A DNA stretch of 64,000 bases from an uncultured Anaerolineaceae bacterium. Its GTDB lineage: Bacteria > Chloroflexota > Anaerolineae > Anaerolineales > E44-bin32. Both the position numbers and the translations under genes were made by a program. Below, piece by piece: positions 1-64,000 of this stretch (the first letter of the stretch is position 1; every line of letters starts with the position of its first letter). The notes beneath the pieces are model-generated. The model worked only from the letters and a program-made list of their open reading frames with translations, did not search any database and had not been told where the DNA came from. The DNA is taken from contig CAZGRL010000003.1 of the NCBI GenBank assembly GCA_964528155.1, forward strand, positions 37,036-101,035, given 5' to 3'.

Positions 1-1265
1 ATCTTGTCGGTCGACAACCCCCGCAGGTAGCGCGCGAAATCTGCCGCGGCGTCGATCTCCTCATATGTCCCGTGTTCCTCCGCCATCTCGCGCAGGCGGC
101 TCTGATACAGCTCCATCGAGTCAGTCAGAACCGTGAGAACGACGTCGTTCTCACCCAGCTCGTAGTACTTGGCGAACTTGATCGCCATGCTCAGATTGGC
201 AATCCCGGAGAAACCCAGCAGATCCAGATTGGCAACGAGCTCTTCCGGCACACCTTGCTTGACCAGGTAGGCGCGGCCCGCCGGCTCATTGAACAGCCTG
301 GACAGGTTGACGATGACGTTGTCGTCGAGATCAATGATCAGATCGGTGTTTTTCACGTTGTGAATCCAGGGTACGTGCTTGTCCCCAATGCCCTCGATAC
401 GATGCGAGCCGAAACCGTTCTCCAGCAATGTGGGACACTGCTCGGCCTCCCCGGCGGCGATCTTGCTCGCCGGATAGTATTGCTTCAAGTAGTCTCCGCA
501 GGCGATCGTGCCAGCCGATCCGGTGGTCAGGACTACACCCCGGTAGGTGTCGTGCGGACCGAGCTCGCGCTGCAACACCTCCTGCATGGCCGCGCCCGTT
601 ACATCGTAGTGCCACAAGTAGTTGCCGAACTCTTCGAATTGATTGAAGATCATCAGGTTTTCGCCCGAGCGTCGGAGTTCCCAGCACTTGTCGAAGATCT
701 CCTTGACGTTCGACTCAGTCCCGGGTGTGGCGATCACTTCCCCGGCGATGTTGGACAGCCACTCGAAACGCTCCCGGCTCATCCCTTCCGGCAGGATGGC
801 GATCGACGTGCAGGCAAGAAGGGCCGAGTCGTACGCCCCACCCCGACAGTAGTTGCCCGTTGAAGGCCAGACGGCCTTCTGCTGAGTGGGATCGAACTGC
901 CCGGTAACCAGGCGCGGAACGAGGCATCCGAAGGCCGCACCGACTTTGTGGGAGCCGGTCGGGAGCCATTTCCCCACCAGCGCCAGGATGCGGGCTGGAA
1001 CCCCTGTCAGGCTGCTCGGTAGCTCGATGTGATTCACGCCGCCGAAGCCGCCCCCCGAAGCGACCGGCTCGTTCTTCCACGTAATGCGGAACAGGTTCAA
1101 TGGATCGACATCCCACAGCCCGATCCCGGCAAGTTTCTCCCTGACTTTGTCGGGGACGAGCCGTGGATTCTTCATTTGGGCGAAGGTTGGGATGATGATG
1201 CCTCGTTCGCGCGCCCGCTTGAGGCCGCGCTCCAGACTGTCGGCGTCCAGGTTTAGATCGATCAT
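1..1265 (-). CDS. PLP-dependent enzyme, fold type II (cysteine synthase / Trp-synthase-beta superfamily); C-terminus lies outside the window
   Basis: Not in the ORF track because it runs off the edge. My translation from ATG (revcomp of cat 1263-1265): MIDLNLDADSLERGLKRARERGIIIPTF...LPTGSHKVGAAF (PLP-Lys motif)...VVLTTGSAGTIACG (Gly loop)...IEGIGDKHVPW. Track ORFs 72-863(+) and 715-1278(-) are other-frame artefacts. Confidence 0.75.
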   Translation of the reverse strand, partial: MIDLNLDADSLERGLKRARERGIIIPTFAQMKNPRLVPDKVREKLAGIGLWDVDPLNLFRITWKNEPVASGGGFGGVNHIELPSSLTGVPARILALVGKWLPTGSHKVGAAFGCLVPRLVTGQFDPTQQKAVWPSTGNYCRGGAYDSALLACTSIAILPEGMSRERFEWLSNIAGEVIATPGTESNVKEIFDKCWELRRSGENLMIFNQFEEFGNYLWHYDVTGAAMQEVLQRELGPHDTYRGVVLTTGSAGTIACGDYLKQYYPASKIAAGEAEQCPTLLENGFGSHRIEGIGDKHVPWIHNVKNTDLIIDLDDNVIVNLSRLFNEPAGRAYLVKQGVPEELVANLDLLGFSGIANLSMAIKFAKYYELGENDVVLTVLTDSMELYQSRLREMAEEHGTYEEIDAAADFARYLRGLSTDK

Positions 1266-1274
1266 CGAATTGAA

Positions 1275-2252
1275 TCACTCCTGTTTGTGATCTGTGTCAG
1301 AGTCCAGGTCGTGCGGAAGCTTGCGCACGACATATAGGGGGCGGCCTTTCGCCTCGTCATACAGTCTACCGATGTACTCGCCCAGAATCCCGAGCGATAT
1401 GAGCTGGACACCCCCGAGGAAGAGCACGGCGATCAGCGTCGTGGCCTGGCCGAAGAACGCCTGGCTTCCACTCAGGCGGAGGGCGATCACGACGGGGATC
1501 GCCAGCGCGCTGACACCGGCGAAGAGGAAGCCCAGGTAGGTCGCGATCTGCAGCGGAAAGTACGAGAAGCTCGTGATCGCATTCAAGGCAAGCCGCAGCA
1601 TCTTGGTGAACGGATACTTCGTCTTCCCGGCGAAACGCGGCTCCCGATCGTAGGGAACCCCGATCTGACGAAATCCGATCCAGGCCGCCATGCCGCGCGG
1701 GAATCGGTGTCTTTCCCTCATCTGACATAGCGCGTCAGCCGCCTCCCGATCCAAAAGCCGGAAATCCCCCGTGTCCACCGGGATATTGACGTCGGTGATC
1801 CGGTTGATCAGTCGGTAGAAGAGCGCCGCCGTGAATCGCTTGAACCATGTCTCGCCTTCGCGCGAGCTGCGCATGGCGTAGACGACCTGGTAGCCCTCGC
1901 GCCACCGCTTGACAAGCTCGGGGATGAGCTCGGGCGGGTCCTGCAAATCCGAGTCCATGATGACCACGGCCTGGCCGAGGCTGTAATCGAGTCCGGCCGT
2001 CACGGCGACCTGATGACCGAAGTTGCGGGCGAACACAACCGGGCGAACATGATGATCGCTCCGCGCGACCTCCAGGATGGCCTCCGTCGAGCCGTCCGTG
2101 GATCCGTCATCGACCAGGATCAGCTCCCATGCTTCGCCCTCGGCCTGCATGACCTGTGTCACGCGCCGCACGAACTCTGGAAGCGATTCGACCTCATCGA
2201 ACACCGGCGCCACGACCGTGAAGGTCGGCGTCTTGGCTGCTTTACGATTCAT
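1275..2252 (-). CDS. Family 2 glycosyltransferase (polyprenol-phosphate sugar transferase type, GtrB/ArnC/DPM1-like)
   Basis: 325 aa. GT-A motifs VVAPVFDE, LILVDDGSTDGS, MDSDLQDPPE. Two C-terminal TM helices. Confidence 0.85.
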   Translation of the reverse strand: MNRKAAKTPTFTVVAPVFDEVESLPEFVRRVTQVMQAEGEAWELILVDDGSTDGSTEAILEVARSDHHVRPVVFARNFGHQVAVTAGLDYSLGQAVVIMDSDLQDPPELIPELVKRWREGYQVVYAMRSSREGETWFKRFTAALFYRLINRITDVNIPVDTGDFRLLDREAADALCQMRERHRFPRGMAAWIGFRQIGVPYDREPRFAGKTKYPFTKMLRLALNAITSFSYFPLQIATYLGFLFAGVSALAIPVVIALRLSGSQAFFGQATTLIAVLFLGGVQLISLGILGEYIGRLYDEAKGRPLYVVRKLPHDLDSDTDHKQE

Positions 2253-3537
2253 GTCGAATCGTCTCCGTACGTGTCAGCTCGCGATGCAAAGCCTCAAGCG
2301 ACGGCTCGATCACCACCGCCTGTCCCGCGGCCCGCATACCCGCCTGCACGTCCTTGAGCCCGTTCCCCGTGATCAAACACACGACCTGCTCGGTCTCTGT
2401 GACGAGCCCCCTGGCGACAGCCTTGGCCAGCCCGGCGTAGGCGGCAGCCCCGGCCGGCTCGGCGAAGACGGCCGCATCTCGGCCCAGGCTGGCGATCGCC
2501 GCCAGGATCTCAGAATCGGTCACGGTCAGAACCTCACCGGCCGTTTCCCGAACGGCGCGCAACGCACGCAGACCGTCGCGAGGCTGATCAACCGAGATGC
2601 TATCAGCGATCGTGTCAGCCCGGACGGGCCGAATCGCGTTCTCCCCGGATTTGAACGCGTTGTAGATCGCCGCCGAGCCTTCAGATTGCACTCCTATAAG
2701 ACGCGGTGACCGTTCGATCCATCCTAGCGCCATCAGATCCTTGAAGCCCTTGTGCAGCCCGGTGATGATGTTTCCGTCGCCGACCGAGACGAAGACTGAA
2801 TCGGGCGAACGCCATCGTCGCCCATCCCCATCCGGCGGACCCAGCCTGGATGTGAGTTGCTCGCAGATTTCGAATGCCGCCGTCTTCTTGCCCTCGGCCG
2901 TGAACGGATTGTAGCCCGTATTGCGGCAGTACCACCCGAACTCGGCTGAGGCTTCCAGGGTGAGGTCGAACGCCTGGTCATATGTCCCATCGACCAGGAT
3001 GACACGCGCCCCGAAGATCAGGAGCTGGGCTACCTTGGCCGGTGGCGCACTCTTCGGCGCCAGGATCACCGCCGGTTGGCCAGCCGCGGCGGCCATGCCG
3101 GCCAGGGCCGCGCCGGCGTTGCCGGTAGAAGCGGTGGCGACGGTCTCAGCGCCGATCTCCCTGGCACGAGCGACGACGACCGCGCTCGCCCGGTCCTTGA
3201 ACGATGCCGTGGGATTGCGTCCGTCGTCTTTCACCCACAGATGCGCCAGGCCCATGGTTTGTGAGAGTCGTTCGGGCGAGAAGAGCGGCGTCCATCCGAC
3301 GGCTCGCAGCGGTGTGTCGATTAAGCCGGGATCTCGAACCGGCAACAAGGGGACATAGCGCCAGATGGACTCCTCGCGCGACTGTGAGATTCTCTCAGGG
3401 CCAGTCTCCCTGGCGATCGCCGAATAGTCGAGGACGACGTCCAGGTTGGCGCCATCGTCCGGGCAGATATAGGTAACCTCATCCGGCGCGTACTTCCTGC
3501 CGCAACCGGAGCAGACATATCCTGAAAACGTCCCCAT
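2242..3537 (-). CDS. Threonine synthase-like PLP enzyme with N-terminal zinc ribbon
   Basis: 431 aa. CSGCGRKY...YICPDDG zinc ribbon and PLP-lysine motif TASFKDRAS. Overlaps the downstream GT2 gene by 11 nt. Confidence 0.8.
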   Translation of the reverse strand: MGTFSGYVCSGCGRKYAPDEVTYICPDDGANLDVVLDYSAIARETGPERISQSREESIWRYVPLLPVRDPGLIDTPLRAVGWTPLFSPERLSQTMGLAHLWVKDDGRNPTASFKDRASAVVVARAREIGAETVATASTGNAGAALAGMAAAAGQPAVILAPKSAPPAKVAQLLIFGARVILVDGTYDQAFDLTLEASAEFGWYCRNTGYNPFTAEGKKTAAFEICEQLTSRLGPPDGDGRRWRSPDSVFVSVGDGNIITGLHKGFKDLMALGWIERSPRLIGVQSEGSAAIYNAFKSGENAIRPVRADTIADSISVDQPRDGLRALRAVRETAGEVLTVTDSEILAAIASLGRDAAVFAEPAGAAAYAGLAKAVARGLVTETEQVVCLITGNGLKDVQAGMRAAGQAVVIEPSLEALHRELTRTETIRHES

Positions 3538-3546
3538 GCCGGGATA

Positions 3547-4545
3547 CTAGTCCTTTTCGAATGGCATGCCGAGCGCCGCAGGCGGGACGACGCGCATCGA
3601 CCGCAGGACTCTGGCCACGATCATTCGGGCGGCAGGCGGTAGTCCGGCCAGTGTACGATCGACCCACTCGGCGTTGCCGATGTTGACAAGCAGCAATGTC
3701 AAGATCATCAATGGGAAGGGGGCAACCTGAAGCACTTGCGATGGCACGTTGGGAAGCGATGGCTGCAACACAAGCCCAAGCCACTGGAGCAGTCCGAACA
3801 GATAGGCCCCGATGGCGCCCCGGATGGGGTCCCAGCCACCGAAGATCACAAGTGCCAGGGCGATCCATCCGAACCCGTCCAGCCCGCTGATCGTCCCCTT
3901 CCAACCAGCCTTGACGCTGAGAGAAAACGTGGGGCCGGCCAGGCCCACCAACGAGCCCCCGATCACGGTATATGCGTAGCGCATCAAGGGCACGTTGGCG
4001 CCCCGGACAAAAGCGGCTGCCGGGCGTTCGCCGATTCCGCGCAGCATCAATCCGGGCCGCGTCCTGAAAACCCAGAACCAGGCGACGAAGATCAGGACAT
4101 AGCTGATATACACAAGCAGATTCTGCCGGAACAAGAGCGGCCCAAGAACAGGGATTTGACTCAGGAGCGGGATGGAAAGGGCCGGAACGCGGGGACCGGA
4201 GAGCCCCACAAACGGGTTCCCCAAGAAGTAGGCCATGTTCAGGGTCATCAACGCCAGCACATAGCCAACTGCCACCTGTGACTGCTTGAGCGTCAGGCTG
4301 GTGAAAGCCAGGACCAGGGCGACAAGGGCGCCCGTCAGCATGCCGGCCAGGAATCCGAGCAGGACGCTGTTAGTGGATGCGGCCACTGCGAAGGCCGTCA
4401 TGGCTGACAGCACGATGCTCCCATTCACGGACAGGTTGATCACCCCCGCCCGCTCGGTCAGGGTTTCGCCTATGGTGGCGAAGATTATGGGAGCCGCCGC
4501 AGCCAACACACCCGACAGGCCGGTTATGATCGCCGCTGTGTCCAT
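3547..4545 (-). CDS. ABC transporter permease (BMP/nucleoside-type importer)
   Basis: 332 aa, multi-TM, hydrophobic throughout. Operon position next to a second permease, a duplicated ATPase and a BMP binding protein. Confidence 0.85.
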   Translation of the reverse strand: MDTAAIITGLSGVLAAAAPIIFATIGETLTERAGVINLSVNGSIVLSAMTAFAVAASTNSVLLGFLAGMLTGALVALVLAFTSLTLKQSQVAVGYVLALMTLNMAYFLGNPFVGLSGPRVPALSIPLLSQIPVLGPLLFRQNLLVYISYVLIFVAWFWVFRTRPGLMLRGIGERPAAAFVRGANVPLMRYAYTVIGGSLVGLAGPTFSLSVKAGWKGTISGLDGFGWIALALVIFGGWDPIRGAIGAYLFGLLQWLGLVLQPSLPNVPSQVLQVAPFPLMILTLLLVNIGNAEWVDRTLAGLPPAARMIVARVLRSMRVVPPAALGMPFEKD

Positions 4546-4549
4546 ATCC

Positions 4550-5602
4550 CTAACCTAGCTCCCGACGAACCAACCTGCGCCGGGCTCCTTCCATCATCAG
4601 GAAGGCAAGGACCAGGGCACCCTGCAGAACCCCCGAGAGCGCTGAATCGAGTTTGAGTACGATCGGCAACTGGATGCTCCCAATGTTTAGCGCCGCAAAG
4701 AACAGGGATACCGGCGCTGCCCATACGGCTTGGTAGTTGATCAACATGGCGACCAGCAGACCCAGCCAGCCATAGTTGCTTGAGATGCTGGGGATCAGAC
4801 GGTGGTAGACGGCCGTCACTTGGATGGCGCCTGCCACACCGGCAAATACGCCACAAATCAGAAATGCGTTCATCATATAGCGCGCTGTCCGAATTCCCGA
4901 CAGATTGGCCGCGCGCTTGTTTCGGCCGACGGCTTTCAGTCGGAGGCCGAAATAGGTCCCCTGCAACATGAGGAACACGACTACAGTCCCCAGGATTCCG
5001 ATGAGTAGGGCCCACACGCTCAGACGGAGATGAGGCAACGTCGGCATCCACATCTCCTGGGGAAAAGGCACAGTGCCGCTCATCGAGCCGATCCCTGGTC
5101 GCTTCCAGGGGCCGAAGATAAGCCACAGTGTAATGGCGGTCGCCACGAAATCGAGGCCCAGGCCGCCGAAGATCTCGTTAACCCCGCCAAAAGTCTTCAA
5201 GGCACCCGCCAGGCCCGCCCACAACGCGCCGCCGATAGCGCCAGCCATGATGGCGAGCAGGATCATGACCGCTGGGGGAAGGCCGCTACCCTGCACCATG
5301 CGGAGCACACCGGTGGCGAAAATGGCTCCAAGCGTGATCTGCCCCTCCATGCCGATATTCCACAGACCGGCGGCGAATGTCACCAGCAGCCCAGCCGTCG
5401 ATAGCAGCAGAGGCACCCAGGCAACCATGACATTCGAGATGTTGTCAACCGATCCAAAGGCACCGCGTGCTAGTTGATCGAACGCCTGAAAGGGCGGCGC
5501 GCCAGCCAGGACCAACACAGCCACAGTGAAGAGGAATGCCAGTAGGACGGCCCCCAGCCGGAATCCAACGTCGATCCAGCGCGAGCTCTCTCTGACCATC
5601 AT
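4550..5602 (-). CDS. ABC transporter permease (BMP/nucleoside-type importer)
   Basis: 350 aa multi-TM protein, adjacent to its paralogous permease. 4-nt gap to the downstream gene. Confidence 0.85.
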   Translation of the reverse strand: MMVRESSRWIDVGFRLGAVLLAFLFTVAVLVLAGAPPFQAFDQLARGAFGSVDNISNVMVAWVPLLLSTAGLLVTFAAGLWNIGMEGQITLGAIFATGVLRMVQGSGLPPAVMILLAIMAGAIGGALWAGLAGALKTFGGVNEIFGGLGLDFVATAITLWLIFGPWKRPGIGSMSGTVPFPQEMWMPTLPHLRLSVWALLIGILGTVVVFLMLQGTYFGLRLKAVGRNKRAANLSGIRTARYMMNAFLICGVFAGVAGAIQVTAVYHRLIPSISSNYGWLGLLVAMLINYQAVWAAPVSLFFAALNIGSIQLPIVLKLDSALSGVLQGALVLAFLMMEGARRRLVRRELG

Positions 5603-5624
5603 TTCTCCCCGCTCATATGCTGGG

Positions 5625-7091
5625 CTACTTCAGGCCCACCCCGCCGATGAGCTCTCCAAGTCGTTCAACGCTGACCTCCCCCGAGTCGAGAGGCTCCGAC
5701 ACCTTGCCGGCAAAGAAGACCAGAATGCGATCGCTGTAGTGAAGCACTTCTTCGAGATCCGAGGAGACAAAAATCACCGCTGTACCTTCCAGACAGCGCT
5801 CCTTCAGCTTACGCCATGTGAAGATCGCTGATTCCATATCCAGGCCGCGCGTCGGCTGCTCCAGAAGAAGGAGTTTTAGCCCGGAACGCAGCAGGGCCAG
5901 CAACGCCCGCTGCTGGTTCCCACCCGAGAGAGCTTCAACCGGAGACCCCGGCTCACCGCGGATGTTGAACTCATTGATCCCTGCCCGCGCTCTGGCTCGA
6001 CCTTCCTCCCAATCGACGAACATCCCCCTTGAGGCCTGTGTCAGGATGAAATGTTCGGTCAGCGTCATACCCGGGACAAGGCCTTCTTCGAGCCGCGCCG
6101 CCGGCATGTAGCCGCATCCCCGCGCCTTGAAAGCATGGTAGCGCCGTCCGGTCATGTCTTGCCCATCGAGCAGCACCCTGCCGGCGACGGGGCGCACCAG
6201 TCCGGCACAACACTCCAGAAAAAGACGCTGACCACTACCCTCCATTCCCGCCAGCCCGATCACCTCACCCGCGCGGACGGACAATTCGATATCCTGAATC
6301 TGAAGTCTGGGATCCTCCATTGAAACGGTATGAAGTTCCAGCACCACGCGGTCTTCGTAGGTCGGCTTCTTCGGGGCCAGCGCGACCTCCCTGCCAAACA
6401 TCATTTCCACCAGTGTGGACGTCTTGTATGGCGCCTCCGTCTCGCCCACCAGCTTGCCCTCCCGCAAGACGGCGACGCGATGGCACAGTTCTTCGACCTC
6501 TTCCAACTTATGAGAAACGAAAATGACAGTACGACCTTCTTCGGCCAACCGTTGAAGCGTCTTGAACAACTTCTCACGCTGAGGTGCGCTGATCCCCGTG
6601 GTTGGCTCGTCGAGGATCATGACCTGCACACCCAGCCATAGCATTCGCAGGATCTCAAGTTGCTGGCGCTCACCTACGGTAAGAGTGTCCACGTAAGCAT
6701 TTGGATCCAGTGAGAAACCAAACTGCTCACCCAGCTGGCGCAACGCGCGGCGCGCGGTCCTCCGTCGCGGCAGCAGGGCCGAATCACTGCCGATTAGGAA
6801 ATTGTCGATGACTCTCATGGGGGGGAAATCAAGCGGGTCCTGATGCAGCATGCCGACGCCATAGGCAATGGCGTCCGCCGGGGACTTCATGCTCACCGCT
6901 GTTCCGTCAAGTATGATTTGGCCGCTGTCCGGTTCAATGAACCCGGAGAGTACCTTCATCAACGTGCTCTTGCCCGCGCCGTTTTCTCCAAGGAGGCCCT
7001 GGATCGTTCCAGACGGGATGTCGAGCGTGATCCCGGCATTGGCGTGCACGGGGCCGAAGTACTTGTGGATTTCTTTGAGCTCCACCTTCAT
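5625..7091 (-). CDS. ABC transporter ATP-binding protein with two fused ATPase domains
   Basis: 488 aa. Walker A GENGAGKST, Walker B MILDEPT, second-domain signature LSGGNQQR and LLLLEQPTRGLD. Confidence 0.9.
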   Translation of the reverse strand: MKVELKEIHKYFGPVHANAGITLDIPSGTIQGLLGENGAGKSTLMKVLSGFIEPDSGQIILDGTAVSMKSPADAIAYGVGMLHQDPLDFPPMRVIDNFLIGSDSALLPRRRTARRALRQLGEQFGFSLDPNAYVDTLTVGERQQLEILRMLWLGVQVMILDEPTTGISAPQREKLFKTLQRLAEEGRTVIFVSHKLEEVEELCHRVAVLREGKLVGETEAPYKTSTLVEMMFGREVALAPKKPTYEDRVVLELHTVSMEDPRLQIQDIELSVRAGEVIGLAGMEGSGQRLFLECCAGLVRPVAGRVLLDGQDMTGRRYHAFKARGCGYMPAARLEEGLVPGMTLTEHFILTQASRGMFVDWEEGRARARAGINEFNIRGEPGSPVEALSGGNQQRALLALLRSGLKLLLLEQPTRGLDMESAIFTWRKLKERCLEGTAVIFVSSDLEEVLHYSDRILVFFAGKVSEPLDSGEVSVERLGELIGGVGLK

Positions 7092-7161
7092 GATGGGTCC
7101 CGTTTGAACAGGGGGTGGCCGGCGCGCAGCCGGCCCACCCCCTCACGGATCACACTTTCGG

Positions 7162-8451
7162 CTACTGCGACGGAACGCTCTGGCCCTCCATGCCCTCGAG
7201 AAGCTGAGGCAGGTACCAAACTTGCTGGTCGGTGGCCGTTTCACCATCCTGAAGATAGGCGGTGCCGTCCTGCAGATTGATCGGGCCGGTCCACAGATCC
7301 AGGCCGGACCCCAGTTCGCCGATGAACGTGTCCACGGTGGACGAGGCATCAGCGCTCAAACCCTGGCCCTTGGCGAATCCGACTGCCGAGGTGTCCGGGT
7401 TGTTGATGTCCGACCAATCCGGCGGGTTCCAGGCGAACTCCGATTGGAACGTGCCGTCCTGGACCGAATTGATGATCTTCAGGTAGCTTGGCCCCCAGTT
7501 GAAGTACGGCACGCCCAGACACACACTGGGTGCTTCGGCGCAGCCGTCCTTGTAGTCGTAGGAGACCGCCCATACCTGCTGGCCTTGGCCGGCATACTTG
7601 TTGGCCTCCGCCAGCGCCTCGGTGGTGTCAATGCCTGACACAACCACGTCGTAGCCGCTGTTGAAGAAATCATCCGCCACCTGAGTGGGGTCGGAGGTCA
7701 CACCAGGGATGTTGAACCAGAACCCAATCCAGGTCACCTTGAATTGCAGATCGGCGGCATCCTTATTCAGGTAGTTGGTCCAGCAGTACTTCGCACCCAG
7801 ATAGACCGAGGAGGCCAGGCGACGGGTCTCGTCGTTGATCAATGGACCCAGATAGCCGATCTGGCCCGTCTGCGTCGTCAGGGCAGCCGCACAGCCGGCG
7901 ATCATCTTGCCGTAAATCATCTTGCCCATCGTGTTGGTCATGTTCGGGAGGCCCTGGTAGTCCTTCCCGTCCGTCCATGCCTGATCGCCGGAGGCCATGA
8001 TCACCGGGACGTCGGGGTGATTCTGGGCGAACTCGTTGGCGCTGTCCTTCATGTCATCCGAACTGAAGTCGATAATCGTAGCGCCCTGAGACAGCAGGCT
8101 TTCAGCCAGTTGGGCCGGCGTCGTGCCGGGACGGTCAGCCGAGTTCGCTTTGTCGATGTATACGAACTCGAAGCCTGGCAGATTGTCGGCGACATATTGG
8201 GCACCGTCATAGTGCGCCTGGCTCCAGCCATGGTCGTTGTAAGGCCCGACCAGTAACAAACCAAGGACCGGCGGGGCCATCGTCGGTGCTTCGGTCGCCG
8301 GGGCTTCGGTCGCGGCAGCCGGTGGCTGCGTGGGCGCGGGAGCCTGGGTCGGTGGCGCTTGGGTCGGCGTCGCCGCCGGAGCGCAGGCCGCCGCAAGCAT
8401 CACCACGACGGCCGCCACAGCCAGCATGCGCCACATCTTGTTTTCGGGCAT
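7162..8451 (-). CDS. BMP-family ABC substrate-binding lipoprotein (purine nucleoside/nucleobase-type)
   Basis: Start moved to the ATG at 8451 (MPENKMWRML...), 6 nt after GGAGGAG. Signal peptide with lipobox LAAC, Pro/Thr/Ala-rich linker, then a BMP-like body (LLVGPYNDHGWSQ...). Confidence 0.85.
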   Translation of the reverse strand: MPENKMWRMLAVAAVVVMLAAACAPAATPTQAPPTQAPAPTQPPAAATEAPATEAPTMAPPVLGLLLVGPYNDHGWSQAHYDGAQYVADNLPGFEFVYIDKANSADRPGTTPAQLAESLLSQGATIIDFSSDDMKDSANEFAQNHPDVPVIMASGDQAWTDGKDYQGLPNMTNTMGKMIYGKMIAGCAAALTTQTGQIGYLGPLINDETRRLASSVYLGAKYCWTNYLNKDAADLQFKVTWIGFWFNIPGVTSDPTQVADDFFNSGYDVVVSGIDTTEALAEANKYAGQGQQVWAVSYDYKDGCAEAPSVCLGVPYFNWGPSYLKIINSVQDGTFQSEFAWNPPDWSDINNPDTSAVGFAKGQGLSADASSTVDTFIGELGSGLDLWTGPINLQDGTAYLQDGETATDQQVWYLPQLLEGMEGQSVPSQ

Positions 8452-8551
8452 TTCTAACTCCTCCATTAGTTTTCATTCATGATCATTATTCGGCTCAGGG
8501 ATCGGATCTCTACGGAGTGACCCACCTCCTTTCAGGATCGGATCAGGATGG

Positions 8552-9508
8552 TCAAGGGAGGATCCACGTTCCAGTCTCGCCGGCCAATGCCCGGCCGATG
8601 TTCTGCGGATCGGTGATCAGGGCCTCACGGCCGCCCCGCTCCAAGTACCCGATGATCGCCCGGACCTTGGGCTCCATCGATCCTTTGGCGAAGTGACCTT
8701 CGGCCAGATACTGCCTGGCTTCCGCCAGCGTCATCCGGTCCAGCCATCGTTGATCCGGCTTATTGTAGTTTAGAGCCACCTTTTCGACTGCCGTGGTGAT
8801 CAGGAACAAGTCGGCTTGAATGCTGGTGGCCATCAGCGCCGCGCCGAAGTCTTTGTCAATAACGGCCTCGACACCCACCAGGCCCCCGCTTTCGTCCTCA
8901 ACTACAGGGATACCCCCGCCGCCGTTACTGATGACAACGAAACCGGATCGGATGAGGGTCTCGATCGCGTCTCGCTCTACGATCCGCTTCGGTAGCGGCG
9001 ACGGGACGACCCTGCGCCAGCCCCGTCCGGCGTCTTCAACCACGGCCCAGCCGTCAGCCTGGCGGTGCTGGGAGGCCGTGGGCTCGTCCATGAAGGATCC
9101 GATCGGTTTACTCGGACTCTTGAAAGCCGGATCATCGCGATCGACCAGCGCCTGCGTGATAACCGTGGCGGCCTGCCTTTCCAGGCCGCGCTTGTGGAAC
9201 TCGTTGTAAAGCGCCTGCTGAAACATGTACCCGATCGCACCTTGCGTGTCGGCGCCGCAATAGTCGAGTGGAACCGGATGCAGTTCGTGGATCGCCAGCT
9301 CGGTGCGGCGCAAGATGAACCCCACCTGCGGCCCGTTGCCGTGCGTGATGACGACGTTCCACCCGGCCTCGATCATATCGGTGATCCGGGCCATCGACTC
9401 GACAGCCGCGGCGTACTGATCCGGCACGGTCCGATGGGCCTTGTCTTTGATCAGTGAATTGCCGCCCACGGCGACGACAGCGATCTTGCCTCCATTGGCA
9501 TGACTCAT
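8552..9508 (-). CDS. arcC: Carbamate kinase
   Basis: 318 aa. KIAVVAVGGNSL and ITHGNGPQVG motifs of the carbamate kinase / amino-acid kinase fold. Confidence 0.9.
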   Translation of the reverse strand: MSHANGGKIAVVAVGGNSLIKDKAHRTVPDQYAAAVESMARITDMIEAGWNVVITHGNGPQVGFILRRTELAIHELHPVPLDYCGADTQGAIGYMFQQALYNEFHKRGLERQAATVITQALVDRDDPAFKSPSKPIGSFMDEPTASQHRQADGWAVVEDAGRGWRRVVPSPLPKRIVERDAIETLIRSGFVVISNGGGGIPVVEDESGGLVGVEAVIDKDFGAALMATSIQADLFLITTAVEKVALNYNKPDQRWLDRMTLAEARQYLAEGHFAKGSMEPKVRAIIGYLERGGREALITDPQNIGRALAGETGTWILP

Positions 9509-9524
9509 TGACTCGGTCTCCTGC

Positions 9525-10505
9525 TCAGCGCATGGTCAGGGCCATGACGGCCTTCTGCACATGCATCCGGTTTTCCGCCTCATCGTAGACGACGCTCTGC
9601 GGGCCGTCGATCACCGCATTCGACACCTCGACCTCACGATCGGCCGGCAGAGGGTGCATGTAGATGGCGTCCGGTTTGGCCAGAGCCATCTTCCGTTCAT
9701 CGGTGATCCAGGATTCGTACTTCTTGATGATCCGAGCTCCCTCATCTTGATCCGTCGTCGTCAGCAGGGCCCCCCACGACTTGGCGTAAACGATGTCCGC
9801 ATCCTTGAAGCCGGCCTCCATGTCGTCGACGACCTCGAACCCTGCGCCGAACTTGGCCGCCTGGCGCCGGGCCTCTTCCATGACCCCGGGCATCAACTTG
9901 AATTCGGGGGGATGGGCCAGCACAACGTCCAGCCCGAAGCGCGGCATTTGCAGGATGAGCGACTGGGGCACAGAGATCGGCTTCTGATATGAAGCGGCAT
10001 AGGCCCACGACACAACCATCTTCTTCCGCCTCAAGTCGCGTCCCTTCTTCTCGACGATCGTCAGCAAGTCAGCCAGGATCTGGAAGGGGTGATAGATCTC
10101 GCATTGCATGTTCAGAACGGGCACCCGGCTGTGCCGGGCGACATCGTTCAGGTATTGGTTCCCCACTCCCCAATCGACATGTCGAATGGCGATCCCGTCG
10201 AAGTAGCGGCCGAAGATCTCGCCGATCTCTTTGGGCGTGTCTCCATGGGCGATCTGAGTGGTTTTCGCCTCGATGAACGCAGCATGCCCGCCGAGCTGGG
10301 CCATCCCCGCTTCGAAAGACCCGCGTGTGCGCGTGCTGCTGAAGAAGAACAGCATCGCCAGGACTTTGTCTCGCAGGTAGGGATGCGGTTCTCCCAGCGC
10401 CCGCTTGTGCTTGAGATCGAGGGCGACATCCAGAACAGTCTCAACCTCTTCCCGGCTGAAATCCAGGTCGCCGATTAGATCTCGCCCGCGTAAGTCGGTC
10501 TGCAT
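9525..10505 (-). CDS. Non-canonical carbamoyltransferase (OTC superfamily; AOTCase/SOTCase/YgeW-like signature)
   Basis: 326 aa. Carbamoyl-phosphate motifs SSTRTR and HPFQ are present. The OTC ornithine motif DxxxSMG is replaced by YAKSWG, and HCLP by HPLPADR. Confidence 0.8.
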   Translation of the reverse strand: MQTDLRGRDLIGDLDFSREEVETVLDVALDLKHKRALGEPHPYLRDKVLAMLFFFSSTRTRGSFEAGMAQLGGHAAFIEAKTTQIAHGDTPKEIGEIFGRYFDGIAIRHVDWGVGNQYLNDVARHSRVPVLNMQCEIYHPFQILADLLTIVEKKGRDLRRKKMVVSWAYAASYQKPISVPQSLILQMPRFGLDVVLAHPPEFKLMPGVMEEARRQAAKFGAGFEVVDDMEAGFKDADIVYAKSWGALLTTTDQDEGARIIKKYESWITDERKMALAKPDAIYMHPLPADREVEVSNAVIDGPQSVVYDEAENRMHVQKAVMALTMR

Positions 10506-10517
10506 CTGTCCTCCACG

Positions 10518-10587
10518 TTTAGCTGTCAGGCTTCAGCACTCAGCTTTCGGCCCTCAGCATTCAGCTCTCAGCTTTCTGTTGTCAATT
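10518..10587. repeat. Heptanucleotide tandem array, 10 units, consensus NTCAGCT (AGCTGAN on the coding strand)
   Basis: TTTAGCT GTCAGGC TTCAGCA CTCAGCT TTCGGCC CTCAGCA TTCAGCT CTCAGCT TTCTGTT GTCAATT. Ends 3 nt from the GGAGG of gene 9525-10505. Confidence 0.8.
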
Positions 10588-10644
10588 CGAGTGTTCGGTC
10601 TCCGGTCTCTTTGGTCGCAAACTTCAAGGCAGTCCCCCAATACT

Positions 10645-10714
10645 CTTAGCTTGTTGCTTATTGCTCATTGCTGATAGCTGTCAGCTATTAGCTGTCAGCT
10701 TTCAGTTGTCAGCT
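10645..10714. repeat. Heptanucleotide tandem array, 10 units, same consensus
   Basis: CTTAGCT TGTTGCT TATTGCT CATTGCT GATAGCT GTCAGCT ATTAGCT GTCAGCT TTCAGTT GTCAGCT. The last unit overlaps the stop codon at 10713-10715. Contains the palindrome ATAGCTGTCAGCTAT (10674-10688). Confidence 0.8.
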
Positions 10715-11666
10715 ATCCCTCCATCTTCCCCAGCACGAGCGCCAGAAGCGCCATCCGCATCACGACGCCGTTGAAGGCCTCGGCCCAGTAGCGCGCATGG
10801 CGGGTGTAATCGACCTCCTCCAGCAACTCGTCCATCCTGGGCAGCGAGTGAAGGATGAGCGAGTCGGGCTTGGCTTTGCGCATCAGGGCCTTGGTGACCT
10901 GATAGTTTGCCGGCGTCATGCCCACATCGCCCTTGCGCTCATCGCGCGACTTGGTGTAGTCCGGCTGAACGACAGGCTCCATGTACAGAACGTCGGCCTC
11001 GGCGATGGCCTGATCGACGTGTTCGATCTCGCGGTAGCGCAGGTTGAGATCATCCAGTTCCTTCTTAAACTCGTCCGTCAGGGACATCTCGGGCGGAGAA
11101 ACATACCTGGCCTGGATGTCGAACTGCGACATGGCGTAGCTGATCGAATGCATCGTCCGCATGCGCATGTCGCCGATGAGCAGGAAGGTCAAACCGTCCA
11201 GGCGACCCTTCTCCTTGAGGATGGTGTACATATCCGTCAAGACCTGGGTCGGATGCTCGCCCCATCCGTCGCCGCAGTTGATCACCGGCACGCTCGACCA
11301 GCGCGCCGCCTCAGCCGGTGCCCCCTGCTGGAAGTGACGCATGGCGATGACGTCGCCGTAGTACTCCAGCATGTGCACGGTGTCCTTGATCGACTCCTGG
11401 TAGAAGTCGCCGGCCCGGGTCATTTTGGCATCCGAGAAACCCGTCACATGGCCGCCCAGCCGATGCATTGCCGCCTCGGTCGCCAGGCGCGTCCGGGTAG
11501 ATGGCTGGTAGAAAGCCGTCACCAGCGTTTTGCTGGTCAACATGTCCGTATTGCGACGGTCGCGCGCGAACGGAGCGAGCTCATCCGCCACCTGGAAAAC
11601 CCTGAAGAACTCCTCTCGTTCGAATCCTTTGAGCGACAAGATGTCACGCCCTGCGAAACTTCTCAT
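10713..11666 (-). CDS. Aspartate carbamoyltransferase-like paralogue with an altered second-substrate motif
   Basis: 317 aa. STRTR, HPTQ and HSLPR are present. The ATCase Asp-binding R-x-Q-x-E-R region reads LYMEPVVQPDY, so the Arg is missing. Confidence 0.8.
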   Translation of the reverse strand: MRSFAGRDILSLKGFEREEFFRVFQVADELAPFARDRRNTDMLTSKTLVTAFYQPSTRTRLATEAAMHRLGGHVTGFSDAKMTRAGDFYQESIKDTVHMLEYYGDVIAMRHFQQGAPAEAARWSSVPVINCGDGWGEHPTQVLTDMYTILKEKGRLDGLTFLLIGDMRMRTMHSISYAMSQFDIQARYVSPPEMSLTDEFKKELDDLNLRYREIEHVDQAIAEADVLYMEPVVQPDYTKSRDERKGDVGMTPANYQVTKALMRKAKPDSLILHSLPRMDELLEEVDYTRHARYWAEAFNGVVMRMALLALVLGKMEG

Positions 11667-11757
11667 CTTTCTCTTTCTCCTTCATGGGATATGGAGTGTG
11701 TTTCTGTTCCAGCGCCGGATGATCGCCCGGCCTGATCGCGCCGCCACGCGCGTCGGA

Positions 11758-12510
11758 TCAACTGCGACGGCCCACTCGTCGAACGACATGGAAACGAAAC
11801 GTGCCCGGCAGGAAGAAGCTGTGCGAGTGATCGATCACACCGCCGTCCTCGGCGTACAAGAAAGCCTCAAAGCGCAACAACACATCACCGCGTTGAACCT
11901 TCAGCTTACGACCCACGTCGGCCGACGCCGGCACAGCCGTGATCTCGGACCTTGAGAGTCCGAGGGCCGGTGTCCCTTGCTTCAGCAGTAGATCGAGCAC
12001 TGAGCCGCGGAAGCCTTCCTCCAGAGCACTTTCCGAGACGACACCGTCAGGGACGACGTCTACCAGGTAGGCGACGGGCCGGCTATCGGCTTCGATGACC
12101 CGGGAGACATCGAGAACGATTGCCCCCGGAGACCCTCCGAACAGCTGTTGTTCCTCCGGGTCGGATGCTCGGCGATTGATGGTCAGGTCTCCCATTTCGA
12201 CCTCGAGACCAATACGCCCGGCCAGCGTCTCGATGCTCTCCAGCACTTCGAGCCCGGCATCGATGATCGGCAGTGGCCGGGCCACAACCGTCCCCACACC
12301 CTGGCGGCGAATGATCACGCCGCGCTCCTCGAAGGCACGCATCGCCTCGCGCAGCGTGGCGCGCGAGACGCCGAGCTCACGCGATAATGCTGGCTCCGAT
12401 GGCAGGAACGTGCCCGGTGAAGTATGAGCCAGGATGTTCTCCAGGGCCTCAGCCGTGCGCTGGTACAACGGGCTACCCTTTTCAGATCGCTCCCGTCGCG
12501 TCTGCCTCAT
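11758..12510 (-). CDS. GntR-family transcriptional regulator (HutC/UTRA-type)
   Basis: 250 aa. Winged HTH LPSEPALSRELGVSRATLREAMRAFEERGVI plus a roughly 150 aa effector domain. Confidence 0.85.
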   Translation of the reverse strand: MRQTRRERSEKGSPLYQRTAEALENILAHTSPGTFLPSEPALSRELGVSRATLREAMRAFEERGVIIRRQGVGTVVARPLPIIDAGLEVLESIETLAGRIGLEVEMGDLTINRRASDPEEQQLFGGSPGAIVLDVSRVIEADSRPVAYLVDVVPDGVVSESALEEGFRGSVLDLLLKQGTPALGLSRSEITAVPASADVGRKLKVQRGDVLLRFEAFLYAEDGGVIDHSHSFFLPGTFRFHVVRRVGRRS

Positions 12511-12526
12511 GCCGAATTCCTTCTGC

Positions 12527-14329
12527 TCATCCCAGGCTTTCTTCGAGAGGCACGATCGAATGCTGTGTGACGTCCACCAGGCCCTTGTCCGAGATGCGCA
12601 ACTCCGGGATCACCACCAAAGCCAGCAGACTGAGTTGCATGTTGGCGTTGTTCAACTCGCAGCCGCAATCTCGCAGGCCCGCCAGGATGCCCTCAGCCTT
12701 GTCGGCGACGACATCCGCTCGCTCGTCCGACATCAATCCGGCGATCGGAAGCTCGAGCAGGGCCTCAACCCTCCCTTCGCGCACCACGATCTGCCCGCCA
12801 CCGACTCTGGCCAATTCATTGGCCGCCATGGCCATTGAGGCTTCGTCCGTCCCGACCACGAGCATGTGATGTGAGTCGTGCGCGACGGTCGAGCCGGCGG
12901 CACACGGAACCTTCAGGCCAAAACCCTGGACAAAGCCCAATTGGATCGTCCCATTGCCTCGGTGCCTCTCGACAAGAGCCACCTTCGCCAGATCTCGGCT
13001 TGTGTCCGCTTTGAGCTCGCCGCAGTTCGGTTTGAGATCCATCTGGATGTGCCGCGTCGGGGCCTGGTTCTCAATGATTCCGATCACATTCGCTCGTACG
13101 GCATCCGAATCGGAAGCGTGGATCACGAAGTCGGACGGCTCCAGGGGCCGCTTGAGGTGCACCGAATCCTTGACGTCCGCTGGGAACTCGAAGTCAGGCA
13201 ACTCGATTTTCAGGCGGCCGGCCTCGGCGGCGAGCACGCCGCGAGCGATGACTTGCTCCGCTCGGAGGTTCGCCAAGTCGCTCACCAGGAGAATGTCGGC
13301 CCAACGCCCGGGCGCGATCTGTCCGACCTCGTCGGCGACCCCGAAGTGCTCTGCGGTGTTCAGCGTCGCCATCTGTATGGCCGTCATCGGCGTGATCCCT
13401 TGCTTGATGGCATGCCGAACCACACGGTCCATGTGACCGTCGTGCACCAGCGTCCCCGAGTGGCTGTCGTCAGTGACCAGCATGAAATGCCGCGAATCGA
13501 GACCGAGTTTCGTGATCGCCGGGGCTTGGGCGGCCACGTCGTACCAGGCCGATCCAAGACGCAGCATCGCCTTCATACCCTGTCGGACGCGCGCCACGGC
13601 ATCCTGCACACGCGTGCCTTCGTGGTCGTCGGCAGCCCCTCCGGCGGCGTATGCGTGGAACTCGAGCCCGAGATCCGGCGATGGATAGTGCCCACCAATG
13701 ACTTTGCCGGCCGCTTCGGTCGCTGCCATTTCGGCCAGAACCTGGTCGTCGTCCTGAACCACCCCGTGGAAGTTCATCATCTCTCCCAGCCCGATCACAC
13801 CGGGCCAGGCCAGCGCTTCGGCGATTTCAGCCGGACCGAGCACCGCTCCGGGTGTCTCGAGGCCCGGGCTCGAGGGCACACACGATGGCACCTCGACCCA
13901 CACGTGGATCGGTTGGAGCACGGCCTCGTCGTGCATCAATCGCACGCCCCTCAAGCCGAAGACGTTGGCGATCTCGTGAGGGTCGATGAACATCCCAGTC
14001 GTCCCGTGGGGCAGGACAGCGCGGACGAACTCGGTCACAGTGACCATACCCGACTCGACGTGCATATGTCCGTCGAGCAGTCCCGGGACCAGATAGCGGC
14101 CGCCGGCTTCGATGACTTGTGTTCCCTCACCAATCGTGTGACTCGCGTCTTCTCCGACGTAGGCGATCCGCCCTGCGCTCACGGCGACGTCCGTGTGCTC
14201 AATGATCTCGCCCGACTGCACACACACCCAACGACCATCGCGAATGACCAGATTGGCCGATTGACGGCCCATGGCGACATCGATCAATCGGCGCCTCAAC
14301 CCCTGTCGAGATTTCACGTCCATGGTCAC
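12527..14329 (-). CDS. ade: Adenine deaminase
   Basis: 600 aa amidohydrolase. LLDGHMHVESG metal motif and the two-domain length typical of Ade. Confidence 0.85.
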   Translation of the reverse strand: MTMDVKSRQGLRRRLIDVAMGRQSANLVIRDGRWVCVQSGEIIEHTDVAVSAGRIAYVGEDASHTIGEGTQVIEAGGRYLVPGLLDGHMHVESGMVTVTEFVRAVLPHGTTGMFIDPHEIANVFGLRGVRLMHDEAVLQPIHVWVEVPSCVPSSPGLETPGAVLGPAEIAEALAWPGVIGLGEMMNFHGVVQDDDQVLAEMAATEAAGKVIGGHYPSPDLGLEFHAYAAGGAADDHEGTRVQDAVARVRQGMKAMLRLGSAWYDVAAQAPAITKLGLDSRHFMLVTDDSHSGTLVHDGHMDRVVRHAIKQGITPMTAIQMATLNTAEHFGVADEVGQIAPGRWADILLVSDLANLRAEQVIARGVLAAEAGRLKIELPDFEFPADVKDSVHLKRPLEPSDFVIHASDSDAVRANVIGIIENQAPTRHIQMDLKPNCGELKADTSRDLAKVALVERHRGNGTIQLGFVQGFGLKVPCAAGSTVAHDSHHMLVVGTDEASMAMAANELARVGGGQIVVREGRVEALLELPIAGLMSDERADVVADKAEGILAGLRDCGCELNNANMQLSLLALVVIPELRISDKGLVDVTQHSIVPLEESLG

Positions 14330-14359
14330 CTCAGCCCTTGCTTCTCCCGGGCCTTCATC

Positions 14360-15736
14360 TCAGCCGTTCACCAACCGCATCGCTGCCCTGTTGTGCGCTT
14401 CGACCAATGCATCGTGGTCAAGGCTCACCAAGCGACCCTGTCTCACGACCGCATTTCCATGCACAAAATTGAAGTCGACGTCGCCCGGGTTGCAGAAAAC
14501 GGCAGCCGCGACCGGGTCATGCCGGGCACCCGCGAAACCGATCCGATCGAGGTCGATGGCGACGAAGTCGGCGCACTTCCCCGCTTCGAGTGAGCCCAGA
14601 TCGGTCCGCCCCAGAACCGCGGCGCCACCAAGAGTAGCGATTTCAAGGACCTCGCGAGCGCTGAGAAGATCCCCGGCTCCATGGACCTCAGGTGCAACCG
14701 GGACAGCCACCCTCGACAGCAGCATTGCTTGCCGCGCCTCGGCCAGCAAATGCGAGCTGTCATTGCTGGCCGATCCATCGACTCCCAGACCGATGTCCAC
14801 GCCCGCTTTCAGATAGCGTCGCACAGGGGCAATCCCGGACGCCAGACGCATGTTCGACGAAGGGCAATGTGCGACCCCGGTCCGAGCCGCCGCCATCCGC
14901 GCGACTTCATCGGGCAGAATGTGAACGGCGTGGGCGAACCAGACATCGTCGCCGGCCCAATCCAGACTCTCGACGAAAGCGAGGGGCCGCAGACCGAATT
15001 TCTCCAGGCAGAACGATTCCTCATCCAGAGTCTCGGCCAGATGTGTGTGCAGACGCACGTTGTATGCGCGGGCAAGCGAGGCCGCCTCGCGCATCAGCTC
15101 CGGCGTGACCGAAAATGGCGAGCATGGTGCGATGACCACCTGGACCATGGCGCCCGGCTTTGGATCATGGAATGCCTCGATCACCCGGCGGCAGTCTTTC
15201 AAGATCTCATCTTCGGATTCGACGACACGGTCGGGCGGTAGGCCTCCCTGGCTCTCACCCAGGCTCATCGAGCCGCGTGAAGCATGCAGGCGCAGGCCAA
15301 CCTCACCCGCAGCCTGGATCTCGTCATCCAACCGGCAATCGTTCGGGAAGATGTAGAGATGGTCGGATGCGGTCGTACAGCCCGAGAGCGCCAGCTCGGC
15401 CAGCCCAAGCTGCGTCGAAACGCGGACGTCATCTGCCCGCATCCTGGCCCAGATCGGGTACAGGGTCTTGAGCCAACGGAACAGGTCGGCGTCTTGAGCC
15501 TGCGGAATCACCCGTGTCAGGGTCTGATAGAGGTGATGGTGAGTGTTGATCAAGCCGGGGAGGAGCAGATGGCGAGAAAGATCGAGGACTTCGTCAGCGG
15601 TCTCGGGGAGTTCGTTCGTGGGGCCGACCTGGTCAATCCAGCCATCCCGGACGAAGAGCCCGCCATCACGGATCTCCCTGCGGCCGGCGTCCATCGTGAC
15701 CAGGCATTCGGCGTGACGTACCAGGAGCGTCGACAT
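14360..15736 (-). CDS. Amidohydrolase of the guanine/8-oxoguanine deaminase/SsnA group
   Basis: Start set at the internal ATG 15736 (MSTLLVRHAECLVTMD), preceded by GGAAGG. LINTHHHLYQT HxH motif and HLAETLDE. The track ORF extends to 15784. Confidence 0.8.
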   Translation of the reverse strand: MSTLLVRHAECLVTMDAGRREIRDGGLFVRDGWIDQVGPTNELPETADEVLDLSRHLLLPGLINTHHHLYQTLTRVIPQAQDADLFRWLKTLYPIWARMRADDVRVSTQLGLAELALSGCTTASDHLYIFPNDCRLDDEIQAAGEVGLRLHASRGSMSLGESQGGLPPDRVVESEDEILKDCRRVIEAFHDPKPGAMVQVVIAPCSPFSVTPELMREAASLARAYNVRLHTHLAETLDEESFCLEKFGLRPLAFVESLDWAGDDVWFAHAVHILPDEVARMAAARTGVAHCPSSNMRLASGIAPVRRYLKAGVDIGLGVDGSASNDSSHLLAEARQAMLLSRVAVPVAPEVHGAGDLLSAREVLEIATLGGAAVLGRTDLGSLEAGKCADFVAIDLDRIGFAGARHDPVAAAVFCNPGDVDFNFVHGNAVVRQGRLVSLDHDALVEAHNRAAMRLVNG

Positions 15737-15762
15737 GCCACCTTCCAGGGGATGCTGGGCCG

Positions 15763-15791
15763 AGTGTAACACTCCGACCGGCAAGCGTCAA
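15763..15791 (-). promoter_or_regulatory. Sigma-70-like promoter for the amidohydrolase-ade-gntR operon
   Basis: Minus strand reads TTGACG, a 17-nt spacer, then TACACT. The -10 element ends about 27 nt upstream of the ATG at 15736. Confidence 0.5.
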
Positions 15792-15802
15792 TTGTCAGAC
15801 AA
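15792..15802. promoter_or_regulatory. Palindrome TTGTCAGACAA abutting the -35; candidate GntR/HutC-type operator
   Basis: Arms TTGTC/GACAA are perfect inverted repeats. The GT-N-AC core resembles HutC-subfamily operators. The half-site TGTCAG recurs in the 10645-10714 array. Confidence 0.3.
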
Positions 15803-15962
15803 CATCCAAGCGTATCCAACGGAATGTTGCTCGCCCTGGGGCAGATCTGGTGGACTTGGGTTTGTCGGGCGGATCCGCCGCCCAAAACCCGTGTCCACCT
15901 ATCTTCGCAGGAAAGTGCGACAGACTTCCGGCTGCGGCCACAACATCCCAAATAGAGACGGC

Positions 15963-16013
15963 GATCACCCGCTCGGCCTGGCAGGCAGCCGCCGAAGGGA
16001 GGAGCGGGTGATC
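15963..16013 (-). terminator. Hairpin downstream of folD (possible terminator)
   Basis: 12-bp arms GATCACCCGCTC/GAGCGGGTGATC, followed on the minus strand by TCTCTATTTGGG, a weak U tract. Confidence 0.35.
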
Positions 16014-16038
16014 AGATTGTTCGAGCCAGTAGATCGGG

Positions 16039-16917
16039 CTAGGGCCGCTTGCGTGAGGCGGCCCGCAGAGTATTCTGGAGCAGAAGGGTGATGGTCATTG
16101 GCCCCACCCCTCCCGGCGAGGGGGAAATCGCGCCGGCGACCTCCAGCGCTTCGTCAAAGTCGACGTCTCCAACCTGGCGATAGCCCTTCTTGGCGGTCGG
16201 ATCGTCGACCCGGTTCGTCCCTACATCGATAACATACGCCCCCGGCTTGATCCAGTCCCCTTTGATCATCCTCGCCCGCCCAATGGCAGCGATCAAGATA
16301 TCCGCCCCGCGACAAACGGACGGTAGATCAGCGGTTTTCGAGTGGCAGATCGTGACCGTGGCGTTTTCCTTGACCAGGAGTAGGGCCGCCGGCATCCCGA
16401 CGATGTTAGATCGCCCCACGACGACCGCATTCGCTCCTTCGAGTTTGGCCCCAGCCTTTCGCAACAGCACCAGGCATCCTGCCGGCGTGCACGGGACGAA
16501 CAAAGGCTCACGCCCCTTCTGCGCCAGGCGGCCGATATTCAGAGGATGGAAGCCATCGACGTCTTTCTCGATGCTGATCGCCTTGAGGATCGTCTCTTCG
16601 TCAAGACCAGCCGGCAGCGGAAGCTGGACGAGGATACCGTGCACCGCCGGGTCGGCGTTCAGGTCAGACACGAGTTTCTCGACCTCCGCCTGGGAGGCGT
16701 CGGCGGGCAGTTCATGCCCGAATGACTCGATCCCAACCTCGGCGCAAGCCTTCCGCTTAGCGCGTACGTACGTGTGAGATGCCGGGTTGTCGCCGACAAG
16801 AACGGTGGCCAGACCCGGGCGTGGGCCACCGTCGGCCCGGAGAGCCTCGACGCCGGCCGCGATCTCGGAGCGCAGCTCCGCCGCGATTGCTTTCCCATCA
16901 ATGATCTTCGCTGTCAT
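16039..16917 (-). CDS. folD: Bifunctional methylene-THF dehydrogenase / methenyl-THF cyclohydrolase
   Basis: Start at ATG 16917 ([12 protein letters not shown]), after GGGAGAGG. Also [16 protein letters not shown] and [12 protein letters not shown]. Confidence 0.9.
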
Positions 16918-17174
16918 GTTCCTCTCCCGTGCACATGTTGGATACACGCGCCACGACAATCCAGCCACTTCGTCAGGCGGCGGATTTCGGGCTGATTCGA
17001 ATTATCGTTCGGGATGCATCACACCAACAAGGACGTAGATCCGCTGGCAGGCTGACACAAGTCCTCATTCGCCCTGAAGATAGCCCCGAAAGTTCAGTAG
17101 ACTTACTCGATCTTGATTGTGGTCCAGAAGAGCCGGCCGGTGATTGAAGCGTGTCAAAGTCGAGGCATGTATGA

Positions 17175-19250
17175 CTAGCGCGGTCGCCATACCGGATCGA
17201 AATCGTCGGCAGGGTCGGAGGTCAGTTCTTTGTAGTTTGTGCAGGAGGAAGTCAGGATGGCGATGTCGTGCCTGATCCCGGTGGGCCAGGTCTCAAAGGT
17301 CAGCCAGCGACTATCCGGGGAGAGCCGCGGCTCGGCCATCGGCTGGCCTGCCAGCCTCCCCTGGACGCAGATCCGGAACTCGGTTGTGCCCCTGTCCTCA
17401 AACCGGCTGGCGACGACGCGCGGGATACCACCGATCTGCTGTTCGTAGATCAGAACCTGTCCATCTTTAGACCAGTCAGGGTGGGTATTGTCCCGGGCAA
17501 CTGTCCGAGAGAAGCGCCGTTCCTCGCCGCCAGTGCTCGGTATCGTCCACAGTTCATAGACCGACAGTCGCCGTGAGACAAAGAGGAGTTGCGAGCCGGT
17601 CGGAGACCACACCGGCTGGCGATCATGGGCCAGATCGTCGGTGAGATTCTTCAAGCCCGAGCCATCCAGTTTCATCACGTAGATCTGCGCCGGGCCGTCT
17701 CGCAACGAAGTGAAGGCGACGCCCTCACCATCCGGCGCCCACGACGGATCGAAATCACCTCCAGGCGCGGTCGGCAAAGGAGTAAGACTCGAACCGTCGA
17801 CTTTCATTAGCCACAGACTCGAGCCTGGATACTCATCCTGGTTCTTGAGGCACGGAGAAGTGAAGATCAGCCACATGCCGTCCGGGGACCAATCGGGCTG
17901 GCACGCCCCTTCATCGGCATTCGTGAGCTGAACCAGATCCGTGCCATCGATGTTGATCAAGAAGATCTGGGGGACGCCGTCGATCCTGTCCGAGGCGAAT
18001 GCTATCTGGGCCGCGCCGCCGCCGATCGGTGTCGGAGCGCTGGTGGGGCTCCCCGGCGTTCCGGTACCTTCGATGACCGGGGGCTCTGAAGTGCCGTTTT
18101 CGACCGAGGTAGGCTCGTCGGTCGGGAAGAAGACGATGCCGCCTGGGGTCGCCGACTCTGTTGGGCTGGGCGTCTCGCTTGAGGCTGCAAGGCTCGTCGA
18201 GGTAGGCAGGCTCGGCCCTCCTCCGAACACAGACGCCCATCCCTCTGCCAGCTTCGGTCCGCCGAAGGCGAGCCCGGCCACAACGATCACAACCCCGATC
18301 GCCCCCAGGGCGAACCTGAACCTGCGCCGGCGGGAGGCTTCAGGGATGCGGGAGCCAGGCTCGAGGGGCGTAGTCACGCGTCTGGGGGAGACCCGGGTGG
18401 GCTCCATCGCCGGGTAGCCCCTGACCACAGTCGGCCGGCTCGCCCCGGACGCGGAGCTCAGGGCCATGGCGAATTCGTTGATCGACTGGTAGCGCTCGTC
18501 AGGGACGACCGCCAGTGCCTTCTCAACCGCCCGAGACACCGAGCCGGAAACCCGCGGGTTCCTTTTGCGCAAAGGAGTCAGTTCCTCCCGGCCCATGGCG
18601 CGCTCCAGAGCGTCTTCGGGGATTGCTGCCGCCAACGCGGCGTAGATCGTCGCCCCCAGGCCGTAGACATCCGTCCGGGCATCGGTCCTCCCGGTCCCAT
18701 ATTGCTCAGGCGGGGAGAACCCCGGGGTCATCGCCTTGGCGCCGGTTGTCGTGTTCCCGCGATCGTCGACCACCTTGGCCAATCCGAAGTCCACCAGGAT
18801 CGCTCGGCTGTCCTGGGTGATCTTGATGTTCCCCGGCTTGATGTCGCGATGAAGGATGGGAGGCGTTCGAGAGTGAAGATAGGAGAGGGCGTCACAGATC
18901 TCGAGGAACCACCCCATTGACTCGGCTTCCGTCACCGGACCTGCGCGCTCAAGCCGTTGACGCAGGTCCTCTCCGCCGATGTAGTCCATAACAAGGTACT
19001 GCCCCTCGCCTTCAATGACAAAATGGTCTGTAACTCGGGGCAGATTGGGATGTCGCAGGCTGGCGAGGATGGTCGCCTCTCGACGGAACTGACGGGCGTA
19101 CTCCTCCGTCGTAAATAAATTCTCCTTTACAGCAACGGCCACGCCCAGGTTGATATCGTAACCTCGGTACACGGCGCCCATGCCGCCCTGACCGAGGACG
19201 TCTTTAATTCGATACCGATGGCGGAGGACTGCACCAGGCTGAAGAGGCAT
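17175..19250 (-). CDS. Ser/Thr protein kinase with TM segment and C-terminal TolB-like (PD40) beta-propeller
   Basis: 691 aa. GQGGMGAVY, HRDIKPGN, DFGLAK. Central TM segment, Pro/Ser/Thr-rich linker, and repeated DWSPDG / SWAPDG / VWSPTG propeller blades. Confidence 0.9.
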   Translation of the reverse strand: MPLQPGAVLRHRYRIKDVLGQGGMGAVYRGYDINLGVAVAVKENLFTTEEYARQFRREATILASLRHPNLPRVTDHFVIEGEGQYLVMDYIGGEDLRQRLERAGPVTEAESMGWFLEICDALSYLHSRTPPILHRDIKPGNIKITQDSRAILVDFGLAKVVDDRGNTTTGAKAMTPGFSPPEQYGTGRTDARTDVYGLGATIYAALAAAIPEDALERAMGREELTPLRKRNPRVSGSVSRAVEKALAVVPDERYQSINEFAMALSSASGASRPTVVRGYPAMEPTRVSPRRVTTPLEPGSRIPEASRRRRFRFALGAIGVVIVVAGLAFGGPKLAEGWASVFGGGPSLPTSTSLAASSETPSPTESATPGGIVFFPTDEPTSVENGTSEPPVIEGTGTPGSPTSAPTPIGGGAAQIAFASDRIDGVPQIFLINIDGTDLVQLTNADEGACQPDWSPDGMWLIFTSPCLKNQDEYPGSSLWLMKVDGSSLTPLPTAPGGDFDPSWAPDGEGVAFTSLRDGPAQIYVMKLDGSGLKNLTDDLAHDRQPVWSPTGSQLLFVSRRLSVYELWTIPSTGGEERRFSRTVARDNTHPDWSKDGQVLIYEQQIGGIPRVVASRFEDRGTTEFRICVQGRLAGQPMAEPRLSPDSRWLTFETWPTGIRHDIAILTSSCTNYKELTSDPADDFDPVWRPR

Positions 19251-19647
19251 GGATGCTCAGAACAAACAAGAATGCGCGCGCCGGACCGAGGTCATTTTAG
19301 CAAAACCGGCTGGCTTTAGCCACCTTGCGCCCGTTCGGCTGATCGGAATACGCTTTGGATCGGATCTCATGTTATTCCGGGTTGCGCTTGATCTTCTCTG
19401 AAAGGCCGCAATAAGCTCTCGCATCACAACCATCCCCCATTCATGCAGGCCGAGCTCCCAATCCGGCAACTTGGAGCTCGAGCGCCCGGATCCCGAAGGG
19501 ATTGTACGATGTCCTGAGTGATTGGCGTATGGTCCGGCCGTCCTCCCCTCTGCCTGGCCGGTGAGTGACTCAGATTCCTGTCCTGAGAGCGATTGGCATG
19601 TGACGGGTGGATTGTCTCCCCCCGCTGCGACGGCGGGGGGCAACCGA

Positions 19648-20298
19648 CTAGCGTCGGCGCGTGGCGGCTAGAGGCTTACGGCTTGCGTGGCCGGTTTCGA
19701 AACGAGCAGTCGGATGGGGTACCTCGAGCGAGACGAAGTAGGCCTCACCGGCGCAAGCGCGACACAGAACACGCCCGTCGACCGCAACTTCTCTTCCATT
19801 GTTGATCTCTTCCACACATGCGTCGCAGGTCGAGCGTTTGCCAGGGTCGCTGATCAAGGCGGCCAAATCCAGGGTGAGCCTGACGGGTTCCACCGTCAGC
19901 AGCTCGTCATCCGGCATCACCTGGTAGGCAGCCAGTTGACGCTCCCACGGATCCATTATCTCCGGCGCGTACTCGACCGTTCGTGAGCGAGCGGCCGGGT
20001 GCGGCACGGTCCGAATCGCCCTACCGGATCGGCTGTCGACAAAGGTGGCGGCCACTTTGCCGTAGTCGACGATGAACATCGTTCTGCGCCCCACCCAACA
20101 GCCCGTGGCTACACCGATCCCATCTGCCGTGCAGCCTTCGGTCTCAACGAATGCAATCAGGTGCTTATCGGTCTGGGGCAGTTCGAACCCCAATTCCAGG
20201 CCGGCCCGGACCCCCATACGCACTCCCAGCACCTGGCGGGGGCACAGGTGCTGGTGCATCCGTGAGACCCTGTCGAAAAGCAAGCTCAGATCGGCCAT
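19648..20298 (-). CDS. FmdE-family protein with C-terminal zinc ribbon
   Basis: 216 aa. HLCPRQVLGVRMG and ETEGCTADGI motifs, with CDAC...CRAC at the C-terminus. Confidence 0.75.
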   Translation of the reverse strand: MADLSLLFDRVSRMHQHLCPRQVLGVRMGVRAGLELGFELPQTDKHLIAFVETEGCTADGIGVATGCWVGRRTMFIVDYGKVAATFVDSRSGRAIRTVPHPAARSRTVEYAPEIMDPWERQLAAYQVMPDDELLTVEPVRLTLDLAALISDPGKRSTCDACVEEINNGREVAVDGRVLCRACAGEAYFVSLEVPHPTARFETGHASRKPLAATRRR

Positions 20299-20353
20299 GC
20301 GATCCCCTGAGCAGGCGAGGGCTCAGACGGTGCATCCGAGCCCAAGTCGCCGA

Positions 20354-20536
20354 TCACTCCTGCTTCTCTTCGGGGGCCCCTTCCGGGGTTTCTTCCTCTC
20401 CCTTGAGGCCGTCACGAAATGATCGAATCCCCTTGCCGAGTTCGCCGGCGATCTTGCTGACACGGCCAACGCCGAACAGGAGGACAACGATCACGAGGAC
20501 AAGGATCAGTTCCGGCGTGCCAAGTCGCAAAGGCAT
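20354..20536 (-). CDS. tatA: Twin-arginine translocase TatA/E
   Basis: Start at ATG 20536 (MPLRLGTPELILVLVIVVLLFG), after GGAGGAAAG. The track ORF has a spurious N-terminal extension. Confidence 0.85.
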   Translation of the reverse strand: MPLRLGTPELILVLVIVVLLFGVGRVSKIAGELGKGIRSFRDGLKGEEETPEGAPEEKQE

Positions 20537-20690
20537 GCTTTCCTCCGTCATTTTGAGCGCGCGGCTCAGTCCAGCGCGCTCAACATCATGGCTTGAGTTC
20601 CGTTCGTCCTGGCATGCAGAGCACAAACATCACATGCAGGCGATCGATCGCGCATCGCCGCCGACTGGCCAGGTACATTCTAGCCGAGCG

Positions 20691-23707
<3,017 letters not shown>

Positions 23708-23900
23708 CGTTCACACTTGACGACGCGCGCGCGATTCCCAACGTCTCAGACACGATCCGACCTGACGCAGGCCCGATCATTGCCGATATCGTGCGTTCTT
23801 GACTTGTCCCTTGACTTCATTCACGGATGCGCCCCAACCCCGCCGGCGACAGAGCTCCGGGTGATCTCCGCAAGGCACGGTCGAAGCGTGCTCGCCTCCC

Positions 23901-23939
23901 TTTGAGGGATCGAGCAATCCGGAATGCACCCTCGTCAAA
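23901..23939. repeat. Truncated copy of the GGAATGCACCCTC nested-palindrome family
   Basis: TTTGAGGGatcgagcaatccGGAATGCACCCTCgtCAAA. Shares the terminal motif with 27411-27562 and 39691-39846 but lacks the inner hairpin. Confidence 0.6.
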
Positions 23940-23946
23940 TCCCCGT

Positions 23947-23975
23947 TTGACCGACCCGTCCGCCTCGACTAAAAT
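23947..23975 (+). promoter_or_regulatory. Sigma-70-like promoter for the DUF62-murA operon
   Basis: TTGACC, a 17-nt spacer, then TAAAAT. AGGAG lies 5 nt before the GTG start at 23996. Confidence 0.55.
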
Positions 23976-23995
23976 GCGACCTCTCAGGAGCAAGC

Positions 23996-24838
23996 GTGAC
24001 ACCCTCACTGATTGCGGTGCTGACCGACTTCGGGACGAAAGATACCTACGTCGGGGTGATGAAAGGTGTCATCGCCTCAATCGCACCTCAAGCCCGTGTC
24101 ATCGATCTAACGCACGAGATCCCTCCGGGTGATGTCCGTCAGGCGGCTTTCAAGCTCTGGCAGGCTGTGCCGTTCTTCCCCGACGGGACGATCTTCGAGG
24201 TCGTCGTGGATCCGGGCGTCGGAACCCGCCGGCGGGCAGTCGCCGTGGCATGGTCGATGCGCCTGTTCGTGTTGCCTGACAATGGGATATTGACGTATCT
24301 CTTGACGAGCGCCCCCGCCAGCAAGGCGGTCGAGTTGGTCACGCCCACCTTCCGACTCAACCCCGTCAGCAGCACGTTCCACGGCCGGGATGTGTTCGCC
24401 CCCGCGAGCGCCCACCTGGCACGGGGAGTTCCTCTGGACGATCTCGGCCCGCCCGCCGGTGATCTTGTGCGCTTCCCTCTCCCGCGATTGTCCATGAAGG
24501 CCGGCCTCAGGCTTGAAGGAGAAATCCTGCATGCCGATCGGTTCGGCAATCTAGTCACAAGCCTGGGAAGGTTCGAACGACGGACCGACTCCTTGGCTTT
24601 CCTCCCATGGCTTCCAGTGGCTCAGGAGGCTGCGCTGCCGCCGGAGAACCTTTGGCTAAACCTTGAGGGCGGGACTCGTCTGGCCGTGAGGAACACGTTC
24701 GGCGATGTACCGGAAGGCGAATTGGTGGCGTACATCGGCAGCGAGGGGCTGATCGAGGTCGCCGTCAACACAGGCAGCGCCTCCGACAGACTCGGGTTGA
24801 AGACCGGGTCACAAGTAGAGCTCACATACGAAGGTTGA
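23996..24838 (+). CDS. SAM hydrolase / SAM hydroxide adenosyltransferase family (DUF62)
   Basis: 280 aa. LTDFGTKDTYVGVMKGVI, PDNGILT and FHGRDVFAP motifs. Confidence 0.85.
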   Translation: MTPSLIAVLTDFGTKDTYVGVMKGVIASIAPQARVIDLTHEIPPGDVRQAAFKLWQAVPFFPDGTIFEVVVDPGVGTRRRAVAVAWSMRLFVLPDNGILTYLLTSAPASKAVELVTPTFRLNPVSSTFHGRDVFAPASAHLARGVPLDDLGPPAGDLVRFPLPRLSMKAGLRLEGEILHADRFGNLVTSLGRFERRTDSLAFLPWLPVAQEAALPPENLWLNLEGGTRLAVRNTFGDVPEGELVAYIGSEGLIEVAVNTGSASDRLGLKTGSQVELTYEG

Positions 24839-24840
24839 GA

Positions 24841-26127
24841 ATGAAGGCGTTCGCCATTGAAGGCGGCTATCCGCTGCAAGGTGATTTCACACCCTCGGGC
24901 AATAAGAACGCAGCTTTGCCTCTGCTGACCGCGTGTCTATTGACGGACGAGCCCGTGACCCTGCACAACATCCCGGAGATCGGCGATGTCCACATCATGC
25001 GCCAGCTTCTGGAAAGCCTCGGGGTGACGATCGAGCCGCTCGAACACGGCGTGTGGCGAGTCCAGGCAAGTGAGGTCCGCAAGGCCGATGTGGACCCGGA
25101 GCTCTGCCGTCAGATCCGGGCCTCGATCCTGCTCGCTGGACCGATGCTCGGACGTGCCGGGGGGATCGACCTGCCGCCACCCGGGGGTGACGTCATCGGT
25201 CGGCGAAGAGTAGACACCCATTTCTTGGCCCTCAGGGCCCTTGGCGCGGGCGTGGAGTACGCCGATCGCGCGTTCCACATCCACGCATCAGGCCGGATGC
25301 AGGGGACGAACATCTTGCTGGATGAAGCCAGCGTCACGGCCACCGAAAACGCCATTATGGCTGCGGTCACCGCCAAGGGTCGGACGGTGATCCGCAATGC
25401 CACATCCGAACCACACGTTCAGGATCTGTGTCTATTCCTGACGACCCTCGGGGCGCGTATCGACAACATCGGGTCGAACACATTGGTGATCGAGGGGATA
25501 GATCGGCTACACGGCGGGGAGTACACCATCGGTCCCGACTACCTGGAAGTGGTCAGCTTCATCGGAGCTGCCGCCGTGACCGGCGGCCGGATCCGGATCC
25601 ACCGGGCCGCGCCGGAGCATCTGGACATGATCCACCTAGTCTTCAGCCGGCTGGGCGTCACCTGGGATGTCGAGAATGGGGACGTCGTCGTTCCGGCGGA
25701 ACAATCGCTGGAAGTCGTGCCCGATGTTGGTGGTGCGGTCCCCGAGATACACGTAATGCCCTGGCCAGCATTCCCGACCGACTTGATGAGCATCGCCATC
25801 GTCCTGGCCACCCAGTCGCGCGGTACGGTCCTCTTCCACGATTGGATGTACCCCAGCCGGATGTTCTTCATCGACAAGCTGGTGAGCATGGGAGCCCGCA
25901 TAGTCCTGTGCGATCCGCACCGCTGTCTGGTTCAGGGGCCGAGCCGCCTCCTGGGGGAACACCTCGACAGCCCGGACATCCGCGCCGGCATGGCGCTCAT
26001 CCTGGCCGCACTCGGGGCGGAAGGCTCCTCCGTGATCCGCAACATCGGCCAGATCGAACGCGGCTACGAGCGCGTGGACGAGAAGCTGCGTCAGTTGGGC
26101 GCTCACATCGAGAGGCTCGAATCCTGA
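24841..26127 (+). CDS. murA: UDP-N-acetylglucosamine 1-carboxyvinyltransferase
   Basis: MKAFAIEGGYPLQGDFTPSGNKNAALPLL. The ATG at 24841 is preferred over the track TTG at 24835. Confidence 0.93.
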   Translation: MKAFAIEGGYPLQGDFTPSGNKNAALPLLTACLLTDEPVTLHNIPEIGDVHIMRQLLESLGVTIEPLEHGVWRVQASEVRKADVDPELCRQIRASILLAGPMLGRAGGIDLPPPGGDVIGRRRVDTHFLALRALGAGVEYADRAFHIHASGRMQGTNILLDEASVTATENAIMAAVTAKGRTVIRNATSEPHVQDLCLFLTTLGARIDNIGSNTLVIEGIDRLHGGEYTIGPDYLEVVSFIGAAAVTGGRIRIHRAAPEHLDMIHLVFSRLGVTWDVENGDVVVPAEQSLEVVPDVGGAVPEIHVMPWPAFPTDLMSIAIVLATQSRGTVLFHDWMYPSRMFFIDKLVSMGARIVLCDPHRCLVQGPSRLLGEHLDSPDIRAGMALILAALGAEGSSVIRNIGQIERGYERVDEKLRQLGAHIERLES

Positions 26128-26331
26128 GGCCAACAAGGAAGCATCAGGCCGTCCGCGCTCGCCTGGCGAGTCGACCCTCCCTTCTCCCCTGGCAGCTTGT
26201 CTCTTGCAGTGTCCGTCCCCCTCGAGCATCGACGACCGGCGGCCATCGAGCCTGCGAGTGAATCATCAGGACGTACGGTTTGCACCTCGAGCCCTGGACA
26301 CGTTGTACCGGGGCAGAGAGATGCCCCCACA

Positions 26332-26438
26332 CTCTCCCACCCCCGTCATCCTGCCTGCCCAGGCCGCAGGCCAGGGAGAGGAGATGGTCCGTATGAAGGA
26401 TGGGGCCGGCTTCGCCGGCCCCATCCTTCATACGGACC
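26332..26438. repeat. Bipartite palindromic element (C-rich hairpin plus 25-bp perfect hairpin)
   Basis: Hairpin 1: CTCTCCC...GGGAGAG (26332-26380). Hairpin 2: GGTCCGTATGAAGGATGGGGCCGGC-TTC-GCCGGCCCCATCCTTCATACGGACC (26386-26438). Lies between convergent murA and the ParA-like gene. Confidence 0.85.
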
Positions 26439-26455
26439 ACGAGGTGCCAGACACC

Positions 26456-27223
26456 TCAGCCCGGGGCCATGTCCTCGACCTCGTAGGCCAGGTTGCGGTA
26501 GGCCACGGCTCCATCGCTGATGGACTGATAGGCCAGGACCGATTGCCGGGCCGCGGGAGCTCGGGCCAGCGACTCGTCTTCGGGGATCACCGTCTGGAAT
26601 ACACGCTTCTTGAAGACCTCCCGAAGTTCGTCCAGCACCTCATTCGAATGGTGTGAGCTTTCCTTATATAGGGTAGCCAGCAAGCCCAAGAGCCGCAGCT
26701 GAGGATGGAGCTTGTCGTGCACCAGCCACATCGTTTCGAGCATCGACCTCACGCCGCGCAGGGCCAGGTAATGGCACTCGACCGGGACGATGAGTTCTTC
26801 GGCCGCCAACAATCCATTCACAGTCAGCAGACCAAGGCTGGGAGGTGTATCGATCAGGACGTAGTCGACCTGCCCAAGGCCTTGCTGCAGGCTCTGACGC
26901 AGCCTTTGTGTCCGATCCGGAAGGTTGATCATGGCGTGCTCGGCCGCCGAGAGATCGACGCTGGCCGGGGCAAGCCACAGACGCTCGCCGATCGGCTTGA
27001 CGACCTCCCTCAAGCGACTGTCGTCATGTACCAGGAGGGTGTAGGTTGTCGGGGTCAGACGGTAGGGATCCAGGCCGACGCCGGCGGTCAGTGCCGCCTG
27101 GGGATCGATGTCCACAAGCAAAACCCGCTTGCCGCGCTCCGCCAAAGCCGCGCCCAGATTCGAGACAGTCGTGGTCTTGCCCACACCACCTTTCTGGTTG
27201 GCAATCACGATCACGCGGGCCAT
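26456..27223 (-). CDS. ParA/Soj-family ATPase with no adjacent ParB
   Basis: 255 aa. Deviant Walker [14 protein letters not shown], then DIDPQA and LIDTPPSLG. Confidence 0.88.
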
Positions 27224-27410
27224 GCCCGGAGTATAGACCAGCGTTTGGACACGGGCAATGTGCGGTTGATCCTGCAGTACGGGCTATTGTCCTCGTCATC
27301 GTCACATGTGATTGTCCGTCACCTGGATGCCTGTTTGCCGGTCGAGAGCCCTGCCAGCCTGCAGGCCCGCACGGCGGGAATAGCAGCCCGGGAGGAATGG
27401 TCAGCGTCCC

Positions 27411-27562
27411 TCAATTGAGGGTGCATTCGATTTCGGGGGGCGCGTCCTCGTTGTAAAAAGGGAAAATGTGTCTTGGACGGCGGCTGTGCCGCCGTCCAAG
27501 ACACATTTTCCCTTATTCCTCGCGAGGGGCTTGCCCCCCAAGTTGGAATGCACCCTCAATTC
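27411..27562. repeat. Nested palindromic element (outer GAGGGTGCATTC inverted repeat plus inner 24-bp perfect hairpin)
   Basis: Inner: GGGAAAATGTGTCTTGGACGGCGG-CTGTG-CCGCCGTCCAAGACACATTTTCCC (27460-27512). Outer: AATTGAGGGTGCATTC...GGGGGGC versus GCCCCCC...GAATGCACCCTCAATT. Confidence 0.85.
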
Positions 27563-27570
27563 ATTTCACG

Positions 27571-27599
27571 TTGACCGAGGCTAATGCATAAGGTATAAT
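27571..27599 (+). promoter_or_regulatory. Near-consensus sigma-70 promoter for rpmH-rnpA
   Basis: TTGACC (27571-27576), a 17-nt spacer, then TATAAT (27594-27599), about 52 nt before the rpmH ATG. Confidence 0.7.
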
Positions 27600-27651
27600 C
27601 CTCCGGTCTGGTCGATAACAAACGGCCCGAATGGCCGTCGGGGACGAGTGA

Positions 27652-27828
27652 ATGCCGAAAAGAACGTATCAGCCCAAGATCCGTCGCCGCGTGCGTGTGC
27701 ATGGCTTTCGTTCACGCATGGCGACGCGGGCAGGTCGCGCCGTGCTCAAGCGGCGCCGGTCGAAGGGTCGCCACCGTCTTGCGGTTCGTTCGAACGCCCA
27801 TATCAAGAAGGTCAACTGGAAGGCATAA
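27652..27828 (+). CDS. rpmH: 50S ribosomal protein L34, with a short C-terminal extension
   Basis: 58 aa, below the ORF-track cutoff. [58 protein letters not shown]. The track ORF 27648-27839 is in the wrong frame. Confidence 0.9.
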
Positions 27829-27898
27829 AGTGGTCATGACCTCGGAGCGCGTATGCAGACGCGCTCCCAGTCACTCGCCCTCCGAGCCAACCAGGTGA

Positions 27899-28255
27899 AT
27901 GGACCGACGGTACCGGCTTACAGCTTCGGCAGACTTTCAGCGGGTGCGGCGTACGGGAAAGGCCTATGCCCACCCGCTGGTTATTCTGATGACTTGCCCC
28001 AACGGCCTGGATCTGTCACGCTTCGGCGTCACCGCCGGGCGCAGAGTAGGTGGCGCGGTGGTTCGTAATCGCGCCAAGCGACTCTTGAGAGAGGCGGTCC
28101 GTCCGCACGTGGCCCGGACCCGCCCCGGCTGGGACGTCGTTTTGATCGCCCGCCCAGGATTGTTGGCCGCACCCTGGCCTTCCCTGGCGGAGGCCGTCGA
28201 CCATCTGATGCAGCTATCGGGCTGCCTGGTACGTTTGAATGACAACACCCATTGA
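27899..28255 (+). CDS. rnpA: Ribonuclease P protein component
   Basis: 118 aa, basic, with [24 protein letters not shown] (the RNR motif). Sits after rpmH. Confidence 0.85.
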
Positions 28256-28523
28256 GGTTCACCCTGGTGAACCGGCTCTGCGGGAGATCCCTGTCACCTG
28301 GGGAAACCTGGCCCGCCTGCCGGTATTAGGGTTGATCCGCTTTTATCAACTGACGATTTCCCGGGCGCTGCCCGCCGACACCTGTCGATTCACGCCGACC
28401 TGCTCCCACTATGGCTATCAGGCGATCGCCAAGTACGGCGTGCTCAAGGGAGGGGCTCTGGCGGTCTGGCGGCTCCTGCGTTGCCAGCCGTTCAGTCGCG
28501 GCGGCTACGACCCGGTGCCGTAG
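28239..28523 (+). CDS. yidD: Membrane protein insertion efficiency factor YidD
   Basis: [33 protein letters not shown]...[17 protein letters not shown]. The start may lie downstream of 28239. Confidence 0.85.
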
Positions 28524-28530
28524 GAGTTCC

Positions 28531-29616
28531 ATGAAGGAACCCAAACACGCGATGTCGAGGCCTACGATAGTGCTGGCGATCGCCATCCTGTCTATAGCCC
28601 TGACCGGCTGCTCCGGCGCCGCCAGCGCGGCCAACAGTTGGCCAGGCCTCTCGGTTGGCGAACAGAACGTATACGTTTCTTTCAATCAGGCCGTCCACGC
28701 CATCGACAAGGGGAGCGGCACAGAGCGCTGGCACTTTCCTGCCGAGGCCGATCGCAAACTCACTTTCTTTGCCTCCCCTACACCGACGGACGATGGACAC
28801 GTCATTGTGGGAGGCTACGACAACAAGGTCTATTCCCTCAACGCTTCTGACGGCTCGATTGCCTGGACATTCGAAGGAGCTACCAACCGCATTGTCGGCG
28901 CGGCCAGCGTCAGCGATGATCTGGTCTTTGTGCCCGGTTCCGATGGGACGCTGTACGCACTTCACCGGTCGAACGGGACGCTTGCCTGGTCGTTTGCAGC
29001 GTCTGAGGCACTCTGGGCGGATCCGCTGGCCGATGACAGCCGTGTGTACGTCGCTTCGCTTGATCATCACATCTACGCGCTCAACCGGGACACCGGGGCT
29101 GAAGTATGGCGGCGCGATCTCGAGGCGGCCATCGCCGATGGGCCAGTCCTCACGGACGGCCGGCTGCTCGTCGGCACGCTCGGCAAAGGCCTTCAGGCGC
29201 TCGATCCGGCCACGGGAGATGTGGCCTGGGTGTTCTCCACAGATGGCTGGGTTTGGGGAACCCCGGCTATCGATCAGGGGTTGGCGCTCTTCGGAGACGT
29301 GAACGGAGCGGCCTACGCTGTGAACGCGGCCGACGGCACTCAGGTTTGGCGGATCCAGTTGGACGGCTCGATTACGGCCAGCCCGGCGCTGGAAAACGGC
29401 ATCGCCTACTTCCCCACCGAGTCGGGTACAGTGTTTGCGAGAAGCGCCGACAGCGGTGATCCCGTATGGCAGATCCCGGTCGGCGGCGAGCTCTTGTCGG
29501 ATCCGATCCTGGGCGGCGACAGTCTGTTCGTGGCTTCACTGGGGGGAGACTCGCTTGTGACGTGCCTTGACTCGGGCTCCGGCGCGACCCGCTGGAGCTT
29601 CCAGCCGGCACAATAG
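28531..29616 (+). CDS. PQQ-like (BamB-type) beta-propeller repeat lipoprotein
   Basis: ATG at 28531, 5 nt after AGGAG. Signal peptide with lipobox LTGC. Repeated 'G.(V/L)YA(L/V)(N/H)...G...W' blades. Confidence 0.8.
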   Translation: MKEPKHAMSRPTIVLAIAILSIALTGCSGAASAANSWPGLSVGEQNVYVSFNQAVHAIDKGSGTERWHFPAEADRKLTFFASPTPTDDGHVIVGGYDNKVYSLNASDGSIAWTFEGATNRIVGAASVSDDLVFVPGSDGTLYALHRSNGTLAWSFAASEALWADPLADDSRVYVASLDHHIYALNRDTGAEVWRRDLEAAIADGPVLTDGRLLVGTLGKGLQALDPATGDVAWVFSTDGWVWGTPAIDQGLALFGDVNGAAYAVNAADGTQVWRIQLDGSITASPALENGIAYFPTESGTVFARSADSGDPVWQIPVGGELLSDPILGGDSLFVASLGGDSLVTCLDSGSGATRWSFQPAQ

Positions 29617-29631
29617 ATGGGGACTTGAGGT

Positions 29632-30375
29632 ATGTGGGACACATTTGTGCTCAACCCGATGATCAACGCCCTTCTGGGTATCTACGGCGTTTTCGGCAGC
29701 AATTTCGGATTGGCGATCATCGTATTCACTGCTCTCGTGCGCCTGATCACATTGCCTCTCACCTTGCAGCAGCAAAGAAGCACGCAGAAGATGCAGGAGC
29801 TGCAAAACTCCAAGAAGTGGCAGGACATTCAGAAGAAGTTCAAGAATGACAAGCAGAAACTGCAGGAGCAGCAACTGAAGCTCTACCAGGAGATGGGGAT
29901 CAATCCGCTCAGCGGCTGCCTGCCACTGGTGATCCAATTGCCGATCATCTTCGGGCTTTATCAGGCGATTATCCAGGCCCTGGCGGCTACGCCGGTCCAG
30001 CTCCTCAGGCTGGCCGGGCATCTCTACGAATTCGTTTCCGCCACAACCATTCCGCTGAACAGCCGTTTCTTGTGGATGAACCTCGGCCAGCCGGAGCATC
30101 TGACTTTTCCCATTCCAATTCTCACGATACTGGTTGTCGTCAGCACGTTCCTGCAGACCAAGCTCACGACGCCTCCATCGCCTGACTCCCAGGGCAGCCA
30201 GATGACCCAGATGATGACGTGGTACATGCCCGTCCTTCTCGGGTACTTCGCGTACACCTACGCCTCCGGTCTGGCCTTGTATTTCGTCGTGTCGAACTTG
30301 TTGGCGGTTGTCCAGTATGCGGCGATGGGGAAGGTGGATTGGCGTAATCTCGTATCGCTGCGGCGCGCAACATAG
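29632..30375 (+). CDS. yidC: Membrane protein insertase YidC (short form)
   Basis: 247 aa. AIIVFTALVRLITLPLT, KLYQEMGINPLSGCLPLVIQLPI. Confidence 0.9.
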   Translation: MWDTFVLNPMINALLGIYGVFGSNFGLAIIVFTALVRLITLPLTLQQQRSTQKMQELQNSKKWQDIQKKFKNDKQKLQEQQLKLYQEMGINPLSGCLPLVIQLPIIFGLYQAIIQALAATPVQLLRLAGHLYEFVSATTIPLNSRFLWMNLGQPEHLTFPIPILTILVVVSTFLQTKLTTPPSPDSQGSQMTQMMTWYMPVLLGYFAYTYASGLALYFVVSNLLAVVQYAAMGKVDWRNLVSLRRAT

Positions 30376-30498
30376 GCACCTCATGGAACGGCGGCCGAGG
30401 CCGTTCGGCATCGTTGTGTCCTCAGGACGATCGGCCCGACATCCTCATGACGGTACAATCGTGAACGCAGGTCGAGAGCGCGGGTTGAAGGTGAGATT

Positions 30499-31221
30499 AT
30501 GGGCACGATAAGAACGAGCCTTGAGGTGATCGCCCCTACGGTCGATGAAGCCGTGGCCCGTGGGGCCGCGGAGCTCGGACGTCCGGAGAGCGAGTTGGAG
30601 GTCGAAGTTCTTGACGAAGGCGGAAGAGGCGTCCTCGGATTGGGTGCTCGACAGGCCCGGGTGCGCCTGAGTGTGCGCTCGGCGACCGAGATGCAGCAAC
30701 CACAGCATGAAGTAACCGCGGAGGTGTCGGAGGACGACTCGCAGGCGCTCCAGGTCGCCATCGACACGGTTTCTGAGTTGCTGACCCGCATGGGTTTTGT
30801 CGCCAGAGCGACGGCACGCTGGGACGAAAACTCGGATCCCGATCAGATTCGCCCCCTGCATGTCGACATCCACGGCGACGACTTGAGCACACTCATCGGA
30901 CGGAAGGGTGAGACCCTGTCGGCCCTGCAATACATCACGCGCCTGATCGTTTCCAAAGAGCTGGACGGGCCGGTAGCCGTCGTGATCGACATCGAGGGCT
31001 ACCGGGCTCGACGAGAACAACAGCTGCGTCAACTGGCGCGCAAGATGGCCCAACAGGCTGAAGAGCGAGGCCGGACCATGACACTGGAGCCGATGCCCGC
31101 CAACGAACGACGCATCATTCATATCGAATTGCGAGATCATCCTTCCGTCTATACGGAGAGCACCGGCGAAGGCTCAGCTCGCAAGGTCACGATCATCCCT
31201 CGGACACCAGACACGCCCTGA
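30499..31221 (+). CDS. jag: Jag/KhpB RNA-binding protein (Jag_N, KH and R3H domains)
   Basis: 240 aa. IGRKGETLSALQYI (KH) and ERRIIHIEL (R3H). Sits after yidC. Confidence 0.85.
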   Translation: MGTIRTSLEVIAPTVDEAVARGAAELGRPESELEVEVLDEGGRGVLGLGARQARVRLSVRSATEMQQPQHEVTAEVSEDDSQALQVAIDTVSELLTRMGFVARATARWDENSDPDQIRPLHVDIHGDDLSTLIGRKGETLSALQYITRLIVSKELDGPVAVVIDIEGYRARREQQLRQLARKMAQQAEERGRTMTLEPMPANERRIIHIELRDHPSVYTESTGEGSARKVTIIPRTPDTP

Positions 31222-31256
31222 TTGGTCCGTCCCTATGCCTGGGCTATAATCGCCTC

Positions 31257-32108
31257 ATGCCCCACCCCTCCGTGCCCAGGGCGATCGACTACCTGATCAT
31301 CGGCCACCTCGCCCAGGATGGAGCGGGCGCCGCTTCGCGCTTGGGCGGGACCGCGGCCTACGCGGGTGTCACGGCCGCAGCGATGGGGCGGCAAGTGGGG
31401 CTCGTCACTTCAACGGCTCCCGGTCTCGACCTGGAGCCGTTGTCCGACATCGACCTGGCCAATTCCCCGGCACCGCGTCCGACCAGCTTCGAGAACCGCT
31501 ACGAGAGCGGCAGGCGACGGCAAAGGCTGAATTCCCTGGCAAACCCACTGGGTTTTGAAGACATCCCCGCGGCGTGGCAGCGATCTCCACTGGTGCATCT
31601 TGCGCCCATTGCCGGCGAGGTTGACCCCTCCCTCGCCCGGCGGTTCCCGAATTCGTTCGTGGGTATCACGGCCCAAGGTTGGCTGCGAGAGTGGGATCAT
31701 GAGGGGATCGTGTATGCTTCGTCCTTTGAGGCGATCAAAGATGTGCTGCATTCGGCGGACGCCGTCGTCGTCAGCCTAGAAGATCTCGTCGGCGACCGGC
31801 GGGAGGCCGAAGCCATGGCCGGTCATTGTCGTCTGCTGGCCATCACGGAAGGGGCTAAAGGCGCCACGGTCTTCCGCGAGGGTGAGGTGCGTCACATCCC
31901 GGCGCCGGCCTCCAACGAAGTCGATCCAACAGGGGCCGGCGACGTATTCGCCGCGGCATTCTTCATCCATCTCAGCCTCACCGGCGACCCCTGGCTGGCG
32001 GCCAGATTCGCCAACAGGATCGCCTCGGCCTCCGTCGCGGTTGAGGGCGTCGCCCCCATCGGCGAGCTGGTCGCCAATCTCGAAAGCCAAAGTCAGGCCG
32101 TCGAATGA
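31257..32108 (+). CDS. PfkB-family carbohydrate/nucleoside kinase
   Basis: 283 aa. C-terminal DPTGAGDVFAAAF motif. Confidence 0.8.
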   Translation: MPHPSVPRAIDYLIIGHLAQDGAGAASRLGGTAAYAGVTAAAMGRQVGLVTSTAPGLDLEPLSDIDLANSPAPRPTSFENRYESGRRRQRLNSLANPLGFEDIPAAWQRSPLVHLAPIAGEVDPSLARRFPNSFVGITAQGWLREWDHEGIVYASSFEAIKDVLHSADAVVVSLEDLVGDRREAEAMAGHCRLLAITEGAKGATVFREGEVRHIPAPASNEVDPTGAGDVFAAAFFIHLSLTGDPWLAARFANRIASASVAVEGVAPIGELVANLESQSQAVE

Positions 32109-32908
32109 CACGCATCTACGCAATGGTCAACCAGAAGGGGGGTGTGGGAAAAACGACGACCGTCATCAATCTGGGTGCGTATCTGGCTCAGGCCGGCCAA
32201 CGCATTCTGCTGGTGGATCTTGATCCGCAGGCGAATGCCACGGCCTGCCTGGGTGTGGATCACTCTCAAGTGGATGTTGGAACCTACGACACCCTGATCG
32301 GCCGCGCCGACGCCGGCGACATCTTGCTGTACAACCCGAACCTCAAGCTCTCGCTCCTGCCTTCCTCGCCCGCTCTGGCAGGCGCGCAAGTCGAACTGGT
32401 AGATATCGAATCCCGAGAGTCGCTCCTCAAGCGAGCACTGGCGACAGTCCGAGAGCACTTCGATTACGTCCTGATAGATTGCCCGCCCTCGCTGGGACTG
32501 CTGACAATCAACGGGCTGCTCGCCGCCGCCACCGGCGTGATCATTCCGGTCCAGTGCGAGTATCTGGCCTTGGAAGGATTGACCCAATTGATGCAAACGT
32601 TGAAGCGAGTGCGCAAGGGCTTGTTTCCTTCTTTGAAGGTCCGTGGGCTGCTCTTGACCATGCATGACGCGCGCACCAATCTCTCGCATGACGTCGTGCG
32701 AGAGGTGCGCAGTCACTTCCCAGGGGAGGTTTTCGACACAGTGATTCCGCGCAGCGTGCGCCTGGCGGAAGCGCCATCCCATGGCTTACCGATCTCCGAA
32801 TATGATCCGTCTTCGACCGGAGCGATGGCCTACAAGGAGTTGGCAGAGGAGCTCATGCGAGGGGATCACGTCGAAGTGTCCATGGCCGTTGCCGGAGTGG
32901 GAGGCTGA
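32105..32908 (+). CDS. parA: Chromosome partitioning ATPase ParA/Soj
   Basis: [35 protein letters not shown] overlap with the upstream gene. Confidence 0.92.
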   Translation: MTRIYAMVNQKGGVGKTTTVINLGAYLAQAGQRILLVDLDPQANATACLGVDHSQVDVGTYDTLIGRADAGDILLYNPNLKLSLLPSSPALAGAQVELVDIESRESLLKRALATVREHFDYVLIDCPPSLGLLTINGLLAAATGVIIPVQCEYLALEGLTQLMQTLKRVRKGLFPSLKVRGLLLTMHDARTNLSHDVVREVRSHFPGEVFDTVIPRSVRLAEAPSHGLPISEYDPSSTGAMAYKELAEELMRGDHVEVSMAVAGVGG

Positions 32909-32909
32909 G

Positions 32910-33767
32910 ATGCCGACCAGGCGAGGCCTTGGGAAGGGCCTGGATGCACTGATACCCCGCGCCGACAATTTGGGCGGGGTGGAACAGATCGCCGTTGAGG
33001 CCATCCTTCCGAATCCACGTCAGCCCCGGCGAGATTTCGATTCGGCGGAGCTCGAGGGCTTGGCGGCTTCGATCCGTGAGCACGGCGTGCTCCAACCGCT
33101 GATCGTCACGCCTGAACCCGACAGCAACAAGTATCGGTTGATCGCCGGTGAGCGACGGTTGCAGGCCGCTCAGATGGCCGGCCTGGGCGCCGTGCCGGTC
33201 ATCGTCCGGAGCGCCAGCGACCAGGAACGCCTCGAACTTGCTCTTATCGAGAACCTCCAACGCACCGACCTTAACCCACTTGAGGCGGCCGAGGGTTATC
33301 GTCAACTCATCGAGGATTTCAGCCTGTCACACGAGGACGCCGCCGCAAGGGTCGGGAAGACGCGGACGACCGTGAGCAACACGCTCCGACTGCTCAAGTT
33401 GGGCGAGCCGGCCCGCCAGGCGCTCACCGACGGGAGGATCAGCGAAGGCCACGCGCGCGCCCTGCTGGGCCTCCCCACCGGACAATCGCAGACCGCCGCG
33501 TTGGGGATGATCGAATCGCGGGAGCTCAACGTGCGCCAGACGGAGTCTCTGGTCCGGCGCCTGGCCGGTGAGCGACGGCCGGCGCGCAAGTCAAAGTCGA
33601 AATCGCCCGAAGAGACTGATCTCGAGGCCCAATTGCGTCAGGCCCTTGGCACACGGGTCATCCTGCGCAGGAGCGGCAAGGGCGGCAGCCTGGTCATCCG
33701 CTTCTATTCCGACGAGGAGCTCAACGCGATCCTCGATCGGCTGCTTGACGGCACGACGGGGGATTGA
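32910..33767 (+). CDS. parB: Chromosome partitioning protein ParB/Spo0J
   Basis: Start at ATG 32910 (MPTRRGLGKGLDALIP), 1 nt after the parA stop. Also IAGERRLQAA and LIENLQR. Confidence 0.92.
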   Translation: MPTRRGLGKGLDALIPRADNLGGVEQIAVEAILPNPRQPRRDFDSAELEGLAASIREHGVLQPLIVTPEPDSNKYRLIAGERRLQAAQMAGLGAVPVIVRSASDQERLELALIENLQRTDLNPLEAAEGYRQLIEDFSLSHEDAAARVGKTRTTVSNTLRLLKLGEPARQALTDGRISEGHARALLGLPTGQSQTAALGMIESRELNVRQTESLVRRLAGERRPARKSKSKSPEETDLEAQLRQALGTRVILRRSGKGGSLVIRFYSDEELNAILDRLLDGTTGD

Positions 33768-33768
33768 A

Positions 33769-34839
33769 TTGCGCTACCTCGTCTACGGAGCTGGCGCCGT
33801 CGGAAGCTTCATCGGCGGTTGTCTGGCCCTGGCCGGGAATCCGGTGGTCTTCGTCGGAAGAGGTTCAACCCGGCGAGCTGTGATCGACGGCGGCCTTCAA
33901 CTCACCGGGGACAGGACATCGGGTCTGATAGGCGGACCCGATTTCTTTGAACGGCTTGATCCCGTCCTCGGCCTCCCCTCCCCAGACGTCATCTTGCTTA
34001 CAACCAAGGCCTACGACCTTGCCACGGCGACGGAAGACCTGGCGCGCTTTGCTTCGCATATGCCGCCAATTGTGGGCTTGTTGAACGGAATTGGTACGGA
34101 ATCCTACCTGGCCGCACACATAGGATCGGAGAATGTCATCCCCGCCTCTGTGACGACCGCCGTCCAGAAGATCCAGCCAGGCACGATTCGAGTCGAGCGC
34201 CGACGCGGCGTCGGCCTGGGCGCAGGCCATCCGCTCAGCCGGGCCATCGCCGACGATATGCAAGCCGCCGGTCTGCAGCCCAGGCTGTACTCGAGCCCCG
34301 ATCGAATGAAATGGTCGAAGCTCATCACGAACATCGTCGCCAACGCGACGTGCGCCATAACAGGCTGGTCTCCGGCCGCTGTCTACCGCCACACTGCGCT
34401 CGCGCGACTCGAGCTGAAGAGCCTGCGCGAGGCATTCCAGGTCATGCGCGCGCAGGGACTGTCGCCGGTCAACCTCCCGGGGGTGCCGGTGGCGTTGTTC
34501 GAGCCTCTGCTGGTTCTTCCCGACACCCTTGTCCGGCCGGCGATCGCCCGCTACGTGGCCTCCGGGCGTGGCGCCAAGCCTCCGTCGCTGCACTTCGACA
34601 TCGGGCGTCGTAGATCCGAAATCGGCTGGCTCAATGGTGCGGTCGTTTCGTGGGGAGCGCGCCTGGGCATCGCTACCCCGGCCAACGATGTCTTGACGGA
34701 TGTCATGTCGGAGCTGGTGATGGGCGAGGCCGACCCGGCCGCGTATCACGGTCGACCTGAAGCACTTCTGTCACGGGCAACCGACGCGCGGTCGACGGGC
34801 GTCAGGTATAATGCCGCGTCGGCGACACGTGAGCGTTGA
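33769..34839 (+). CDS. 2-dehydropantoate 2-reductase family (ApbA/PanE-like) oxidoreductase
   Basis: A TTG start at 33769 gives LRYLVYGAGAVGSFIGG (Rossmann GxGxxG). The track ORF from 33568 overlaps parB and is an over-extension. Confidence 0.75.
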   Translation: MRYLVYGAGAVGSFIGGCLALAGNPVVFVGRGSTRRAVIDGGLQLTGDRTSGLIGGPDFFERLDPVLGLPSPDVILLTTKAYDLATATEDLARFASHMPPIVGLLNGIGTESYLAAHIGSENVIPASVTTAVQKIQPGTIRVERRRGVGLGAGHPLSRAIADDMQAAGLQPRLYSSPDRMKWSKLITNIVANATCAITGWSPAAVYRHTALARLELKSLREAFQVMRAQGLSPVNLPGVPVALFEPLLVLPDTLVRPAIARYVASGRGAKPPSLHFDIGRRRSEIGWLNGAVVSWGARLGIATPANDVLTDVMSELVMGEADPAAYHGRPEALLSRATDARSTGVRYNAASATRER

Positions 34840-34956
34840 GCGCGGCTGGGGAGGTTGCGTGTCCGGGGAGAGCGGTCCCGGAGGGACCAGGAGACACGCT
34901 GCCAGCCACTGGGCTGACACGGGATTCAGCCCGGGATCAGGGCGCGAGGAAAAGGC

Positions 34957-35709
34957 TTGACAATGGCATTCGACGGGAAGGTGGCTCTTGTAACAGGTGC
35001 CTCGCGCGGCATCGGGCGCGCGATCGCTCTCGAACTTGGTTCCCTGGGCGCGCGTGTCGCCGTGAACTATCACTCCCAATCCGAGGCAGCTGAACAGGTC
35101 GTCGATGCCATCGCCGGTGCTGGCGGTGAGGCCCACGCTTTCCAGGCCGATGTCGGCGACTTCGCCGAAGCGGAGAAACTCGTCAAGTCGACCATCGAGC
35201 GTTTTGGCGACTTACACATCCTCGTGAACAATGCTGGTATCACCCGCGACGGACTGATCATGACCATGTCCGAGAAGGACTGGGACGACGTTATTCGCAC
35301 CAACCTTAAGTCGACGTTCAATTGCTCCAAGCATGCTGTCCGCCACATGCTTCGGCGACGCTACGGCCGGATCATCAACATCACCTCCATATCCGGACAC
35401 ATTGGGAACGCCGGACAGACGAATTACTCGGCCTCCAAGGCCGGACAGATCGGGTTCACCAAGGCTCTCGCGAGGGAGGTCGCATCGCGGAACATCACCG
35501 TCAACGCGGTGGCAGCCGGCTATATCGATACCGAGATCTGGGAGACTGTGCCCGAGAACATTCGAGAGGGCATGGTTGACTTGATCCCGCTCGGACGCAA
35601 GGGCGAGGCAGAAGACATCGCCAAGGCCGTCGCTTTCCTCGCTTCCGAACAGGCCGGATACGTCACAGGACACATCTTGAGCGTGGACGGCGGGATGGCC
35701 ATGGCCTAG
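34957..35709 (+). CDS. fabG: 3-oxoacyl-ACP reductase (SDR)
   Basis: 250 aa. [25 protein letters not shown]. Confidence 0.88.
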
Positions 35710-35774
35710 GAGCCACGCGAATGGCCGCTGTGCACACCGAAGAACAGGGCAGGCCGGGAAGACAGGAAAGTAAA

Positions 35775-36140
35775 ATGGATGACAAGCGAGACGTGGGCGC
35801 GCCCTCCAAAGGAAAGACGACGATCGCTCCAAGTGTATTGCTGACCATCGCCCGCCTGACCGCGCTAGGCGTCCCGGGGGTCGTTCGGATGGCCGAGGTG
35901 CCCGGGGGAGTGGATCGCCTGTTCCGCAAGGGGGCGAGCGAAGGCGTCAGGATTGAAGTCGACGATGATTCGGTCGCCGTCGATCTGTATCTCGTCCTGG
36001 CAAACGAGACCAACGCGCGCGAAGTGAGCCGCACGGTGCAGTCTGAAGTCGCCCGAGCGGTCGAAGACATGGTCGGGATGCAGGTCAAGCGGATCGACAT
36101 ACATATCGAAGACATCGACTTCGGCGAAACGACAGAATGA
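35775..36140 (+). CDS. Asp23/Gls24-family envelope stress protein
   Basis: Start at ATG 35775 (MDDKRDVGAPSKGKTTIAPSVLLTIARLTALGVPGV). Upstream of nusB, as in many Gram-positive-type genomes. Confidence 0.8.
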   Translation: MDDKRDVGAPSKGKTTIAPSVLLTIARLTALGVPGVVRMAEVPGGVDRLFRKGASEGVRIEVDDDSVAVDLYLVLANETNAREVSRTVQSEVARAVEDMVGMQVKRIDIHIEDIDFGETTE

Positions 36141-36153
36141 TGGACATGCCTCA

Positions 36154-36594
36154 ATGAAGCATGAGCGACGCCGGGCAAGGAACCTGGCCATCCAAGTCCT
36201 GTACGAGGTCGATTGTGTTGACCACCCGGCCGACGAAGTCATCGCCCGTCACATCCAGGCAAACGAGACACTCGGATCGGACGGCGCCGAGTTTCTTACG
36301 CGCCTTGTCAAGGGAACCGTCCAATCAAGGCATATCCTGGACCGACTGATCGCCGAATGCGCCCCGGAATGGCCCGTCGACCAACTGGCTGTCGTCGACA
36401 GGAACATCTTGCGGCTGGCGCTGTGGGAGTTCGCCGTCTCCGGTGAGACGCCCGTCAGGGTCGCGATCAACGAGGCCGTGGAGCTGGCGAAGCGCTTCGG
36501 GTCGGACAGTGCCCCGCGGTTCATCAACGGCGTCCTCGGGACCCTGGCCGAGCGCGAACAAGAAATCCGCCGTCAGTTCCAGCCCGCAGGCTGA
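36154..36594 (+). CDS. nusB: Transcription antitermination factor NusB
   Basis: 146 aa. RRRARNLAIQVLYE, AINEAVELAKRFG, RFINGVLG. Confidence 0.9.
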   Translation: MKHERRRARNLAIQVLYEVDCVDHPADEVIARHIQANETLGSDGAEFLTRLVKGTVQSRHILDRLIAECAPEWPVDQLAVVDRNILRLALWEFAVSGETPVRVAINEAVELAKRFGSDSAPRFINGVLGTLAEREQEIRRQFQPAG

Positions 36595-36598
36595 ATGC

Positions 36599-37045
36599 AT
36601 GGAGTTCCTCGGGATCGGGCCGCTCGAGCTTGCCTTTATCATTCTGATCGCCGTGATCGTGATCGGTCCGCGTGACATCGGCAGATTCGCTCGCAGCGCC
36701 GGCCAGTTTCTGAACAGGTTGTATCGCTCGGAGGAATGGAAGGCGCTCAACCAGGCCTCGCGCAATCTACGAACGCTCCCGAATCGGCTGGCCCGCGAGG
36801 CCGCCCTGGACGAGCTCGAGAAGACACGCCAGGAGGCGGAAAAGGCCATCCAAGCCGACAGTCCCTCATCCGAAGCATCTCAAGCCCAGACCGCATCTGA
36901 GGCCGGGAATGCCTCCTGGGGTCCTCGCTTCCCCGAGAAGCAATCCGGCATGCAGGCCTGGGTCGCGCCGTCCAACGACACGCCCCCTTCCCAAGAACCC
37001 GCTGAAGCCTCTGAAGAAACACCAACCTCGGATCCGCCTGCCTGA
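36599..37045 (+). CDS. TatA/B-family Sec-independent translocase component (TatB-like)
   Basis: Start at ATG 36599 (MEFLGIGPLELAFIILIAVIVIGPRD). Amphipathic, acidic tail. Immediately precedes tatC. Confidence 0.75.
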   Translation: MEFLGIGPLELAFIILIAVIVIGPRDIGRFARSAGQFLNRLYRSEEWKALNQASRNLRTLPNRLAREAALDELEKTRQEAEKAIQADSPSSEASQAQTASEAGNASWGPRFPEKQSGMQAWVAPSNDTPPSQEPAEASEETPTSDPPA

Positions 37046-37902
37046 TGCTCAAATCCATTCTTCGCACCCTCGGACGGATCGTGATGGCCCCCGTCCGTTT
37101 GATCAAATGGCCCTACCGTCGCCTGCAACAGTTCTTGTCGTACGAGCCGGAGGAGACGTCGACCGTCGATGTCTTCGCCAAAGCCATCGAGCGCCCATCC
37201 ATTCTCGTCGAGCATTTGGAGGCTTTGCGCGCCCACTTGTTTCGCTCCGTGGCCGTTCTGGCACTCACGACGGCGTTGAGCTTTGCCGTGGCGGGCAAGA
37301 TCCTGGCCTGGCTCACCGAGCCAATCGGCGGTATCCAGGAGCTGCAGGCGATCGAGGTGACCGAGTCGATCGGGGCCTACATGCGCGTGTCTCTGCTCAG
37401 TGGGTTTGCTCTGGCATTCCCCTACATCTGCTTCGAGTTCTTCGCCTTCATCAATCCCGGGCTTCGGCGTCGCGAACGGGTGCTGATCCTCACCGCCATT
37501 CCGGCGGCTTTCATCCTCTTTCTGGCCGGCCTGGCCTTCGCGTATTTCGTCATGCTCCCGGCGGCGCTTCCGTTCTTGCTCAACTTCATGGGGATTTCGA
37601 CCCGGGTTCGCCCGATGAACTATGTACGCTTCGTGACCGGGCTGATGTTCTGGATCGGGGTCGCGTTTCAGTTCCCCCTGATCGTCTACGCGCTGGCGGC
37701 CATCGGTATCGTCAACGCCCGTTCGCTGATGAACGGCTGGCGCTTTGCCGTGGTGGGGATTGCCGTCCTGGCGGCGGCCGTAACCCCCACGGTCGACCCG
37801 GTGAACATGGCGTTGGTGATGGCGCCCATGATCATCCTGTATTTCCTGAGCATCGGACTGGCCGCAATTGCCGGGCGCCGTCGAGAACCTGCCGAGACCT
37901 GA
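37045..37902 (+). CDS. tatC: Twin-arginine translocase subunit TatC
   Basis: 285 aa, 6 TM helices, VEHLEALRAHLFRS, and an FxFINPGL-type loop. Confidence 0.9.
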   Translation: MLKSILRTLGRIVMAPVRLIKWPYRRLQQFLSYEPEETSTVDVFAKAIERPSILVEHLEALRAHLFRSVAVLALTTALSFAVAGKILAWLTEPIGGIQELQAIEVTESIGAYMRVSLLSGFALAFPYICFEFFAFINPGLRRRERVLILTAIPAAFILFLAGLAFAYFVMLPAALPFLLNFMGISTRVRPMNYVRFVTGLMFWIGVAFQFPLIVYALAAIGIVNARSLMNGWRFAVVGIAVLAAAVTPTVDPVNMALVMAPMIILYFLSIGLAAIAGRRREPAET

Positions 37903-38008
37903 GCGACCCTCCCCCAGAACACCTGCAGTAGATGCCAGTGACACAGGATGGCTGCTCATCCCCTGATGCGCTTGCACGTGAAGCGACAGCGATCCCCACC
38001 CCCTCTAT

Positions 38009-38117
38009 CCCCTCCCCCGTCGTCCTGACCGGAGCAGTCGAAGGACGGGGGAGGGGAATGAGGAGGCGATTTTTAAGGATGGGACCGGCGCAGCCGGTCC
38101 CATCCTTCAAAATCGCC
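38009..38117. repeat. Bipartite palindromic element, same family as 26332-26438
   Basis: Hairpin 1: CCCCTCCCCCGTC...GACGGGGGAGGGG. Hairpin 2: GGCGATTTTTAAGGATGGGACCGGC-GCA-GCCGGTCCCATCCTTCAAAATCGCC, paired at 24 of 25 positions. Lies between convergent tatC and the methyltransferase. Confidence 0.85.
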
Positions 38118-38144
38118 ACTGGATGGCTCGAGCGCACCAGCCCC

Positions 38145-38891
38145 TCAATTGCGTGGCAGCGGCCGCAGGCGGGCGATCTGGACTGACTCGCGCAACAGGA
38201 TCTCTTTGTCTCTCTCGCGAGTGCGGAACAGATCTTCAATCAGGCGCGCAGTCGAATCTTCGATGAACGCATCTTGCCACTCGCTTTCGAGGTGGTGCCT
38301 GAGATCATCAAGCGAGGGCGCGTGGGTTGTGAAACGGAAGCGGGTCTTGCGCTCAAGCTTGAACCACCCTCGCTCGATCACTTGCGCCAGGGCCTGATCC
38401 GCCTGCTCGTACTCGAGGTAGTCGTCCGTCTCGCGCAACCATCCTGCATCATGGACTCTTCCGGCAATCCGAACCTGAATCGAGGGCGGTTCAGGGGATG
38501 GATGGATATCGACCAGCGCACCGTCGGGTTGGAGCAGACCGTGGATTTTCTCCAGGGCATGAACCATGCCCTCGGCTTCGATTCATCAAAGGCTCCAGGA
38601 GAGCAGCACTACGTTGAAGGCGAGAGGCCCCGCCGGAGGCGTATACGCTTCGAGACCGATCGCTCGAAAATCTATTCGGCCACGTAGATCGTTCGGGAGC
38701 CTCATCTTGGCCAGGGCGATGTCGTCCTCATCCGGGTCGATCGCGATGACATGGGCCACTCGATCAGCGTATCGGAAAGTCAACCGCCCATCCCCGGCGC
38801 CGATCTCGAGGACGCGCGGCGGCGTCGGCGCTTGCAGGAATTCGAGCACCGTCCGCAGCTCTTCGCCTTCTGGATCAAGGATGACTGCCAT
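38145..38891 (-). pseudogene. Class I SAM-dependent methyltransferase interrupted by two consecutive in-frame TGA codons
   Basis: ORFs 38586-38891 and 38145-38567 are in the same frame. The joint reading is ...VLEIGAGDGRLT...FNVVLLSWSL-TGA-TGA-IEAEGMVHALEKIHGLLQPDGALV. The stops (38583-38588) sit where this fold usually has two residues before the post-II helix. Confidence 0.7.
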
Positions 38892-38999
38892 CGACGATGA
38901 CTCCTTCAGTCAGGCACGGGTACACCTTGGCCGCACCCCCCAGCCGCTCAGTGTCTGAGTCTCACCAGCATGCGGGCGACACGACCGCCCAAGCTGAAA

Positions 39000-39605
39000 T
39001 CAAGCCTTGCTTCGCCGCTGCACCTGCCTGCGCATGATCGGTCGCCGAGGAGAGCGCCGGGCGACTTCGCGGAAACCCTCTCGCTCGAACGTCGAGGCCG
39101 AGCCGGGGAAAGCATCGGCGGCGGAGAATTTCGAGCCCGGCGCGCGCTCCACAGGGTAGCCCTCCACCAGTGTCGCTCCTTCAGCCGCGGCGTGGTCGAC
39201 AGCGGCCTTGACGAGCGCCCGGGAGAGCCCCTGCCTGCGGTGCGCCTTGGAGACAAAGAAGCACACGATCGACCATACCGGCCGATCATCCACCCTTTTC
39301 AAGACATGCGACCTCTCCAACGAAGAGAATTCCTCTCGAGGGGCGACCGAAACCCAGCCAACGGGTTCTCCGCCGATGTATGCCAGCAGGCCCGGCACCC
39401 GACCGCTGTCAACGATCCGCTTGAGCGCTTTTCGGTTCCCTTCGTTCGAATTCTCGCTCCATTCCGATCGCTTGATTCGATACCACATGCACCAGCATCC
39501 GCTACACGCCCCACGCGGCCCGAAAAGCCGCTCGAGATCTTCCCACCGTTCGGGCGTCACCGGATGAAACCGAATGTCAGACTTCCTCACCATGACCTTC
39601 TCCAT
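39000..39605 (-). CDS. GNAT-family N-acetyltransferase
   Basis: 201 aa. VCFFVSKAHRRQGLSRALVKAAVDHA matches the acetyl-CoA binding R/Q-x-x-G-x-A/G motif. Confidence 0.8.
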   Translation of the reverse strand: MEKVMVRKSDIRFHPVTPERWEDLERLFGPRGACSGCWCMWYRIKRSEWSENSNEGNRKALKRIVDSGRVPGLLAYIGGEPVGWVSVAPREEFSSLERSHVLKRVDDRPVWSIVCFFVSKAHRRQGLSRALVKAAVDHAAAEGATLVEGYPVERAPGSKFSAADAFPGSASTFEREGFREVARRSPRRPIMRRQVQRRSKA

Positions 39606-39690
39606 TCATTCGCACGGGTATGGGTTCTTACCGACGCTGCCTCCGCCCTCATTATGGAGCATTCCACGCTTTTATCTTACCCGGATTGAG

Positions 39691-39846
39691 GAATTGCAGA
39701 GGGTCACCGCTGGGGTGAGTTCCAACCGGATGAGGAATACGGGAAGATGTATGTTGGACGGCGGCAGAGCCGCCGTCCAACATACATCTTCCCTCTAGAA
39801 CGAGGCCGCGACCCTCGATATGGGACGCACCCTCGCCGTTGGCGTA
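39691..39846. repeat. Nested palindromic element, diverged copy of 27411-27562
   Basis: Inner: GGGAAGATGTATGTTGGACGGCGG-CAGAG-CCGCCGTCCAACATACATCTTCCC (39741-39793). The outer arms AATTGCAGAGGGT... and ...GGGACGCACCCTCGCC are degenerate. Confidence 0.8.
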
Positions 39847-39914
39847 TTCTTTCGCGCGATCGCGCCCAGGGGTACAATCATCCTACCCCGCACGTTTCTC
39901 CAAGGAGGCCGAGC

Positions 39915-41279
39915 ATGCGTCCTGTCTTTGCGATATCAGGGGGTGTCTCCAAATTCGCAAAAGCGCGCCCCGATAAGACATTCCAGGCAGTGATCAAGGA
40001 ATCCTACGACTACGCCATCGACGATTTGGGAATCGACTTCCCCACTTTCACTTCTCTGGTCGACGGCTCCGTCGCCGCTTATTTCTCGGATCACTTCGCC
40101 AGACAACTGATGGCCGGAATCATGGCCCAGGACTACCTGGGATTGTGCCCCAAGCCCAGTCATCGTGTCGAAGGAGGCGGCGCCACCGGCGGGCTGTGTT
40201 TCCAGGAAGCCTGGAAATCGATCGCCTCCGGTCACATGGACGTCTGCGTCGCCTACGGCTTTGAGACGATGAGCCACGTCGAGACGTGGAAAGGGAACGA
40301 GTTTATCGCCCTCGCCTCCGACGTCTCGTGGGACTACCCCGTCGGAGGTTTCTATTCCGGCTATTACGCCATGATGGTCACTCGCCACATGAAGGAATTC
40401 GGCACAACGGTCGAGCAGATGGCGGCGGTGTCCGTCAAGAATCACATCAATGCCTATCACAACCCGTACGCGCAGAAACGTCATCGATACACCATCCAGG
40501 ACGTGAGGGAATCCCCGATGGTGGCCTGGCCTCTCACCCGACTCGATATCTGTGTGATGTCGGATGGCGCGGCGTCCGTCATCCTGGCCTCGGAGGACGG
40601 TCTGCGCCGGCTAGAAGCCGCCGGGGCCTCCATCCGGCGTCCGCTGGCACGGATCACGGGGATCGGCCGCGGCACCGACGCCATGCGGATGGCCGACCGA
40701 CCTCATGTGGATTACGACACTTTCATGCGCGACTACGCGACGGAGAAGGAGCGTTCATCCGACGATACACACAAGTACTACAAGAACCTGTGGGATCATG
40801 GCACTAGGTACCCGGGCGTGCATTCGTTCCGCGCTGGCCGGACGGCCGGGAACATGGCCTACAAACACGCCGGCATTCAGGATCCTCTACAACAACTCGA
40901 TTTCATCGAGCTTCATGACGCCTACACCTCGAGTGAGATCCAGACGTACGAGGATATGGGCCTGTGTCGCTACGGTGAGGGAGGGCCCTTCGCCGAATCA
41001 GGCAAGGCCTTCATGCCCGGCGTCGATTACGGGATGAAGTTGCGCGACCAACCCGAGTGTCCCGTGAATCCTTCCGGCGGATTGATCGCCTGCGGACATC
41101 CGGTCGGCGCCACCGGACTCATGCAGGCCGTGTTCGCCATTTGGCAGCTCCAAGGCACGATCGAGAAACACTTCGACGACAAGACGCTGCAGGTCCAAGA
41201 TGCCCGTCGCGGGGCGATCCATTCCCATGCAGGTACAGGAACCTACGTGACCATCAGCGTTCTGGAACGGGAGGAGTAG
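39915..41279 (+). CDS. Thiolase-like protein (SCP-x / archaeal-type acetyl-CoA C-acyltransferase family)
   Basis: ATG at 39915, after AAGGAGG. MRPVFAISGGVSKFAK..., NPSGGLIACGHPVGATG. Confidence 0.85.
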   Translation: MRPVFAISGGVSKFAKARPDKTFQAVIKESYDYAIDDLGIDFPTFTSLVDGSVAAYFSDHFARQLMAGIMAQDYLGLCPKPSHRVEGGGATGGLCFQEAWKSIASGHMDVCVAYGFETMSHVETWKGNEFIALASDVSWDYPVGGFYSGYYAMMVTRHMKEFGTTVEQMAAVSVKNHINAYHNPYAQKRHRYTIQDVRESPMVAWPLTRLDICVMSDGAASVILASEDGLRRLEAAGASIRRPLARITGIGRGTDAMRMADRPHVDYDTFMRDYATEKERSSDDTHKYYKNLWDHGTRYPGVHSFRAGRTAGNMAYKHAGIQDPLQQLDFIELHDAYTSSEIQTYEDMGLCRYGEGGPFAESGKAFMPGVDYGMKLRDQPECPVNPSGGLIACGHPVGATGLMQAVFAIWQLQGTIEKHFDDKTLQVQDARRGAIHSHAGTGTYVTISVLEREE

Positions 41280-41282
41280 TCC

Positions 41283-41831
41283 ATGTCGAAGATCCCCGAC
41301 AAGCGACCTGAGAGCCTGGGCGGGTACGTCATCCACGGTGTGCCGTTTCCGACAGATACAGATCCCGATGCGCTGGCATTCTTGAAAAGGCTCGCCCCGA
41401 TCCAGATCGAGCAGAAGTACCAGATCACTTATCTGCACTCTTACGGACAGGACAGCCCGTGGTTCGCCGCAGCGACCAATCGAAAACTCCTTGCCACGCA
41501 CGACGCCGACAGTGGATACACTTATGCCACGCCTCGCGGGCATGACATGTACAGCGGCAAGGAAACGGATTGGATTGACATCAGTGACCGGCCGGCCAAA
41601 ATCCATGCCTTCACCGTGTGTCATTTTGGCTCTGAGGAATTCCTACCGGAGACACCCTTCGTGTTGGCGCTGATCGAATTCGAGGACGTCAACACGCTCT
41701 TCCTGACACGCCTCCTGGGGGTAGACCCCGATCAAGCAACGTTGGACTGGATCGGGATGTCTGTTGAGCCCCGCTTTCTTCGCAACAGCAAACTCAAACC
41801 GACGGACGTCTATTTCGTCCCGGCCGGCTGA
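41283..41831 (+). CDS. DUF35 OB-fold protein (thiolase partner)
   Basis: 182 aa, 3 nt after the thiolase stop. PFVLALIEFEDV...RLLGVDP OB-fold core. The usual Cys4 zinc ribbon is not evident. Confidence 0.75.
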   Translation: MSKIPDKRPESLGGYVIHGVPFPTDTDPDALAFLKRLAPIQIEQKYQITYLHSYGQDSPWFAAATNRKLLATHDADSGYTYATPRGHDMYSGKETDWIDISDRPAKIHAFTVCHFGSEEFLPETPFVLALIEFEDVNTLFLTRLLGVDPDQATLDWIGMSVEPRFLRNSKLKPTDVYFVPAG

Positions 41832-41849
41832 CACGGGGAGCGGGTTCGA

Positions 41850-42578
41850 TTGCCTTCGACACTGCCTCGCGATCATCCGAACCTGGTTGCGGCTGCCTCG
41901 CGATTGAGGCGCAACTTGTGGATCTGGGCGGGGCTGTTCCTGGCGATGGCCGTCCTGATTTACACCGCGCTCGGTTCCGCGCACATCCTCCGGGCGGCAC
42001 CATGGATCATCGGCGCGCTGCTCTTCATTTTCGGCCGCCAGCCTGCCTTCCTCGCTCTCGCCAGCATCTTCTGGGGACTTGAGCTGATACACCTGGTGCC
42101 GGGAGCCGAGGCCGCGCTCGGACCCAATCCCCTCTCGGCCTCACTTGGATCGAGCCCCCTCGAGATACTGGGCTACGCAGTTCTCGAAGCGGTCATGCTG
42201 ATCACCGCCTGGAATCAGTTCATGTTCTACCGGATGCTGTACGGGACCCAGGGCTTCACCGGCCTCGATTCTGAAGCTCCTTTGATCCCCGAAGTCGTCC
42301 CTAATCAGACCTCGCGCCTGGCGTGGACTGCCCTCATCCTGGCCCTCGGGAGCGTGATTGTCACTGCTGCCGCAATCCCCCTCGCCCGCCAGGCGAGATC
42401 AGTGTTTGCGGTCGACACAGCTCTGGGCCTGTCCGAGCTCGCCATGGGGCTTGGTCTGGGCGTGGCCTTCTCCCCGACGACCCGGCGCAGGTTAGCACTG
42501 GCAGGCACGCTCATCGGCGCTGTGGGTTTCGCCTTGAGCCTGGCCATTAACCAGGCGCTGGGTGGAAGCGGGGCCTGA
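41850..42578 (+). CDS. Polytopic membrane protein, unknown function
   Basis: 242 aa with about 6 hydrophobic helices. Same reading frame as the next two ORFs. Confidence 0.55.
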   Translation: MPSTLPRDHPNLVAAASRLRRNLWIWAGLFLAMAVLIYTALGSAHILRAAPWIIGALLFIFGRQPAFLALASIFWGLELIHLVPGAEAALGPNPLSASLGSSPLEILGYAVLEAVMLITAWNQFMFYRMLYGTQGFTGLDSEAPLIPEVVPNQTSRLAWTALILALGSVIVTAAAIPLARQARSVFAVDTALGLSELAMGLGLGVAFSPTTRRRLALAGTLIGAVGFALSLAINQALGGSGA

Positions 42579-42581
42579 GGG

Positions 42582-43091
42582 ATGACCGGCCAGCCTCAGG
42601 CGACACCGACATCCGAGCTGGGCCTGCAGACCGGCCAGCACCGGCTTCGCCGACTCCTCCGCCTGGCGTATCCCGCCCTCGGCCTGACCGGCCTGCTCGC
42701 CACACTCGCTCTGTGGGCGTTCGCCACTTGGCGTTGGTTCTTCGCTTACTCCACCTACGGTCCTGCGCTCGTCTGGCGCGTTGCGTTTCCTATCGTCTTG
42801 CTCAGCGTGGCCACCCTCGCTGCCGGTCTTGTTGGAGTCCTGGCCAGGATCCGGCTCGGGCCGCTGGTCGTCACAACCTACGAGAGAGGTCTGACCGTCC
42901 GTCGGGGTCGGCGGGGTAAGCTCATTCGTTGGGGTCACATTCGCTATCTGCGCACGGCGGCGGTGCGCTACGGTTTCTCCGGATTGAGTTGGGGACGACG
43001 GGCTTCGATCACGCTCGCGCTCGACAGCGGGGAGAAGCTCCGTTTCACAACGGCCCTGACAGACATCGAAGGCCTGATCGCTAATGTGTAG
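42582..43091 (+). CDS. Membrane protein with 2-3 TM helices and a soluble beta-rich tail, unknown function
   Basis: 169 aa. ATG lies one codon after the upstream TGA. Ends at a TAG that is in frame with ORF 43098-43370. Confidence 0.55.
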   Translation: MTGQPQATPTSELGLQTGQHRLRRLLRLAYPALGLTGLLATLALWAFATWRWFFAYSTYGPALVWRVAFPIVLLSVATLAAGLVGVLARIRLGPLVVTTYERGLTVRRGRRGKLIRWGHIRYLRTAAVRYGFSGLSWGRRASITLALDSGEKLRFTTALTDIEGLIANV

Positions 43092-43097
43092 GGCAAT

Positions 43098-43370
43098 GTG
43101 TATCCGAGACTGTTGGACGAATACACACGCGAGTTTAATGACGGTCACGTGCTCAGTTTCGGTCCGCTGACGCTGTCCCCGCAAGCCATCCAACGGGGCC
43201 GAAGCCGACTCGAATGGACGAATCTTGGCCGCGCCTCACTTGAGAACGGGAGGCTGGTGCTGACACCTCGCCCTGCGGCAGAGGGTTCGAAGATCCGGGT
43301 CGAGGCCGGACGAATACCGAACGTCGACTTGTGTTTGCAGTTCATCCAACAATTGAGCAGGCAGATTTGA
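43098..43370 (+). CDS. Hypothetical protein, possibly the C-terminal part of 42582-43091
   Basis: 90 aa from a GTG two codons after the in-frame TAG, with no separate RBS. The sequence ...LIANV-TAG-GNVYPRLLDEY... reads continuously. Confidence 0.4.
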   Translation: MYPRLLDEYTREFNDGHVLSFGPLTLSPQAIQRGRSRLEWTNLGRASLENGRLVLTPRPAAEGSKIRVEAGRIPNVDLCLQFIQQLSRQI

Positions 43371-45871
43371 AGGGCATTCAGAGCGCGCCTCCCCGTTCCT
43401 TCAACCGATCGCGATTGTCGCCGCTGGTCGCCTCGCTGCTCCTCACAGCGTGCTCTTTGATCGCCTCTCCAACCTCGATGAACACCTCGCCTCCCGAGGC
43501 GAGCCAGGTTGCCCCTTCCGGGACCGTCGATCTAAATCTCACTGTTTCACCTCCAGCCGGTACGCCTACCGATGCCCGCGTCGTGCTGGTATTGGTCGAC
43601 GAAGTCAGCGGACTGCCATTCAACAGGCAAGAGGTCCTGATGCAACCGCAACCCGACGGCAGGTGGCAGGTAGCCGTCAACCGGCCCGTGGACTCCGTGC
43701 TCCACTACAAGTACGCGGTTCGAGGGAGCGTGAACGCAGATGAAGTCAACACTCGGGGTGGCGTCATCCGTTACCGAACGCTTTGGCTGCCTTCGGCCAT
43801 CACCGTCGATGACCTGGTCGCCGCTTGGGCTGGCAGTACGTATTCCGGCCCGACCGGACGCATCGTTGGCACGGTGGTCGACTCCAATTCGGGCGGGCCG
43901 TTACAGGAAGTCATCGTCAGCGCGGCAGGCGTCTCGGCGTTCACCGACGGACAGGGGGAGTTTCGCCTGGATGGCCTTGAACCTGGTCTATATACGCTGA
44001 CCGCTGTCAGCGCGGACGGTTCTACGGTTCCCTTCCAACAGGGGGCCGTGGTCGCAGCGGAAAGTGCTACCCCCGTTCGCCTTGCGCTGCACCCGGCCGT
44101 GCCCGTGCAAGTAACCTTCGAAGTCGAGATCCCGGCGGACACACCCTCCGGGATGCCCTTGCGAATGGCCGGGAACCTTCGCCAATTCGGTGACCGTTTC
44201 GCCGACATTCCCGGCGAGACGGGCGGCACCATCGGCAGTATGCCGACGCTGGTCCAGGTCGACGCGAGTCACTACATCCTGATCGCTGATCTGTTTTCTG
44301 GCACTGACTTCCACTACAAGTACACACTCGGGGACGGACTGTGGAATGCCGAGCGCGATGAGCAGGGTTTTCTGACCACACGTCAACTGATCATCCCTGA
44401 GGAGGATACGGTGACCCAGGATGTGGTCGTATCCTGGTCGACTCCAGGAATAGGGCCGGTGACCTTCAATACCCACGTGTCCAACTCGGACGCGCGGGAT
44501 CTGTCGCTGGGATTGCAGTTCATGCCGTCAGATGGGTTTCAACCCCTCCCTATGTCGCCAAGTGGTGAGGGCTCCTGGTCCTATGTCCTGTATGGCCCTT
44601 TGGATGTCCAAGGACCACTGGCCTACCGGTATTGCCGAATGGCGGACTGCTCCCGAGTGGAACCGGGTGGGACAGGCGAGTTGGCCACACAGCCCCGGGG
44701 CGTCAGCCCCTCGACCGATCCGTCCGAAGTGAACGATGATGTCACGTCATGGGTATGGCAGGCAGGGCAGTCTCCGTTGCCGGACATACCGACAGCGGAG
44801 ATCGAGCCTCGCCCGGGTTTCGAGGCGGGCGTGGAGCTGCAGCCAGATCCCGATCCGAACTCGATCGCCCTCATGGACGCGACCCTGGGTGAGATCGCTG
44901 ATGGTGGCGCCAACGCGGTCACACTTACGCCGACCTGGGAGCTCAGTCCGCCCAATCAATCGCCGATGATGGCTTTCGATCCGAGTGATGCACTGTTCGC
45001 AAGTGAGATCGAGGCGGAAATGGCCGTCGCGCACAGTCTCGGGCTCGAGGTCACTATTCGGCCGATCCTTTCGGCTCCCGGTGGTGATATTGGCCAGTGG
45101 TGGCAAGACTCCGCGCGGGATACGCCATGGTGGAAAGCGTGGTTCGAGGACTATCGCAGCTTCCTGCTGACCTATGCTCGGGTTACAGCCGATGGTGGTG
45201 CCGAAAAGCTCATCATCAGTGGATCTGAACTGGCGCCGGCATTTCCCCAAGGCGTATTGCAGGACGGATCGCTCGCCGGCGTGCCACCCGATGCGGAAAA
45301 CCACTGGCTTGAGATCATCGACGATGTGCGAGCCGCCTTCCCCGGGACCGTCGTCTTGGAACTGGAACTCGCTGACGGTCTGCAGCCGCCTCCAGCGTTT
45401 GTCGATGCGGTCGACCAGATTCAGATCTACTGGCATCCAACGCTCGCGGCGCAAGGAGGAAGATCCTTCGACAGTTTCCGGGCGGAGGCCGGACGCTGGA
45501 TGGACCAGGCCGTTATCGGGGAGCCCCGGCTGGCCGACAAGCCACTCATCCTGAGCGTGGAATACCCGTCCGTCGAAGGAGGGACCGACGGATGTGTCCG
45601 AAATCCGAGCGGCGACTGCTATTTGGCGTCTGCCTTCGCCATGGGGGCAATCCCCGACCCAGCTCTCCCCCTCGATCTGGAATCCCAGGCGCTGGCATAC
45701 AGCGCGGTACTCATGGAAGCCTACAGCAGGTCCCAGTTCAGTGGGTTCTACGCCCGCGGCTACAACCCATCTGCCGCCTTGCAGGACCTCTCCACTTCCG
45801 TGCGCGGCAAGCCAGCTCAAGTTGTATTGTGGTATTGGTTCTCACGCATCAGCGGTAAGGTTGCACCGTGA
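43331..45871 (+). CDS. Large secreted lipoprotein with a CarboxypepD_reg-like domain and a possible glycoside-hydrolase-like TIM barrel
   Basis: Lipobox LLLTAC. GRIVGTVVDSNSGGPL...TDGQGEFRLDGLEPGLYTL. The start is uncertain: a TTG at 43367 overlaps the upstream TGA. Confidence 0.65.
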   Translation: MFAVHPTIEQADLKGIQSAPPRSFNRSRLSPLVASLLLTACSLIASPTSMNTSPPEASQVAPSGTVDLNLTVSPPAGTPTDARVVLVLVDEVSGLPFNRQEVLMQPQPDGRWQVAVNRPVDSVLHYKYAVRGSVNADEVNTRGGVIRYRTLWLPSAITVDDLVAAWAGSTYSGPTGRIVGTVVDSNSGGPLQEVIVSAAGVSAFTDGQGEFRLDGLEPGLYTLTAVSADGSTVPFQQGAVVAAESATPVRLALHPAVPVQVTFEVEIPADTPSGMPLRMAGNLRQFGDRFADIPGETGGTIGSMPTLVQVDASHYILIADLFSGTDFHYKYTLGDGLWNAERDEQGFLTTRQLIIPEEDTVTQDVVVSWSTPGIGPVTFNTHVSNSDARDLSLGLQFMPSDGFQPLPMSPSGEGSWSYVLYGPLDVQGPLAYRYCRMADCSRVEPGGTGELATQPRGVSPSTDPSEVNDDVTSWVWQAGQSPLPDIPTAEIEPRPGFEAGVELQPDPDPNSIALMDATLGEIADGGANAVTLTPTWELSPPNQSPMMAFDPSDALFASEIEAEMAVAHSLGLEVTIRPILSAPGGDIGQWWQDSARDTPWWKAWFEDYRSFLLTYARVTADGGAEKLIISGSELAPAFPQGVLQDGSLAGVPPDAENHWLEIIDDVRAAFPGTVVLELELADGLQPPPAFVDAVDQIQIYWHPTLAAQGGRSFDSFRAEAGRWMDQAVIGEPRLADKPLILSVEYPSVEGGTDGCVRNPSGDCYLASAFAMGAIPDPALPLDLESQALAYSAVLMEAYSRSQFSGFYARGYNPSAALQDLSTSVRGKPAQVVLWYWFSRISGKVAP

Positions 45872-45901
45872 ATCACGTGGTGCTCGATTGATCCGGAGGT
45901 A

Positions 45902-47869
45902 ATGATGAGCGCCGAGCTTAACTTCGGCGGGGAAATCGTCTGGCGGCCGAGCCCGGAAATCGTCGAGCGGGCGAACCTCACGCGTTTCATGCGCACGCAC
46001 GACATCGAGTCTTTCGATGTGCTGCTCAAACGGTCGGCGCGCGACGTTGCGTGGTTCACCGGAGCCGTCATCGATTTCCTGGGCGTGCGCTTTCGCACGC
46101 CATATGACCGTATCGTCGATCTGTCGCGAGGGATCGCCTGGCCCCGATGGTGTCCCGGTGCCGTGATGAATATCACCGACAGCTGCCTCGACAATCACCT
46201 CGACACGAACACCGCTCAGAATTTGGCGCTCATCTGGGAGAGTGAGGAGGGCGCATCGGTCGAGCTCACCTATGCCGAACTCACGCGAGAGGTCAACCTT
46301 ACGGCGAACGCGCTGCGCGCGCTCGGCCTGGGCAAAGGCGACTCGATCGGCCTATTCATGCCAATGGCGCCGGAGGTCGTGATTGCGCTGCTGGCGATCG
46401 CCAGGATTGGCGCCGTCATCCTCCCCTTGTTCTCGGGCTATGGCGCCGGGGCAGTCGCCAGCCGGCTGGCCGATGCCGGGGCGCGTGCCCTGATCACAGT
46501 CGACGGCTTTTTCCGGCGCGGCCGGATTGTGCCCATGAAGCAGATTGCCGATTCGGCGGCGGCGAGAGTTCCGAGCCTCGAGCACATGATCGTGCTTCGG
46601 CGGACCAGCGTCGAGGTGGGCATGCAGCCCGGTCGCGATCATTGGTGGCACGAGATCATCAGAGCGCAGTCGGACGAAGCGGAAACCGAGGCGACGTCGG
46701 CCGAAGACCTGCTGATGATCATCTACACATCCGGAACAACCGGCCGCCCCAAGGGCGCCGTCCACACTCACTGCGGCTTCCCGATCAAGGCCGCCCAGGA
46801 CATGGCTTTCGGGATGGACGTTCACTCCGGCGATCGGATTCACTGGATGACGGACATGGGCTGGATGATGGGGCCGTGGTTGGTCTTCGGCGCGCTGTTG
46901 CTTGGGGCGACGTGTGTCATCTACGATGGCGCCCCGGATCATCCCGGGCCGGATCGTGTCTGGCAGCTTGTGGAGAGCCACCGTATCAACAGCCTGGGAG
47001 TATCACCGACCTTCATTCGCGCGCTGATCGCACACGGCGAAGAGCCGGTGAAGCGCCACGACTTGTCTTCGCTGCGCCTCTTCGGCTCCACCGGCGAGCC
47101 GTGGAACCCCCAACCCTGGATGTGGCTCTTCGACGTCGTCGGCGAACGCCGGCGCCCGATCATCAACTACTCCGGCGGGACCGAAATCTCAGGCGGGATC
47201 CTGATGGGGAACCCAATCCTGCCCTTGAAGCCGTGCGCCTTCTCGGCCCCTTGCCCGGGGATCGCCGCCGATGTGTTCGATGAGAACGGTCAGCCGATCC
47301 GCGGCGAGGTCGGTGAATTGGTGATCAAAGCACCCTGGATCGGGATGACCCGCGGATTCTGGAAGGACCCGGAGCGATATGAGCGCACATATTGGTCGCG
47401 CTGGCCCGGCGTCTGGGTCCACGGTGACTGGGCCGCCGTCGACAACGATGGGATGTGGTACATCTTCGGACGATCCGATGACACGATCAAAGTCGCCGGG
47501 AAGCGACTCGGTCCGGCCGAAATCGAGTCCGTCCTGGTTGAGCATTCGGCAGTCATCGAAGCGGCGGCGATCGCCATCCCTGACCCGATCAAGGGGGGCG
47601 CCCTGGTGTGCTTCTGCGTCCTGGCGGGAGAGCGTGATGCCTCCGGCCTTGAGGCGGAGCTGATTGAGCTGGTAGCGGGGGAGTTGGGGAAGCCTCTCGC
47701 GCCGCGTGCGGTTCACTTCGTGGCGGACCTGCCGAAGACCCGCAACGCCAAGGTGATGCGGCGTATCCTTCGAGCCGCCTTCCTCGGAGAAGACCCGGGC
47801 GATACGTCGTCGCTTGTTAATCCCGAGTCGTTGGAGGCGATCCGGCGCATCCGGCAGGCGCAGTCCTAG
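45902..47869 (+). CDS. AMP-forming acyl-CoA synthetase (acetate/propionate/acetoacetate-CoA ligase family)
   Basis: 655 aa. [42 protein letters not shown] lies before ATGATG. Confidence 0.88.
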
Positions 47870-47948
47870 ATGTCTGGCCTTGTGTGTCTGATTACCCGCC
47901 TCACCCCCCTGCCCCCTCTCCGCCTGGGATCCTGGCGACGCCCCAGGT

Positions 47949-48007
47949 GATGTTCAAGTGAAGGTGTGGGAGCGGCTTCGCCGCTCCCACACCTTCACTT
48001 GAACATC
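47949..48007. repeat. 28-bp perfect hairpin flanked by C-rich and G-rich tracts
   Basis: GATGTTCAAGTGAAGGTGTGGGAGCGGC-TTC-GCCGCTCCCACACCTTCACTTGAACATC. Upstream tract CCCCCCTGCCCCCTCTCCGCC, downstream tract GGTGGTGGAGGACGAGCGGGAG. Confidence 0.85.
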
Positions 48008-48108
48008 CGTCCCCCGGGCGGGATCGGTGGTGGAGGACGAGCGGGAGATCCTTCCCTTGGTCTCGTGAACGAGTGAGGTTCGACACCTGATGGCACGCTG
48101 CCAGAAGT

Positions 48109-48220
48109 GGTAGGTTGATGGTGTTGGTGATCATGACGGAAGACCGGGGACGGGGGACGGGACAAGCCGGCGGGGCACCGAAGGATGGTTATCCGGTCGT
48201 CGGTCCCCGGTCGTCGGTCA
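48109..48220. repeat. Heptanucleotide-periodic tract of 16 units in one phase
   Basis: GGTAGGT TGATGGT GTTGGTG ATCATGA CGGAAGA CCGGGGA CGGGGGA CGGGACA ... CCGGTCG TCGGTCC CCGGTCG TCGGTCA. Confidence 0.7.
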
Positions 48221-48261
48221 TGGCTGGGCTCGCCCAAGTCACAATCTAGCGAGAGGCAAAC

Positions 48262-49413
48262 ATGGACTTCGAACTGAATGACGAGCAACGCATGTGGCGC
48301 CAAGCCGTCCACGACTTCTGCGCCAAAGAAGTCGCGCCATTGGCTGCCCAAATGGACTCTTCCGGTGAGCTTGACCCAGGTCTTCTGGAGAAACTGGCGC
48401 CCCTCGGATTGCTTGGGCTCAATGTGCCGGAGGCGTACGGCGGCGCCGGTGTGGACGCCATCAGCACCGCAATTGCCATCGAGGAGCTCGGGTGGGCCTC
48501 GGGCAGCCTGGCCCTCTCCGTATCCGCTCACAACGGCCTTGCCTCTGCGCCGATTGCCCTCTTCGGAAGCGAGGAGCAGAAGCAGCGTTGGCTGCCGATC
48601 CTGACTGGAGGCGAACACGGGCTGGGGTCGCTGGCCCTCACTGAGCCGGGGGGTGGGTCGGATCTGGTCGGGGCCGTGCAGACGCGCGCCGAGCTCGACG
48701 GTAATCAGTGGAGGATCAACGGGAGCAAGGCCTGGATCACCAACGCCAGCCTGGCGCCGCTGATCGTCACCTTGTGCCGGACGGACGCCGGCGGCGGATC
48801 GCGGTCGCTCAGCTTGATCGTCGTCCCAACGGACACGCCCGGCCTTGCCATACATCCGGCCGAGAAGAAGATGGGTGTACGCGGCTCACCGTCGCACGCG
48901 TTGAGCTTCGAAGATGTGCAGGTCCCGAAGGATCACATCCTGGGTGAGCCGGGAAGAGGTCTGTATCAGACCCTCGAAGTCCTCGACGGGGGGCGAATCG
49001 GAATCGGCGCGTTGTCCGTCGGCCTGGGTCGCGCCGCGCTGGAAGTGGCCTCCACCTATGCTCGTGAGCGTGAGGCATTCGGGCAAGCGCTGGCCATCCA
49101 TGCCACTATTCAGACGATGATCGCCGACGCCGCGACCCAGATCGATGCCTCGCGGCTGATGATCTACCGGGCAGCGTGGCTGAAGGACGCCGGTCTTCCG
49201 TATACGCGTGAGGCGGCCATGGGGAAGCTGATGGCGACGGAGGCTGCAGAGCGGGTTTGCCGGGATGCGATCCAGATCCTCGGCGCCTATGGCTACAGCA
49301 GTGAGTACCCGGTCGAGCGCTTCTATCGCGATGCGCGCGCCATGACGATCGGCGAGGGGACGAGCGAAGTGCAACGGATGGTCATCGCCAGGAGAGTGCT
49401 GGGGCTGTCGTGA
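48262..49413 (+). CDS. Acyl-CoA dehydrogenase
   Basis: 383 aa. LTEPGGGSD, YRDARAMTIGEGTSEVQ. Confidence 0.9.
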   Translation: MDFELNDEQRMWRQAVHDFCAKEVAPLAAQMDSSGELDPGLLEKLAPLGLLGLNVPEAYGGAGVDAISTAIAIEELGWASGSLALSVSAHNGLASAPIALFGSEEQKQRWLPILTGGEHGLGSLALTEPGGGSDLVGAVQTRAELDGNQWRINGSKAWITNASLAPLIVTLCRTDAGGGSRSLSLIVVPTDTPGLAIHPAEKKMGVRGSPSHALSFEDVQVPKDHILGEPGRGLYQTLEVLDGGRIGIGALSVGLGRAALEVASTYAREREAFGQALAIHATIQTMIADAATQIDASRLMIYRAAWLKDAGLPYTREAAMGKLMATEAAERVCRDAIQILGAYGYSSEYPVERFYRDARAMTIGEGTSEVQRMVIARRVLGLS

Positions 49414-49429
49414 ACACGCGAACCCGGCT

Positions 49430-49999
49430 TTATCCGCCTACAGCTTGAAGGGCTTCCTGCAAATCCGATTCCTGGACGAACCCAATCCATTGGCGCAGGA
49501 CCGTGCCTTCTCCATCGAGCAAGAAGATGTGAGGCTGATACTGATATCCGAGGGCTCGCTTGAAGGGCGCCGTCTGCGGATCATCGATGTCCAGGTAGAC
49601 AAAGCCGATCTTGCTCCCCCACTGCTGCTCCAGCCCGTGCACGACGGGCGCCATAGCCTGGCAGGTCGGTCACCAGAACGCGAAGAACTCGACCAGTTGC
49701 GGCTTGCCGGAGGCGAGTACGACGCTCCCCGGATCCGTGGCATGCAGCCCCTTGCGGACAGTCGGAGTCGGCTCCGGCGGGGCCAGACTCGCCTCGGAAG
49801 GGGTCACAATCGGACTTGGGGCAGCCTCGGTCGGGGGGACCAGAGGCAAAGGCGTGGCCGTGTCCGGAGGCGGTTGCTGAACCTGGGTGCTCGGCGGCGG
49901 GCTCGCCAAGCCAGGCGAGCAACCGATGAGCACCAGCGCAGCCAGGACCATGAGACCCGAACGGGTCCAGGTAGGATGAGGCCAGAGGTGTCGTGTCAT
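49430..49999 (-). CDS. Thioredoxin-like lipoprotein; candidate selenoprotein with in-frame UGA at 49670-49672 in W-U-P-T-C
   Basis: Track ORFs 49670-49999 and 49430-49654 share a frame. The readthrough is LVEFFAFW-TGA-PTCQAMAPVVHGLEQQW...IFLLDGEGTV. Signal peptide with lipobox LIGC, then a Pro/Thr linker. Confidence 0.7.
49630..49661 (-). promoter_or_regulatory. Candidate bacterial SECIS hairpin
   Basis: mRNA CCAGGCUAUGGCGCCCGUCGUGCACGGGCUGG. Stem GCCCGU/ACGGGC with apical loop CGUGC starting 21 nt after the UGA. CCAG/CUGG forms a lower stem. Confidence 0.5.
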
Positions 50000-50174
50000 T
50001 CAAGCTTGCCCTCGATACAGAACCCTCTCCCCAAGGACGGCCCTGCGCTGAAGTTTCCAACATGACGAGCCTACCAACCAGGGATTACCGAAAGATTACG
50101 GTTGACGCAGCCCTGGGTGGGATGAGAAGATACGCCTCGCCTATAATCAGGGCTGTGCCGATCCAGAGGTCCGA

Positions 50175-51707
50175 ATGACACGCAAGCTTGTGGAATGCGT
50201 ACCCAACTTCTCCGAAGGTCGACGCGTCGAGGTGGTCGATGCACTGGCTGGAGTCGTGGGGAGGACCCCGGGCGTCTACCTGCTCGATCGGCATTCCGAC
50301 GCCGACCACAACCGATCGGTCCTCACCTTCGCCGGCGAGCCACAGGCAGTCAGCGATGCGGCCTTCAAGGCAATCGCCCTGGCGGCGCAGAAGATCGACC
50401 TGGACAAGCATACGGGGGAACATCCCCGCATCGGCGCAACCGACGTGGTCCCCTTCGTCCCGCTCGGCGATACCACAATGGACGAATGCGTCGAATTGGC
50501 GCGCCGACTTGGGCGGCGCGTCGGTGACGAACTGGGAATCCCGGTTTATCTGTATGAGGCCGCCGCCACTCGCCCGGATCGGGTGAATCTGGCAGACATT
50601 CGCCGGGGGGAGTACGAAGCGCTGAAGCAATCGATCGCCTCCGATCCGGATCGCCGACCCGACTTCGGCCCGGCCAGGATCGGCCCGGCAGGCGCCACAG
50701 TGATCGGCGCCAGGCAGTTCCTGATCGCTTTCAACGTTTACCTGGCGACGGATGACGTGTCGATCGCCAAGGCGATCGCCAAGGCTGTCCGTACATCGTC
50801 GGGCGGTCTGCCATCCGTCAAGGCGCTCGGTTTGCTGGTCGAGGGGCTGGCACAGGTCTCGATGAATCTCACCGACTTCACGCAGACCTCTGTGCCACGT
50901 GTGGTCGAAGCCATACGACAAGAGGCCGTCCGGCGAGGCACGTCGATCCATCACTCCGAACTCGTCGGTCTGATCCCTCAGGCAGCCATCGTCGAAACAG
51001 CCCGCTGGTACTTGCAGCTCGATCGGTTCGCTTCCGAGCAGGTGCTCGAGACAAAGTTGTACGACGCGCTGGCGACACAAGCCGAAGACGAGAAGTCGTT
51101 CCTGGAGCAACTGGCGGAGGGAACACCGACTCCCGGCGGCGGATCCGCCGCGGCCCAGGCTGGGACAATGGCTGCAGCTCTCGTCTCCATGGTGGCTCGC
51201 CTGACCGTGGGGAAGAAGAAATATGCCGAGGTTGAAAGCCGTGTGCAGCAGATCATCGAACAATCCGAGGCCATGCGGAGTGAGCTATCGGAGGCCGTGG
51301 CGGCGGACGCGCACGCGTTCGACGGCGTGATGCAGGCCATGCGCATGCCGCACGATTCGCCCGAGGAAGAGGCGGCCAGGGCTGAAGCCATGGAGCGGGC
51401 GATGCACCAGGCGGCCGCCGTACCGTTGGAAGTCGCCCGACGGGCGAGGAAGCTCATCGACCTCGCCGCGGAATTGGCCGAGATTGGAAACGTCAATGCC
51501 ATTACCGACGCCGCTTCCGGCGCGGCGATGGCGCGGGCCGCCCTGCGTGCGGCAAGCCTCAATGTCAAGATCAACGCTTCTGGGATTTCCGATCAGGTAG
51601 CCGCCCGCACGTGGCTCAGCCAACTGACGGAGTTGGAGCATCAGGCTTTCGCCGCCGAAGCCCGCCTCCACGAGGCGCTACGCCAGAGGGCCAATCTCGA
51701 GCTGTAA
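50175..51707 (+). CDS. ftcD: Fused glutamate formimidoyltransferase / formimino-THF cyclodeaminase
   Basis: 510 aa. N-terminal LVECVPNFSEGRR. The C-terminal helical cyclodeaminase domain has GTPTPGGGSAAAQAG. Confidence 0.85.
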   Translation: MTRKLVECVPNFSEGRRVEVVDALAGVVGRTPGVYLLDRHSDADHNRSVLTFAGEPQAVSDAAFKAIALAAQKIDLDKHTGEHPRIGATDVVPFVPLGDTTMDECVELARRLGRRVGDELGIPVYLYEAAATRPDRVNLADIRRGEYEALKQSIASDPDRRPDFGPARIGPAGATVIGARQFLIAFNVYLATDDVSIAKAIAKAVRTSSGGLPSVKALGLLVEGLAQVSMNLTDFTQTSVPRVVEAIRQEAVRRGTSIHHSELVGLIPQAAIVETARWYLQLDRFASEQVLETKLYDALATQAEDEKSFLEQLAEGTPTPGGGSAAAQAGTMAAALVSMVARLTVGKKKYAEVESRVQQIIEQSEAMRSELSEAVAADAHAFDGVMQAMRMPHDSPEEEAARAEAMERAMHQAAAVPLEVARRARKLIDLAAELAEIGNVNAITDAASGAAMARAALRAASLNVKINASGISDQVAARTWLSQLTELEHQAFAAEARLHEALRQRANLEL

Positions 51708-51726
51708 CCCCCTTCAAAGCGACGCC

Positions 51727-53391
51727 CTACCACCCGCTGGCGGCAAACAACGTCTCCAGAAAGCTCCTCCGCTCGTCCGGCGTCATCGGCCTGGGCTGGG
51801 CATAGTTCTCCAGATAAGCCGTCAACAGCTCGGTCCCGATGTGTCTGCCATCATAGAAGACGTAGCGGTCGATGAACTCCTGACGGGTGGGCTCCGACCA
51901 CATCTGGTCGAAGAACAAGTTCCCCAGCCCGTAATGGATGAACGACCCGCTGTAGAACTCAAACCCTTGAGGCTGGTGGGCCTGGCTCCCGCTGACGATC
52001 ACCGCACCGGCATCGACAGCCTCCCGGAAACCGGCAACCTGGTCGGGAAGCGGTGAAGACCGGTAGGACTCGGGCCACTGGAAGGTGAAGACTGTGATGT
52101 AGCCCTGCGCCCGCAGGTCCGCCAGCTCGCCGTACAGGCGCCCAAAGTCGCAAGGCGTGGAGCCGGGCGAGGTGGCCGTCGCCCAGTCGAAGGATGGTCC
52201 AGCAGGATTGCATCCAAGGAAGGCGAAGCGATTCCCGTGGTCCTCCAGCAGGGCTGGCTGCATGGACGCCTCAAGATTCTCCCCACCCCCGAACGTCGCC
52301 CATCCAAGCTGGCGATACAGATCAAGTGAGTAAAGCATGGCCGGTTGGCCCCAATCGATCAGGTGATTCCCGGTCAGCTCGACGACGTCTACTCCCACGT
52401 CTTCAAGCAGTTGGATGTAGTTCGGCGCGCTGCAGAAACGCATGTTGGCCGGGCTCGGGTCCGCCGGCGGGCATGTCTCGGAGAAGGACACCTCATTGCT
52501 CACATGAGTGATATCGGCCTGCCGCAGCCAGTCTCCGACGAGCTCGCCAGGAAAATCCACGCCCTGCAGGTCCATCATCCAGGCTGTGGCGCGCGTCAAG
52601 GCCGTCACCCCCGTGATCACGACCACACTCAACCGTTCCGGGTCGCGATTCGATGCCGGCCAGTTGAGTCGCGCCTGCACGGCTTCGATCGCCGCCGGAT
52701 CGCCACTCAGACCAAGAGGGATTGCCAGGGGGTACGCGTCGGGTGTGAAGTCCTTATGGAGTGGGGACTGACCATCCACCTCCAGGACCTTCCAACGCGG
52801 GTCGAGGGCTTCGAAGGGAACGAGCGCTCTTGAGGGTCGCGCGGCCCAGGCGCGATCGATCAATTCGGTTTCACCCTCGACGTCCTGTAGTCCGCTCCCT
52901 GGGTCTCCGAGTTGCGAACGAAGAGCCGCCTCCGTCCGGGGAGTTGTCATCCACGTCTCGGCGCCCTCACCCGGTGCGCCCCACGCCTGACGCAGGTCAT
53001 CGCTCGTGAGGCCGTCTTCGACCGTCGGGAACGGGGCCACGACAGCGTAGATCCACCGGCTGAGCTCCATGTCCGCAAAGGGCTCCACCCTGACCATCGC
53101 CGATGCCGGATCCTCAACCATCAGAAACGACCCCGGCTCGTTCGTCACAAGCGCGCCGACCTGATCTGCCAGCGCCTCCGGCACGCCGGGGGCGATCCAG
53201 ATCGAGATCATCGCCGGCGTCGGGGTCGGCGCTCGGGGTTGGAACGGGGTGAGACTGGGAGTGGGATGGACGATTTCGACTGTCGGCAGCGGCTCCGCCC
53301 CGGATCCGGCGACGGGGGCGCAACCGATCAGGACGGCGGCACAGACAAGCAGGCTTATGCGGGAGCGCACGACGATACCAGATGGGGACAC
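51727..53391 (-). CDS. CapA-family (PGA_cap metallophosphatase-like) lipoprotein
   Basis: 554 aa. Lipobox LIGC, plus VDVVELTGNHLIDWG and VSGSQAHQPQG. Confidence 0.8.
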   Translation of the reverse strand: MSPSGIVVRSRISLLVCAAVLIGCAPVAGSGAEPLPTVEIVHPTPSLTPFQPRAPTPTPAMISIWIAPGVPEALADQVGALVTNEPGSFLMVEDPASAMVRVEPFADMELSRWIYAVVAPFPTVEDGLTSDDLRQAWGAPGEGAETWMTTPRTEAALRSQLGDPGSGLQDVEGETELIDRAWAARPSRALVPFEALDPRWKVLEVDGQSPLHKDFTPDAYPLAIPLGLSGDPAAIEAVQARLNWPASNRDPERLSVVVITGVTALTRATAWMMDLQGVDFPGELVGDWLRQADITHVSNEVSFSETCPPADPSPANMRFCSAPNYIQLLEDVGVDVVELTGNHLIDWGQPAMLYSLDLYRQLGWATFGGGENLEASMQPALLEDHGNRFAFLGCNPAGPSFDWATATSPGSTPCDFGRLYGELADLRAQGYITVFTFQWPESYRSSPLPDQVAGFREAVDAGAVIVSGSQAHQPQGFEFYSGSFIHYGLGNLFFDQMWSEPTRQEFIDRYVFYDGRHIGTELLTAYLENYAQPRPMTPDERRSFLETLFAASGW

Positions 53392-53476
53392 AGTCGGGGA
53401 TTATCCCAGCTTGTCGCGGCCGCGACAATCCCTGGCCGACAAGCGGCGCCCCCGGGAAGCCGCCCTGCGCAAGCCC

Positions 53477-54385
53477 TCAGTCTGAGAGAGCCAGGAACAC
53501 GTCTTCCAGCGTGGGCGTCGTCGGGCGTACCGAGACATCCTGTAGCCCTAGCTCCTTGAGCCGATTCTCAATGATCATCGGCTGCAGATCGGCACGGGAT
53601 ATCGCACGCAGATGATCGCCGGAAAGGCCGGACCGTTGCACCTCGGGGAGCCCCGCCAGAGCATCCAGCGCCTCCACGATCGGCCGCGCATAGACATCCC
53701 ACGCCTTCCCCTGGAAGGCGGTCCGCTTGAGGACGGATGTCGGTTGCATCGCCAGCAGCTTGCCCCTGCGCATGATTCCGACGCGCCCGCAGTACTCGGC
53801 CTCGTCCATGTAATGTGTGGTCACGAAGATCGTGACGTCCTTCTCGGCCATCTCATAAATGAGGTCCCAGAAAGCACGACGCGCCAGCGGATCGACGCCG
53901 CTCGTGGGCTCGTCGAGGAAGAGCAGCGTAGGCTGATGTACAACCGCCGTCGCCAGCGCCAGACGTTGGCGCCAGCCGAGGGGAAGATCGCCGGCGCGCT
54001 CATCCCTCGCATGGGTCAGTCCGACCAGATCCAGGCTGTCCGCCAGGCGCGACCGATCGGTCACACCGTAGACACCCGCGTAGAACTCCAGGTTCTCCCA
54101 CGCCGTCAATTCGTCATACAGCGCGAACTTCTGCGACATGTATCCGACCTGCGGCCGGATGGCTTCCGTCTGCCTGGCGACATCAAGCCCCAAGACCGTC
54201 GCCGTCCCTTCGGTCGGGAGCAGAAGCCCGAGGAGCATGCGTATCGTCGTGGTCTTGCCTGAACCATTCGGCCCAAGGTAGCCGACGACTTCACCCGGCT
54301 CGACCTCGAATGTCACATGATCGACGGCAGTGAACGATCCGAATCGTTTGGTCAACCCATCGACGCGCACGATCGGATCAGGCAT
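53477..54385 (-). CDS. ABC transporter ATP-binding protein (ABC-2 exporter type)
   Basis: Start at ATG 54385 (MPDPIVRVDGLTKRFG). GPNGSGKTT, LFLDEPTSGVD. 8-nt overlap with the upstream ATPase gene. Confidence 0.88.
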   Translation of the reverse strand: MPDPIVRVDGLTKRFGSFTAVDHVTFEVEPGEVVGYLGPNGSGKTTTIRMLLGLLLPTEGTATVLGLDVARQTEAIRPQVGYMSQKFALYDELTAWENLEFYAGVYGVTDRSRLADSLDLVGLTHARDERAGDLPLGWRQRLALATAVVHQPTLLFLDEPTSGVDPLARRAFWDLIYEMAEKDVTIFVTTHYMDEAEYCGRVGIMRRGKLLAMQPTSVLKRTAFQGKAWDVYARPIVEALDALAGLPEVQRSGLSGDHLRAISRADLQPMIIENRLKELGLQDVSVRPTTPTLEDVFLALSD

Positions 54386-55310
54386 CGGTCTCTTCCAGCA
54401 GCTCGATGAACACGTCTTCGATAGTCGGCGGTGACGTCTCCATCCGACCGACAGTGGCTCCCATACCGACCATCGCCTCCTCCAGGCGTGAGCAGATATC
54501 GGCCGAGACCGGGTCCGAAAGACGCAGCCGCAAACGGTCCCCGAAGGCGTGCGCCGATTCGACCTCCGGATCATCGCGGGCGACGCGCTCGAGGATCGCA
54601 CGGGGACCGCCTTCCACTTCGAGAATCCTGTCTTGCAATCGGGCTTCGATCCCCTGGGGTGAGCCCTCGACCATCAGCTTGCCGCGGTTGAGAAAACCCA
54701 ATCGACTGCAGCGCGCCGCCTCATCCATGTAGGGTGTGCTGATCAACACGGCCACGCCTTCACGCAGCAGACGAAAGAGCAATTGCCAGAACGCCTGCCG
54801 CGTCACCGGATCGACACCGCCGGTCGGTTCGTCGAGCAGCAAGACCTGCGGGCGGTGGATCAGCGCAGCCGCCAGACCCAGTTTCTGTCGCATCCCACCC
54901 GATAGTGCTTCTGCCCGACGGTCGGCGAATTCGTCCAGGCCGACGAACGTCAGGATCTCCCGCGCCCGAGGAAGCCACTCGTTCCGCCCCAACCCACGCA
55001 CTTCCGCGAAGAAGCGCAAGTTCTCCATAGCCGTGAGTTCGCCGTACAGGCTGAAACGTTGAGGGAGATAGCCGATCCGCTCTCGCACCAGTTCGGGCTT
55101 GTCGGCCAAATCCATCCCGGCGATCGTCACCTGGCCGGAGTCGGCGCGCAGCGCCCCGCATAACAGCCGCATCGTCGTGGTCTTCCCGGCGCCATCCGGA
55201 CCGACCAGGCCGTAAATCTCCCCCTCCGACACCGAGAAGGAGAGCCCGTCAACGGCGCGCGTGTCGCCGAAGGCACGACTCAGGTCGTGGACCTCGATCA
55301 GCTTCTGCAT
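54378..55310 (-). CDS. ABC transporter ATP-binding protein (second ATPase of the same exporter)
   Basis: Start at ATG 55310 (MQKLIEVHDLSRAFG). GPDGAGKTT, LSGGMRQK, LLLDEPTGGVD. Confidence 0.88.
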   Translation of the reverse strand: MQKLIEVHDLSRAFGDTRAVDGLSFSVSEGEIYGLVGPDGAGKTTTMRLLCGALRADSGQVTIAGMDLADKPELVRERIGYLPQRFSLYGELTAMENLRFFAEVRGLGRNEWLPRAREILTFVGLDEFADRRAEALSGGMRQKLGLAAALIHRPQVLLLDEPTGGVDPVTRQAFWQLLFRLLREGVAVLISTPYMDEAARCSRLGFLNRGKLMVEGSPQGIEARLQDRILEVEGGPRAILERVARDDPEVESAHAFGDRLRLRLSDPVSADICSRLEEAMVGMGATVGRMETSPPTIEDVFIELLEETDA

Positions 55311-55397
55311 GACAGTCCCGTCGCTGCGAGGAGAGATACGACCTTCGATCCCCGAAGTGAACACGGTGGACGTATCGTACGCATGAGCGCCATACCC

Positions 55398-56555
55398 TCA
55401 GTCCAGACGTTTGCGGAAGCGCAGCGCGGCCGCGGCCATGACCACCGCCCCAAAAATCGCCAGAGCGACGATCTCCGATATCAGACTTCCGGCGCCGACT
55501 CCTTTTAGCAGAACCGAGCGGATGATGATCAGGTAGTAGCGCAAGGGGATGACATATGAGATGACTCGCAGAACCGGCGGCATGGCGGCGAGCGGGAAGA
55601 AGAAGCCGGACAGAAAGACCGTGGGCAGCAGGGTGAACCAGCTCAGCATCATCGCCTCCTGCTGGGTCCGGGCCACAGTCGAAATGAACAGTCCGATACC
55701 GAGCGATCCGACCAGGAACAGCGCTGTCAGCGCCAGCAGCAAGCTCAGGCTCCCCCGGATGGGTACGCCAAACCACAGGGTTCCGACGACCAGGATCTCC
55801 AGCGTGTCGAAGAAGGCGATGATGACATAGGGGATCATCTTGCCGAGGATGAGCTCCCCCGAGCGAAGCGGGGTGACGATGAGTTGTTCGATCGTCCCCC
55901 GTTCGCGCTCGCGGACGATGGCGGTTGCCGTCAACATGGCGGTCATCAGCTGCAGGATCATCCCGATCAAGGCCGGAACCATAAAGAAAGCGCTGACCAT
56001 GTCCGGGTTGTACCAGACCTGGGCACGCACTTCGAGGGAGGGCTGGAACTGGCTCAGGATCCCGCGCTGAGCGAGTCGTTCGACGGTTATCTCGGTCGAA
56101 TGCGCCTGACCGATCAGCTCGGCGGCAGCGAAGCTGGTCGAAGCGACGTTGGGGTCCGATCCGTCGAGGACGAAGGCGACGGTAGCCGTCCTCCCGGCGG
56201 CGATCTTCTGTCCGTAGTCGGGTGGGATGACCATACCGGCCAGCGCGTCACCGTCATCGATCAGCGCGCGCATTTCGGCTTCGGAGCCCACCGTTTGAAT
56301 CACTCGGAAGTAGTCGGCCGACAGATATGCATCGATCAATCGTCGGGCGGCCGGGCCCCGATCCTGATCAAACACCGCCAGCGGCACATTGCGGACATCG
56401 GTCGTCGCCGTGTATCCCAGCAGGAAGAGCTGGATCACCGGGATGGCGAAGGTGAAGTACAACGTACGCGGATCGCGCACGATCTGGATGAATTCCTTAC
56501 GGACGAGCGAAACGAGGCGGTTATTGATCATAGCTGGCTCGATATTGCGGCTCAT
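55398..56555 (-). CDS. ABC-2 type transporter permease
   Basis: 385 aa. N-terminal TM helix, large extracytoplasmic loop, and 5 C-terminal TM helices. Confidence 0.85.
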   Translation of the reverse strand: MSRNIEPAMINNRLVSLVRKEFIQIVRDPRTLYFTFAIPVIQLFLLGYTATTDVRNVPLAVFDQDRGPAARRLIDAYLSADYFRVIQTVGSEAEMRALIDDGDALAGMVIPPDYGQKIAAGRTATVAFVLDGSDPNVASTSFAAAELIGQAHSTEITVERLAQRGILSQFQPSLEVRAQVWYNPDMVSAFFMVPALIGMILQLMTAMLTATAIVRERERGTIEQLIVTPLRSGELILGKMIPYVIIAFFDTLEILVVGTLWFGVPIRGSLSLLLALTALFLVGSLGIGLFISTVARTQQEAMMLSWFTLLPTVFLSGFFFPLAAMPPVLRVISYVIPLRYYLIIIRSVLLKGVGAGSLISEIVALAIFGAVVMAAAALRFRKRLD

Positions 56556-56603
56556 GCATGACGGGTCGTCGGGGACGGGATGACGGCGAGCAGGTCGCCA
56601 TCG

Positions 56604-57356
56604 TCACGGACGATCACTTTCCAGACCAGCGCGGGAGGACCCGGTCGGAGACCTCTCAGCCGACCCGTGACGAGCGTCTGTATCGCTCGGGTCCCCGAGG
56701 ACCCCGGACAAGAAGATGTCGGCGAAGGCAGCCAGATCGGCCGGATCGTCGCGAAAGCTGACGGTCCCGCCCAGGATCGTGACCGTGATGGCGTAGGACA
56801 TGAAGAGACCGAAGAAGGCTCTGGCCAGGATGATATCGGGGTAGCGGCGCACGGAAGGATCAGCCTGCTTGAGCCGTTGGACAAAGTCAAGCAGTTGGGG
56901 GAGAAAGCGTCCGACCAGGGCGCTGGCGTGGCGGCCTTGAAACTCGATGAGCTCAATGAACATCAGCCGCAGGTTGTCGAACTGGTTCACCATAGCCGAT
57001 CGCATGCGCTGGACCGCGTCGTGGGTGAGCTCACGCGCATTTCGGCCCTGGGCTGCTTTCAAGGCCCCCAGAACGGCGTGATGCGGCACTCGATCGGAGA
57101 GGAGATCGACGAAGAGGGCTTCTTTCCCCTGAAAGTGATTGTAGATCGCGGCCGGCGTGATACCCGCCCGGCCGGCCACCTGGCGCATCGACGTGCCATG
57201 GTAGCCCTGTTCGAGGAAGAGCTGGAAGGCAGCCTCAAGAATCACCTCGCGGGTACTTGGACCGTGCGCGTTCCCTCTTGCCACCGTCGCCCCTGCCCCA
57301 TCTTGTAGATAAACGGACGTTCGTTCGTTGGGTCCAGTGTAGGGCCCCTCTCGCAC
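56604..57356 (-). CDS. TetR-family transcriptional regulator
   Basis: REVILEAAFQLFLEQGYHGTSMRQVAGRAGITPAAIYNHF. The true start is probably internal to the 250-aa ORF. Confidence 0.8.
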   Translation of the reverse strand: MREGPYTGPNERTSVYLQDGAGATVARGNAHGPSTREVILEAAFQLFLEQGYHGTSMRQVAGRAGITPAAIYNHFQGKEALFVDLLSDRVPHHAVLGALKAAQGRNARELTHDAVQRMRSAMVNQFDNLRLMFIELIEFQGRHASALVGRFLPQLLDFVQRLKQADPSVRRYPDIILARAFFGLFMSYAITVTILGGTVSFRDDPADLAAFADIFLSGVLGDPSDTDARHGSAERSPTGSSRAGLESDRP

Positions 57357-57423
57357 CCTGTCAAGAAATAAAAGCCCGGCCGGATTGGCACCCGACCGGG
57401 CGATCTATCCGCATGGCAACCCC

Positions 57424-57648
57424 TCAGTCGCCACCCCCCAGCTCGCTGACTTGCTTCATCAACCCTAACAACAGAAGCCCCAGCCGGATGCCTTCCCCCG
57501 CTCCCAACCTGAGCTGGCCACCTTCGCGTTCGGCCCGCTGAGTCAGCAGATAGGCCATCCCCACACCAAAGAACGCTCCGAAGAGCCCCCCGGCCAGGAT
57601 CACGCGCCCCTTCCAGTTTTGGTCCTTTTCCATGCCAGCTATCCTCAC
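57424..57648 (-). CDS. Small membrane protein, unknown function
   Basis: 74 aa, one or two hydrophobic helices, 4-nt overlap with the upstream ORF. Confidence 0.4.
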   Translation of the reverse strand: MRIAGMEKDQNWKGRVILAGGLFGAFFGVGMAYLLTQRAEREGGQLRLGAGEGIRLGLLLLGLMKQVSELGGGD

Positions 57649-58088
57649 TCAGCGCGGAAAATCGATGTCACCGAGTCAACCCCGGCTCGCAACGAGGCCC
57701 ATACACCCTTGGCCGAGACGATCGGCCGCGCCGCCAAATCCGCTCCGCGCCGCACACCAGACCGAACCCTGAGCAATACCTCCCACCCCTTGCGGATCGG
57801 TCCCGGCAACCAGCCGATCAGATAGCCCAGCCCGACGGCCAGCGCGATGCAGGCCAGTGTGAAGAGGAATCCCAGCAGGATCACAGGGATCAGCAGGAAC
57901 ACTGTCGAGGCGTCGGCCCAGGCACCGGCCGAGCCGACGGCGCCCCTACGCAGGAGTAGCACCAGCCCGATCAGCACCAACAGGCCGACAAAAAGCGGCA
58001 CATAGATCTGCAACCAGACCTGTCGCAAGTATCGGGGTGATGGTTTCGGTCGAGGTTCGCTCGAAAGCCAAGTGCTGCGCGGTTGCAT
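57645..58088 (-). CDS. Membrane protein, unknown function
   Basis: 147 aa with 3 predicted TM helices. Confidence 0.5.
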   Translation of the reverse strand: MQPRSTWLSSEPRPKPSPRYLRQVWLQIYVPLFVGLLVLIGLVLLLRRGAVGSAGAWADASTVFLLIPVILLGFLFTLACIALAVGLGYLIGWLPGPIRKGWEVLLRVRSGVRRGADLAARPIVSAKGVWASLRAGVDSVTSIFRAE

Positions 58089-58233
58089 GATGGATTTATT
58101 GTAGCATGCATGCTGCGCGCGCAGATTGCCGGGGTGCCGAGACGGCCGGCCTCAGGCCCGTCTGTCGGACCACTCTCCCACTTTCAGCGGTACGGGGCCT
58201 GGGTTAGAATGATCACGGAACAGGAGGTTTCTC

Positions 58234-59445
58234 ATGAGCGACTTACCGGGAAGAGGGCTTGTCGCCTGCTTGAAGACCAATCCCGAGACCGTTCTCGACG
58301 ACACCGACAAAGTGATGCGCCTGGCCGGATTCGAAGCCGCGCTTCCTAGGGGCGTAACCACCGGCCTCAAGATCAATATCTCCTGGCAAACGTGGTATCC
58401 AGCCTGCTCGTCCGAGCCGTGGCAGATCGAAGGCGCAATTCGGACGCTGCAGTCGGCCGGATACACCGACCTGATCGGGGTTCACAACGACACCGTCGTC
58501 GTCGACACTTCGGTCGGGGAGTTCAACAACAAGCACCGTTTTGTGACGGACAAATACGGTGTCCCGTGTGTTTATCTCTATGAAGAGAACTTTGAGTGGT
58601 TCGAGTACAAGCCGAAGCGTCCGTTCCTGGTCCTGGACAAAGTCTATCCCGACGGCGTGTTCATCCCAAAGGCGATCGTCGGCCTCAACATGGTTCACCT
58701 GCCGACCATCAAAACCCACGTGTTCACGACGATAACGGGGGCGATGAAAAACGCTTTCGGCGGACTGCTTCACCGCAACCGTCACTGGACGCACGCGGTG
58801 ATCCACGACACCCTGGTCGACCTGTTGATGATCCAGCAGGACATCCATCCGGGACTGTTCGCGTTGATGGATGGAACATTCGCCGGAGACGGCCCCGGGC
58901 CGCGGGCGATGCGCTGGCACGAGAAAGACATCCTGCTCGCCTCGGCCGATCAAGTGGCCATCGACGCCGTGTCCGCAAAGCTCCAGGGCTTCGATCCGAT
59001 GAGCCTCCGCTTCATCCGCAAGGCGCACGAAGCCGGAATGGGAGTAGGCGACCCGCGCCAGATCAAGATCGTTGGCTACGACATCGAACAGGAACCGGAC
59101 TGGGGGTTCCGCCAGGAGGACACCTTCGCCAGCCGCGGCCAGAAGATGATCTATCACGGTCCGCTGAAGCCGTTCGAGAAGCTTCTGCTGCAGAGCCCGC
59201 TTGTTCCCTGGTCGTATTTCGCCAGCAACTTCTATCACAATGTGTATTGGTATCCCTTCGTGGGACGCAAGCGGGTCGAGGCCGCGTTGGCGACGAAGTG
59301 GGGGCGGCTTTTCAAGGAGTATGGGAACGGCCAGGTCGTGATGCCCGGAATGGAGCCCAAGACCGTGGTCCAGGCTGCCATCGGCACGCTGGTGATGGCC
59401 GGGCTCGTGATCGGAGGCCTGAGTCTTCTCCGACGCCGCGGATGA
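58234..59445 (+). CDS. DUF362 domain protein with a C-terminal TM anchor
   Basis: 403 aa. AGGAGG lies before the ATG. KINISW...SSEPW, and THVFTTITGAMKNAFGG typical of DUF362. Confidence 0.75.
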   Translation: MSDLPGRGLVACLKTNPETVLDDTDKVMRLAGFEAALPRGVTTGLKINISWQTWYPACSSEPWQIEGAIRTLQSAGYTDLIGVHNDTVVVDTSVGEFNNKHRFVTDKYGVPCVYLYEENFEWFEYKPKRPFLVLDKVYPDGVFIPKAIVGLNMVHLPTIKTHVFTTITGAMKNAFGGLLHRNRHWTHAVIHDTLVDLLMIQQDIHPGLFALMDGTFAGDGPGPRAMRWHEKDILLASADQVAIDAVSAKLQGFDPMSLRFIRKAHEAGMGVGDPRQIKIVGYDIEQEPDWGFRQEDTFASRGQKMIYHGPLKPFEKLLLQSPLVPWSYFASNFYHNVYWYPFVGRKRVEAALATKWGRLFKEYGNGQVVMPGMEPKTVVQAAIGTLVMAGLVIGGLSLLRRRG

Positions 59446-60416
59446 AGAGCCTCCGCCGACGTCTGTTGGCCGGGCTGATCTTCGGCTTCGTCGTGATCCT
59501 CGGCCTGACATTGCTCGGCGATGTCCGCCAGGTTGCGCAACACCTGGCGGCGTTTTCTTGGCAGCTGACGCCCCTCATCCTGGCCTGTACCCTTTTCAAC
59601 TACCTGCTGAGGTTCATCAAGTGGCACTTCTATCTCGGCCAGGTCGGTGTGCATGATCTTCCCGTGGTTGAGAGTGCCAGATTGTTCGTCGGCGGTTTCC
59701 CTCTGGCGGTCACCCCCGGCAAGGTGGGCGAGGCGCTCAAGGGCGTTTGGCTGAACCAGCGGGCCGGGATCCCTGTGGCCCGCGCCGTCCCGGTCGTCGT
59801 AGCCGAGCGGATCAGCGACGGCCTGGCCGTGACGGCGCTTTCGACGCTTGGCGTCATCGCCTACCCGCGTTACTGGCCGGCCTTCGTCAGCGTGCTAACG
59901 CTGCTGATCGCCGGCGTGATCCTCACCCAGATCCGCCCTCTGGCCTTGGCACTCATCGGGCTAGTCGAACGCATGCCGTTGGCGGGGCGAGCGACCGGAC
60001 ACCTGCGCGAGTTCTACGAGGGAACCTATAGTCTGTTCCGGCCGAAGGCGACCGTGGCAGCAGTGTCGCTGGGGACAGTCGCCTGGCTCGGGGAGGGCAT
60101 CGGCTTCTATATCATCTTGCGCGGACTTGGCGTTCCGGCTTCGTGGCAGACGCTGTCGATCGCGGTTTTCGTGCTGGCCTTTTCAACGATCGTGGGAGCC
60201 GTGTCGACCCTCCCCGGCGGGCTGGGCGCAGCCGAAGCCAGCATCGCCGGCATGCTCACGCTGCTCCTCACCCTTCCCGCCGGCATCCCGGCCGCGGCAA
60301 CACTGTTGATTCGATTCGCCACCCTGTGGTTCGGGGTCTCCCTCGGCCTGGGCGTGTGGGCGGTGTCAAGCGATTTACTGCTCTCAATGGGGGAGGTGGC
60401 GAAGAGTGATGCGTAA
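59442..60416 (+). CDS. Flippase-like / lysyl-PG-synthase TM-region family (UPF0104) membrane protein
   Basis: The ATG at 59442 overlaps the DUF362 stop (ATGA). MKSLRRRLLAGLIFGF..., PGKVGEALK. 8 TM helices. The track ORF from 58596 is an over-extension. Confidence 0.75.
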   Translation: MKSLRRRLLAGLIFGFVVILGLTLLGDVRQVAQHLAAFSWQLTPLILACTLFNYLLRFIKWHFYLGQVGVHDLPVVESARLFVGGFPLAVTPGKVGEALKGVWLNQRAGIPVARAVPVVVAERISDGLAVTALSTLGVIAYPRYWPAFVSVLTLLIAGVILTQIRPLALALIGLVERMPLAGRATGHLREFYEGTYSLFRPKATVAAVSLGTVAWLGEGIGFYIILRGLGVPASWQTLSIAVFVLAFSTIVGAVSTLPGGLGAAEASIAGMLTLLLTLPAGIPAAATLLIRFATLWFGVSLGLGVWAVSSDLLLSMGEVAKSDA

Positions 60417-60494
60417 AGCGCGAGTCTGAAACGTGATGCGTGAAACGTGAAGAGCAAGACGTAAAACGTATTGCGTAAAACGTAATGCTCAATG
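60411..60494. repeat. Heptanucleotide tandem array, 12 units, consensus CGTRAAR
   Basis: GCGTAAA GCGCGAG TCTGAAA CGTGATG CGTGAAA CGTGAAG AGCAAGA CGTAAAA CGTATTG CGTAAAA CGTAATG CTCAATG. The first unit contains the stop codon of the upstream gene. Confidence 0.8.
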
Positions 60495-60561
60495 GAGTGG
60501 CGAGGATCGATACAGGCTCTACCGAATCGGCGGAGCACACTACTCCTCCAGCAGATCACCC

Positions 60562-60589
60562 TTAGTGTTTTCACGTTTTACGTTTTACG
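60562..60589. repeat. Inverted block of the same heptamers, 4 units
   Basis: TTAGTGT TTTCACG TTTTACG TTTTACG, the reverse complement of CGTAAAA CGTAAAA CGTGAAA ACACTAA. Confidence 0.75.
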
Positions 60590-60624
60590 ATCCGCAACGT
60601 CCATGACATGAACCCCAAGATCCA

Positions 60625-61296
60625 TTGCCCGAGATCAAAACCTTGCCCTTGATCACCGTCGAACTCCACTGCCACACCTACCGCTCGAAGGACAGCCTGA
60701 TGCTGCCGGCGCGGATACTGGAAGTCTGCCGGCGACGCGGGATCGACCGCGTGGCCATCACCGATCACAACACGATCGATGGCGCGTTGGAGGCCCAGGA
60801 ATTGTCCCCGGAACGGGTGATCGTCGGCGAGGAGATCATGACCGATCGCGGGGAGCTTCTGGGCTACTTCCTGAGTGAATTGATCCCGGCCGGACTATCT
60901 CCTCAAGAGACGATCGAGCGGCTGCGCGACCAGGGGGCCGTGATCAGCGTTGCGCATCCGTTCGACTCTGCCCGCAAAGGGTCCTGGGCGGAAGCCGAGC
61001 TTCGCCGGATCCTACCTCTGGTCGATGCCATTGAAACGTTCAACGCCCGGACGTGGACGAAGGGCGCCAACGACCGGGCTAAGGCCTTGGCCGACGAAGT
61101 CGGGATCACGGGGACGGCTGGCTCCGACGCCCATGCCTACCTCGAGGTCGGGAGGGCCTTCATGCGCATGCCCGAGTTTGAAGGACCGTCCGAGATGCAG
61201 TCTTCACTGCGTTCGGCGGAGATCGCCGCGCGTCGATCATCTCCGCTGGTGCACTTCCTCTCGCGCTATGCTTCGTTGCGGAAACGGCTGGGCTAG
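60625..61296 (+). CDS. PHP-domain metal-dependent phosphoesterase
   Basis: 223 aa, TTG start. VELHCHTYRSKDS, AITDHNT, VAHPF, GSDAH. Confidence 0.8.
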   Translation: MPEIKTLPLITVELHCHTYRSKDSLMLPARILEVCRRRGIDRVAITDHNTIDGALEAQELSPERVIVGEEIMTDRGELLGYFLSELIPAGLSPQETIERLRDQGAVISVAHPFDSARKGSWAEAELRRILPLVDAIETFNARTWTKGANDRAKALADEVGITGTAGSDAHAYLEVGRAFMRMPEFEGPSEMQSSLRSAEIAARRSSPLVHFLSRYASLRKRLG

Positions 61297-62510
61297 CCCA
61301 CCCAGATCCATTGAAGGAACAAGGCGGCGAAATACAACTGCAATCCCAACGCGATGGCTGTGTAGGTCAGCCGTCGCGCCGGTGTATTACACAGCATTCC
61401 CAGGCCGACGAACAAGGGGAACATCATCATCGCGTGGCGCATCCAACTGCTGAGAGGTTCACCGACAACATCGAACGAAAGAAGTAACACCACGATGGTC
61501 ACCTGAAATACAACAAGTGGCCGTGGCAGATGACTTGCGCCCCAGATGACCATGATCATGGCCAGCGCCAACGTGGCGAGGTTGATCCAGCCTGTTAACG
61601 GGAAGAATGCCGAACCGAAACTCCCCGGTATCTTCGCCAGGGTTTCCCATGGCCATTGCGTCACGACCCCCCATCCTTCGTGATGGATCGTCGGCCAGGA
61701 CGGCAGTTCCTGGATCTTCTGCCAGCCGAGGAACAGTCCAGAACCTAAGACCGGCGCAAGCGGAACTAGAAGAATAGGAGCCGGACATGCGGCGTGGGCC
61801 TGAGCCCACCGTCTCCAGGTTTCCCACGCGAGGAGTGCCGAGAGCGGAAGTGCCATCGGGTGGGTCAGCCCTGCTACAACTCCGACGGTCAAGGCCGCGA
61901 GCCAGCGGGACCGACGCGCCTCACGGTAGGCCAAGAGTATCAGGAACAGCGTCAAAGACTCGGCGTACGGGGCAAACAAGAAGAACGCCGAAGGGAAAAG
62001 GACCAGGGCCATAAGCGCGCTGCGCGCCACGCGTGGGCTGAGGACCTCATTGACAAGCTCGTAGAACAGCACGAAGGCCAGGAGGGCGGCGACGTTGGAC
62101 ACGAGCAGCAGCGCCAGCAGCTCGCTCCCGCCAATGAGGGGCGCGACAAGGCGTCCTAGCAGTGGATACAGCGGATGAAAAGCAGAGAGATCCGGCGACA
62201 CATAGCCGAAGGCGGCGATCCGCACATAGTGAATCGCGTCCCACCGCAGCCAGTTCGATATGAATGATGTCCCGGGCCCGAAGGACGGCTGGGCCAGACC
62301 GAAGGTGTACTGCGCGCCCGCTCCTAACCGGATCAAACCCAGCTTTTCCAGGACGAAGCCCCATGTGAGGAGACCAGCCCTGGTCAAGATCCAGGCGAGT
62401 GAGGCCCATCGCCAGGACTCGGGAACCGAGACGGCACCACGAACCCAAACTGACCACCCGGAGCGGGCCAACCCGACCGGTAGGCTCTCACGGCGTGATA
62501 CCACGCCCAT
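61293..62510 (-). CDS. Polytopic membrane glycosyltransferase-like protein (PIG-V / GT-C-like)
   Basis: 405 aa with about 10 TM helices. The WLRWDAIHYVRIAAFGY motif is characteristic of PIG-V-like mannosyltransferases. Confidence 0.6.
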   Translation of the reverse strand: MGVVSRRESLPVGLARSGWSVWVRGAVSVPESWRWASLAWILTRAGLLTWGFVLEKLGLIRLGAGAQYTFGLAQPSFGPGTSFISNWLRWDAIHYVRIAAFGYVSPDLSAFHPLYPLLGRLVAPLIGGSELLALLLVSNVAALLAFVLFYELVNEVLSPRVARSALMALVLFPSAFFLFAPYAESLTLFLILLAYREARRSRWLAALTVGVVAGLTHPMALPLSALLAWETWRRWAQAHAACPAPILLVPLAPVLGSGLFLGWQKIQELPSWPTIHHEGWGVVTQWPWETLAKIPGSFGSAFFPLTGWINLATLALAMIMVIWGASHLPRPLVVFQVTIVVLLLSFDVVGEPLSSWMRHAMMMFPLFVGLGMLCNTPARRLTYTAIALGLQLYFAALFLQWIWVG

Positions 62511-62811
62511 GATGTATTAGTCCTAGTTGTCTCTCGAAAGTGAGGAGGCCGGATCGTGTCCGGCCAGCGTGGAAGGTTCCCCCAAGCGGTGCATCGCCCT
62601 GGTCGACAGACCCAAAGCACCGGTGAGTCGAGGAAGTGGACCTCGCCCCCGTACACGCCCGCCTTAAGTGCGCTTATATCCTACGGCCGGAAACGACCGG
62701 ATGCAATAACCTTCCGTCGATCGGCCGCGGGTAGGCGGGCGCTGCATCTCGCTGTCCTATGCCACCAGTTGAGGCACTCGGACGGTGAAAGCCGGGACAG
62801 CGGTCGAAAAC

Positions 62812-64000
62812 CTACGGCTGCTCGTCCTGGGGCTCGCCATCCTTCGATCGACTGCGTAGGTGGGGGAAGAGGATGACTTCTCGGATCGTGGATTGGTCCG
62901 TCAGGAGCATCGTCAACCGGTCGACCCCCATGCCGAAACCGCCGTTGGGTGGCATGCCGTAGCGCATCGCCCTGAGGTAGTCCTCGTCCATCGGGTGACG
63001 TTCCTCGTCATCGGCGGCGTAATCCCGGCCCATCTCCAGGAATCGCTGCTCCTGATCCAGCGGGTCGTTCAACTCGGTAAACGCGTTGCAAAGCTCCAAG
63101 CCGCCGACGAACCCCTCGAAACGTTCGACCGTATTCGGATCCCCTTCCTTACTCTTGGCCAGAGGAGAGATGTCACGCGGGTAATCGTAGATGAACGTAG
63201 GCTGGATCAGCGACGGCTCGAGCTGACTGGCCAGAAGCGACTCGATCAGCTTGCCGCGCGTCGATCTCGCTGAAGGCTGATGGCCCTTTTCGATCATCAC
63301 CTTGCGCAGTGAGTCGGCGGTCGGGTACTGGCGGATGTCGATGCCCGAGATCTCTTGCAGCGCGGCGCGCAGGTCTTGCCGCTTCCAGGGAGGTGTGAGG
63401 TCGATGGAATGGTCGCGATACTGGATGGTCGTGCCACCGGCCGTCTGCTCGGCGACGTGGGCGATCATTTGCTCAGTCAGCTCCATCACCGCCCGGTAGT
63501 CGGCGTAGGCCATGTAGAACTCGAGTTGGGTAAACTCGGGGTTGTGTTTGAAGGAGACGCCCTCATTACGGAAATCGCGGCCGATCTCGTACACCCGCTC
63601 CAGCCCGCCGACGAGCAGCCGCTTGAGATACAGTTCGAACGAGATCCGCAAGTACAGGTCCTGATGGAGCTGGTTGTGGTGGGTGACGAAGGGCTTGGCC
63701 GCGGCACCGCCGTAGATCGGTTGAAGAATCGGGGTTTCGACCTCGACGAAGCCATGCGAGTCCAGGAACTCGCGCAAGGCCCGGATCACCCCGGCCCTCA
63801 TCTGGAAGATCTGGCGGATTTCGGGGTTGACGGCCAGGTCGGCGTAGCGCTCCCGATAGCGGGCTTCGGGATCGCCAAAGGCGGCGTGCACCACTCGCTC
63901 ACCGTCGACGATCTCTTCCTTGGCCGCCGGCAGCGGACTGATGGCCTTGGCTAACATCCCGAACGCAGCCACGCGCAGGGTGGCCTCGCCGGTCTTGGTC
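62812..64000 (-). CDS. lysS: Lysine--tRNA ligase, class II; N-terminus lies outside the window
   Basis: ETPILQPIYGGAAAKPF, RDFRNEG, FEGFVGGLELCNAFTELNDP, GMGVDRL. The frame continues upstream of the track Met at 63972 (TKTGEATLRVAAFG...). Confidence 0.9.
   Translation of the reverse strand, partial: TKTGEATLRVAAFGMLAKAISPLPAAKEEIVDGERVVHAAFGDPEARYRERYADLAVNPEIRQIFQMRAGVIRALREFLDSHGFVEVETPILQPIYGGAAAKPFVTHHNQLHQDLYLRISFELYLKRLLVGGLERVYEIGRDFRNEGVSFKHNPEFTQLEFYMAYADYRAVMELTEQMIAHVAEQTAGGTTIQYRDHSIDLTPPWKRQDLRAALQEISGIDIRQYPTADSLRKVMIEKGHQPSARSTRGKLIESLLASQLEPSLIQPTFIYDYPRDISPLAKSKEGDPNTVERFEGFVGGLELCNAFTELNDPLDQEQRFLEMGRDYAADDEERHPMDEDYLRAMRYGMPPNGGFGMGVDRLTMLLTDQSTIREVILFPHLRSRSKDGEPQDEQP

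Follow-up and report, generated by a model that had tools for sequence, protein, structure and literature searches.

A putative thioredoxin-fold selenolipoprotein encoded across an in-frame UGA in an uncultured Anaerolineaceae bacterium

The minus strand of the window (the whole stretch of 64,000 nucleotides that was analysed, from an uncultured Anaerolineaceae bacterium) very probably carries, from 49999 to 49430, one gene, encoding an exported and lipid-anchored oxidoreductase of thioredoxin fold, whose active site would be Sec110-Pro-Thr-Cys113. The reading of its in-frame UGA as selenocysteine is strongly supported by the comparison with related loci. The complete gene, which would encode a thioredoxin-like selenolipoprotein, has 189 codons, with its ATG at 49999-49997, the UGA at 49672-49670 and a TAA at 49432-49430. 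Translation of the minus strand over this interval reads ...GKPQLVEFFAFW, TGA, PTCQAMAPVVHGLEQQWG..., and that TGA is the sole internal stop. The gene callers report two ORFs, of 109 aa (49670-49999) and 74 aa (49430-49654); the translation bears out the earlier note on this DNA, which had placed both in one frame, split by the TGA alone. The annotation is split in the same manner in other assemblies, and pairs of 109+74, 108+78 and 106+71 aa are found across Anaerolineales MAGs, in which two hypothetical ORFs are systematically annotated in place of the gene. Neither a sigma-70-like promoter nor an intrinsic terminator was detected around it.

The codon at 49672-49670 (minus strand), which we read as selenocysteine at residue 110, occupies the first Cys position of the CxxC motif. 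This assignment comes from the comparison of 81 loci, those of 80 species-representative genomes of Anaerolineales/Chloroflexota and that of the window. The column of the UGA holds TGA in 66 of the 81 loci, TGC or TGT in 13 and a D/N-type codon in two, while TAA and TAG occur in none. In the Cys-containing homologues, the first Cys of W-C-x-x-C falls exactly in this column, and no Cys form has the two halves as separate genes, which settles two points left for checking earlier, namely whether Cys orthologues place their Cys in the TGA column and whether the halves are normally encoded apart. The family has interconverted Sec and Cys about nine times. Past the hairpin that is described below, the entropies at codon positions 1, 2 and 3 are 0.79, 0.61 and 1.53, respectively (codons +13 to +71, 53 collinear Sec forms). 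Since the substitutions there keep the periodicity of codons, the region after the TGA is, as judged from this pattern, translated and under purifying selection at the protein level.

On the 3' side of the UGA, the mRNA can form a SECIS-like hairpin of 17 nt (49649-49633, minus strand), with the 5' arm GCCCGU at 49649-49644, the loop CGUGC at 49643-49639 and the 3' arm ACGGGC at 49638-49633. This 6-bp stem, capped by a 5-nt loop of the type N-G-U-N-C, lies within the codons of Ala117-Leu123. The spacer between UGA and stem is 20 nt, so that the first stem base is the 21st nucleotide, in agreement with the distance given in the earlier note, and the loop begins 26 nt past the UGA. The hairpin is present in the MFE fold, although shuffles of this single sequence fold just as well (z=+0.79), so that the significance of the hairpin comes from comparison only. 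A lower stem CCAG/CUGG, which had been proposed to extend it, did not survive this comparison: it is not conserved, and 36 of the 55 sequences that were aligned leave its middle pair, 13-42, open.

RNAalifold independently predicts the same helix from the 55 sequences, in which 98.8% of the stem cells are paired. Pair 28-36 is AU in 28 sequences, GC in 27 and unpaired in none; at the level of codons, Val GUC with His CAC and Ile AUC with His CAU always switch together (27 vs 28, none unpaired). Double changes occur in three of the six stem pairs, further compensations are seen as CCU/AGG (in the locus L073) and as A-U bottom pairs, and every slid register fails. At least seven switches between G-C and A-U within the hairpin are counted on an NJ tree. 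The third-position entropy is 0.46 in the codons of the hairpin vs 1.53 downstream, and the wobble entropy within the hairpin is 0.00 for Gly and 0.23 for Pro, compared to 1.4-1.9 where these two amino acids occur in the rest of the gene; the synonymous sites of the hairpin are, by this measure, frozen. The G at position 2 and the U at position 3 of the loop are invariant, and this G agrees with the bacterial SECIS consensus, which has G at position 1 or 2 of the apical loop (PMC13582414). What is found is a stem-loop shortly 3' of the UGA, with the G of the consensus in its loop, and conserved in the orthologues. The main Cys-form clade (APVLKNLE) is devoid of the hairpin, and a very recent Cys form (L004) retains it. 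When the whole window was scanned on both strands for open frames with an in-frame TGA ahead of a 6-bp GC-rich stem and an NGUNC loop, only the site at 49672-49633 fitted. Rfam gave no match, either for the whole window at the gathering threshold or for 49560-49720 at E<=10.

Other explanations of the in-frame TGA have to be considered. If it were a real stop, the product would be a truncated lipoprotein of 109 aa, possibly accompanied by a 74-aa product initiated at ATG 49654, or the gene would be a decaying pseudogene. Every gene caller annotates the locus in this way, but we consider this extremely unlikely, since the TGA and the frame downstream are kept in 66 of the 81 loci, with codon periodicity past the stop, and the column never shows TAA or TAG. 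The internal Met is not conserved (it is Leu or Ile in many orthologues), and a thioredoxin fold takes both halves, neither of which could fold as a domain by itself; the remark made earlier that neither half is plausible alone is thus justified. The probability of an error of sequencing or assembly at 49670-49672, or of a reassignment of UGA throughout the genome, is close to nil. All that speaks for it is the general expectation that many in-frame stops are errors, whereas two independent JGI metagenome contigs carry the identical gene with the identical TGA, which shows that the codon is not a sequencing error, and the conservation of the codon among the loci speaks to the same effect. Moreover, the window's genes for an acyl-CoA dehydrogenase, an ABC-2 permease, an ABC ATPase and GH113 all end in TGA as a genuine stop. 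Because TGA terminates four of the eight confident neighbouring genes, the UGA at 49672-49670 is a case of site-specific recoding and not of codon reassignment, as had been suggested. The only other candidates for TGA read-through in the window are adjacent genes in the same frame (for example, 41283-41831 and 41850-42578), and no other credible W/F/Y-U-x-x-C context turned up when all loci were scanned.

It is also conceivable that the UGA is read through independently of SelB, by near-cognate insertion of Trp or Cys stimulated by the hairpin, which would lead to a WxxC or CxxC protein in low yield. Downstream structures can indeed stimulate read-through, and one relative (P0004) has TGG in the column of the UGA (W-W-P-T-C). 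We nevertheless find this very improbable: Trp at residue 110 would abolish catalysis, SelB is present in the order (Anaerolineales, PMC4959059), and the invariant G-U of the loop and the fixed spacing of 20 nt favour recognition by a specific protein over a generic roadblock. Alternatively, SelB could decode the UGA and its hairpin but insert Cys, by means of a tRNA-Cys that resembles tRNA-Sec ('tRNAReC'), in which case only the route of synthesis would be unusual and the product a normal CxxC thioredoxin. Against this, the reported cases of tRNAReC are from other lineages and occur together with a canonical tRNA-Sec, and about nine switches between Sec and Cys are the usual pattern of true Sec/Cys families. 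This route is very improbable here, even though such tRNAs and the SelB-dependent insertion of Cys at UGA have been described, according to the citation of Vargas-Rodriguez et al. 2018 in PMC13582414.

The mechanism that we favour is the insertion of selenocysteine. The ribosome would not take the UGA at 49672-49670 as a stop, and the 17-nt hairpin, 20 nt past the UGA, with its 6-bp stem and its loop C-G-U-G-C, would be a bacterial SECIS that recruits SelB-GTP-Sec-tRNA(Sec) to the ribosome, leading to the insertion of Sec. The full pre-protein of 189 residues would then be exported, modified at Cys27 with a diacylglyceryl group and cleaved there (Lgt/Lsp), and the Pro/Thr-rich tether of roughly 55 residues would keep the domain at the outside of the cytoplasmic membrane. 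There, the Sec/Cys pair may cycle between selenol/thiol and selenosulfide, and thereby reduce or isomerise the disulfides (or sulfenic/oxidised Cys) of extracytoplasmic proteins. That the protein is lipidated, which way the redox reaction runs, where the electrons come from and what the substrates are is inferred, and the function and partners are suggested by fold, topology and analogy only.

SelB and tRNA-Sec are presumably present in the host genome and would insert Sec. Single-cell genomes of Anaerolineales and the genome of Anaerolinea thermophila UNI-1 encode SelB (PMC4959059), and formate dehydrogenases of the Sec type are found in the sediment Chloroflexi genome RBG-2 (PMC3971608). ARAGORN detected no tRNA-Sec in the 64-kb window and 55 related loci, in which it found one tRNA-Lys only, and phmmer searches with the E. 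coli SelA, SelB and SelD sequences gave no match among the ORFs of the window and of the 81 loci. The related loci searched for these genes amount to about 0.5 Mb, and since sel genes usually lie elsewhere, their absence from the window and the loci is uninformative rather than negative. When the orthologue of the cultured A. thermophila UNI-1 was sought by means of the L056 protein, only copies from MAGs and metagenomes were recovered.

The thioredoxin-fold domain spans residues 82-189 (49756-49433, minus strand), with the active site W109-U110-P-T-C113, a buried E104 and P156 (in Q-P-H) as the candidate cis-Pro. When C is placed at the TGA, residues 93-185 match the Pfam Thioredoxin profile PF00085 with E=4e-11 and 43.2 bits (the gathering score is 23.5), as expected from the earlier claim that read-through restores a complete thioredoxin fold whose first Cys of WCxxC is the stop codon. 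In an end-to-end alignment with thioredoxins of known structure (PDB), WCPTC falls over WCGPC and Q-P-H over I-P-T, and U110 corresponds to the nucleophilic Cys at the start of helix 1. The structural model is that of the Cys homologue P0002, which is 55% identical to the window protein. Its AlphaFold model has pLDDT values of 96-98 over the domain and the topology beta-alpha-beta-alpha-beta-beta-alpha, and the top Foldseek matches of this model are classical thioredoxins, with TM scores of 0.75-0.86 normalised by target. A score above the PF00085 threshold, a CxxC where helix 1 starts and a loop with the candidate cis-Pro concur in placing the protein in this fold. We also considered that it may be the cytoplasmic thioredoxin TrxA, and rejected this identity: the score for the equivalog model TIGR01068 is 48.6 bits, below the cut-off of 96.8, and the protein has a signal peptide and a lipobox.

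This signal peptide (49999-49919, minus strand) has the sequence ...LAALVLIGC27 and ends in the lipobox L24-I-G-C27 (49930-49919), which conforms to the pattern [LVI][ASTVI][GAS]C that we used to recognise lipoproteins. Cys27 is predicted to be the lipidated first residue of the mature protein. A motif of the lipobox type follows a hydrophobic segment in 69 of 83 N-termini of the family, the others having a variant lipobox, a TM anchor or a cut contig, and in the AlphaFold model of P0002 residues 10-22 form a helix near the N-terminus. The lipid anchor is joined to the catalytic domain by residues 28-81 (49918-49757), a low-complexity linker rich in Pro, Thr, Ala and Ser, which in the P0002 model is devoid of regular secondary structure and of lower confidence. 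Its length and sequence vary among homologues, the active site lying 48-143 residues past the lipobox Cys in the Sec forms. The signal peptide, the lipobox LIGC and the Pro/Thr-rich linker that had been noticed before are therefore all present, and since this lipoprotein architecture is conserved, the Sec centre would be extracytoplasmic. Such a location is uncommon, as had been claimed, but it has precedents, among them the curated Chloroflexi family NF041057, so that the novelty is less than was implied.

The neighbours in the window code for an acyl-CoA synthetase, an acyl-CoA dehydrogenase (ACAD), a formiminotransferase-cyclodeaminase (FTCD), PGA_cap and an ABC transporter, and give no hint as to the function of the selenolipoprotein. 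About 20 related loci show lgt and an AhpC/TSA-Redoxin gene next to the gene in divergent orientation. The presence of lgt and of a ResA/AhpC-TSA-like gene next to the selenolipoprotein gene is a feature of related loci. In about a third of the related genomes, the gene lies directly 5' of csoR-copZ-copA and adjoins lgt and a ResA-like gene. One could speculate, but we think it rather unlikely, that many Anaerolineales have this family as their main selenoprotein, some species perhaps as their sole one, and that it is exposed at the surface and tied to copper stress, as a selenol reductase or isomerase that repairs the copper-catalysed mis-oxidation of envelope cysteines or that handles Cu(I) itself. 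If it is the main selenoprotein, this would explain why organisms such as A. thermophila UNI-1 retain SelB although no Sec-containing dehydrogenase is annotated in them.

The recognition of this gene adds a lineage-wide selenoprotein to bacteria that are abundant in sediment, sludge and the subsurface, and poorly cultured. Its very clean, minimal SECIS (17 nt, a fixed 20-nt spacer, an invariant loop G-U) could be used to find other selenoproteins in Chloroflexota. A selenol redox centre on a lipid tether outside the cytoplasm is uncommon, and raises the questions of why Sec is preferred and of what supplies the electrons.

The minimal SelB-binding element of E. coli is about 17 nt long, and the spacer in this organism is 11 nt. 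Like the SECIS of E. coli fdhF and Moorella fdhA, the hairpin described here is a short apical stem-loop with G-U in its loop, situated within the coding sequence with constant spacing from the UGA. It differs in its spacer, of 20 nt vs 11 nt in E. coli, and in having neither a bulged U nor a conserved lower stem.

Membrane-anchored proteins of the thioredoxin family that face outward include the lipoproteins Etrx1 and Etrx2 of Streptococcus pneumoniae, ResA and StoA of Bacillus, the rhizobial TlpA, and CcmG/DsbE of E. coli, whose motif is CPTC. The window protein resembles all of them in having a tethered thioredoxin-fold domain on the outside, and CcmG also in having Pro-Thr as the x-x residues. 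By analogy, we take a reductive role fed by a membrane electron carrier of the CcdA/DsbD type as the likely working hypothesis. Identity with DsbE/CcmG, ResA, TlpA or StoA was rejected, the scores being far below the NCBIfam cut-offs (33 bits vs 123 for DsbE, 17 vs 170 for ResA and 16 vs 230 for TlpA). Unlike these proteins, the window protein has a minimal, classical thioredoxin fold (its nearest structures are classical thioredoxins) and would use Sec rather than Cys.

Bacterial selenoproteins with UxxC in a thioredoxin fold have been described by Zhang, Gladyshev and co-workers (PMC1794560), and comprise the Trx, 'thiol:disulfide interchange protein', DsbA-like, DsbG-like and Prx-like families. 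As in these families, Sec would replace the N-terminal, nucleophilic Cys of CxxC, orthologues with Cys exist, Sec and Cys have been interconverted repeatedly, and the SECIS hairpin is within the coding region just 3' of the UGA. These families are mainly from Deltaproteobacteria, Clostridia and Spirochaetes, in contrast to the present one, which is a lipoprotein family with a long tether, spread throughout the Anaerolineales; only three selenoproteins are given for Chloroflexi in PMC1794560.

Extracytoplasmic selenoproteins, typically annotated as truncated ORFs, are also known from the SAO system (SaoB, SaoC and the lipoprotein SaoX; Haft and Gwadz, bioRxiv 10.1101/2022.07.06.499078). In these, too, signal peptides, of the ordinary or the lipoprotein type, place Sec beyond the cytoplasm, but the SAO proteins have CU dipeptides in components of ABC transport, are of unrelated folds, and are encoded in a nine-gene operon of Firmicutes.

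From the same phylum as the window comes NF041057, the 'Rcas_1661 family thioredoxin-like (seleno)lipoprotein' of Roseiflexus (Chloroflexota), with which the window protein shares a lipoprotein signal, a thioredoxin-like domain and a redox motif that contains Sec or Cys. However, it scores only 16.8 bits against this model, whose cut-off is 190, and covers only positions 2-106 of the 247 of the profile. None of ten family members matches the model at E<=0.001, and we rejected membership; moreover, neither these ten nor the product of the window's gene reach the curated cut-off of any model of NCBIfam 20.0. UxxC selenoproteins of thioredoxin fold, and even selenolipoproteins of Chloroflexi, were known before, so that the concepts are unchanged: going by sequence comparison, this is probably a new family, distinct from NF041057, of an already known kind.

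The minus-strand frame that starts at ATG 49999 runs over 189 codons with a single internal stop, TGA 49672–49670; it reads MTRHLWPHPTWTRSGLMVLAALVLIGC...GKPQLVEFFAFW-TGA-PTCQAMAPVVHGLEQQWGSKIGFVYLDIDDPQ...QPHIFLLDGEGTVLRQW...GG-TAA, the final codon being at 49432–49430. As proposed in the earlier note, this one frame is shared by two small ORFs of the mechanical ORF list, 49670–49999 (109 aa) and 49430–49654 (74 aa). When Cys is put in place of the TGA, the translation has a match to Pfam Thioredoxin PF00085 (E = 4e-11, 43.2 bits versus a gathering score of 23.5) over residues 93–185, so that the match runs across the stop. The whole domain aligns with solved thioredoxins, W-C-P-T-C lying over W-C-G-P-C and Q-P-H over the cis-proline loop.

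The protein search retrieved numerous diverged relatives, and the ORFs called in them all end directly past ...LVEFFAFW (or FFAYW, FFRFT). In full-length relatives, this place is occupied by FFA(N/F)W-C-P-T-C. A scan of GTDB representatives, with one genome per species, gave 80 loci, whose titles are nearly all Anaerolineales, Anaerolineae or Chloroflexota MAGs. With the window counted, the column of the first Cys holds TGA in 66 cases, TGC or TGT in 13 and redox-dead D/N...S variants in 2; neither TAA nor TAG occurs there among the 80 loci and the window. The single frame with TGA at the first Cys is confirmed, and relatives that contain Cys do place it in the TGA column. Past the hairpin, the entropy at codon positions 1, 2 and 3 is 0.79, 0.61 and 1.53 among 53 collinear Sec forms, as is typical of purifying selection on a translated protein.

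Among the relatives, L004:2286–2813 (TGC) and L005:1460–1996 (TGA) are near-identical orthologues with the same hairpin; the change between Sec and Cys seems to have happened very recently here, leaving the SECIS unaltered. Redox-dead members include L039:2506–3324, L067:1573–2517, L082:1999–3321 and the proteins P0085 and P0091, with active sites W-D-G-T-S, W-D-P-V-S, W-N-G-P-S, W-S-N-T-S and D-N-P-T-S among the listed members; P0004, listed with them, has W-W-P-T-C, TGG being one step away from TGA. Tandem duplicates are found at L030:2557–3783 (two successive Sec forms) and at L067:1573–3330 (an Asp form, then a Sec form).

The hairpin GCCCGU-CGUGC-ACGGGC that had been pointed out is present at 49649–49633 (minus strand), its first base being the 21st nucleotide past the UGA. 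The minimum-free-energy fold includes it, and this fold is no better than that of shuffled sequence (z = +0.79): from the window sequence alone, the hairpin proves nothing. When 55 distinct Sec-form sequences were aligned over the stretch between the TGA and +63, RNAalifold returned, unprompted, exactly one helix (columns 24–29 with 35–40, 5-nt loop); 98.8% of the hairpin cells are paired, and slid registers all drop to 2–49%. Pair 28–36 is A-U in 28 sequences, G-C in 27 and unpaired in none, Ile AUC being coupled to His CAU and Val GUC to His CAC. Pair 24–40 is G-C in 48 and A-U in 3, and pair 27–37 is once U-A (in locus L073), where CCU goes with AGG at the price of a Gly-to-Arg change. A neighbour-joining tree from which the hairpin codons were left out requires at least seven changes between G-C and A-U, which hence do not reflect one inherited event.

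Synonymous sites are frozen within the hairpin: the mean third-position entropy is 0.46, versus 1.53 downstream, the wobble position of Gly does not vary, and the entropy of the Pro wobble is 0.23, versus 1.4–1.9 at the other Pro/Gly codons of the gene. The UGA–hairpin spacer is 20 nt in all sequences but L036, where one extra codon is inserted. The hairpin is missing from the main Cys-form clade (APVLKNLE...), and a fossil hairpin is kept in the recently converted forms L004 (TGC), L075 and L039 (the Asp form, in which it is perfect). The loop reads N-G-U-N-C, with G and U invariant in the alignment, which is reminiscent of the G-U to which SelB binds in the E. coli element; it also agrees with the bacterial SECIS consensus, which has G at apical-loop position 1 or 2 (PMC13582414). 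This comparison supports the selenoprotein reading of the earlier note, except for the CCAG/CUGG lower stem, which is not conserved among relatives; the gene very probably encodes a true selenoprotein that is found throughout the lineage, and its minimal SECIS is very clean.

Two independent JGI metagenome contigs carry the same gene with the identical TGA, so that neither a sequencing nor an assembly error can explain it. Reassignment of the codon is ruled out as well: in the window, the genes for the acyl-CoA dehydrogenase, the ABC-2 permease, the ABC ATPase and the GH113 protein do end at TGA, as expected from the earlier claim that it ends neighbouring genes, and the recoding is therefore site-specific. 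It is very improbable that the UGA is decoded in a SelB-dependent manner but that Cys is inserted, by a tRNAReC-type tRNA. Neither tRNA-Sec nor homologues of SelA, SelB and SelD were found in the window or the related loci. According to single-cell genomes, SelB is encoded by several Anaerolineales as well as by Anaerolinea thermophila UNI-1, which has no annotated Sec-containing dehydrogenase (PMC4959059); L056, a MAG labelled A. thermophila, contains the U form, and the sediment Chloroflexi genome RBG-2 encodes Sec-type formate dehydrogenases (PMC3971608). These data support the insertion of Sec at the level of the lineage only.

A pattern scan of both strands of the whole window found an in-frame TGA in an open frame with such a hairpin only once. 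At 41283–42578 (plus strand), a 182-aa ORF after a thiolase-like gene stops at TGA 41829–41831, and a hydrophobic protein without Pfam match follows in the same frame (41850–42578); this read-through candidate was rejected, and has rather the appearance of two adjacent genes.

The signal peptide (residues 1–27) ends in the lipobox L-I-G-C27 and is followed by a Pro/Thr/Ala-rich linker (28–81) and the catalytic domain (82–189). Of the 83 family N-termini, 69 have a lipobox behind a hydrophobic stretch, and the remainder have a variant lipobox, a signal anchor or a truncated contig. In the AlphaFold model of P0002, a Cys homologue (55% identical), a helix at the N-terminus is followed by an unstructured tether and by a compact domain of beta-alpha-beta-alpha-beta-beta-alpha topology (pLDDT 96–98) with the CxxC at the start of helix 1. 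The solved structures closest to this model are classical thioredoxins (target-normalised TM 0.75–0.86, rmsd 1.3–2 angstroms), and not those of the CcmG/ResA/TlpA type. The Sec/Cys centre is therefore predicted to be extracytoplasmic, held at the membrane by a flexible tether. In the orthologue L066:1414–1938, a twin-arginine-like motif (SRRTFLR) precedes the lipobox, which suggests export by Tat instead of Sec in that species.

In the window the gene stands alone, divergent from formiminotransferase-cyclodeaminase and convergent with an acyl-CoA dehydrogenase gene, an arrangement common to its closest relatives. The ends of the two convergent genes are 16 bp apart (49411–49432), and no intrinsic terminator-like site was found in 49250–50250. 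Away from the clade of the window, about 26 of the 81 loci have lgt and a ResA-like AhpC/TSA-Redoxin gene next to it on the opposite strand; the other flank carries csoR (90 aa), copZ (68 aa, with a CxxC HMA domain) and the gene of a copA-type P-type ATPase, all in the orientation of the gene itself (for instance L077:1269–4819 and L068:2770–6309). These neighbours give a faint lead towards envelope thiol and copper homeostasis. Etrx1/2 and ResA are tethered thioredoxins of monoderm bacteria; by analogy, the protein would most likely reduce or isomerise extracytoplasmic disulfides, with electrons supplied by a carrier of the CcdA/DsbD type. We infer the direction of the reaction, the electron donor and the substrates alike.

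Catalogues of UxxC selenoproteins with a thioredoxin fold go back to 2006, and the families listed include Trx, thiol:disulfide interchange protein, DsbA-like and DsbG-like (PMC1794560). The rarity of an exported Sec centre, the other part of the selenoprotein reading that did not stand, had been somewhat overstated: there are precedents in the SAO system, in which extracytoplasmic and lipoprotein selenoproteins are described (bioRxiv 10.1101/2022.07.06.499078), and in NCBIfam NF041057, the "Rcas_1661 family thioredoxin-like (seleno)lipoprotein". No NCBIfam model reaches its cut-off for the window protein or ten relatives, which therefore probably form a family of their own, missed by current annotation rules; for this reason the gene is split everywhere. 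In every assembly seen, gene callers cut it: P0113, the N-terminal half of the L056 gene, has 110 aa, the pieces are 108 + 78 aa at L083:10001–10579 and 106 + 71 aa at L085:10001–10564, and one N-terminal fragment was misannotated by JGI as 'PBP1b-binding outer membrane lipoprotein LpoB'. The finding is of value for annotation and for the selenium biology of Chloroflexota, and is conceptually unsurprising. The gene is a new member of a well-known kind and probably of a new family, set apart by model scores: NF041057 is likewise a thioredoxin-like (seleno)lipoprotein, but the window protein scores 16.8 bits against it, far under the cut-off of 190.
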